Part shown: in pieces, positions 1-34,255 of the stretch
Position numbering within the stretch: the first letter of the stretch is position 1
Layout: each line of letters begins with the position of its first letter
Virus record (IMG/VR): IMGVR_UViG_3300038316_000053
Coordinates: 1 to 34,255 of that record
Direction: 5' to 3' (one strand)
Length of the DNA stretch: 34,255 nucleotides
From: a virus
Taxonomy: Duplodnaviria > Caudoviricetes
Notes under the pieces: generated by a model
Told to the model about the DNA's origin: nothing
The model's input: only the letters and a program-made list of their open reading frames with translations
The model's database searches: none
Made by a program: the position numbers and the translations under genes

Positions 1-35
1 TGTACATTTTTTCTCACGCCAAGAAAGGAGGAGCC

Positions 36-1259
36 ATGAAAGGGATAGAATATTTACGAAAAAAGCTTAATAAACATGAAAAAAGAGTCAATCTTCGGTA
101 TAAGCAATACGATATGAAATATCAAGATTCAGATGTCGGTATAACAATACCCCATGAAATACGTAATAGGTATAAGGCGATTTTGGGCTGGTGTGCCAAA
201 GGAGTAGACGCTCTAGCAGATAGATTAGTGTTCAGAGAGTTTGAAAATGATAACTTTGAAGTAAATGAAATTTTCAATATGAATAATCCTGATACATTCT
301 TTGATTCTGCGGTATTGTCCGCTCTGGTTGCTAGCTGCTGTTTTGTTTATATCTCTAAAGGCGAAGGTGATATTCCTAGGTTACAAGTTATCGAAGCAAG
401 CAATGCGACCGGAGTAATAGATCCTATCACAGGACTACTCACAGAAGGTTATGCTGCACTTGAAAGAGACGAGCAAGGAAAACCAAGCCTTGAAGCTCAT
501 TTCATTGCAGGTAGAACAGATTATTATGCAGATGGAAAGCCAAGCTATAGTATAAAAAACAAAATAACTTATCCGCTGTTAGTACCAATAATCCATAGGC
601 CAGATGCAGTAAGGCCCTTTGGTAGGTCTAGAATTACTAGAGCTGGAATGTACTATCAGAAATACGCTAAAAGGACATTAGAAAGAGCAGATATAACAGC
701 AGAGTTTTATTCGTTCCCGCAAAAGTATGTTACTGGAATAAGCCAAGATGCAGAGCCATTGGAAACATGGAAAGCTACCATATCATCTATGCTTCAATTC
801 ACCAAAGACGAAGAAGGAGATGCTCCAAAATTAGGACAGTTCACCACTCCTTCAATGTCGCCGTTTACCGAACAATTAAGGACGGCAGCAGCAGGATTTG
901 CAGGAGAAACTGGTTTAACATTAGATGATCTAGGATTTGTAAGTGACAACCCTTCGAGTGTAGAAGCTATAAAAGCATCGCATGAAAACCTAAGGCTTGC
1001 AGGAAAGAAAGCTCAAAGATGTATTGGTAGCGGGCTATTGAATGTTGGATATTTAGCAGCATGCTTAAGAGATGATTTTCCATATCTAAGAAGTCAATTT
1101 TATGAAACTAAAGCAAAATGGGAACCACTATTTGAAGCAGATGCATCTACCCTCTCTCTAGTTGGCGATGGAGCAATTAAAATTAATCAAGCCATACCTG
1201 GTTATATAGATGGTGGCACTTTGAGGGATTTAACAGGAGTTAAAGGAGCTGGCGAGTAA
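36..1259 (+). CDS. Phage portal protein (r1t/SPP1 gp6-like)
   Basis: 407 aa; SD AAGGAGG upstream; motifs GWCAKGVDALADRL, RPFGRSRI and EFYSFPQKY are typical of this portal family; first gene after the putative cos. Confidence 0.9.
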   Translation: MKGIEYLRKKLNKHEKRVNLRYKQYDMKYQDSDVGITIPHEIRNRYKAILGWCAKGVDALADRLVFREFENDNFEVNEIFNMNNPDTFFDSAVLSALVASCCFVYISKGEGDIPRLQVIEASNATGVIDPITGLLTEGYAALERDEQGKPSLEAHFIAGRTDYYADGKPSYSIKNKITYPLLVPIIHRPDAVRPFGRSRITRAGMYYQKYAKRTLERADITAEFYSFPQKYVTGISQDAEPLETWKATISSMLQFTKDEEGDAPKLGQFTTPSMSPFTEQLRTAAAGFAGETGLTLDDLGFVSDNPSSVEAIKASHENLRLAGKKAQRCIGSGLLNVGYLAACLRDDFPYLRSQFYETKAKWEPLFEADASTLSLVGDGAIKINQAIPGYIDGGTLRDLTGVKGAGE

Positions 1260-2125
1260 TGGAAAAAGACATTGTACCAGCTCTTTTAGAATTAATAGAA
1301 AGTGAATTTGATGATAAAGCTTACAATAACACAGTATTAAAGAAAGCTATACAAGCATTGAGCGATAAAAAGGCAACCTACGAAGATGCAAATGAGTTTG
1401 CTATTGAAATTGGAGAGATTCTAGCACAGGTTTTAAATACTCATATCACTGTAGAAACTCTACCAAATGGACAAATATATTTTAATATCGCTGACAGAAT
1501 AATGAATAGTACAATGCAAAGGAATTATGACTTGATAACTGGATATGCAATAGATGTGCAAACAGAATTAAATTACTCAGCTGGATTAAAGCTAAAAGGG
1601 AAAAAGTCGGCACTAAATCAAAGCAGAATAGACGGCATAGTAGAAAGGCTTAGTACAGCAGAGGAATTTGAAGAAATCAAATGGATTCTTGATGAACCAA
1701 TTAAGAACTTCAGCCAAAGCATTGTTGACGATATGGTAAGAACCAATGCAGAATTTCAAGCAAAGGCAGGGTTAGACCCAAAGATTGTAAGAAGACCTGA
1801 TAGGGATCCTTGTGACTGGTGTAAAAACTTGGTTGGAGAATACGACTACAACGAGGTTAGCGACCAAGGTAATGATGTATTTAGAAGGCATGATTACTGT
1901 AGATGTACTGTAACATTTGAACCTAGAAGGGGTAACTCAACTAGTGTACACAGTGGAACTGGAGGTAGTCGGAAATATGTTAAAGACAAATATGGAGGAT
2001 ATGAACTATCAAAGAAGGCTCGCATCAAGCGTTCGCAGGAAATGGCAAAGACTGAAAAAGCGAGAAGGGATGCAGCAAGAAAGAAAAGAATAGATACATG
2101 GGCACGAAAAACAGGCGTCAAGTAA
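1259..2125 (+). CDS. Minor head/head morphogenesis protein (Mu gpF/SPP1 gp7-like)
   Basis: Coupled to the portal (TAATG overlap); CDWC...RRHDYCRC motif; basic C-terminus. Confidence 0.75.
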   Translation: MEKDIVPALLELIESEFDDKAYNNTVLKKAIQALSDKKATYEDANEFAIEIGEILAQVLNTHITVETLPNGQIYFNIADRIMNSTMQRNYDLITGYAIDVQTELNYSAGLKLKGKKSALNQSRIDGIVERLSTAEEFEEIKWILDEPIKNFSQSIVDDMVRTNAEFQAKAGLDPKIVRRPDRDPCDWCKNLVGEYDYNEVSDQGNDVFRRHDYCRCTVTFEPRRGNSTSVHSGTGGSRKYVKDKYGGYELSKKARIKRSQEMAKTEKARRDAARKKRIDTWARKTGVK

Positions 2126-2149
2126 AAAAAGGTATCAGAAAAAGGTCTT

Positions 2150-2177
2150 AAGCACTTACTAAATAATAAGTGCTTTT
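2150..2177 (+). terminator. Hairpin/putative intrinsic terminator overlapping a TATAAT -10 box
   Basis: AAGCACTTA-N8-TAAGTGCTT followed by TT; TATAAT at 2177-2182. Confidence 0.5.
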
Positions 2178-2204
2178 ATAATGCTAAAAATTAAGGAGGA
2201 GAGC

Positions 2205-2564
2205 ATGGGAAAATTAAATACTATTCAAAAAAGAGAGAAATTAAATGATGTAATAGCATTAGGTGAAAAGGGAAATGGTGGGGCATATCACAACTATTCA
2301 GTAGAGATTGGGCATGATGGTAATTATCATGTGTCTATACCATTCCAAGATGGAGCAAGAAACTTAGAAGGTAGTAGAAGTGGCGTATTGGATACAGATT
2401 TACTAGAAATAGTTAGACATAGACTTCAAAGTTTCCAAAAAGGCGAATTTGCAACTAGAGAAAATGCAATAGCATTAACACACATAGAAGAAGCGTTGCT
2501 ATGGATGAATAAAAGAGTTGAAGACAGAATTGAAAGGAATGTATTAGGCACTATGAATAAATAA
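2205..2564 (+). CDS. tad1: Tad1-family (Acb2/Tad1) cyclic-nucleotide signal sponge, anti-Thoeris/CBASS
   Basis: Likely start ATG 2205 after AAGGAGG; blocks [14 protein letters not shown], FQxGAR, [16 protein letters not shown], [32 protein letters not shown] closely match C. botulinum prophage Tad1 as I recall it. Confidence 0.88.
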
Positions 2565-2630
2565 CAGGAGGTGATCTAATATCTCCCAGGGATAGGGTTA
2601 CCATCCATGACGATTGAAAGGGGATAGAGA

Positions 2631-4037
2631 ATGACTACTAAAGCAAGACTTGGTGATCAAAATCCTACTCAATCGGTAATTTTAGAATACAAAGAAGAGG
2701 AAAGTCTATATCGAAAAGCGATTGAAATTTACGAAAAATCCAAAAGAACAGCCCAAGAATGGCAAGTTAATTTAACTAAGCATATCTACGCAGTTAATGA
2801 GGATGGACTATGGACCCACACGAAATTTGGCTATTCTCTACCTAGGCGTAATGGCAAAAACGAAGTTGTAGTAATTCGTGAGATGCAAGGATTACAAGAT
2901 GGGGAGCAAATACTCCACACCGCACATAGAACAACTACATCACATACCGCGTGGGAAAGGCTTTGCCGGTTACTAGATCAAGCAGGAATTAAATACGAAT
3001 CACTAAGAGCCACAGGCAGAGAAAGAGTGGAGATTCCAGAAACAGGTGGAAGGGTAGAGTTTAGGACTAGGACGTCTACAGGTGGATTAGGAGAAGGATT
3101 TGATTTACTTGTAATAGATGAGGCGCAAGAATACACTGCAGACCAAGAATCTGCATTAAAATACGTCGTAACGGACTCCAAAAACCCTCAAACAATATTT
3201 TGTGGAACTCCCCCAACTCCTTTAAGTGCCGGGACAGTATTTGTCGCATACAGAAATAGCACATTAAGTGGCAAAGGAGAGAATGCTGGATGGGCAGAGT
3301 GGGGAATAGAAGATGAAGTAAAGGATATTAGAGATATAGAATTATGGTACCGGTGCAACCCGTCACTAGGAACTATCTTTACAGAGCGTTCAATCCGTGA
3401 TGAAATTGGTGAAGATGAACTTGACTTTATGATCCAACGTTTAGGGCTGTGGATTAAGTATAATCAAAAGTCAGCGATCTCCGAAAATGAATGGAAAGAA
3501 TTAAAGGTTAAGGGGAAGCCGGTATTAAAAGGTCCTTTATTCGTTGGAATAAAATATGGGAATGATGGAGCTAACGTGGCCATGAGCATAGCCGTCAGGA
3601 CTCTGTCAAATAAAATATTTATTGAATCCATAGACTGTAAATCTATTAGAAATGGCAATGGGTGGATTGTAGGTTTTTTAAAAAGTGCAGATGTAGCGAA
3701 AGTCGTAGTTGATGGAGCCGCTGGACAAAGCATATTATCAAAGGAAATGAAGGATTTTGGATTAAAAGAACCTACTCTACCAACAGTAAAAGAAATTATT
3801 GTAGCCAATTCACTCTGGGAACAAGGAATTTACAAACAGAGCATTTGCCACAACGACCAACCATCACTAACGCAAGTGGTAACTAACTGCGACAAGAGAA
3901 ACATAGGAAGCAATGGAGGGTTTGGGTATAAATCGCAATTTGAAGATATGGACATTAGCTTAATGGACTCATGTTTGTTGGCCCATTGGGCTTGCAGCGA
4001 AACTAAAACAAAGAAGAAACAAAAAATAAGGTACTAA
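2631..4037 (+). CDS. terL: Terminase large subunit
   Basis: Walker A PRRNGKN, Walker B LLVIDEAQ, coupling motif GTPP, C-terminal nuclease domain. Confidence 0.95.
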   Translation: MTTKARLGDQNPTQSVILEYKEEESLYRKAIEIYEKSKRTAQEWQVNLTKHIYAVNEDGLWTHTKFGYSLPRRNGKNEVVVIREMQGLQDGEQILHTAHRTTTSHTAWERLCRLLDQAGIKYESLRATGRERVEIPETGGRVEFRTRTSTGGLGEGFDLLVIDEAQEYTADQESALKYVVTDSKNPQTIFCGTPPTPLSAGTVFVAYRNSTLSGKGENAGWAEWGIEDEVKDIRDIELWYRCNPSLGTIFTERSIRDEIGEDELDFMIQRLGLWIKYNQKSAISENEWKELKVKGKPVLKGPLFVGIKYGNDGANVAMSIAVRTLSNKIFIESIDCKSIRNGNGWIVGFLKSADVAKVVVDGAAGQSILSKEMKDFGLKEPTLPTVKEIIVANSLWEQGIYKQSICHNDQPSLTQVVTNCDKRNIGSNGGFGYKSQFEDMDISLMDSCLLAHWACSETKTKKKQKIRY

Positions 4038-4071
4038 GCGACTTCTTCTATTTAGAAATGGTTGCTTTTTT
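4036..4071 (+). terminator. Rho-independent terminator after terL
   Basis: AAGCGACT...TTCTA-TT-TAGAA...GGTTGCTT stem followed by a T run. Confidence 0.65.
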
Positions 4072-4123
4072 AATATAAAAAATTACCGATACCGCCGGGA
4101 AAGCGGGAGAAAGGGAGAAACAA

Positions 4124-4594
4124 ATGGAATTTAAAGCAATTACAACGCAAGAGGAATTTGACAAGGCAATACAGGAAAGATTGAATAGGCAAAAAGAAAG
4201 TATCGAAAAACAATACGCAGATTATGCGGAGATCAAAGCAAGAAATACAGAGTTAGAAACAGAAGTAGGGACGCTTAAAACCACTTTATCCGAAACCACA
4301 AAGAAAACTGAAAACTATGATAAGGATATTGCTGATTTAAATGCTAAAATTGCAGGCTATGAAACTGCAAACATGAGAACAAGAATTGCATTGCAGCATG
4401 GGTTACCTTATGATTTTTCAAGCCGACTCGTTGGAGAAGATGAAGAAAGCATTATAGCAGATGCTAAGAAATTGGCAGAGCTTGTTAAACAAAAAGAACC
4501 TATAGCACCATTAAAAGATGTCGAACCACCAATTAGGGATACTAATAATCCTTATAAAGAGTTTATAAAAAATATTAAATTAAAGGGAGAATAA
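4124..4594 (+). CDS. Capsid scaffolding protein (DUF4355-like)
   Basis: TQEEFDKAIQERLNR N-terminal motif, coiled coil, position before the major capsid gene. Confidence 0.85.
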   Translation: MEFKAITTQEEFDKAIQERLNRQKESIEKQYADYAEIKARNTELETEVGTLKTTLSETTKKTENYDKDIADLNAKIAGYETANMRTRIALQHGLPYDFSSRLVGEDEESIIADAKKLAELVKQKEPIAPLKDVEPPIRDTNNPYKEFIKNIKLKGE

Positions 4595-4598
4595 AAAA

Positions 4599-5495
4599 AT
4601 GGCATTAGAAAAACAAGGCTTATTTTCAGAAAGAATAGTTACAGACATAATAAATGCAGTAAAAGGAAAGAGTTCGTTAGCCGTACTATCTAAACAAATA
4701 CCTATCCCATTCAATGGATTGAAGGAATTTATCTTTACAATGGATAATGAGATAGACATAGTTGCAGAAAGTGGTAAAAAGTCACATGGAGGAATCTCTT
4801 TAGAACCAGTTACCATAGTACCAATAAAAGTTGAATATGGTGCAAGGGTAAGTGATGAATTTTTCTATGCGTCAGATGAGGAAGGTTTGGCAAGTATTTT
4901 AGAATCATTTGTAGATGGTTATGCAAAGAAACTTGCTAAGGGGTTAGACCTAATGGCTTTCCATGGAATTAATCCAAGAACAGGAACAGCGTCAACGGTA
5001 ATTGGTAATAAAAATTTTGACGATTTAGTTACACAAAAAATAGATTACGACTCAACAAACCCAGACATGAATATAGAAGCGGCAGTGGCTGCAATTCAAG
5101 GCTCAGATGGAATTGTAAATGGGCTCGTGATGGATACAAGTTTTGCAGGAGCACTTGCAAATATGAGAACCGCTGATGGAAACAATGTAAGATTATTCCC
5201 AGAGTTGGCATGGGGAGCAAATCCAGGAACACTAAATGGTTTAAAAACAGAAATCAATGGGACGATTTCAGCGGCGGGCAGTAAAGACAAGGCAATTCTA
5301 GGTGATTTCCAAAACATGTTTAAGTGGGGGTATGCTAAGCAAGTGCCATTTAAAGTTATTGACTCTGGAGATCCAGACGGAACAGGTAAAGACTTGAATA
5401 ACTACAACCAGGTATACCTACGTTCAGAAACCTATCTTGGATGGGGTATTCTAGATGCAAGTAGCTTTGCAAGAATTGTTGAACCGGCTATATAA
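4599..5495 (+). CDS. Major capsid protein (HK97 fold)
   Basis: 298 aa; PIKVEYGARVSDEF, HGINPRTG and NQVYLRSETYLGWGI are typical of r1t-like capsids. Confidence 0.92.
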   Translation: MALEKQGLFSERIVTDIINAVKGKSSLAVLSKQIPIPFNGLKEFIFTMDNEIDIVAESGKKSHGGISLEPVTIVPIKVEYGARVSDEFFYASDEEGLASILESFVDGYAKKLAKGLDLMAFHGINPRTGTASTVIGNKNFDDLVTQKIDYDSTNPDMNIEAAVAAIQGSDGIVNGLVMDTSFAGALANMRTADGNNVRLFPELAWGANPGTLNGLKTEINGTISAAGSKDKAILGDFQNMFKWGYAKQVPFKVIDSGDPDGTGKDLNNYNQVYLRSETYLGWGILDASSFARIVEPAI

Positions 5496-5507
5496 GGAGG
5501 ATAAACA

Positions 5508-5789
5508 ATGAAATATAAAAACACTAAAACAGGGGCTATCATTGATAGCTCCTGCAAAATTTCTGGAGGAGATTGGATTGAGTACGTAAGAACAGAAATA
5601 GGAAAAGAAGTGGCAGATGAAGTCTCTGATGAAAACGAAGTAGAAGAACAAATAGAAGAGCAAATAGAAGAGAGTGCAATCGATGGCGTAACTAAAAAAC
5701 AGATTATGCAAGAACTTGATGCAATGGGAATTAAATATGATCCAAAAGCAAGGAAAGAAGTTTTATATAACATTATGCTTGGAAAGTAG
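5508..5789 (+). CDS. Small head-associated protein with acidic linker and C-terminal HeH/LEM-like domain
   Basis: SD AAGGAGG; C-terminal TKKQIMQELDAMGIKYDPKARKEVL. Confidence 0.6.
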   Translation: MKYKNTKTGAIIDSSCKISGGDWIEYVRTEIGKEVADEVSDENEVEEQIEEQIEESAIDGVTKKQIMQELDAMGIKYDPKARKEVLYNIMLGK

Positions 5790-5797
5790 GTGGCTAA

Positions 5798-6193
5798 ATG
5801 ACAACATTTGCAACCTTAGAAGATTTAGAGAATTTGTGGCGCGAATTAAAACCTGTTGAGTTAAATAGGGCAACGCCCTTACTCGAAGTAGTTTCTGATT
5901 CATTGAGAGAAGAAGCAAAAAAGGTAGGTAAAAACTTAGATGAAATGGTAAATGATAGCCGCTCTTATGCGAATGTAGTTAAATCCGTAACGGTGGATAT
6001 CGTAGCCAGAATGTTAATGACCTCCACAGACCAAGAGCCAATGACGCAAACAACAGAAAACGCATTAGGGTATTCCTGGAGTGGTTCGTTTTTAGTTCCT
6101 GGTGGAGGGTTGTTTATTAAGAAATCTGAACTTGCAAGATTAGGGCTAAAGAAACAACGTTATGGGGTGATTAATTTCTATGGCCAGGATTAA
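5798..6193 (+). CDS. Head-tail connector (Gp19/Gp15/Gp42 family)
   Basis: FATLEDL...WR and GGLFIKKSELARLGL motifs; synteny. Confidence 0.8.
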   Translation: MTTFATLEDLENLWRELKPVELNRATPLLEVVSDSLREEAKKVGKNLDEMVNDSRSYANVVKSVTVDIVARMLMTSTDQEPMTQTTENALGYSWSGSFLVPGGGLFIKKSELARLGLKKQRYGVINFYGQD

Positions 6194-6518
6194 AGGAATA
6201 ACAGTTACCTTAATTAAGAAAAAAGAAGTTGGGAGAGATCCATTTAACGCCCCCAAATATGAAGATGTGGAAGTTAAAGTTGAAAATGTACTAGTAAGCC
6301 CCACATCAACTGACGACATTGTGAATCAGCTGAATATAACTGGCAAAAAGGCGGTTTATACTCTAGCAATTCCCAAAGGCGATACCCACGTTTGGGAGAA
6401 TCAAGAAGTTAGATTCTTTGGAAAACGTTGGAGAGTATTTGGAATGGAATTACAAGGCATTGAAGATTTAATTCCACTCGACTGGAATAAGAAAGTGATG
6501 GTGGAGCGATATGAGTAA
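6180..6518 (+). CDS. Head closure/stopper protein
   Basis: GxDPFN...V.NVLV.P motif; synteny. Confidence 0.7.
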   Translation: MARIKGITVTLIKKKEVGRDPFNAPKYEDVEVKVENVLVSPTSTDDIVNQLNITGKKAVYTLAIPKGDTHVWENQEVRFFGKRWRVFGMELQGIEDLIPLDWNKKVMVERYE

Positions 6519-6747
6519 ATTAAAGTTTAAATTAAATCGTAAGGGCGTTTCCGAACTGATGAAATCAGATCAAATGCAAAGCGTATTGAAAGAATATGCG
6601 ACGAATATTAAAAACAGATGTGGAGATGGATATAGCCAGGACGGCAAGGTAGGAAAAAACAGAGCCAATGCCATGGTATGGGCGGACACTTACCAAGCAA
6701 AAGCCGATAACCTGAGAAACAATACCATTTTAAAGTCGGTGAAATAA
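6511..6747 (+). CDS. Neck/tail completion protein (HK97 gp10-like)
   Basis: FKLNRKGVSELMKS...NTILKSV; synteny. Confidence 0.65.
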   Translation: MSKLKFKLNRKGVSELMKSDQMQSVLKEYATNIKNRCGDGYSQDGKVGKNRANAMVWADTYQAKADNLRNNTILKSVK

Positions 6748-7083
6748 ATGATAGAGAAAATAATTAAAGATCATTTAGATAGCAAATTAGAGGAACAGGT
6801 ATTTCTTGAAAAACCTAGTCCTAGTTATGGGCAATATGTTGTTTTTGAAAAGACAAGCAGTAGTAAAAACAATTATTTGCCATCGGCTACATTTGCATTC
6901 CAAAGTTATGCAAAAAGTTTATATAAAGCAGCTGAATTAAATGAAAGAGTGAAAAAAGCAGTGGAAAGCATGATTGAACTTGATGAAATTAGAGGAGTTA
7001 AGCTTAACAGTGATTACAATTTTACAGATACAACAACGAAAGAATATCGCTACCAAGCAGTATTCGATATTAAATATTATTAG
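6748..7083 (+). CDS. Tail terminator protein
   Basis: FAFQSYA and C-terminal YRYQAVFDI; directly before the tail tube gene. Confidence 0.75.
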
Positions 7084-7094
7084 GAGGTAAAAAT

Positions 7095-7661
7095 ATGAGT
7101 GGTGTAGATAATGTTTCAACCGCAAAACCAAGGATAGGCGGAGCAGTACATTCGGCGCCTTTAGGAACAACGCTACCAACAGACGCAACAACCGCACTAA
7201 ATGCAACATTTAAAAGCTTAGGCTACATATCAGAGGATGGAATGACTAATGCGAATTCCCCAGAATCTGAAAAAATAAAAGCCTGGGGTGGAGATACTGT
7301 AGGAGTAGTCCAAACAGGGAAAGAGGATACATTTAGCTATACTTTGATTGAAGCAACAAATGTTGATGTCTTAAAAGAAGTGTATGGGCAAGAAAATGTA
7401 ACAGGTGATCTAGAAACAGGCATAACAATCAAAGCAAACTCAAAAGATTTAGAAGAGCATGCTTTGGTTATAGATATGGTGCTAAAAGGTGGAGTTTTAA
7501 AAAGAATCGTTATTCCTAATGGCAAAGTTTCTGAAATTGGAGAAATTTCCTATGTTGATGCAGATGCAATTGGATACGAAACAACAATTGATGCAGTGTC
7601 AGATGAAGCAGGAAATACGCATTATGAGTACATCAAAAAACCTGCTACACCATTACCGTAA
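7095..7661 (+). CDS. Major tail (tube) protein
   Basis: [11 protein letters not shown]...LGYISEDG...IKAWGG motif. Confidence 0.9.
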
Positions 7662-7675
7662 GGAGGTAACTATGT

Positions 7676-7939
7676 ATGATAGAAGGCAAAACGAAGTCAG
7701 GTTTTAAATACGAAATATATAAAGCGAGACTTGAAAACTATGAGTTGATTGAATCCCTAAGCGAAGTTGATGAAAACCCATTACTATTACCTAAAACAGT
7801 AAATCTATTACTAGGAAAAGAACAGGCAAATAAACTTAAAGAACATCTAAGGGATGATGAAGGGTTAGTATCAACGGAAAAACTAACAAATGAAATAATG
7901 GATATATTCCAAAACCAAGCAGAAACAAAAAACTCCTAA
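7676..7939 (+). CDS. Tail assembly chaperone (gpG-like)
   Basis: Lies between the major tail and TMP genes; ends in slippery ACA AAA AAC TCC TAA. Confidence 0.8.
   Translation: MIEGKTKSGFKYEIYKARLENYELIESLSEVDENPLLLPKTVNLLLGKEQANKLKEHLRDDEGLVSTEKLTNEIMDIFQNQAETKNS
7927..7933 (+). other. -1 programmed ribosomal frameshift slippery site A AAA AAC
   Basis: The -1 frame reads KLLILAG-MIRLDED, in frame with the 7951-8319 ORF. Confidence 0.85.
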
Positions 7940-7950
7940 TCCTTGCTGGA

Positions 7951-8319
7951 ATGATCAGGCTAGACGAGGACGCATTAATTTGCGACCTTGCAGAGACATA
8001 TAACATTTACGATTACGAACAGCTACCTCCCTCGAAGGTGGCTGTTTTTGCGTGTGGATTAAGAAGCGACTCTAGAATAAAAATGAAGGCTAGTGGACAG
8101 CTGGTACCGATAGACACTTTACTACTAGCTGGAATATCTGATCGATTAAGTGCTTTGGTATGGTTCAAAACAGAAGACGGACAAAAAGGAAAAAACAGGC
8201 CTACAATGCTAGTTGATTTTCTAACAGGCAAAACAAAAGAAAAAGACGTAATCGCATTTAATTCTGGTGAGGATTTTGAAAAAAAATGGAACGAATTAAT
8301 AAAGGTTGGAGGTGAGTAA
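7951..8319 (+). CDS. Tail assembly chaperone C-terminal part (gpT-like, DUF5361-like), probably made as a frameshift fusion
   Basis: No good SD; in the -1 frame of the upstream gene; DEDALICDLAETY motif. Confidence 0.75.
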   Translation: MIRLDEDALICDLAETYNIYDYEQLPPSKVAVFACGLRSDSRIKMKASGQLVPIDTLLLAGISDRLSALVWFKTEDGQKGKNRPTMLVDFLTGKTKEKDVIAFNSGEDFEKKWNELIKVGGE

Positions 8320-10719
8320 ATGGCTACTCAACTAGGTCAAGCCTATGTGCAGATTATGCCGTCAGCAAAGGGAATAAGTAATTCTATAAAAAAAGAATTA
8401 GATCCAGAGTCGGCCGTTGCAGGAAAGAGCGCAGGTGGGAAAATTGCGATGGCTATAAAAGGCGTAATAACTGCTGCTGCAATAGGAAAAACAATAGGTG
8501 CGTCGATTAAAGAAGGGGCCGCCCTCCAACAGTCTTTAGGTGGGGTTGAAACTCTGTTTAAAGAGAATGCGGACAAGGTTAAAAAATATGCAAACGAAGC
8601 CTATAAAACCGCAGGGTTATCTGCAAATGCATATATGGAAAACGTCACAAGTTTTAGTGCAAGTCTTTTGCAATCTTTAGGCGGAGATACTGAAAAAGCA
8701 GCAAATAAAGCGAATATGGCTATGGTCGATATGTCTGACAATGCTAATAAGATGGGTACAGATATGAGGTCCATACAAGATGCTTATCAAGGATTTGCAA
8801 AGCAAAATTATACGATGTTGGACAACTTGAAGTTAGGCTACGGCGGAACAAAATCCGAAATGGAACGATTGTTAGCAGATGCAACAAAGCTAACTGGAGT
8901 GAAGTATGATATTAACAACCTAAGCGATGTATATGACGCTATCCATGCGGTACAACAAGAACTAGGTATTACAGGGACAACAGCCAAAGAAGCATCTGAA
9001 ACATTAAGTGGTTCGTTTGCAGCAATGAAAGGTGTTTTTAAAAATGTATTAGGAGGACTAGCATTAGGTCAAGATATTAGGCCTGCACTTCAAGGATTAG
9101 CAGAAACAACAGCTACGTTCTTGTTTGGTAATTTTTTGCCCATGGTTGGAAATATCTTAAAAGGCTTACCAATCGCAATCGGGACATTTTTCAAAGAAGC
9201 TAGTCCATATGTGTTGCAAGCTGCAGGGCAATTATTAAGTCAGCTAGGTATTACTTTTAGTTCAAGCATGACTGGTATTTTTTCAGACGTTCAAACCACT
9301 ATTAGTCCACTAATTGAGGGATTTAGAACAGCATTTAGCCAACTCCCTTCATTATTTCAAACAGTAGCTTCTGCTATAACGCCTATTATTGAAAGTATTG
9401 TTATCGCCTTTACTCGTTTGGATTTTAGTGGTATCCAAGCAGTTTTTTCTGCGATTGTACCTGCTATTACAAATGCCTTTTCCACGATGATGGCTATTGT
9501 TAGACCTGCTATTGATATGGTGGTTAATTCATTCGTGAAAATGTGGAATGCTGCTCAGCCATTAATTTCAATATTGGCCAGTGCTTTAATGCCAGTTCTG
9601 CAGGTTTTAGGAGCTTTTATCGGTGGCGTATTAAAAGGTGTGCTAATAGGTGTTTCCGCAGCTTTCGATGCAATAACAAAAGTAATAGGTTTTTTAACGC
9701 CAGTAATATCTATACTAGTAAATGGATTTAAAGCCATTACACCAGTACTGACTAAAGTAGCGGAATGGGTAGGAACGGTAATAGGAGTTTTCACGAATTT
9801 AGGTGGCTCGGGAACAACTTTGAAAAATTTATTATCGAATGCATGGGGAAATATTAAATCAGCGGTGTCTATGGCTAGTTCTGGTATTTCGGGGGCTATT
9901 AGTATAATAAAATCTATTTTTAGTAGCTTAGGAGCTGCTGGGGGAGGATTGAAAGGCGTATTAAGTGCAGCATGGAACGGTATACGTTCTGCCATTTCTA
10001 CAGTTGGAAGTGCTATTAGTGGCATTATTAATGGTATTAAATCCGTTTTCAGTGCTTTAGGAAGTGCAGGAAATTCATTAAAATCTGGTATTTCTGGTGC
10101 ATGGAATGGAATGAAAAGTGTTGTCACAAGCGTAGGGAATAGTATAAAGGGTGTAGTAAATAGTGTCAAAAATGTATTCAATAGCTTAAAAAACATCAAT
10201 ATAAGTGGAGCAGGCGCTGCAATTATGAATGGGTTTTTAGGTGGGTTAAAGAGAGCTTATGAAGGAGTGAAAAAATTTGTTGGTAGCATCGCTGATTGGA
10301 TCAAAAAGAATAAAGGCCCAATCTCTTATGATCAAAAACTATTGATTCCAGCGGGTAATGCGATTATGGCTGGGCTAGACAAAGGGTTAAAGAAACAATT
10401 TAAGTCAGTACAGTCCACAGTTGGAGGCATGGCGGATAAATTGGCTAAAAACTTTGGAGGAACGATATCGCTGGGAATAGACGAAGGAACCAACGAAGTA
10501 CAGAAAGCTATGGAAGAAATGCTAACGTTGAAAAATACTGTGAAAACAAACACTGCTGGAAATGATGATGAAGAATATAATGTGGATGGCACAAGGACAG
10601 CAAAAGGGCCTATAACATTAATTTTAAAACTCGGTAATAGAAGTTTTAAAGCATTTGTAGAAGATGTTTCAAATATTCAAAATAGAGAAATTGAATTAGA
10701 GGAAATTTACGGAATATGA
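8320..10719 (+). CDS. Tail tape measure protein
   Basis: 799 aa, Ala/Gly/Ile-rich, periodic AW repeats, NYTMLDNLKLGYGGTK motif. Confidence 0.93.
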   Translation: MATQLGQAYVQIMPSAKGISNSIKKELDPESAVAGKSAGGKIAMAIKGVITAAAIGKTIGASIKEGAALQQSLGGVETLFKENADKVKKYANEAYKTAGLSANAYMENVTSFSASLLQSLGGDTEKAANKANMAMVDMSDNANKMGTDMRSIQDAYQGFAKQNYTMLDNLKLGYGGTKSEMERLLADATKLTGVKYDINNLSDVYDAIHAVQQELGITGTTAKEASETLSGSFAAMKGVFKNVLGGLALGQDIRPALQGLAETTATFLFGNFLPMVGNILKGLPIAIGTFFKEASPYVLQAAGQLLSQLGITFSSSMTGIFSDVQTTISPLIEGFRTAFSQLPSLFQTVASAITPIIESIVIAFTRLDFSGIQAVFSAIVPAITNAFSTMMAIVRPAIDMVVNSFVKMWNAAQPLISILASALMPVLQVLGAFIGGVLKGVLIGVSAAFDAITKVIGFLTPVISILVNGFKAITPVLTKVAEWVGTVIGVFTNLGGSGTTLKNLLSNAWGNIKSAVSMASSGISGAISIIKSIFSSLGAAGGGLKGVLSAAWNGIRSAISTVGSAISGIINGIKSVFSALGSAGNSLKSGISGAWNGMKSVVTSVGNSIKGVVNSVKNVFNSLKNINISGAGAAIMNGFLGGLKRAYEGVKKFVGSIADWIKKNKGPISYDQKLLIPAGNAIMAGLDKGLKKQFKSVQSTVGGMADKLAKNFGGTISLGIDEGTNEVQKAMEEMLTLKNTVKTNTAGNDDEEYNVDGTRTAKGPITLILKLGNRSFKAFVEDVSNIQNREIELEEIYGI

Positions 10720-10729
10720 GGGTGAGAAC

Positions 10730-11479
10730 ATGATACATCCTAGAACGATATTTAATGGAAATTTATTAGAAGAAAAAATACCAGGGTTTAAAACCTTAAA
10801 TGTAATTGGCAGAGAAATGATAGGACGAGAAAATACGACTCAAAAAATAGGCGGGAAAGACGGAGTATCTTATGTGGAAAGTACTCTTCCGCATAGGATA
10901 TTAACAGTTAAGTACTGGATAAAAGCTAATGATTACGAGGAATTAAAAACAAAGTTTGAGTTATTAAATTATTATTTGGATGTAGGGCAAGCAGATGTGA
11001 CTTTTACGGATGATTTAGATTATAAATGGACAGGAATCTTAGACTCTGTAGGAAATATCGAAGGATATACAAATTTTAAAGGCTCTACTTTTGACGTTAT
11101 GTGCAGCGATCCTTACAAATACTCAACAAACATAAAAACATTAAAAGGGACTAGCAACTTAGAATTTAGGTGGCTCAACAGGTACCCAATATTGCCGGAG
11201 CAGATAATATTAAATGTAAAAACCGCTGGGGATAAAATTAATCTAAAAAACATAACTGTAGCTAAAAGTATTATTCTGGATGAAGTTTTTGAAATTGGTG
11301 ACGATGTAATAATTGACTTTACAGGCGATGAAATTACCATTAAAAAAAATGGGATGAACATATTAAATAAAATGGACCTAACCAGCAATTTAGAAGATTT
11401 TTTAATTAATTATAAAGATGTTATAAGTACAAATTTAGCCGCTGATATAACTTTGAAATTTAGAGACAGGAGGAAATAA
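10730..11479 (+). CDS. Distal tail protein (Dit)
   Basis: Follows TMP; TLNVIGRE...FTDD...DPYKYS pattern. Confidence 0.85.
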   Translation: MIHPRTIFNGNLLEEKIPGFKTLNVIGREMIGRENTTQKIGGKDGVSYVESTLPHRILTVKYWIKANDYEELKTKFELLNYYLDVGQADVTFTDDLDYKWTGILDSVGNIEGYTNFKGSTFDVMCSDPYKYSTNIKTLKGTSNLEFRWLNRYPILPEQIILNVKTAGDKINLKNITVAKSIILDEVFEIGDDVIIDFTGDEITIKKNGMNILNKMDLTSNLEDFLINYKDVISTNLAADITLKFRDRRK

Positions 11480-11481
11480 CT

Positions 11482-14400
11482 TTGATTTATTTATTCGACA
11501 AGAACGAAGAACTTACTAAAGTTATTCCTTCTGCAGGTATAATTTCTGCAATTCAAAAGGAGGCTCTAAACGGTTTAATAACTTTTGAAGCAGAAATGAA
11601 AGAGTTATATTTTGAAGATATAAAACATGCTGAATTTATTGGTCATAAAGATTACCAAAATAAAAACATATTTTATCTATATAAAATAGATGGTATAAAA
11701 GCAAGTGGGAAAAACATTAATGTCACAGGCCTGCATGTGGTGTTTGATGATTTAAAAAGTTATGGGTACATTAGAGACAGAAGAATTTTTAACGCTACAG
11801 CTACGACGACCCTAGGCGTAATTCTAGAAAATTCAAGGTGGCAAGCAGGAAATGTAGAGGTAAATAGCATAGGGAGCACTAATTTTTACGATATTAGACG
11901 ACTTGATGCACTTAGTAAATTAATTGATGTCTGGAAGTGCGAAGTAGGGTATCGGATGATCTTTGATGGTCAAACAATTGTTGGCAGGTTTATAGATCTA
12001 TACAATCAACGAGGGTCAGACACGGGAAAAAGATTTGTATATGGCCACAATACTTTGGTTGTAGAATTTGAAGAAAGTAGAAATGAAATTTACACTGCTA
12101 TAGTACCACGTGGGAAAGGCGAAGAAAAATATAACGATGAAGGAACTCCAACTGGTGGATATGGTCGAAAAATTACAATTGAGGAAGTGGAATGGTCTAA
12201 AGTAAATGGAAATCCATTAGACAAACCTCTTGGTCAAGATTATGTCGAGATACCAGAAATGACAGCACTGTATGGATATAGTGATGGTAGTCCACGGTTT
12301 AAAATAATTGAATATAACGACATTGAAGAAGTAACAGAATTAATCGAGGTAGCCTATGAGGATGCAATAAATACATCAAGACCAAAAGTCCAATTTTCAA
12401 GCATTGTAGAAAAAATAGGTAATGTTCATCTGGGGGACAACATTAGAATCATAAGGCGTGATTTGGGATTTTATTATTCTGCTAGAATCTTTGAAGTTGA
12501 AAGAAACCTATTAAATAATAAGCAAACAAAAGTAAAATTAGGGGATCACATTGACAGGTCTCAAGCTAAGAAAAATAAAGAACTAAGAAATGAGCTAAAG
12601 AACCTATCTAACTCCTTGTCTGAGGTTGCGGTAAACACAGACAATAAAAATAAAAGTTTGGTTAGGCAAGTACAGGACTATCTTACAAAAGCCTTGTTCA
12701 ATGAGGATGGCTACAACTACGATTTAAGGGCGGGTAATGAACAAGGCTTACCTGCAGGATATTATTCCTTTAATACTCCTATAGACCTAAACCCTCAAAA
12801 AGTAATCTATGTAGGCGCAGGCAAAATGGCTATAGCGAATAGCAAAGATAGCAATGGTGATTGGAATTGGACAACGTGGGCAACTGGTGACGGATTAGTT
12901 GCAAATGCGATTGTAGCAGGGATGTTGATAGGCGGAAAGGTTAAGTGGAATTTAGAAGATGGCACTCTCCTAATCGGCAACAGCCCCGAAGACTATTTTT
13001 TATATTGGGATGGCTCAACTCTAAAAATTAGAGGAGACATCGACATTTCCAACAACGAAACCATTAAAGATATTCAAGAAAATATCGTTTCAATAAAAAT
13101 TGATATAAACGGAGTAACTACAGTAGTAAAAGAAGAAATAGATAAAACCACTAAAACCATAGAAACCTATGGCATAAACATAATATCAAACAAGCCTGAG
13201 AATTGGGAACAAGGGTTTATAGATGAGGACACAGGCGAAGAATGGGATATGGATGACCCGTCTTGGGAGCACTTTACACAATTCGGATATAATTGCCGAA
13301 TAAGGACAAAAGATTATATTGAGATAGACCCAACCAAGTTTTATGTTTTTAGTGAACAGTTTCTATTTAAAGTCTATGCTACAAATATTCAGGTGTACTT
13401 TTATGATGCTGTGAGTAATTACTTAGGGTATCAATGGCATTACAATTTCTTAGACCCTGAAAGGATTCCAGAAGGAACTGCGAAAATTAGAGTAAGCCTA
13501 ATGGAAGATTATCAATACAGCGGATCACCCATAGTATACATAACTCCTGAAGATATAGCCAACTCGCACTTTAAAATTGAACAAGGGACAGAAGCTACAG
13601 ATTGGACGCCATGTATCAACGATGTATCGCTAAATGCTAATTTAGACAATATAAAAATCGGAGACGAGCCAGATAATCCTGATGATGGAACTTTGTGGTT
13701 AGCGGAGTTCATACTAGCTAGTCAATTACTTTGTTTTGATGGTGAGGATTGGATTGCCGTAGGTTGGGGAGAAATTAAAGAAATTCTAAATCGTGTAAGA
13801 GATGTAGAGGTAAAGCAATCTCAAATAATTCAGACAATAGATGGCATAACGCAAGTGGTTGAAAATAAGGCTGAGAAGTCTTATGTAGACCAAACGGCAG
13901 CAGCTGTTACTCTAGAGTTTAAACAATTGTCTGTAGGAGGTGAAAATCTTCTTTTAAAATCAGACGTACCGATTACATCAAACGCTTATCTTCTAAAAAT
14001 TTATGATATTCCTGAACCTATTGCCGATGGTGAAGAGGTGACCCTTCAAATAAAAGGTTACTTAGGTGATGGTAAAACTGGGTTTGGAATCTATAATTCT
14101 GGTGATACAGTGCAGATGGCCCTTCTCAAACCAGAGGATATAAGAAATAAAAACATATACACTAAGACATTTAATTGGGTAGTAGGCGGCTCAGAAAACC
14201 GAGCCATACACGTTTATGTTTTGTACAGTAATGTGACCGTAGACAGTAATATCGAGTGGATAAAGCTAGAACGAGGGAATAGGGCTACAGACAAAAGTCT
14301 ACACAAAAGCGAACTAAAAGGTTCAACCTATAGGTTTGATAAAGATGGGTTTAGCATAGGAGGCACAGGCGGAGATACCGCTCAGCATACAAATAGTCAT

Positions 14401-14793
14401 AGCAAGTATAACCATAGCGATGGAAGCTATACACAAATTAGCTCTGAGGGACTGAAAAGATTTGTAGCTGGTACAGGAGAAAATTACCATTACTTGCTCC
14501 ATGTTGTTAATTTTATATATGGAGAGTCATCATCAACACAAGCCTACTGGATTCAACTTCCAGAAGCGTTTAAAGGTAAACAGTTTAAGGTATATTTTGC
14601 CATAAGCGATAGCATGACTACACCTAACTATAAGTATGCAATGCAGCGCTTTGTGTGCACAAGGCATCCCGATTTTAGTATAGATTATGCAAATGCAAGA
14701 GTCCCTGTAATAGCTTACAAGTCCAATACGCTAATGGATGGATACGCCCCAATTTTAAACGAGGTGCAAGGCATAATGTTAGCAATTTATTAG
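11482..14793 (+). CDS. Tail-associated Tal/hub protein with mosaic C-terminal carbohydrate-binding-like domains
   Basis: TTG start; MIYLFDKNE, GKRFVYGHN and TAIVPRGKG N-terminal hub motifs; KIEQGTEATDW and GGENLL/KLERGNRAT modules. Confidence 0.85.
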   Translation: MIYLFDKNEELTKVIPSAGIISAIQKEALNGLITFEAEMKELYFEDIKHAEFIGHKDYQNKNIFYLYKIDGIKASGKNINVTGLHVVFDDLKSYGYIRDRRIFNATATTTLGVILENSRWQAGNVEVNSIGSTNFYDIRRLDALSKLIDVWKCEVGYRMIFDGQTIVGRFIDLYNQRGSDTGKRFVYGHNTLVVEFEESRNEIYTAIVPRGKGEEKYNDEGTPTGGYGRKITIEEVEWSKVNGNPLDKPLGQDYVEIPEMTALYGYSDGSPRFKIIEYNDIEEVTELIEVAYEDAINTSRPKVQFSSIVEKIGNVHLGDNIRIIRRDLGFYYSARIFEVERNLLNNKQTKVKLGDHIDRSQAKKNKELRNELKNLSNSLSEVAVNTDNKNKSLVRQVQDYLTKALFNEDGYNYDLRAGNEQGLPAGYYSFNTPIDLNPQKVIYVGAGKMAIANSKDSNGDWNWTTWATGDGLVANAIVAGMLIGGKVKWNLEDGTLLIGNSPEDYFLYWDGSTLKIRGDIDISNNETIKDIQENIVSIKIDINGVTTVVKEEIDKTTKTIETYGINIISNKPENWEQGFIDEDTGEEWDMDDPSWEHFTQFGYNCRIRTKDYIEIDPTKFYVFSEQFLFKVYATNIQVYFYDAVSNYLGYQWHYNFLDPERIPEGTAKIRVSLMEDYQYSGSPIVYITPEDIANSHFKIEQGTEATDWTPCINDVSLNANLDNIKIGDEPDNPDDGTLWLAEFILASQLLCFDGEDWIAVGWGEIKEILNRVRDVEVKQSQIIQTIDGITQVVENKAEKSYVDQTAAAVTLEFKQLSVGGENLLLKSDVPITSNAYLLKIYDIPEPIADGEEVTLQIKGYLGDGKTGFGIYNSGDTVQMALLKPEDIRNKNIYTKTFNWVVGGSENRAIHVYVLYSNVTVDSNIEWIKLERGNRATDKSLHKSELKGSTYRFDKDGFSIGGTGGDTAQHTNSHSKYNHSDGSYTQISSEGLKRFVAGTGENYHYLLHVVNFIYGESSSTQAYWIQLPEAFKGKQFKVYFAISDSMTTPNYKYAMQRFVCTRHPDFSIDYANARVPVIAYKSNTLMDGYAPILNEVQGIMLAIY

Positions 14794-14804
14794 GAGGTGT
14801 GTAA

Positions 14805-15038
14805 ATGGACGAAAACATGACTGTATTTTACAACAAAAGAACAGGTTCAATTAAAGCTCTGGTCAGCGGAGAACAAAATATGAGTATGTATGGAAATGAG
14901 CAAGAAGACTATGAGCAAATCTATGATTTTATAGTAGTACCGATGGATGAGTATGTCTTTAATAACCATAACTCATTTGAAGTAACAAATGGAGCCTTAA
15001 AAATAAAACAAATGGCAATACCAGAAAAATATTTATAG
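14805..15038 (+). CDS. Small tail-associated hypothetical protein
   Basis: SD AGGAGG; lies in the tail module. Confidence 0.6.
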   Translation: MDENMTVFYNKRTGSIKALVSGEQNMSMYGNEQEDYEQIYDFIVVPMDEYVFNNHNSFEVTNGALKIKQMAIPEKYL

Positions 15039-15052
15039 AAAGAGGTGATTAA

Positions 15053-15832
15053 ATGGCATTAGATAATTTTAGAAGAGTGGACTACCGCCTGGACAAAGCA
15101 AATAGCTATATTTTAGATAACTTCTTCGCCAAAGAAGGAGATTACGACGGGCGAGAACTTTGCGTACAAATCACAGATGGCGGGGTAGAGGTTGACACAA
15201 CGGGCATACAATTAATTTTTAACTGGAAACACCTACTAAAAGGACATAGCGGAAACAAATACTTTGAACCAGTAGATGAAACAAAAGGGATTTACACAGT
15301 ATCGTATCCAACGCAAATGCAATTCGCAGGGTTGGTAAGCGCATTTATAACCGTTGTAGACAACAGCAAGATCACTAACACGAGAAATATTAATCTAAAG
15401 GTAGAAGCTGGCGCAGACGGAAATCCGATAGTAGCAGAGAACGACTTTAGCATACTGCAGGAAGCATTAATGCAGATTAATATGTATCAAAATCAAATCA
15501 ATACGATTCTGGATAACATACAATCATCGGCAGACTCGCTAATGGCTACAGAGAAAGCTGAGTTAGATGCATTAGAGGAAAACTATGCACCGCAATTACA
15601 AGCGGTCTTGCAACAATTTAATGACGCCATGGCGAACCTTACACAAGATAGTGAGATGATCACCGCCAGGACGAGCCTTGCGACAGGAAAAGCCTACGGC
15701 ACTCTAGCGTTGATTTTGCAAGCCATAGAAAATAGGCAGATAGTAACGGATCCAAACAAAAATAAAAAATACATAACAACTCTTGAAGTGTTTGAAAACA
15801 AACCTAGACTAAGATTAGAGGAGGTAATATAG
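15053..15832 (+). CDS. Baseplate upper protein (BppU-like)
   Basis: KEGDYDGRELCVQITD N-terminal domain followed by coiled coil. Confidence 0.7.
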   Translation: MALDNFRRVDYRLDKANSYILDNFFAKEGDYDGRELCVQITDGGVEVDTTGIQLIFNWKHLLKGHSGNKYFEPVDETKGIYTVSYPTQMQFAGLVSAFITVVDNSKITNTRNINLKVEAGADGNPIVAENDFSILQEALMQINMYQNQINTILDNIQSSADSLMATEKAELDALEENYAPQLQAVLQQFNDAMANLTQDSEMITARTSLATGKAYGTLALILQAIENRQIVTDPNKNKKYITTLEVFENKPRLRLEEVI

Positions 15833-16957
15833 ATGCCTGATTTTTTAAACATACCTACAGCAGAACAATTTCAAGAACTCATAAATGTGCAAAGACTATT
15901 AGCGGGAAAAGGCGTACAAGACATAACAAATTCCCCCGGACCTAAAACGCTGCTTAGAGGGGATACCAATGCAGGATTTTATGGATTTGTACAACCATCT
16001 GAAATGGGGTTAATAGCTGGAAACGTAGCCGGGAAACAAGATTTTAGTGGTTCAAATCTAGCTCTGGCAGTTGGGATATCTCAAGGTACTGAATTTAATA
16101 TTAATGTTCCGCTCATGAAATTCCACTATAAGGGCAAAGTTTTATTTATTCCGCTTACTGGATACCGCCATACTGTAGCATGGGATGCGATATATAATGC
16201 TGGTGCAGTGTTTGGAACGAGTGATGAGGGTTTACTACCACCAGCAGGACGCATGGGCACAGATTTAACTATAGATGCGACGGATAATAGTATCAATTGC
16301 ACAAAACAACGTTTCTTAGGCAACAAATCAGCCGAACAAGATTATGCCGATACAGTCGGAGCAGTTGGAGATGCCTTAGTTTTAAAAGGTTGGGCGAATG
16401 AGGCTAATAATAAAACCGTAACGATTGTTTCTATCACAGACACAAAAATAGTAGTTAGCGGAGCAACTCTTGTATCAGAAACAGGAGGTAAGAAATCTAG
16501 ATTTTACAACTTATCAAAAGCGGTAACTCAAAACAAACAAGTTAAAATCGGGGATAAAACATACAAAGTAAGATTAATGAAAGGAGCAGGAGAAAATCCT
16601 GTAGATACATATTCCGATGCAGATAGAGGGGCGGCAGGACCAGACAATGAGTGGAATAGCTTAATATTGCCGCTGCACGAACATGCAAAAGCTGGAAATT
16701 GGATATATCCAGCCTACGCAGTAGATCCAGCAGGAGTAAAAATAACGTCAGATTGGGGGATAGGGCTTACGGATGAAAATCTAAGAACGCATTATAATTT
16801 TGGATCCGGTAGTTATACATGGTGTCAAGAAATTATAGACACGGCTAATTGGCGCCGTGTCGGTCGTGGCAGCTATGGGGCTTCCTATTTGAACAACAAC
16901 AGTTCCTGGGGCGCGAACAGCTACTTTTGCTGGCGTCCAGTCCTTGAATCGCTCTAA
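15833..16957 (+). CDS. Putative receptor-binding protein with a C-terminal CLec-type DGR variable region
   Basis: SPGPKTL..GD..AGFYG, NEWN.LI, SYTWCQE, RVGRG...WRPVLE; A-free third codon positions in the VR. Confidence 0.8.
   Translation: MPDFLNIPTAEQFQELINVQRLLAGKGVQDITNSPGPKTLLRGDTNAGFYGFVQPSEMGLIAGNVAGKQDFSGSNLALAVGISQGTEFNINVPLMKFHYKGKVLFIPLTGYRHTVAWDAIYNAGAVFGTSDEGLLPPAGRMGTDLTIDATDNSINCTKQRFLGNKSAEQDYADTVGAVGDALVLKGWANEANNKTVTIVSITDTKIVVSGATLVSETGGKKSRFYNLSKAVTQNKQVKIGDKTYKVRLMKGAGENPVDTYSDADRGAAGPDNEWNSLILPLHEHAKAGNWIYPAYAVDPAGVKITSDWGIGLTDENLRTHYNFGSGSYTWCQEIIDTANWRRVGRGSYGASYLNNNSSWGANSYFCWRPVLESL
16850..16948 (+). repeat. DGR variable region (VR) plus IMH; no template repeat found in the window
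   Basis: 29 consecutive codons (16850-16936) with no A at position 3; AAC AAC AAC and NNY codons at variable sites; ends TGGCGTCCAGTCCTTGAA. Confidence 0.75.
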
Positions 16958-16976
16958 TTTCCACACTCTCAAGAGG

Positions 16977-16994
16977 GCTTTGCGAAGGCAAAGC
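16977..16994 (+). promoter_or_regulatory. DGR target-recognition hairpin/cruciform downstream of IMH
   Basis: GCTTTGC-GAAG-GCAAAGC, about 20 nt after the stop codon. Confidence 0.65.
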
Positions 16995-17125
16995 AAGCAA
17001 ATAGTTACAACTTTATAAACAAGCTACTAAACAAATATGATTTTCTAATCATGAAAGATAATAAATTTAAAATTGATGAAAGGGTGATAGAAAATGCAAG
17101 AAATGAAAGAACTGTATCAAGCTGA
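16988..17125 (+). pseudogene. C-terminal remnant of a DGR reverse transcriptase
   Basis: Frame without a start reads AKQANSYNFINKLLNKYDFLIMKDNKFKIDERVIENARNERTVSS*; resembles the (GH)AKHANSYN tail of DGR RTs; overlaps the start of the next gene. Confidence 0.6.
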
Positions 17126-17459
17126 CAATGGAGAATGGAAACTCTTTACTCACAAAATTAAGTGTACAGACGAAAATCAGCAAGAAGAAAAGTATACAGA
17201 TGATTTGAATTTTTACGAGACTTATGCACAAATGCACGAAGGATTTGCACTTGATGAAGCAATAGAACTTAGTTACACAACAGAACAACTCGCTCGACTC
17301 AAAGAAGCACAAGGTATTAAATACGAACACTACGATGAAGTATACGATTATGTTATTAATGGAATCGTAAAAGCAGATAGTAAGGTGTTTGTGGTTAAAA
17401 ACATGAAAATGCTGCAAGATACAGTAGATACACTGATCATAACAAGTTTGGGGGTGTAA
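17094..17459 (+). CDS. Hypothetical tail-fibre-associated protein (XkdW-position)
   Basis: SD AAGGGTG; short C-terminal coiled coil; precedes XkdX. Confidence 0.55.
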   Translation: MQEMKELYQADNGEWKLFTHKIKCTDENQQEEKYTDDLNFYETYAQMHEGFALDEAIELSYTTEQLARLKEAQGIKYEHYDEVYDYVINGIVKADSKVFVVKNMKMLQDTVDTLIITSLGV

Positions 17460-17461
17460 AA

Positions 17462-17587
17462 ATGTTTTATACTTTGAAAAGATTATTTGCGCAAGCTAAA
17501 ATCGACGAACAAGGCCTTAGTAATGCAGTCACAAAAGGATGGATTACGGAAGAAGAAAAGCGAGAAATTATAGGAGCAGTATTATGA
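17462..17587 (+). CDS. XkdX-family small protein (not in ORF track)
   Basis: MFYTLKRLF...AVTKGWITEEEKREIIG; SD GGGGGTG. Confidence 0.8.
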   Translation: MFYTLKRLFAQAKIDEQGLSNAVTKGWITEEEKREIIGAVL

Positions 17588-17763
17588 CAGACTTAGAGAT
17601 GATAGACAAACTTTGCGAAGTAACCACTCTGCAAGCTGACATAATCACAAAACAAGCAACTATCATAGCGCAAAATGAAATAGCGGACAGTTTAGTAGAT
17701 GAACGGAAATTAGTAGATGATATCCTAGACGCAGTAGAATTTAATCTAAGGCATTTAAAATAA
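17584..17763 (+). CDS. Small coiled-coil hypothetical protein
   Basis: Likely start ATG 17584 (ATGA overlap, SD AGGAG): MTDLEMIDKLCEV... Confidence 0.6.
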   Translation: MTDLEMIDKLCEVTTLQADIITKQATIIAQNEIADSLVDERKLVDDILDAVEFNLRHLK

Positions 17764-17764
17764 C

Positions 17765-17789
17765 AGAGATCCTCTATAGGGTCTCTTTT
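17765..17789 (+). terminator. Intrinsic terminator before the lysis module
   Basis: AGAGATCCT-CTAT-AGGGTCTCT-TTT. Confidence 0.7.
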
Positions 17790-17821
17790 CATATGCAAAA
17801 AAATCAAAAAGTGGGTGAGTC

Positions 17822-18067
17822 ATGAACGAAGAAATTTGCAAAGAGAAACATAAACAAATCGAGGATAGACTAGACAACCAAAAAGAAAGACTAGACAGCC
17901 ACAGCAATCGTCTCGATCTATTAGAAAGGTATCAATCAAAGTCAGAAGAACAAATCAAAAATTTGTGTGAGCAAATAAAGTCTCTTGTCTCAACTATAAA
18001 GTGGGCTATGGGCTTGCTTATGACAACTTTGTTAGGGTTTATAGTCTGGTATATACAAAACATTTAA
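17822..18067 (+). CDS. XhlA-family hemolysin/holin-associated protein
   Basis: CKEKHKQI...RLD.H..RLD.LE...IKNLCEQI plus a C-terminal TM helix. Confidence 0.85.
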   Translation: MNEEICKEKHKQIEDRLDNQKERLDSHSNRLDLLERYQSKSEEQIKNLCEQIKSLVSTIKWAMGLLMTTLLGFIVWYIQNI

Positions 18068-18082
18068 GAAAGGATGATTAAA

Positions 18083-18274
18083 ATGAAACAAGAAAAATGG
18101 CGCAGTAAATATTTTTGGTTAGGCATTACGGGTGCAGCTGTAACGTTTTTAATTAGTGTTGGGGCAATCGACGTAGGCCAGGGCGAATCTATTAATGGAG
18201 TAGTATCTGCGATTAGTACGCTACTTGCAGCATTTGGAGTCTGGAATGACGCCGGAAATAGGGAGGAATGGTAA
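18083..18274 (+). CDS. Holin (2 TM)
   Basis: KWRSKYFW...two hydrophobic helices...FGVWND; directly before the lysin; alternative start 18074. Confidence 0.8.
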   Translation: MKQEKWRSKYFWLGITGAAVTFLISVGAIDVGQGESINGVVSAISTLLAAFGVWNDAGNREEW

Positions 18275-19362
18275 TGACTTACTTAATAGCATTAGACGAT
18301 GGTCACGGGATGAAAACAAACGGCAAAAGAACTCCTTATATCGAAGAATTTGGACGATTTATACACGAAAATGAATTTAATAGAGAAGTAGTTAGAATTA
18401 TGGATAAAGAGCTTAGGAGGTTAGGATTTAAAACTCTTTTGGTGGCGCCAACTGACTATGACACGCCATTACAGGAAAGAACAGATCTAGCTAATAAAAT
18501 GAAAGCAGATGCATACATATCAATTCATTATGATGCATTTGATGGCACGTTCGAGGGAAAGAACCCGGCAGGTCATTCTCTCCATGTTTATCCTGGATCA
18601 GATAAGAGTATGAGACTAGCAAAGGCTATACATAAATATTACATACAAGGAACAGTACAAAATGACAGAGGTATAAAAGAAAGTAACTTCCATGTACTCA
18701 GAGAAACAAACATGGCAGCAATTCTTTCTGAAAATGGATTCATGGACAATGAAAGAGAAGCTAAATTAATGTTAGACAAAACGTTTCAAAGAGAAGTAGC
18801 TATTGAACATGTTAGAGGTTTATGCGACTATTTTAATATGAAATACAAAGTTGGAGATACGTCTGACATTAAGCTAGAAGAGGGCGGCGTATATAAAGTA
18901 AAGAATGGAGATACTTTGTATAACATCGCTAAAAAACACGACACAACGGTAGAAGCTATTGTTTTATTAAATAAAATAGTTGATAGAAACTTAATCATGG
19001 TTGGTGACTCTCTGAAAATCCCAAAAGCAACTACTGCGGTGAATGATGATCCTATACCAAAAAATAAAGTACAACAAAATCAAGAAAAAGATTTAAAAGT
19101 AGATGGTTACTGGGGACCAGCGACAACAAGAGAATTACAAGGTGAATTTGGTACACCACAAGACGGAAAAATCTCAACACCTAAATCTATGCTGATAGTA
19201 GCAATTCAGAAATATTTAGGTTTACCTCAAACGGGTAAATTGGACCCGACGACTATTAGAGGTATGCAGAAACACTTCGGAACTCAGCAAGATGGGATTA
19301 TTTCTAAACCTAGCATGATGGTAAAGGAAATGCAAAGGCGACTTAATCAAGGTAGATTTTAA
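18274..19362 (+). CDS. Endolysin: Amidase_3 + LysM + C-terminal peptidoglycan-binding repeats
   Basis: IALDDGHG, HENEFN, ISIHYDA, ILSENGFM; YKVKNGDTLYNIA LysM; VDGYWGPATT repeat. Confidence 0.93.
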   Translation: MTYLIALDDGHGMKTNGKRTPYIEEFGRFIHENEFNREVVRIMDKELRRLGFKTLLVAPTDYDTPLQERTDLANKMKADAYISIHYDAFDGTFEGKNPAGHSLHVYPGSDKSMRLAKAIHKYYIQGTVQNDRGIKESNFHVLRETNMAAILSENGFMDNEREAKLMLDKTFQREVAIEHVRGLCDYFNMKYKVGDTSDIKLEEGGVYKVKNGDTLYNIAKKHDTTVEAIVLLNKIVDRNLIMVGDSLKIPKATTAVNDDPIPKNKVQQNQEKDLKVDGYWGPATTRELQGEFGTPQDGKISTPKSMLIVAIQKYLGLPQTGKLDPTTIRGMQKHFGTQQDGIISKPSMMVKEMQRRLNQGRF

Positions 19363-19434
19363 ATAAAGAAGAATTTTGCCAGAAAACATTCGAACATAAA
19401 ATATATATTATATGGAAGAAATAAATTAATAAAG

Positions 19435-19484
19435 TGATACTTAAATCCACGGTCAGCACCCCCAGACCGTGGGTTATGGTATCA
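19435..19484. other. Putative attP for the large serine integrase (may double as a bidirectional terminator)
   Basis: 50-bp imperfect palindrome TGATAC-N6-CCACGGTC-AGCACCCCCA-GACCGTGG-N6-GTATCA, 3 bp from the integrase stop; centre at CC 19459-19460. Confidence 0.7.
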
Positions 19485-19487
19485 TTT

Positions 19488-21011
19488 TCATTTCAACAAC
19501 TCTATACTGATCTTCTGCGATTCAGAGTCCCAGGAGATTGATTCTACAATGGTTTTAATATTATATCGACGCATCTCTACATCATCATCTAGGCTTAAAA
19601 AGTTAGTGATTTGGTCGTGGAGCACGTCGATATTTTTACTATCTAGGTTCTCGATAAAATTAGCACGTTCTAATTTCAGTAGTTCATTCTTCAAATTATT
19701 CGTTTCTAGAGTAAGTTGTTCTATTTTTTTGGTAACAAACTCCGATGCATCATTAGACAACACCATTAGCTTATCTATTAGATTATTAATAGCAGCAGTA
19801 TTATCTTTAATCCTCTTTTTTAACTCTTTAATTTTAGAGGATTGATCATTATTAACGTTATTAGCTAGTACCTTTTCTAATTCCTCTTTATCTAATAATC
19901 GCTCTAAAAACTCTATCACTTCACATTCAAGTTTTTCTACTCGTATGGTCCTATTCTTACAAGATGAACTGTCTCGAGCGTTAGCACTGCATTTAAAACG
20001 ATGTGGTCTAGTGCCGTCTTTTCGCACGTTACCAGTATCCACAAACATACCAGATCCACATCTACACTTAACCAATCCTGCAAGCCAACTATTTTTACTA
20101 TCGACAGGTCGCGGTGATTGGTACCGTTCTTTTATTCTCTGATGTGTCCTGATCCAAAGATTAATATCAATTACTGCCTCGTGGGTAGAGACACCGACAA
20201 TCTTATCCCCTACATACCGAACACCATTCTTACGAGGCCTACGATTGTAGGGAAGAAAGCCACAGCCATTAGGCTCACCATAGACCTTATAACCATTTCT
20301 CTTTAACCAGTGGATACTTTCATCACTTGATATCAGATAAGTAGGGTTCTTAATAAGGTCCAGTATAGTATTAGTGGGATAGTTATATCCATTCGCCTTA
20401 AAAAAGTTGTATATTTCCATAGGAAAATAACCATCTGCATACATTTCAAATATTTTCTTAATATTACTTAGTTCTTCATTAGGTACTAGATACGATACTT
20501 GTTTACCATTAACCAGGTCCCTTTCAGATTTATATCCTTTAGGTGGGCTACCACCAGACCAGCGCCCTAATTTAGCCAGTTCGTGCATATTATCCCTTAC
20601 CCTTTGGGAGATATTCATCCGTTCCATTTCAGCAAAAGAAGCAAGTAACAACATCATCATTCGACCTGCGGGAGTACTAGGGTCAAAACCTTCAGTAATA
20701 CTCACTAGCTGTACATTCATCTTATCAAGTTCATCAAAGATATTTACAAAGTCCACAATATTCCGAGCAATTCTATCTATTTTATAAACTGCTACTATAT
20801 CAAACTGTTTAAACTTTACTAACTCCATCATTCGCTGAAAATCAGGACGATTGATATTGCCACCACTAAACCCCTCATCTTCAAAAACTTCAAAGGCGCA
20901 TTTATCTCCGTATTTTCGCTTAAAATACTCCTTACACATCTTAATCTGATTCTTGATACTTTCCCCTGTATCAGTTTCTATAGACTTTCGACTATAAATA
21001 GCAATTTTCAC
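19488..21011 (-). CDS. Large serine recombinase (integrase, SpoIVCA-like)
   Basis: IAIYSRKS catalytic Ser, DEGFSG...RP, DRIAR, recombinase domain, Zn ribbon CRCG...C...C, coiled coil. Confidence 0.95.
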   Translation of the reverse strand: MKIAIYSRKSIETDTGESIKNQIKMCKEYFKRKYGDKCAFEVFEDEGFSGGNINRPDFQRMMELVKFKQFDIVAVYKIDRIARNIVDFVNIFDELDKMNVQLVSITEGFDPSTPAGRMMMLLLASFAEMERMNISQRVRDNMHELAKLGRWSGGSPPKGYKSERDLVNGKQVSYLVPNEELSNIKKIFEMYADGYFPMEIYNFFKANGYNYPTNTILDLIKNPTYLISSDESIHWLKRNGYKVYGEPNGCGFLPYNRRPRKNGVRYVGDKIVGVSTHEAVIDINLWIRTHQRIKERYQSPRPVDSKNSWLAGLVKCRCGSGMFVDTGNVRKDGTRPHRFKCSANARDSSSCKNRTIRVEKLECEVIEFLERLLDKEELEKVLANNVNNDQSSKIKELKKRIKDNTAAINNLIDKLMVLSNDASEFVTKKIEQLTLETNNLKNELLKLERANFIENLDSKNIDVLHDQITNFLSLDDDVEMRRYNIKTIVESISWDSESQKISIELLK

Positions 21012-21029
21012 TTTATTACCACCTATAAA

Positions 21030-22409
21030 TTAATTATTTATTGAATCAGAGAGTTGATTATCTCCAACTAATTCTACAAACTGAGATTCATCAATAATCT
21101 TTATTCCGTATCCTTCATCTATAAGTTCGTAAGCTCTTCTCTCTTTAGTACTCATACCATCTTCACCTACGATAGATTTATTTTGTTCGCCTACAACTAC
21201 ATAATCAGTATTTCTACTAACAGAACTTTTTATATTAGCTCCACAATTTTTAGCAAGTTGCATGGCTCCTCTTCTTGAGATGGCTGGTAAGTCACCAGTG
21301 AACACAATATTCTTATCAAAGAGGGGATTATTTTCATCAATATTAGATACAGTAGTTTGAATATCATTAACACTAACAGAGTCAAACCTGTTACTTTTGC
21401 CAAATCTTCTTTGAGGTTTCAAATCAATAAACTTCTTAGGAGATAAGCTGCTATAAGTAGACAAATATGTAGAGAATGACCGACGTCTTTTTTCTTTAAT
21501 ACAACTTAAAACCAACTGAGCACAAGCCATAGCATCAGATGATGCGTCGTGATGATTATCCAGAACTACACCAAATCTTTCTGTTCGTTCCTTTAGAGAT
21601 TTTCCGACACCTTCACCACTGCAAGCACAAGTAGAGATAGGTATGCTACATAAGTATTCAAATTCAGGAATTGGGATACTATGATCAATTAAGCAAAGTT
21701 TTAAAACGGACATATCAAATACTGCATTGTGAGCTATTATCATACTATTGTTATTAAAATAATGTTTAATTTGCTCCCAAACATCTTTAAAGGATGGCGC
21801 ATTTTTAACGTCATTAGCGATAATCCCGTGGATTTCTATATTTTTTTCTTCAAAACGCATTTCAATCGGTTTAATCAATGTGCTAAATGTTTCTGCGACT
21901 TCATTATTTTTAACGGCAACAAGTCCAATAGAACAAGCACTTCCGTTATAGCTGTTAGCAGTTTCAAAATCTATAGCGACAAAATCAAAAGATAATGAAG
22001 TATCAATATTATTAGAAGAATTATCTTCATTAAAAATAGGTTCTTTATTGTCTACAGGAATTTCTACATTTTCTGTAGAATCTTTAATACTAGAATTATT
22101 TTCAGGAATAATGACATTTTCCTTAGTTATCACATCGTTGTTTTCTTCGATCACATGATTTTTTAGGTTAACATATCGAAAACCAATATAAGCTGGAATA
22201 GATAAAATACCCAAAAGAGCAGCTAATAAATTAGCACTAGAACTCTCTACGTAAGTAACATCAAAAAATACGAAAGAAAATATAAAAATCCCTACAAATA
22301 ATAAACTAGTATATTTACGAGTTCGATTCACAATGAGAGTTGGCTTAATTAATCCAATCAAAAAACCAAATATACTTGAAATTAATAGTCCAAGAAAAAA
22401 GTCTGACAT
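21030..22409 (-). CDS. Membrane-anchored DEDDh 3'-5' exonuclease with C-terminal BRCT domain
   Basis: Three N-terminal TM segments; IDFETAN, HNAVFD, HHDASSDA; FTGDL...GA.....VS..TDYVVVG BRCT. Confidence 0.85.
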   Translation of the reverse strand: MSDFFLGLLISSIFGFLIGLIKPTLIVNRTRKYTSLLFVGIFIFSFVFFDVTYVESSSANLLAALLGILSIPAYIGFRYVNLKNHVIEENNDVITKENVIIPENNSSIKDSTENVEIPVDNKEPIFNEDNSSNNIDTSLSFDFVAIDFETANSYNGSACSIGLVAVKNNEVAETFSTLIKPIEMRFEEKNIEIHGIIANDVKNAPSFKDVWEQIKHYFNNNSMIIAHNAVFDMSVLKLCLIDHSIPIPEFEYLCSIPISTCACSGEGVGKSLKERTERFGVVLDNHHDASSDAMACAQLVLSCIKEKRRRSFSTYLSTYSSLSPKKFIDLKPQRRFGKSNRFDSVSVNDIQTTVSNIDENNPLFDKNIVFTGDLPAISRRGAMQLAKNCGANIKSSVSRNTDYVVVGEQNKSIVGEDGMSTKERRAYELIDEGYGIKIIDESQFVELVGDNQLSDSINN

Positions 22410-22430
22410 AAAAAATCCTCCTTATAAAAT

Positions 22431-22461
22431 AAAAAAAGACCCCACGAATTTTATTAGGGTC
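22431..22461 (-). terminator. Terminator after the repressor
   Basis: Minus strand GACCC...GGGTC followed by T7. Confidence 0.55.
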
Positions 22462-22467
22462 ATTTTC

Positions 22468-22947
22468 TTAAGCGTCTTTTTCTTCGATGTCGGGTAATGC
22501 TGATGACATTATCCCTTTTTGCTCTGCTTGTAATTCTAGTTTGTAATCTTCTAGTTCTTTATTTATGTAATCCTCTGTAGTCATTGCAGTTTCATTATGA
22601 TTGTCAAAAATTGATTTAAAATGAGATATTAAAGTTTTGCGGATACTTGAATCCAAACCGATGTAACCTTTTATAATATCCATTTCCAAATCGGACAAAT
22701 CACTTTGTTTTGCGTAATCATCAAGAGAAAATGTGGAAGTTTGTACAAACATCTCATCTTTGCCAGTACGGAGCCATTTTTCACTAACATTAAAGTGAGA
22801 GCAAATCAATTTAGATATGTGATCTTTTAGTTCAACTCTTCCTAATTCTATATTGGAAATAACATCACGACTCAGACCCAATTGATCGCCAAATTCTTTT
22901 TGGCTATAACCTAAAGTTTTTCTTAACAATTTCAACCTTTCTTCCAA
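22468..22947 (-). CDS. CI-like XRE/HTH repressor (no S24 peptidase domain)
   Basis: TTG start with SD AGGAGGTG; RLKLLRKTLGYSQKEFG..LG.S...ISNIE.G, FNVSEKWLRTG. Confidence 0.9.
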   Translation of the reverse strand: MEERLKLLRKTLGYSQKEFGDQLGLSRDVISNIELGRVELKDHISKLICSHFNVSEKWLRTGKDEMFVQTSTFSLDDYAKQSDLSDLEMDIIKGYIGLDSSIRKTLISHFKSIFDNHNETAMTTEDYINKELEDYKLELQAEQKGIMSSALPDIEEKDA

Positions 22948-22968
22948 AGGATATCACCTCCTACATAG

Positions 22969-23058
22969 ATAATATTACACATAATTGCGTATGTCAACAC
23001 AAAAAACAACAAATAATTAATATAAGGTGTTGACATACGCAAAAATATAGATTAAAAT
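22969..23058. promoter_or_regulatory. Lysis/lysogeny switch: back-to-back sigmaA promoters with a 16-bp inverted repeat
   Basis: Rightward TTGACA 23030-35, 17 bp, TAAAAT 23053-58; leftward TTGACA 22997-92, 17 bp, TATTAT 22974-69; TTGCGTATGTCAACAC (22985-23000) / GTGTTGACATACGCAA (23027-23042). Confidence 0.85.
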
Positions 23059-23105
23059 GAGTATAACAACACAAATAAAAGAATGTTAAACAAGGAGGAA
23101 AAACA

Positions 23106-23354
23106 ATGGAAACAGCGAGGTGGAAAGAGATGAAAAAGAGAAACAAAGCGGAAGACAGAATCGTAGTAATTGATGGAGAAGAATATCGGATAGACAAAGA
23201 TAATTTTCTTTACAATATACGAGAAGAAAAAAAGATAGAAGAAATGCTAGCACAGAACAGAATGATACATGGACGCTTTGACTATGTGTCAATCATGACA
23301 ATAGCTGTAATTATACAAATGATTGCATTTTTAATTACGGTTTTAACGAAATGA
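23106..23354 (+). CDS. Hypothetical protein with C-terminal TM helix
   Basis: SD AAGGAGG; first gene of the early operon. Confidence 0.6.
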   Translation: METARWKEMKKRNKAEDRIVVIDGEEYRIDKDNFLYNIREEKKIEEMLAQNRMIHGRFDYVSIMTIAVIIQMIAFLITVLTK

Positions 23355-23658
23355 TTTGTACAGAATGTAAAAAAGCAAGGATAGAGATAATCAGACTTAT
23401 AATTGATAAAAATCTTGGCAGTCTATTATATTTATAGTTGAAAAAAGCATTAATACCCTTATCGGTAACTTTATAATAATTGGTCGGGGTAGTAATGGGT
23501 GCCCCAAATGGATCATGGCCGTCAATGTCAGGAACATTTTCAATGTACTGATTATATAAAAGAAAATTACAATTTATAGATTTTTTATTTAGTTTAATTC
23601 TTTTGAATTTAGTTAGATACGAAAGAATTAGATATTGCCTATAAGAAATACCTTGCAT
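23335..23658 (-). CDS. Moron-like hypothetical protein with C-terminal TM helix
   Basis: Own promoter TTGTCC-17-TAAAAT (23709-23681, extended TG), SD GGGGAG, likely ATG 23658. Confidence 0.65.
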   Translation of the reverse strand: MQGISYRQYLILSYLTKFKRIKLNKKSINCNFLLYNQYIENVPDIDGHDPFGAPITTPTNYYKVTDKGINAFFNYKYNRLPRFLSIISLIISILAFLHSVQIISLKP

Positions 23659-23731
23659 AGAATTCACTCCCCTTTACAAGATTTTATCATAGGGGTAGAA
23701 GTAGGACAAATAAAAAGAGAGGTGAAAAGAA

Positions 23732-23884
23732 GTGGAAACATTCTTAAATAAAAAAGAGAAACCAGATGTAGATGAAATGATTAAGTTCTTAAAAACTCTT
23801 TCCAAAGAAGAGCAAAAAGAAATTAACGTTTTCCTACAAGGTATTAAATTTGCGAAGAAGTTAGAGTGTGAGAAAAAACATTAA
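23732..23884 (+). CDS. Small early regulator-like protein, 50 aa (not in ORF track)
   Basis: SD GAGGTG, GTG start: METFLNKKEKPDVDEMIKFLKTLSKEEQKEINVFLQGIKFAKK... Confidence 0.65.
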   Translation: METFLNKKEKPDVDEMIKFLKTLSKEEQKEINVFLQGIKFAKKLECEKKH

Positions 23885-23900
23885 GGAGAGGTGAAAAGCA

Positions 23901-24146
23901 ATGAACCAAAACAAATTAGTTTTAGAGGAAGTAGCAAAAAGATTAGAGAACTTTAAAGATTGTAAGGGTCTAATAATTATAGGAGTAGAAAAAGATAATA
24001 CAGCAAAAGAAGAATTTATAAAGATTAAAAGAATGATGAAATATAACACGGATGACATCAAGATGATGGCTGTAGAGATAAAGGAAAAAGGGGCCTGCAC
24101 TTACATGGTTACTCGGAAAGTAGAAAAGTACAGGCGGGGCCTTTGA
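23901..24146 (+). CDS. Hypothetical protein
   Basis: SD GAGGTG. Confidence 0.6.
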   Translation: MNQNKLVLEEVAKRLENFKDCKGLIIIGVEKDNTAKEEFIKIKRMMKYNTDDIKMMAVEIKEKGACTYMVTRKVEKYRRGL

Positions 24147-24157
24147 AACAATTAGAG

Positions 24158-24352
24158 TTATTCGTCAGAATTAATATCGTCAATGCACTCAAAATCTATC
24201 ATCATGTCGCATTCACCGTGTGCAGAAAAATGTAGGCAAGCAGGCAGTTCTTCGTCAGGCTCAAGAATAGTTACATCAACGAATTCATAACCAGCAGAAG
24301 ATAATTCTTTTGCCCTTTGCAATAAATCAGACACCCTTATAGTAATTTCCAT
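24158..24352 (-). CDS. Small acidic moron-like protein, 64 aa
   Basis: TGgTATAAT extended -10 at 24376-81, SD AAGGAGGTG, ATG 24352. Confidence 0.7.
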   Translation of the reverse strand: MEITIRVSDLLQRAKELSSAGYEFVDVTILEPDEELPACLHFSAHGECDMMIDFECIDDINSDE

Positions 24353-24441
24353 ACGTAGCACCTCCTTTCATGAAAATTATACCACATGGAAGGACAAGTA
24401 AGATAAAGCAATAAACAAATAAAAAGAGAGAGGTGAAGAAG

Positions 24442-24603
24442 ATGAGTACTGTGGTTAACTTGGCTATTTATAGCATTTTAATATGGTTCATATGTGACTT
24501 ACAAAAACAAGTCAATGAAACCAATAAAAAGCTAAATAACATTATCTATAACATAGATGATAGCTTCCTTGAGACGGTCCCTAAAGGCATTAAGAAACAA
24601 TAA
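24442..24603 (+). CDS. Small membrane protein, 53 aa (not in ORF track)
   Basis: SD GAGGTG; MSTVVNLAIYSILIWFICDLQ... Confidence 0.5.
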   Translation: MSTVVNLAIYSILIWFICDLQKQVNETNKKLNNIIYNIDDSFLETVPKGIKKQ

Positions 24604-25080
24604 AAATAGCCACCAAATAAAGCTCAACAATAAATTAGAAATTTTAAATGAAGTCTTATTTGGGTCGAGGTTTAAATATAACAATACATTTTTAGGTAGG
24701 AAAAGTATTTGTTCTATCCAATATAGTGGACTAAAACATTCTTTAATACGTAATCGGTAAGTCCCAATAGCTTCATCAAACATCCTTAGAGCAGCACTTA
24801 CATGGCTTTTATGAAGATTTGGAAAATTCAAAAACACACTAGCACTATGTGTACTAATATAACCGAAACCAAGAGGTTCAGCACTTGCAATTCCTAAATC
24901 CTTAACACTTGCCCTTTTAAGGAGTTCAATAATCTCACTTTTGTAAGTATAAAAATTGGGGTCAAGATTCTTAATCCAAGATTTATATTTAGTTTGAAGA
25001 CTATTAGTTCTCATAAAGAAATAAATATTTGATGTTAGTTTAAAGACAAAAAGAAATATAAAAAAATATATCAATTTCAT
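24532..25080 (-). CDS. Moron-like membrane protein (N- and C-terminal TM), 182 aa
   Basis: Promoter TTGTAT-17-TATAAT (25154-25126); SD AAAGGGG; ATG 25080 rather than 25215. Confidence 0.7.
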   Translation of the reverse strand: MKLIYFFIFLFVFKLTSNIYFFMRTNSLQTKYKSWIKNLDPNFYTYKSEIIELLKRASVKDLGIASAEPLGFGYISTHSASVFLNFPNLHKSHVSAALRMFDEAIGTYRLRIKECFSPLYWIEQILFLPKNVLLYLNLDPNKTSFKISNLLLSFIWWLFLLFLNAFRDRLKEAIIYVIDNVI

Positions 25081-25245
25081 TAGCATTAACCCCTTTAAAT
25101 TTAACTTGGCAGAGCCTGTATTTTGATTATAGAAAAATATTGTAAGAAATACAAATAATAAAGAGAGGTGAGAAAAAACATTAATTAGAGGGATAGGACA
25201 AATTAAGGTTGTCATAGACTTTATAAAAGAGGGGAGGTGCTTACT

Positions 25246-25404
25246 TTGAAATATGAAAATATAACCGTTGAAGTACTTAATCCTGAGATGCTACCAGAAG
25301 CATCTCGGAGATTTACACGAGTAATGTATGAGTCTTATAAAAAACATCTTATAGAAAAAGAGATTAAAGAGCTAGAACAGAAAAAGGAAGTAGAAAATAC
25401 ATAA
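25246..25404 (+). CDS. Small protein, 52 aa, candidate recombination directionality factor (not in ORF track)
   Basis: TTG start after GGAGGTG; MKYENITVEVLNPEMLPEASRRFTRVMYES...; sigmaE-like promoter upstream. Confidence 0.55.
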   Translation: MKYENITVEVLNPEMLPEASRRFTRVMYESYKKHLIEKEIKELEQKKEVENT

Positions 25405-25421
25405 GTAAGGAGGATAAGAAA

Positions 25422-25667
25422 GTGGAAGAAAACAAGAAAGAACGTATATTTTGGCAAGAATTCAAAGAAGACGAAGTTGCGTTGATACTAACTGCACTAA
25501 ACACCGAGATAGTAGATATGAAAAAACTTAAAGTAAAATCTGAAGAACATAGGGATTATTATACTAAAAAAGAAAATGATCTTAGACGACTTTATGAAAA
25601 GGTTCTAAATGGAAAGATAAATAAAAAAGAGTTGCCAGGCGACCAAACCATAAAGGCAACTCAATAA
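25422..25667 (+). CDS. Hypothetical protein
   Basis: SD AAGGAGG, GTG start. Confidence 0.6.
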   Translation: MEENKKERIFWQEFKEDEVALILTALNTEIVDMKKLKVKSEEHRDYYTKKENDLRRLYEKVLNGKINKKELPGDQTIKATQ

Positions 25668-25711
25668 AAATACTTCTCTATTATTTTAACACAAAGGGAG
25701 TTTTAAGTTAA
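25623..25711 (-). ncRNA. Putative short antisense RNA (promoter plus terminator hairpin)
   Basis: Minus strand TTAACT-17-TAAAAT with extended TG, then GAGTTGCC-loop(TTTGGTCG)-GGCAACTC-T6. Confidence 0.5.
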
Positions 25712-25762
25712 TAGATTAAAACTCCTTACTTAAAAAAATGTACAGGCCAAGGAGGAAATTAC

Positions 25763-25969
25763 ATGAAACAAGAGAACTCACAAGCAAGCGAATGGAAAGT
25801 ATCATCGAATCCGATAGGAGGCAAGATGCTTTACCAAGCTTACCGAATAATAGACACCCGAAGAACGGATCATTCGGGGAACCGTGAGAATCAGGGAGGA
25901 TTTTTAGAGGACAGAGAAGAAGCGCAAGCCATTGCAGATGCATTGAATAAGAGGGCTCAAAATGAATAG
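25763..25969 (+). CDS. Conserved phage hypothetical protein
   Basis: SD AAGGAGG; WKVSSNPIGG...YR..D....HSGNRE motif. Confidence 0.7.
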   Translation: MKQENSQASEWKVSSNPIGGKMLYQAYRIIDTRRTDHSGNRENQGGFLEDREEAQAIADALNKRAQNE

Positions 25970-26198
25970 TTACTATTTCACATTCGGAAGCGGACAGATC
26001 TTCCCGGGAGGCTGGGTTAGAATCCTTGCCAATTCTCTTAAAGATGCCCAACAAAAGTTTAAAGAACGCTATAAAGAAAAAGCCTATGAGCACGGTCTAC
26101 TACGTTACTGTTTTGCATATACAGAAAACGAATTTTACGAAACGGACATGCTACAAGAAGGTAACTTAGGACATTACCAGTGGGAAACTATTTCATAG
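25962..26198 (+). CDS. Conserved phage hypothetical protein
   Basis: YYFTFGS...GGWV.I.A motif; overlaps the previous gene. Confidence 0.7.
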   Translation: MNSYYFTFGSGQIFPGGWVRILANSLKDAQQKFKERYKEKAYEHGLLRYCFAYTENEFYETDMLQEGNLGHYQWETIS

Positions 26199-26220
26199 AA
26201 AATAAGAGGAGGACAAGTGA

Positions 26221-26400
26221 TTGAACATAGCTACAGCAATAGAAATTACAGAACGTAGAATGAAGGATTATATGGAAACTCAAGAGGATTTAAAATCAAA
26301 TAAAGAAATTGTTGCAAATCTAGAAAACGATATCTGCGCCTGCAAGATTGGGATTAGATGTATGCTCTTAATAGAGCGAACGGAATATGATATGAGGTGA
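26221..26400 (+). CDS. Hypothetical protein, 59 aa (not in ORF track)
   Basis: TTG start after GGAGG; fills the operon gap. Confidence 0.5.
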   Translation: MNIATAIEITERRMKDYMETQEDLKSNKEIVANLENDICACKIGIRCMLLIERTEYDMR

Positions 26401-26404
26401 AAAA

Positions 26405-26593
26405 ATGGGACAAGCATACAAAGAATATTTAATTAAATATAAGACAGCCGGTAGCAATATCATTAAAGAAATCACACTACTTCGGGCCCCAAATCCAACA
26501 AAAGCAAAGCAAAAGGCTATTGAGAGATTAGGGGAAGAAGGGCTGAAAAACGTAGAGATCATAGCAATATACGATAGGGGGAAAATACATTGA
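26405..26593 (+). CDS. Hypothetical protein
   Basis: SD GAGGTG. Confidence 0.6.
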   Translation: MGQAYKEYLIKYKTAGSNIIKEITLLRAPNPTKAKQKAIERLGEEGLKNVEIIAIYDRGKIH

Positions 26594-26742
26594 AACACCC
26601 TAAGAAACTCACAAGACATGAGAAGACCTTATTAACCCGTGAGGATCTTGACTATGAAAAGTGGCTAGCTGTAAAGAGATTGCCAGATGATATCTTATTC
26701 GTAAATCGTGAGACGGATGAACAAAGATGGATAAGGAGATAA
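26590..26742 (+). CDS. Small phage protein (DUF6906-like; not in ORF track)
   Basis: TTGA overlap; MKHPKKLTRHEK.LL....L....WL.VK. Confidence 0.65.
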   Translation: MKHPKKLTRHEKTLLTREDLDYEKWLAVKRLPDDILFVNRETDEQRWIRR

Positions 26743-26746
26743 AAAG

Positions 26747-26941
26747 ATGTTAAAGGACGATATAAATGGCACTAAGTTCGGGGGCATGATCAATGAGCTC
26801 ACCTTAGAAGATGCTACAGATTACTATGAAAAGGGAATTAATGACATAACGGTACTAATGGGACTACCTGCAGCAATAGCAACAATCGTAACAGATGGAA
26901 GATACATACAGTTTGTAAACGAAAAAAGGACCAGTATCTGA
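26747..26941 (+). CDS. Hypothetical protein
   Basis: SD AAGGAG. Confidence 0.6.
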   Translation: MLKDDINGTKFGGMINELTLEDATDYYEKGINDITVLMGLPAAIATIVTDGRYIQFVNEKRTSI

Positions 26942-26982
26942 CTGATCCTTTACATACAGAAAACACGACAAAAAGGGAAAAT

Positions 26983-27088
26983 AAAAAACGCATTATCATA
27001 AATTTGACCGTTTGCGATAATGCGTTTTCAAAAAAACTACTAGCTAAACACTTATATACATTTTACCATAGCAGTGCTTAAAAGTAAA
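26983..27088 (-). ncRNA. Putative counter-transcript RNA upstream of rep
   Basis: Minus strand TTTACT-17-TAAAAT (27088-27060, extended TG); 13-bp perfect IR AAAACGCATTATC/GATAATGCGTTTT (26985-27028) with T tract. Confidence 0.55.
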
Positions 27089-27207
27089 TAAAATCAAAGG
27101 CTTTTAAGTCCTCGTAATAGGTATTATCTTAACGACCAACTGATATAAGAGTAAATAATAAGTTATTAGTAGTAGGTATTTTCCTAGTGAAGAATTAGGA
27201 GAGGAAT

Positions 27208-27969
27208 ATGGCATATAGGGAGAAGAGAATTTATTCAGGAGATTACTTTGAAGCAGAAATATATCAGGTACCTGAGAGCGAGACAAGAAAGCCAAGAAAG
27301 ATAAAAGAGCATGTGTCTAGTCCAACACAGAAAAACTTAAACAATAAAAATTCAATCAAATACTTAATAAGAGTAATAAATACAAATTTCACAGATAATG
27401 ATATTCATCTAACGCTTACATATGATCCTAAAAACTATCCATTATCAGAAGAAGAAGCAAAAAAAGATATGAGGAATTTTATTCGCAGAGTACAAAGGTA
27501 TTGCAAAAAGCATAACCTTTCTTCTCCGAAGTACATATATATTTTTGAATACAAAGACCCAACGAAATATAAAAAAGGGATACGGATGCATCACCATGTA
27601 ATTATAAGTGGACATATTGGAAGAGATGAACTAGAAAAGATATGGAAAAAAGGAAGAGCAAATGCAAAAAGATTACAAGCAGATGAATTTGGCTATGAAG
27701 GGCTAGCGAGATATGTTTCAAAGAACCCAAAAGGAAGTAAAAAATATATTCCAAGTAGGAATTTAGAAAAGCCTACCATAAAAGTAAACGATCATAAATA
27801 TAGCAAACGAAAAGTAGAAAAGCTAGCGAGGACACCAGAGGACCGAAAAGTATTTGAAGAATTGTACAAAGGATATACATTCACACAATGCGAAGTAGCA
27901 TACAACGATTTAACAGGTACTTCTCTATACATAAAAATGAGAACATACAAAAAGGAGGGATTAGATTGA
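27208..27969 (+). CDS. HUH-superfamily rolling-circle replication initiator (Rep)
   Basis: Motif I HLTLTY, motif II MHHHVII, motif III LARYVSK; SD AGGAGAGG. Confidence 0.85.
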   Translation: MAYREKRIYSGDYFEAEIYQVPESETRKPRKIKEHVSSPTQKNLNNKNSIKYLIRVINTNFTDNDIHLTLTYDPKNYPLSEEEAKKDMRNFIRRVQRYCKKHNLSSPKYIYIFEYKDPTKYKKGIRMHHHVIISGHIGRDELEKIWKKGRANAKRLQADEFGYEGLARYVSKNPKGSKKYIPSRNLEKPTIKVNDHKYSKRKVEKLARTPEDRKVFEELYKGYTFTQCEVAYNDLTGTSLYIKMRTYKKEGLD

Positions 27970-28142
27970 ATAATTTTTCACCTTGTAAAAATTGCGAGAA
28001 CACACGAAGTGGATGTAAAGAACGGGAGAACTGCAAAGAGTACAAAATCTATGAAGAAGTAAGGGAGCTGGTATATAAAAAAAGGAAAGAGGAGTGTAAT
28101 AGGAGAAATAGGTGGTGGCATAAGAGTAATTGTTACAGATAA
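27966..28142 (+). CDS. Small Cys-rich protein
   Basis: TTG start (TTGA overlap, SD AGGAGG): PCKNC..R.GC....C..Y. Confidence 0.6.
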   Translation: MNNFSPCKNCENTRSGCKERENCKEYKIYEEVRELVYKKRKEECNRRNRWWHKSNCYR

Positions 28143-28175
28143 AAGAAAATAAAACAAAATTAGAGGAGGGAAAGG

Positions 28176-28370
28176 ATGATTGTAATAGCGTTTGTGGTAG
28201 GTGGAACATTAGGGGCATTCTTATATGGGTCAGAGAATGAAAATATCTACACAGAAGAAGATCTACGAAAAGCAATTGAGGACAAAGTATTTTGGTACAA
28301 AGAATACGTAAAGCTAGACAAAAGAGTGAAATACTGGAAGGGATTTCATAAGAAGGGGATAGGGGAATGA
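28176..28370 (+). CDS. Small protein with N-terminal TM
   Basis: SD GGAGG; hydrophobic N-terminus. Confidence 0.55.
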   Translation: MIVIAFVVGGTLGAFLYGSENENIYTEEDLRKAIEDKVFWYKEYVKLDKRVKYWKGFHKKGIGE

Positions 28371-28540
28371 ATATCAATCCAAAAGATTTTGAAGGCGATT
28401 GCCCAATGACCGTAGAAAACGCAAAGAAGTATGACATAACGGAAGAAATTGAAAAAACATTTTGTAGTCTAGGATGCTCTGTTAAATGTAGCGAGTTGCT
28501 CGTGGCAAGGATACAACATACGAGAAAGGGTGGAAAATAA
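28367..28540 (+). CDS. Hypothetical protein, 57 aa (not in ORF track)
   Basis: ATGA overlap; coupled to the next gene. Confidence 0.5.
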   Translation: MNINPKDFEGDCPMTVENAKKYDITEEIEKTFCSLGCSVKCSELLVARIQHTRKGGK

Positions 28541-28839
28541 TGACACGGAAAAAAGAAAAGGAACAAGAAGAATGTACTGAAATGAAAGTGTTATCGAAAT
28601 GGGATTATGATAGTAAAAAATATGAAGATCATAAAGTACCAGAGGATTGGAATGTATCACTCTATGAGAAGGACTTATCAAACATAATTAATTGTGCAGA
28701 ATGCGGAGAACAAATTGAATTTGGAGATGCTTACACATCTGCAACAATTCATAATGATTATGGATTAGGCTTCTCCATTTGTTTTGGATGCCACGAAGAA
28801 GAATTTGAAGAGATTAGAAGAAGGAGCGAAGTATATTGA
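28540..28839 (+). CDS. Zn-finger hypothetical protein
   Basis: CAECG...CFGC. Confidence 0.65.
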   Translation: MTRKKEKEQEECTEMKVLSKWDYDSKKYEDHKVPEDWNVSLYEKDLSNIINCAECGEQIEFGDAYTSATIHNDYGLGFSICFGCHEEEFEEIRRRSEVY

Positions 28840-29150
28840 TTGACGGAAGTAAATATGTGCGTTCAGATGATTTAGGTACGCAAATAGATATCTTGATAAA
28901 GAGCGTATTGGACGAAAGTGTTAGGAAACATGGGGAAAGATTTACATATGAATTATGCCCGAATTGCGAGCATGAAGTTAAATTAAAAGCTGAATTAAAA
29001 GAGCAAATTTGCCCTAATTGCAATAAAGCTATATTACCATGCAGTATATGCGAGACGTGTAGTACGACTTGCCCTATCAAAAGGAAGGTGGACCCAGAAA
29101 TGACATGCAAAGATGGAGTTTGCTCTATTGATTGGGGAGAAGAACAATGA
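28836..29150 (+). CDS. Cys-rich Zn-ribbon protein
   Basis: CPNC...CPNC...PCSIC..C..CP. Confidence 0.65.
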   Translation: MIDGSKYVRSDDLGTQIDILIKSVLDESVRKHGERFTYELCPNCEHEVKLKAELKEQICPNCNKAILPCSICETCSTTCPIKRKVDPEMTCKDGVCSIDWGEEQ

Positions 29151-29671
29151 AGAACTACAAGATGGCAAACAAGGGCGCAGGATTTGAAAGAGAAGTTGAA
29201 CTGGCCAACCTGGCATACAAGAGAAAAGGCATTGCCATTATCCAGAAAATCGCTACACCATGGAAAATCGTAAGGCGAGGGGAAAAGCTTCAGGCATATC
29301 CGCAGAGTAAAAGCACACTGGATTTTAGAGGGACGGTAAAATGCGGAATTAGCATTTCTTTCGACTGCAAAGAATCAGAAGATATTAGAGGATTGCCACT
29401 AAAGCACATACAGGACCACCAAATAGAATACATACGAGAGGCATTAGGAGTAGGGGAAATTTCTTTTATCCTCTGCTTCATAAAAAAGCTAAACAAGAGA
29501 TACTTAATACCAGGGCAGACAGTACTAGACTATTGGGACGCCTGGAAAAAGAACAAAGGAAAGAAGGGTTACAACTTAATCTACGTAGAGGACATGGAAG
29601 AGGTTGTATCAAGAGACGGAATCATAATAGACTACCTAAGTGCGATTACAAGAAAGGTAGTGAACGCATAA
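29147..29671 (+). CDS. recU: RecU-family Holliday junction resolvase
   Basis: NKG..FE, I.K..TP, STLDF.G, FDCKE, IQDHQ motifs; ATGA overlap start. Confidence 0.88.
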   Translation: MKNYKMANKGAGFEREVELANLAYKRKGIAIIQKIATPWKIVRRGEKLQAYPQSKSTLDFRGTVKCGISISFDCKESEDIRGLPLKHIQDHQIEYIREALGVGEISFILCFIKKLNKRYLIPGQTVLDYWDAWKKNKGKKGYNLIYVEDMEEVVSRDGIIIDYLSAITRKVVNA

Positions 29672-29910
29672 TGATAAATGTAGACAAGTACGACAACATG
29701 GCCAAAGACGAAAGAGAAACAAAAGTATATAAAGACTACGAAGTAGGCGAAAAAGTAAAGGTGGTAAAAGCAAGAGACGCAAATGGAAAGAAGAAACTAA
29801 CGGCACGAGCAACAATAGAAGAAGTCTATGAAGAGTTTGCTCTTTGCTCTTTTAAAGATAAACCGTACAAAGAGTGTTTTAGATATGAGGATATAGAGGT
29901 GATATTATGA
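29671..29910 (+). CDS. Hypothetical protein (KOW/Veg-like beta barrel?)
   Basis: TAATG coupling to recU; EVGEKVKV...YKECF.Y.D. Confidence 0.55.
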   Translation: MINVDKYDNMAKDERETKVYKDYEVGEKVKVVKARDANGKKKLTARATIEEVYEEFALCSFKDKPYKECFRYEDIEVIL

Positions 29911-30119
29911 AGATGAAAGCAGAACAAATTAAAAATCTAATAGAAGGGCGCAAAATTAGAGCGGCAAACTGCAGAGAACAATGGAAATTCTATAAAGAGA
30001 GAAAGAACAGTACTCTTTCATTCACATACAAGGAAAGGACATTAGAAGAAGAAACGATAATTGAGGGGCTAGAATTATTGTTAAAAAAGGAGGATTCACA
30101 TAGAGAGTTAAATTATTGA
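29907..30119 (+). CDS. Hypothetical protein
   Basis: SD GAGGTG, ATGA overlap. Confidence 0.55.
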   Translation: MKMKAEQIKNLIEGRKIRAANCREQWKFYKERKNSTLSFTYKERTLEEETIIEGLELLLKKEDSHRELNY

Positions 30120-30162
30120 TTCGCAATCTGAAGAAAATGCGAAGCAAGAAAGGGGTAGGACA

Positions 30163-30417
30163 ATGAACAAGATAGCTTTAGGAAAATCAATTGAAATATT
30201 GATGGAAATACAGAGTGACTGGGAAGATGGGGTTGAGTATGAGTCCTTCAACATAGCTATAAACTCAGTCGAGAAACAAATACCAAGAAAACCACTTAGA
30301 GAATTTAATGGAATACAAAACCTGAAAATGTGCTTATGTGGTGGCGAAATATACAGCTATCCTTCATCTTTTAATTATTGCCCTTATTGTGGGCAGAAGA
30401 TAGATAAGGAAGATTAG
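30163..30417 (+). CDS. Zn-ribbon phage protein
   Basis: EKQIPRKP...CLCG...YCPYCGQKI. Confidence 0.75.
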   Translation: MNKIALGKSIEILMEIQSDWEDGVEYESFNIAINSVEKQIPRKPLREFNGIQNLKMCLCGGEIYSYPSSFNYCPYCGQKIDKED

Positions 30418-30468
30418 TCGCATAACAAATATATTACACACTTTAAATATAATGCAAAGGAGATAAAG

Positions 30469-30801
30469 ATGAATATAATACTAGGACATTTGGTTGGAGA
30501 TTATTTATTTCAAAGCGATTGGATGGCGTTAAATAAGAAATCGAAAGGTTTTAAAGGATTATTAGCATGTGTTATTCACTGTTTGATATGGACGATATCA
30601 ATGATGATATTTACTAATAATTATAATGTTTTGTTAGCATTAACATTATTTATATCACATTTTATTTTAGATAGGACAAAGCTTGTAGTATGGTATTTGA
30701 ACACTCTTAAAATAATGCCAAACCCTTCTATGTGGAAGGTAATAATTGTAGACAATACGTTGCATTTACTTATGGTTTATGGGCTATTGAAAATATTCTA
30801 A
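30469..30801 (+). CDS. DUF3307-like membrane protein
   Basis: HLVGDYLFQSDWMA.NK, H, SHFILD, DNTLH motifs. Confidence 0.8.
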   Translation: MNIILGHLVGDYLFQSDWMALNKKSKGFKGLLACVIHCLIWTISMMIFTNNYNVLLALTLFISHFILDRTKLVVWYLNTLKIMPNPSMWKVIIVDNTLHLLMVYGLLKIF

Positions 30802-30843
30802 GTCACATTTCAAATAAAATACGAAATAAAAGGAGAATAGCAA

Positions 30844-31026
30844 ATGAACGAAAAAATGAAAAGCTTTGAAGAAGCTGTAAAACCTATTCAGAAGTGGTTT
30901 AGGGAGAATTGTTGTCCTCATGATAGGGTTGTAATTGATTGGGATATGGCACGACTACTTGAGGGTGTGATGGGCATTACGTCAGGATGGATAGAGATAG
31001 AAAAACTCAACGAGTCGAATGAATAG
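30844..31026 (+). CDS. Hypothetical protein
   Basis: SD AAGGAG; FEEAVKP..KW..EN..PH motif. Confidence 0.7.
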   Translation: MNEKMKSFEEAVKPIQKWFRENCCPHDRVVIDWDMARLLEGVMGITSGWIEIEKLNESNE

Positions 31027-31065
31027 TACACGTTTCAAGTGAATTGCGAAATAGGAGGATTTAAA

Positions 31066-31236
31066 ATTAAAGACATATTAAAACAGGCTAACGATATAGT
31101 GAACGATTTTGATGAGTTTCTAGACATCTCCGAAATTATCGATGAAAGAACAAAAAAGGATAACGGCAAAAGATACACAATGAATGAAATTGCTGAAAAG
31201 TATAATTTGAAATTTAATAAAAATACAGAAAACTAG
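31066..31236 (+). CDS. Small hypothetical protein, possible ATT start or decayed start codon
   Basis: SD AGGAGG 31053-58 lies 7 nt before in-frame ATT; the track's GTG 31039 lies inside the repeat. Confidence 0.4.
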   Translation: MKDILKQANDIVNDFDEFLDISEIIDERTKKDNGKRYTMNEIAEKYNLKFNKNTEN

Positions 31237-31263
31237 AGGATTACTCTAAAAGGGAGAATATAA

Positions 31264-31650
31264 ATGAAGAAAATAATAGTAATGATATTAATTGTAGCTT
31301 CGTTAGCTATTGGATGTCAAAGAGAATCAGATAAAGTATCTTATAATTTATCATTAGAAGCGGATAATTTCAACATTGTAAGACAGCTGACAGTTATAAA
31401 TAGCAGAAGCGACGATATCCTGTTTCAAATGACAGGGAAGATGTCAATTAATACCGATTCATCGGATGGTCAATTAGAAGTTGTATCTGAAGATGAGAAT
31501 GGAGCTTATCATAAGCATTTCATCTATCTTAACGAATGGACAACTTATGTGGTCGAAGATCTTGGCGGTTCAGAGGTAGATAAGTATAAATATACTCTTA
31601 ACTACAATCCTAAGATGTGGATACCTGTTGATGTTGAGACTATAGATTGA
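31264..31650 (+). CDS. Phage lipoprotein
   Basis: MKK + hydrophobic stretch + lipobox LAIG-C; VSYNLS.EADNFN..R.LTVIN. Confidence 0.85.
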   Translation: MKKIIVMILIVASLAIGCQRESDKVSYNLSLEADNFNIVRQLTVINSRSDDILFQMTGKMSINTDSSDGQLEVVSEDENGAYHKHFIYLNEWTTYVVEDLGGSEVDKYKYTLNYNPKMWIPVDVETID

Positions 31651-31702
31651 TACATAATTCCAAGTATATTGTACACTGTAAATTAGAGGGGGTTAAGGAT
31701 AA

Positions 31703-32008
31703 GTGAGTGACATTAAAAGAGGTCAAAAGGTATGGGTGTCATTAAAAAATAAAATAAAAGAAACTACAGTAAAATCAATAGGACCTAAATATATAACCTT
31801 AGAAAATATTAGTATATTGTTTGACAGAAGGACTTTGACAAAAGCAGGTAGTTCCAATTCTAAATATTTTATCATTACAGATATAGAAAATATAGAAAAA
31901 TATGTAGAATACTACAAACGATTAATTGATAAAATCAAAAATGTTAAATGGGAAAATGTAAACAAAGAAGATTTAGAGAGAATTGCTGATATTTTAAGAA
32001 AATACTAA
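31703..32008 (+). CDS. Hypothetical beta-barrel protein
   Basis: IKRGQKVW...TVKSIG.KYITL. Confidence 0.65.
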   Translation: MSDIKRGQKVWVSLKNKIKETTVKSIGPKYITLENISILFDRRTLTKAGSSNSKYFIITDIENIEKYVEYYKRLIDKIKNVKWENVNKEDLERIADILRKY

Positions 32009-32074
32009 TTTGCAACTTAAGTAAGCTGTACAGCTTGAAGATTATGCTAATAAAAGAAGAGGCGAGGAAGTAAA

Positions 32075-32218
32075 ATGAATAATCATTACAAAGGTCAAGA
32101 AGGAGCATTGAAATTCATTGTCGATATTGCAGACGGCTATGATGGCTGTAATACAGTAGATAGTTTAAATGAACTCAGTCGTGAGCAGTTTACGATTATA
32201 TGCATAAAGGAGGAATAA
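32075..32218 (+). CDS. Small hypothetical protein, possibly truncated (not in ORF track)
   Basis: 47 aa: DIADGYDGCNTVDSL...; runs through a weak repeat copy. Confidence 0.4.
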   Translation: MNNHYKGQEGALKFIVDIADGYDGCNTVDSLNELSREQFTIICIKEE

Positions 32219-32220
32219 AA

Positions 32221-32289
32221 ATGGAATATATAGTAGCGGCTTTAATAATTTTATTGGTAGCATTTACCATAGTACTGATAAAGTTTTGA
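32221..32289 (+). CDS. 22-aa single-TM peptide (not in ORF track)
   Basis: SD AAGGAGG; MEYIVAALIILLVAFTIVLIKF. Confidence 0.5.
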   Translation: MEYIVAALIILLVAFTIVLIKF

Positions 32290-32316
32290 GCGGGAAATCC
32301 AAATAAGGGGCGAACT

Positions 32317-32484
32317 ATGGAAACTAAGAAAGTATTAAAATTATTGAGAAAATATGAAGAGTGCCCTAAATGTGGAAGTACTTACATAGGGAATGGACAA
32401 GGAACATTAATCATCGAAACAGATTATTTTATTAGAGGGTGCAAATGTGGCTTTGAAATAAAGATAAATGCAGAGGAGGTATAA
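32317..32484 (+). CDS. DUF3797-like Zn-ribbon protein (not in ORF track)
   Basis: KYEECPKCGS..IGNGQGTL.I....F.R.CKCG. Confidence 0.75.
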   Translation: METKKVLKLLRKYEECPKCGSTYIGNGQGTLIIETDYFIRGCKCGFEIKINAEEV

Positions 32485-32486
32485 AG

Positions 32487-32873
32487 ATGGATTTAGGAGC
32501 ATGCAGGCATTGCGGAGCGGTTATTATTGGCCAATACACGGACGAAATGACAGAAGACGAGAAAAATGAAATGGCTACACGAATGTGCAATTGTGCAAAT
32601 GCGGAATTGGAGCGGTACAAGCGGGACGAAAAGGCAATGACAAAAGAAAGAATAAGGGAGCTATTAATAGAAAAATCAGAAGAGATAGGATTCAAAAACA
32701 AAATAGAAGACACAGAAGTGCATTTGCTATTAGATATGATTGTGGACCTAGCATCTGATGGAAAGATAAATGGAATAAACATGGTTTTAGAGGACAGCAC
32801 AAGATTTAAAATCACCGAAAAAGAAGGAAAAATCAACGTAGAGCGAGTGCAAAATATAAAATACAAACTTTAA
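32487..32873 (+). CDS. Conserved phage protein with Cys motif
   Basis: GACRHCG...ATRMCNC..A; SD GGAGG. Confidence 0.75.
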   Translation: MDLGACRHCGAVIIGQYTDEMTEDEKNEMATRMCNCANAELERYKRDEKAMTKERIRELLIEKSEEIGFKNKIEDTEVHLLLDMIVDLASDGKINGINMVLEDSTRFKITEKEGKINVERVQNIKYKL

Positions 32874-32886
32874 TGTGAATTAACTA

Positions 32887-33275
32887 CTGCTGGCTCTAAG
32901 GAGTCGGTAGAAGCTAGCTTACATAAAAGCTAATACAAGCCAAAAAATAAAAAATAAAAGGAAGTGAAAAACCTCCCAAACTAATGATCTTTACTTTGTT
33001 GATTTATAAATATCTATTAAAAGCGGTTGGCTTGTCTGCTAATACAAAAAGAAAGAGGTGAGTTTTAAAAGCAACATAAAAAATTAAATAGCCACAAGGA
33101 TATCACTAATCTTTATTACAAAAACAAAAATAAAATAATTAACAAGGAGGATACCTCCTCGAACGATTGTATTTCGAAAATAAAAAACAAGATGTGATAT
33201 GTGGCGCATGAAATTAGAATAGTTTCATATTCTAAATCATTTTTCTTTTCACCAGGCGAGTCGAGAGGCTCGCCT
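32887..33275 (+). ncRNA. Putative large structured RNA/leader upstream of the late activator
   Basis: About 400 nt without a gene, at least seven helices, G-U pairs favouring the + strand, GAGA tetraloop. Confidence 0.55.
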
Positions 33276-33303
33276 AAAATATATGTTATAGGAGGACAAG
33301 CTT

Positions 33304-33726
33304 ATGACAGAGGTAAGAAAGATACTAAGAGATTATAATAGATTAAAAGCAGACGTTAGATCACTAAAGTTAGATATAGAAGAAATAGAAGAAGAAATCA
33401 TTGCAAGAGGAGCCTCACAAGATAACGACAGAGTAAAGACATCAAGTCTAAGTGATACAACAGCATCAAAAGCAATTGCAATAGCAGATAAAACAAAATA
33501 CTACACAGAGATAAAAAAAAAGCTAGAAAGAAAGATTCAAAGAATAGATAATAGTATGAGAGTTCTTACGTCCAGAGAAAAAGACGTTATAAGGATGAGG
33601 TACTTTGAAGATAAGAGTTGGGCGACAATACAACTAGCATTAAATGATTGTACATACGGAAATGCAAAGAGGATAGAATTAGAGGCACTAAAGAAGTTAG
33701 AACCGTACCTAATCGGAAAAATGTAG
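33304..33726 (+). CDS. RinA/ArpU-type late transcriptional activator (sigma70 region 4-like)
   Basis: SD AGGAGG; SD.TA.KA, coiled coil, LTSREKDVIRMRYFEDKSW..I; last gene before HNH/cos. Confidence 0.85.
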   Translation: MTEVRKILRDYNRLKADVRSLKLDIEEIEEEIIARGASQDNDRVKTSSLSDTTASKAIAIADKTKYYTEIKKKLERKIQRIDNSMRVLTSREKDVIRMRYFEDKSWATIQLALNDCTYGNAKRIELEALKKLEPYLIGKM

Positions 33727-33766
33727 AAAAAATGAAGGTTTACTAACGGTTTTATTGAAACAAGGG

Positions 33767-33813
33767 TGCTATTATTATAGAGTGAAGAACTGTAAGCAGG
33801 CAGTTCTTTTTTT
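33767..33813 (+). promoter_or_regulatory. Putative late promoter -10 followed by a terminator-like hairpin
   Basis: TGcTATTAT 33767-75; AAGAACTG-N8-CAGTTCTT plus T run 33785-33813. Confidence 0.55.
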
Positions 33814-33829
33814 ATTTAATAGGGGTTGA

Positions 33830-34162
33830 TTGCTAGTGAGACTAGACAAGCAAGGAGCACACCGTGGGAGTTATGAAAAGAATAAGAGAATCATATTTAA
33901 AACACAGAATACGTGTGGCATTTGTGGCAGACCAGTAGATTTTAGTATCAAGACTCCAGATCCAATGAGTGCAGTCATAGATCACATTATACCAGTATCC
34001 AAAGGAGGGCACCCAAGCGACATTGATAACCTTCAGCTGGCTCATTGGACATGCAACAGACAAAAGAGCGACAAGCTATTCATAGCACCTAAAGAAGAGC
34101 CTAAAGTGTTAGGTAACAGGAACTTACCACAGACGTTTGAGTGGCTTAAATACAAGAGTTAA
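33830..34162 (+). CDS. Packaging-associated HNH endonuclease
   Basis: CGICG, IDHIIPVSKGG, NLQLAHWTCNRQKSD; adjacent to cos. Confidence 0.92.
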   Translation: MLVRLDKQGAHRGSYEKNKRIIFKTQNTCGICGRPVDFSIKTPDPMSAVIDHIIPVSKGGHPSDIDNLQLAHWTCNRQKSDKLFIAPKEEPKVLGNRNLPQTFEWLKYKS

Positions 34163-34218
34163 TTTAAAAGACACGAAAGTATGTGCAACAGATTAAAATC
34201 AAATCAAGAAAAGATATA

Positions 34219-34255
34219 GGGGGGGGTACCACCCTCCCCATGCACGCAGGTGACC
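34219..34255 (+). other. Flank of the putative cos site (right genome end)
   Basis: G-run GGGGGGGGTACCACCCTCCCC after the HNH gene; window start TGTACATTTTTTCTCACGC is the other flank. Confidence 0.65.

Follow-up and report, generated by a model that had tools for sequence, protein, structure and literature searches.

The window, a 34,255-nucleotide stretch of phage DNA, contains between its small genes a series of 28-mers that appear to mark where related clostridial phages have swapped such genes. We consider it likely, with a probability of roughly 0.7, that these sites are double-stranded DNA targets of a tyrosine recombinase that the phage does not encode, most likely a host clostridial Xer-like enzyme or a close relative. 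The original prediction for this DNA is borne out in part by the breakpoint and inheritance data, namely in its 11-6-11 geometry, in the exchange of cassettes by crossover within the 6-bp core and in an enzyme supplied in trans. No published account of site-separated phage arrays of this type, and no integron-like system in clostridial hosts, was found in the literature searched.

All eight predicted 28-mers with their 6-bp cores are found where they had been placed (Table 1), with loosely inverted arms as described (3 to 8 of 11 positions complementary) and with the boundary 31236-31264 devoid of a site. When each was compared with the 34,219 other plus-strand positions using a leave-one-out profile built from the window copies, no position scored higher than 30118 or 30800, a single one outscored each of 30415, 31025 and 32007, and 29 and 69 outscored 32289 and 31650, respectively; 32025 was outscored by 2,301 positions (p about 0.07), no better than chance. 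A ninth copy was found at 30433, 18 bp past 30415, which is also the spacing between 32007 and 32025. A second profile, derived from 160 sites of other genomes (seeded from the window sites, with the window copies taken out), was applied to the 68,452 positions of both strands and ranked 30800, 30433, 30118, 31025 and 30415 first, second, third, fifth and sixth, rank 4 being a chance-looking match at 3930 within the terminase gene. Site 31650 attains rank 41 only if its register is moved by one base (3,737 as listed), and 32025, 32289 and 32007, which are atypical members of the family, take ranks 373, 425 and 1,082. The 28-mer sites are confirmed as real, 31650, 32007 and 32289 being weaker and 32025 marginal. 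Site 30415 has likely decayed, since at 30424 an A replaces the near-invariant T of the left arm that its counterpart in contigs from the public run X2 has. A putative decayed site ahead of the 22-aa peptide gene gives no profile score above -6; in X3, the 11 letters preceding the match start are a consensus right arm.

Table 1. Recombination sites, cassettes and related genes of the window
Feature	Coordinates	Strand	Remarks
Serine integrase of the phage	19488-21011	-	
Site, TG class, first joint of the array	30118..30145, core 30129-30134	+	Rank 3; 16.5-kb X2 contig match begins with the first base of the core (30129)
Cassette 1 gene, 84 aa, weak Zn ribbon	30163..30417	+	Zn ribbon E 0.003
Site, CA class, likely decayed	30415..30442, core 30426-30431	+	Rank 6
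Extra overlapping site, TA core	30433..30460, core 30444-30449	+	Rank 2; missed in the original prediction
Cassette 2 gene, DUF3307 membrane protein	30469..30801	+	E 1e-12
Site, CA class, best family match of the window	30800..30827, core 30811-30816	+	Rank 1
Cassette 3 gene, 60 aa, no function assigned	30844..31026	+	
Site, CA class	31025..31052, core 31036-31041	+	Rank 5
Cassette 4, two genes: 65-aa ORF and Phage_VG64 lipoprotein (31264-31650)	31039..31650	+	
Site, CA class, left arm one base off family register	31650..31677, core 31661-31666	+	
Cassette 5 gene, 101 aa, ProQ-C-terminal-like	31703..32008	+	
Two overlapping atypical sites, 32007 (core 32018-32023) and 32025 (core 32036-32041; marginal)	32007..32052	+	
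47-aa ORF, possibly a truncated cassette gene	32075..32218	+	No family match
Putative decayed site before the 22-aa peptide gene	32180..32207	+	X2/X3 match starts at 32207 / 32208
22-aa hydrophobic peptide gene, own cassette	32221..32289	+	
Last site, atypical arms	32289..32316, core 32300-32305	+	Leave-one-out 29/34,219; rank 425
DUF3797 gene, downstream of the last site	32317..32484	+	E 1.6e-16

The cargo agrees with the prediction for DUF3307 and for the lipoprotein, which is Phage_VG64; the Zn ribbon is weak, and the ProQ-C-like and DUF3797 genes are additions. Not every cassette holds the single gene that had been claimed: the two genes of cassette 4 travel as one unit and so explain the siteless boundary. 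A PHROG label of "recombination directionality factor" for the lipoprotein was set aside, this being a cargo gene with homologues mostly devoid of sites. Sites are missing beside DUF3307 homologues (62-67%) in two other viruses, and homologues of the window cargo in distant viruses mostly lack them (13 matches in 80 loci). Close relatives of the phage were sought via the 128-aa gene (none in one search, 2 proteins in another), the 84-aa gene (none in metagenomes) and the 101-aa gene (one weak match), and GenBank phages match only its Rep, lipoprotein and HNH genes. The predicted lack of a phage tyrosine recombinase holds among the 52 ORFs (PHROGs) and 42 ORFs (Pfam) compared, of 132 listed, and tblastn over the full length of the window, queried with two tyrosine recombinases, gave no match; the nearest named relative of the phage's serine integrase is from Alkalibaculum (74%). 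An enzyme in trans is likewise indicated by three of eight complete site-bearing virus records, which have no PF00589 gene.

Cassettes of the window recur site-to-site in contigs from public runs, and six internal match ends, in three contigs from runs X2 and X5, fall in or directly at sites. Cassette 1 is shared with X2 over 30129-30454, ending 5 bases beyond the core of site 30433. An X5 contig matches 31053-31670, that is cassette 4, with 2 differences and with site halves that differ on both flanks: the match begins at 31053 downstream of a different site copy and stops at 31670, where another consensus-like right arm follows. The 22-aa peptide cassette is present in X2 (32207-32298) with both match ends internal to the contig, the second of them two bases short of the core of the last site. 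Run X7 contains a diverged copy of cassette 3, which aligns within 30829-31014, and no breakpoint was seen at the overlapping sites 32007/32025 in the contig comparisons. In a single contig of 108 bp, 31657 is connected back to 31034 through intervening letters that are not known. Runs X4, X6 and X8-X14 contribute no evidence here, and X1 may be the origin of the window DNA itself.

Dozens of clostridial prophages, and some Clostridium chromosomes, have the same motif where one gene gives way to the next. The site pattern was found in 10 of 71 Clostridiaceae genomes, against 2 for the control, and is scarce across the class Clostridia (5 of 301 genomes). Coding-strand sites also lie at gene ends in 4 of 11 RecU-anchored loci (L005-L008). 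A strict pattern gave 2 loci and a looser one 30; from the looser set, 15 lone non-boundary matches, 3 duplicates and also the duplicate L093 were removed before counting, and the apparently identical L113 and L158 were both kept. A pattern scan of metagenomes returned 27 loci, only 1 with two profile matches, and was treated as mostly chance. Among coding-strand profile matches, 167/204 lie at a gene boundary, a figure that is partly circular because the profile was trained on boundary matches. The single orientation that had been claimed extends over 57 loci (204 coding-strand versus 5 opposite-strand matches), and the sites, which share a conserved run at positions 9-16, overlap stop codons (at site positions 1-3 in 88 of 230) and ribosome sites on the strand of the genes. 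Such overlap and strand bias would suit repressor operators, RNA-processing signals or translational signals at gene junctions, a reading that we regard as very improbable, as it predicts neither base-precise breakpoints nor core classes; moreover, promoters and terminators are not in excess in 29900-32500 (9 detected where 14.1 are expected; 0 terminators), the sites have no Rfam match, and arm-to-arm covariation is absent (p 0.20 and 0.37).

In BLAST comparisons of relatives, which had been suggested as a check, breakpoints fall at the 6-bp core: sites make up 1.0% of the compared DNA and contain 36 of 263 unique right match ends, 27 of these 36 at just four positions (16-19 of the 30-mer), with 0 right ends in the 15 bases downstream of sites. 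Left ends lie in sites in 89 of 314 cases, and the majority of all match ends (452/577) fall outside called sites. Gene ends with a site coincide with a breakpoint in 70 of 125 cases, versus 56 of 186 without one (p 7e-6); these breakpoint statistics come mostly from one group of mutually related prophages, not from the window phage's own lineage.

Independent flank groups, 19 + 19 in number, were used to examine how individual site positions are inherited. Position 12 tracks the upstream gene (0.95 vs 0.54) and position 19 the downstream gene (0.86 vs 0.57), and positions 13-14 track both flanks (0.95-0.98, chance 0.52-0.55). Two main core classes, beginning with CA or TG, rarely mix: on either side, 18 of 20 groups contain one class alone. 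Within the TG class, core positions 17-18 stay with both flanks (0.89-0.94, chance 0.55; 6 + 6 groups); in the CA class, position 17 tracks neither (0.42 and 0.36, chance 0.35), and a core mismatch there is apparently tolerated, unlike in strict six-base matching. Exchange partners share the far arm and positions 12 and 19-20 no more than chance would give, and have only the 6-bp core in common. This pattern fits the 6-bp overlap of a tyrosine recombinase; it disagrees with the 2-bp central crossover of serine enzymes, since positions 13-14, and 17-18 in the TG class, are shared with both flanks. The conserved run within the sites, the breakpoints at 56 of 186 siteless gene ends and the failure to find an enzyme in cis could also be accommodated if the sites were a conserved boundary sequence providing mere short homology for homologous or illegitimate recombination, with no site-specific enzyme. 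We consider this improbable: 6 bp, all that partners share, is too short for homology-driven exchange, and both the two-armed symmetry about the core and the likeness to recombinase-adjacent sites would be left unexplained. Phage mosaicism is usually ascribed to homologous or illegitimate recombination, in contrast to which the base-precise joints here carry the signature of a tyrosine recombinase. Exchange at such sites would account for the hypervariable small-gene region in many clostridial phages, would allow their cassettes to be annotated, and would suggest a path by which genes pass between phages and chromosomes.

In the proposed mechanism, one recombinase would bind both arms and cut at both edges of the 6-bp core. 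Where cores match, a cassette would loop out or in, or alternatively a crossover would join two co-resident phage genomes; crossovers at a TG joint and then at a CA joint would swap the intervening block between such genomes. Because the left arm includes the stop codon and the ribosome site comes after the right arm, each exchange would leave intact genes, transcribed from the phage's upstream promoter. Gene order in the arrays (5 reversed gene pairs, one tandem duplication, one repeat) shows cassettes at differing ranks, in reversed order and duplicated. A fixed-address model was rejected, given that 4 cores cover 127 of 165 sites and that the rank of cassettes varies, as was RecV-type inversion (described in PMC5903667), the sites being direct and the cargo not inverted as a rule.

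The identity of the recombinase is the weakest step of the explanation. The canonical host XerC/XerD of the original prediction is doubtful, judging from inner arm bases that differ from published Clostridia dif sites (PMC3025954); the canonical Firmicutes dif pattern showed no excess over the control in 5 Clostridium genomes. A host Xer-like family, for which we would give slightly less than even odds, is represented by a gene present in 41 of 41 Clostridiaceae genomes that adjoins lexA in the loci checked; at a distance of 45-155 bp upstream of it, 27 of 32 loci have an 11-6-11 palindrome (18/31 upstream and 0/31 downstream in a class-wide sample). The arm columns of host and cassette sites correlate (0.50 vs 0.10, p 0.007; class-wide sample 0.56 vs 0.15, p 0.013), and host-type sites were also seen at one prophage gene boundary and around modules. 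The cassette arms are closer to this symmetric site, yet are not identical with it: at arm position 10, 164 of 165 cassette left arms have T, and host arms have A (27/27 and 36/36), and cassette sites have a median host-profile score of -38, versus 40 for host sites, for which reasons they may not be substrates of the host enzyme. Another enzyme would explain the fixed difference at position 10 while using the same sites and chemistry, either a phage or prophage tyrosine recombinase in trans (a 181-aa protein behind the late regulator, one of 331 aa that follows the array, or a mobile paralogue yet to be found) or a host XerD-like protein beside spoIIM. Clostridium genomes contain 4-7 PF00589 genes, the small recombinase was matched in 29 of 31 anchor loci, and the 331-aa gene lies directly behind the array in 9 of 31. 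Nevertheless, the small recombinase has its own distinct 11-6-11 motif 109-123 bp downstream (9 of 12 genes examined), its subfamilies (28-99% identity) have cassettes in common, and it is frequent in Streptococcus and Bacillus phages (156/206 records); most arrays lack the 331-aa gene, and no cassette-type site above 10 bits lies beside 11 other recombinase genes or beside those phage recombinase genes that were checked. We hold such alternative enzymes to be unlikely relative to the host Xer-like family.

Integrons and CALINs consist of promoterless cassettes, mostly of one gene each, which are lined up in the same orientation and are subject to reordering and duplication. The arrays described here share these features, and the "integron-like" of the original prediction stands for the layout; it does not extend to the integrase, attI or an attC-type hairpin signal, all of which are absent. 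Arm complementarity does not exceed that of shuffled pairs, for the sites themselves (4.80 vs 4.74, n=230) as well as for circle junctions (4.81 vs 4.78, n=124), and recombinases neighbouring arrays in relatives fall below the integron cut-off. Unlike integrons, whose integrases are treated in PMC8138268, the arrays have neither integron integrase nor attI, their sites are 28 bp long, and both strands appear to be exchanged.

Other parallels are found among Xer-dependent elements. According to PMC13141974, Acinetobacter Rep_3/OrfX plasmids carry dif modules bounded by pdif sites, which likewise are 11-6-11 sites between accessory genes resembling the host chromosomal site, with exchange at the 6-bp spacer and no recombinase in cis; modules shuffle, and pdif cointegrates form via matching spacers. 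In contrast to these plasmids, the present sites occur in phages and chromosomes of Gram-positive clostridia, in a single orientation and not as alternating C/D and D/C, with both arms following one consensus and no distinct XerC and XerD arms, with two core classes, with fusion to the stop codon and ribosome site, and with an inner arm that differs from the host site. IMEX phages (CTX, VGJ, TLC; PMC5357621) similarly use the host recombinase on degenerate sites with core mismatches tolerated, yet by one site and with the whole element entering dif, as opposed to many internal sites and single genes here; the window phage itself integrates via its serine integrase. Like XerS/difSL, XerH/difH and XerA (PMC1914069 and PMC5357621), the candidate host module comprises one recombinase gene and an adjoining site, which differs from theirs in being a near-perfect 11-6-11 palindrome with a putative function; the string "Clostridi" occurs 0 times in PMC5357621.

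More broadly, though tentatively and somewhat less probably than the enzyme assignment itself, clostridia may possess a hitherto undescribed Xer/dif system in which one enzyme acts on a symmetric site, variant copies of which phages and chromosomes would have made into a shared, integrase-free cassette library. Such a library would be the Gram-positive equivalent of integrons, assembling the accessory region of many temperate phages one gene at a time via circular intermediates. With regard to a location at the replication terminus, the host module lies at 45-59% of genome size in 7 of 14 rows on a first contig, taking contig starts and closure at face value. As a side result, the palindrome is a candidate for the site at which clostridial chromosome dimers are resolved. 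The published survey (PMC3025954) detected no dif in C. perfringens or C. beijerinckii, and its doubtful predictions for C. botulinum lay 137-175 degrees away from the skew shift.

The small genes between RecU and the late regulator of this temperate tailed phage are separated by 28-mers of 11-6-11 geometry (arm, 6-bp core, arm; named by first base), and comparison of sequences supports well the interpretation that the region is a real system of site-specific gene-cassette exchange. All eight sites originally predicted were recovered and a leave-one-out test placed seven far above chance, but not 32025; a ninth, previously unlisted, is present. Under a profile of 160 sites from other genomes, which was seeded from the window sites and is thus not fully independent, five window sites are among the six best of 68,452 positions; 31650 is shifted out of register by one base, and 32007, 32025 and 32289 are atypical. 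One further family-profile match has 15 bits and lies away from any gene boundary.

Coordinates of sites and other features in the window and in loci from other genomes (L-numbers)
Feature	Location	Context
Sites originally predicted	30118, 30415, 30800, 31025, 31650, 32007, 32025, 32289	window
Additional site	30433	window
Family-profile match	3930	window, inside terminase gene
Weak host-type palindrome match	13624-13651	window, tail gene
Terminase genes	2181-4037	window, after portal and minor head genes
DEDDh exonuclease with BRCT domain	21030-22409 (-)	window, adjoins serine integrase in lysogeny module
Rep_ORF2-G2P (rolling-circle-type) initiator	27208-27969	window
Back-to-back or overlapping sites, no gene between	L113:5555-5614, L116:4587-4633	offsets 30, 17
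11-6-11 palindrome just upstream of Xer-like gene	L178-L180, L196-L225, L287-L291, L298-L327	host chromosomes
Host-type palindromes	L294 (G273:C76)	flank three places on 5-kb contig
Host-type palindrome	L295:18383	prophage, between terminase and portal genes
Distinct 11-6-11 motif	L125-L149	109-123 bp after 181-aa recombinase gene

The same motif occurs at gene ends of other clostridial prophages, and in GTDB genomes a strict pattern has 7 matches, all in records titled Clostridium. Across 57 loci, left after prior removal of 19 (duplicates or lone non-boundary matches), 204 coding-strand matches exceed 12 bits, with 5 on the opposite strand; 167 of the 204 are at gene ends, a share that is partly circular. 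The consensus 30-mer from 165 sites, on which family positions are counted, is TAATTCACAATT CAAATA TATTGTGAAGGA, and positions 1-3 are a stop codon in 88 of 230 sites. Cassette-type copies also surround chromosomal accessory genes that lie in no recognisable prophage (L162, L164, L167, L160, L161, L169, L292); they flank a GNAT gene in C. lentum, and in C. culturomicium a site-flanked three-gene histidine-phosphatase block is present twice, 27 kb apart, with different neighbours. The adjoining sites in L113 and L116, which resemble the pair 30415/30433, are probably the remnants of imprecise exchange.

BLAST of each of the 57 loci against all others yielded 577 unique internal match ends. Of the 263 right ends 36, and of the 314 left ends 89, fall inside sites, which make up 1.0% of the DNA; 27 right ends are at site positions 16-19, in keeping with the predicted coincidence of breakpoints in relatives with the core. 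The 452 ends elsewhere indicate that other exchange routes exist. When flanks were clustered (19 groups with a common upstream gene, 19 with a common downstream gene), identity between upstream partners extended to position 16-18 and that between downstream partners began at 13, position 12 travelling with the left flank and position 19 with the right; the shared part is therefore the 6-bp core, as originally proposed. On each side, 18 of 20 groups have cores that all start with CA or all with TG; TG-class pairs keep the entire core on both sides, and CA-class pairs leave position 17 free. Given the established chemistry of tyrosine recombinases, cutting that is staggered between the two core edges, with tolerance of a single mismatch, would fit. 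A 2-bp crossover by the phage's serine integrase does not fit the core-sharing pattern. The two arms of the sites showed no covariation, which gives no sign of an attC-type hairpin; the array is integron-like in layout, but has neither integrase nor hairpin site.

TG joints usually come first across 31 arrays, unique cassettes being TG-CA in 44 cases, CA-TG in 6 and CA-CA in 63. Both orders are seen for 6 of 603 gene pairs (5 of them inside arrays); a tandem copy is seen for one gene and a repeat for another. Fixed addresses for the sites were considered and failed, since CAAATA, TGAAAT, CAAAAA and CAAAGA together account for 127 of the 165 cores and one gene can occupy different ranks in different arrays.

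Window cassettes were compared with 25 of 44 pieces, from 4 of 14 public sequencing runs. In run X2, a match (30129-30454) begins at the first core base of 30118 and ends just beyond the core of 30433, with T at 30424, a near-invariant base lost in the window; in X5, a match (31053-31670) holds two genes with differing site halves on either side. Because these genes are shared as a unit, the siteless boundary lies within a two-gene cassette. X2 also matches 32207-32298, and X3 has a consensus right arm directly ahead of 32208. Against this, one X2 match begins at 32471, where there is no site, and the end of one diverged piece is at 30092. A single 108-bp contig of X3, at depth 2.7, runs from 31657 back into 31034, so that one site's left arm abuts the other's core; this would fit a circle, a tandem copy or a chimera and is only a hint.

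As predicted, no tyrosine recombinase was found in this phage by PHROGs and Pfam scans of ORFs or tblastn of the window, and 3 of 8 complete site-bearing records are without a PF00589 gene. A small recombinase of 181 aa, matched in 29 of the 31 anchor loci, is accompanied by a different motif in 9 of 12 genes and is widespread in phages of other hosts; a 331-aa recombinase occurs in 9 of 31 loci. The motif following the 181-aa recombinase gene is likely that enzyme's resolution site.

A canonical dif did not emerge in Clostridium (5 genomes scanned, no excess over control), in line with the clostridial predictions that failed or were doubtful in PMC3025954. An Xer-like gene is present in 41 of 41 Clostridiaceae genomes and 30 of 46 class-wide genomes; it scores under the XerC, XerD and XerS cut-offs, and adjoins lexA in the loci checked. 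That the gene is universal and chromosomal speaks for a housekeeping function, though a position at the replication terminus has only partial support (7 of 14 rows on a first contig lie at 45-59% of genome size). A short distance upstream of it, 27 of 32 loci carry a palindrome, typically ACTTCGCTAAA TGTATA TTTAGCGAAGT; in the class-wide sample 18 of 31 loci carry one, in variants such as ATTTCGCAAAA and ATTATACAAAA. It is a candidate for the single-recombinase dif of clostridia, and its layout is that of XerS/difSL (PMC1914069, PMC5357621). Cassette arms correlate with the host palindrome arms (p 0.007 and 0.013), but at arm position 10 cassettes have T where all host arms have A. The enzyme is therefore likely to belong to the Xer-like family, as the host protein acting on weakened sites or as a relative yet to be found; we give the host family slightly less than even odds. 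The predicted exchange by a host Xer-like enzyme in trans thus holds for core exchange and the missing phage tyrosine recombinase, but not for canonical dif, the enzyme itself being putative. The window sites would work like the dif modules of Acinetobacter (PMC13141974) but differ from them in arm identity and orientation. A full-text literature search, which covered few subscription journals, gave no description of the cassette sites or of the clostridial palindrome.

The host-type palindromes at L294 and L295 are possible clostridial pdif-like modules. The window's own palindrome match scores 2.0, well short of the 22-47 of genuine palindromes (the next best match has -11), and may be chance.

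The virus record is 99% complete and encodes portal, terminase, head, tail, lysis, serine integrase, repressor, Rep, RecU, late regulator and HNH genes, the position of the terminase genes being unusual. The nearest named relative of the serine integrase is from Alkalibaculum (74%), then Clostridium. The Rep initiator, carried here by a tailed phage, has relatives in Clostridium phages phiS63 and phiSM101.
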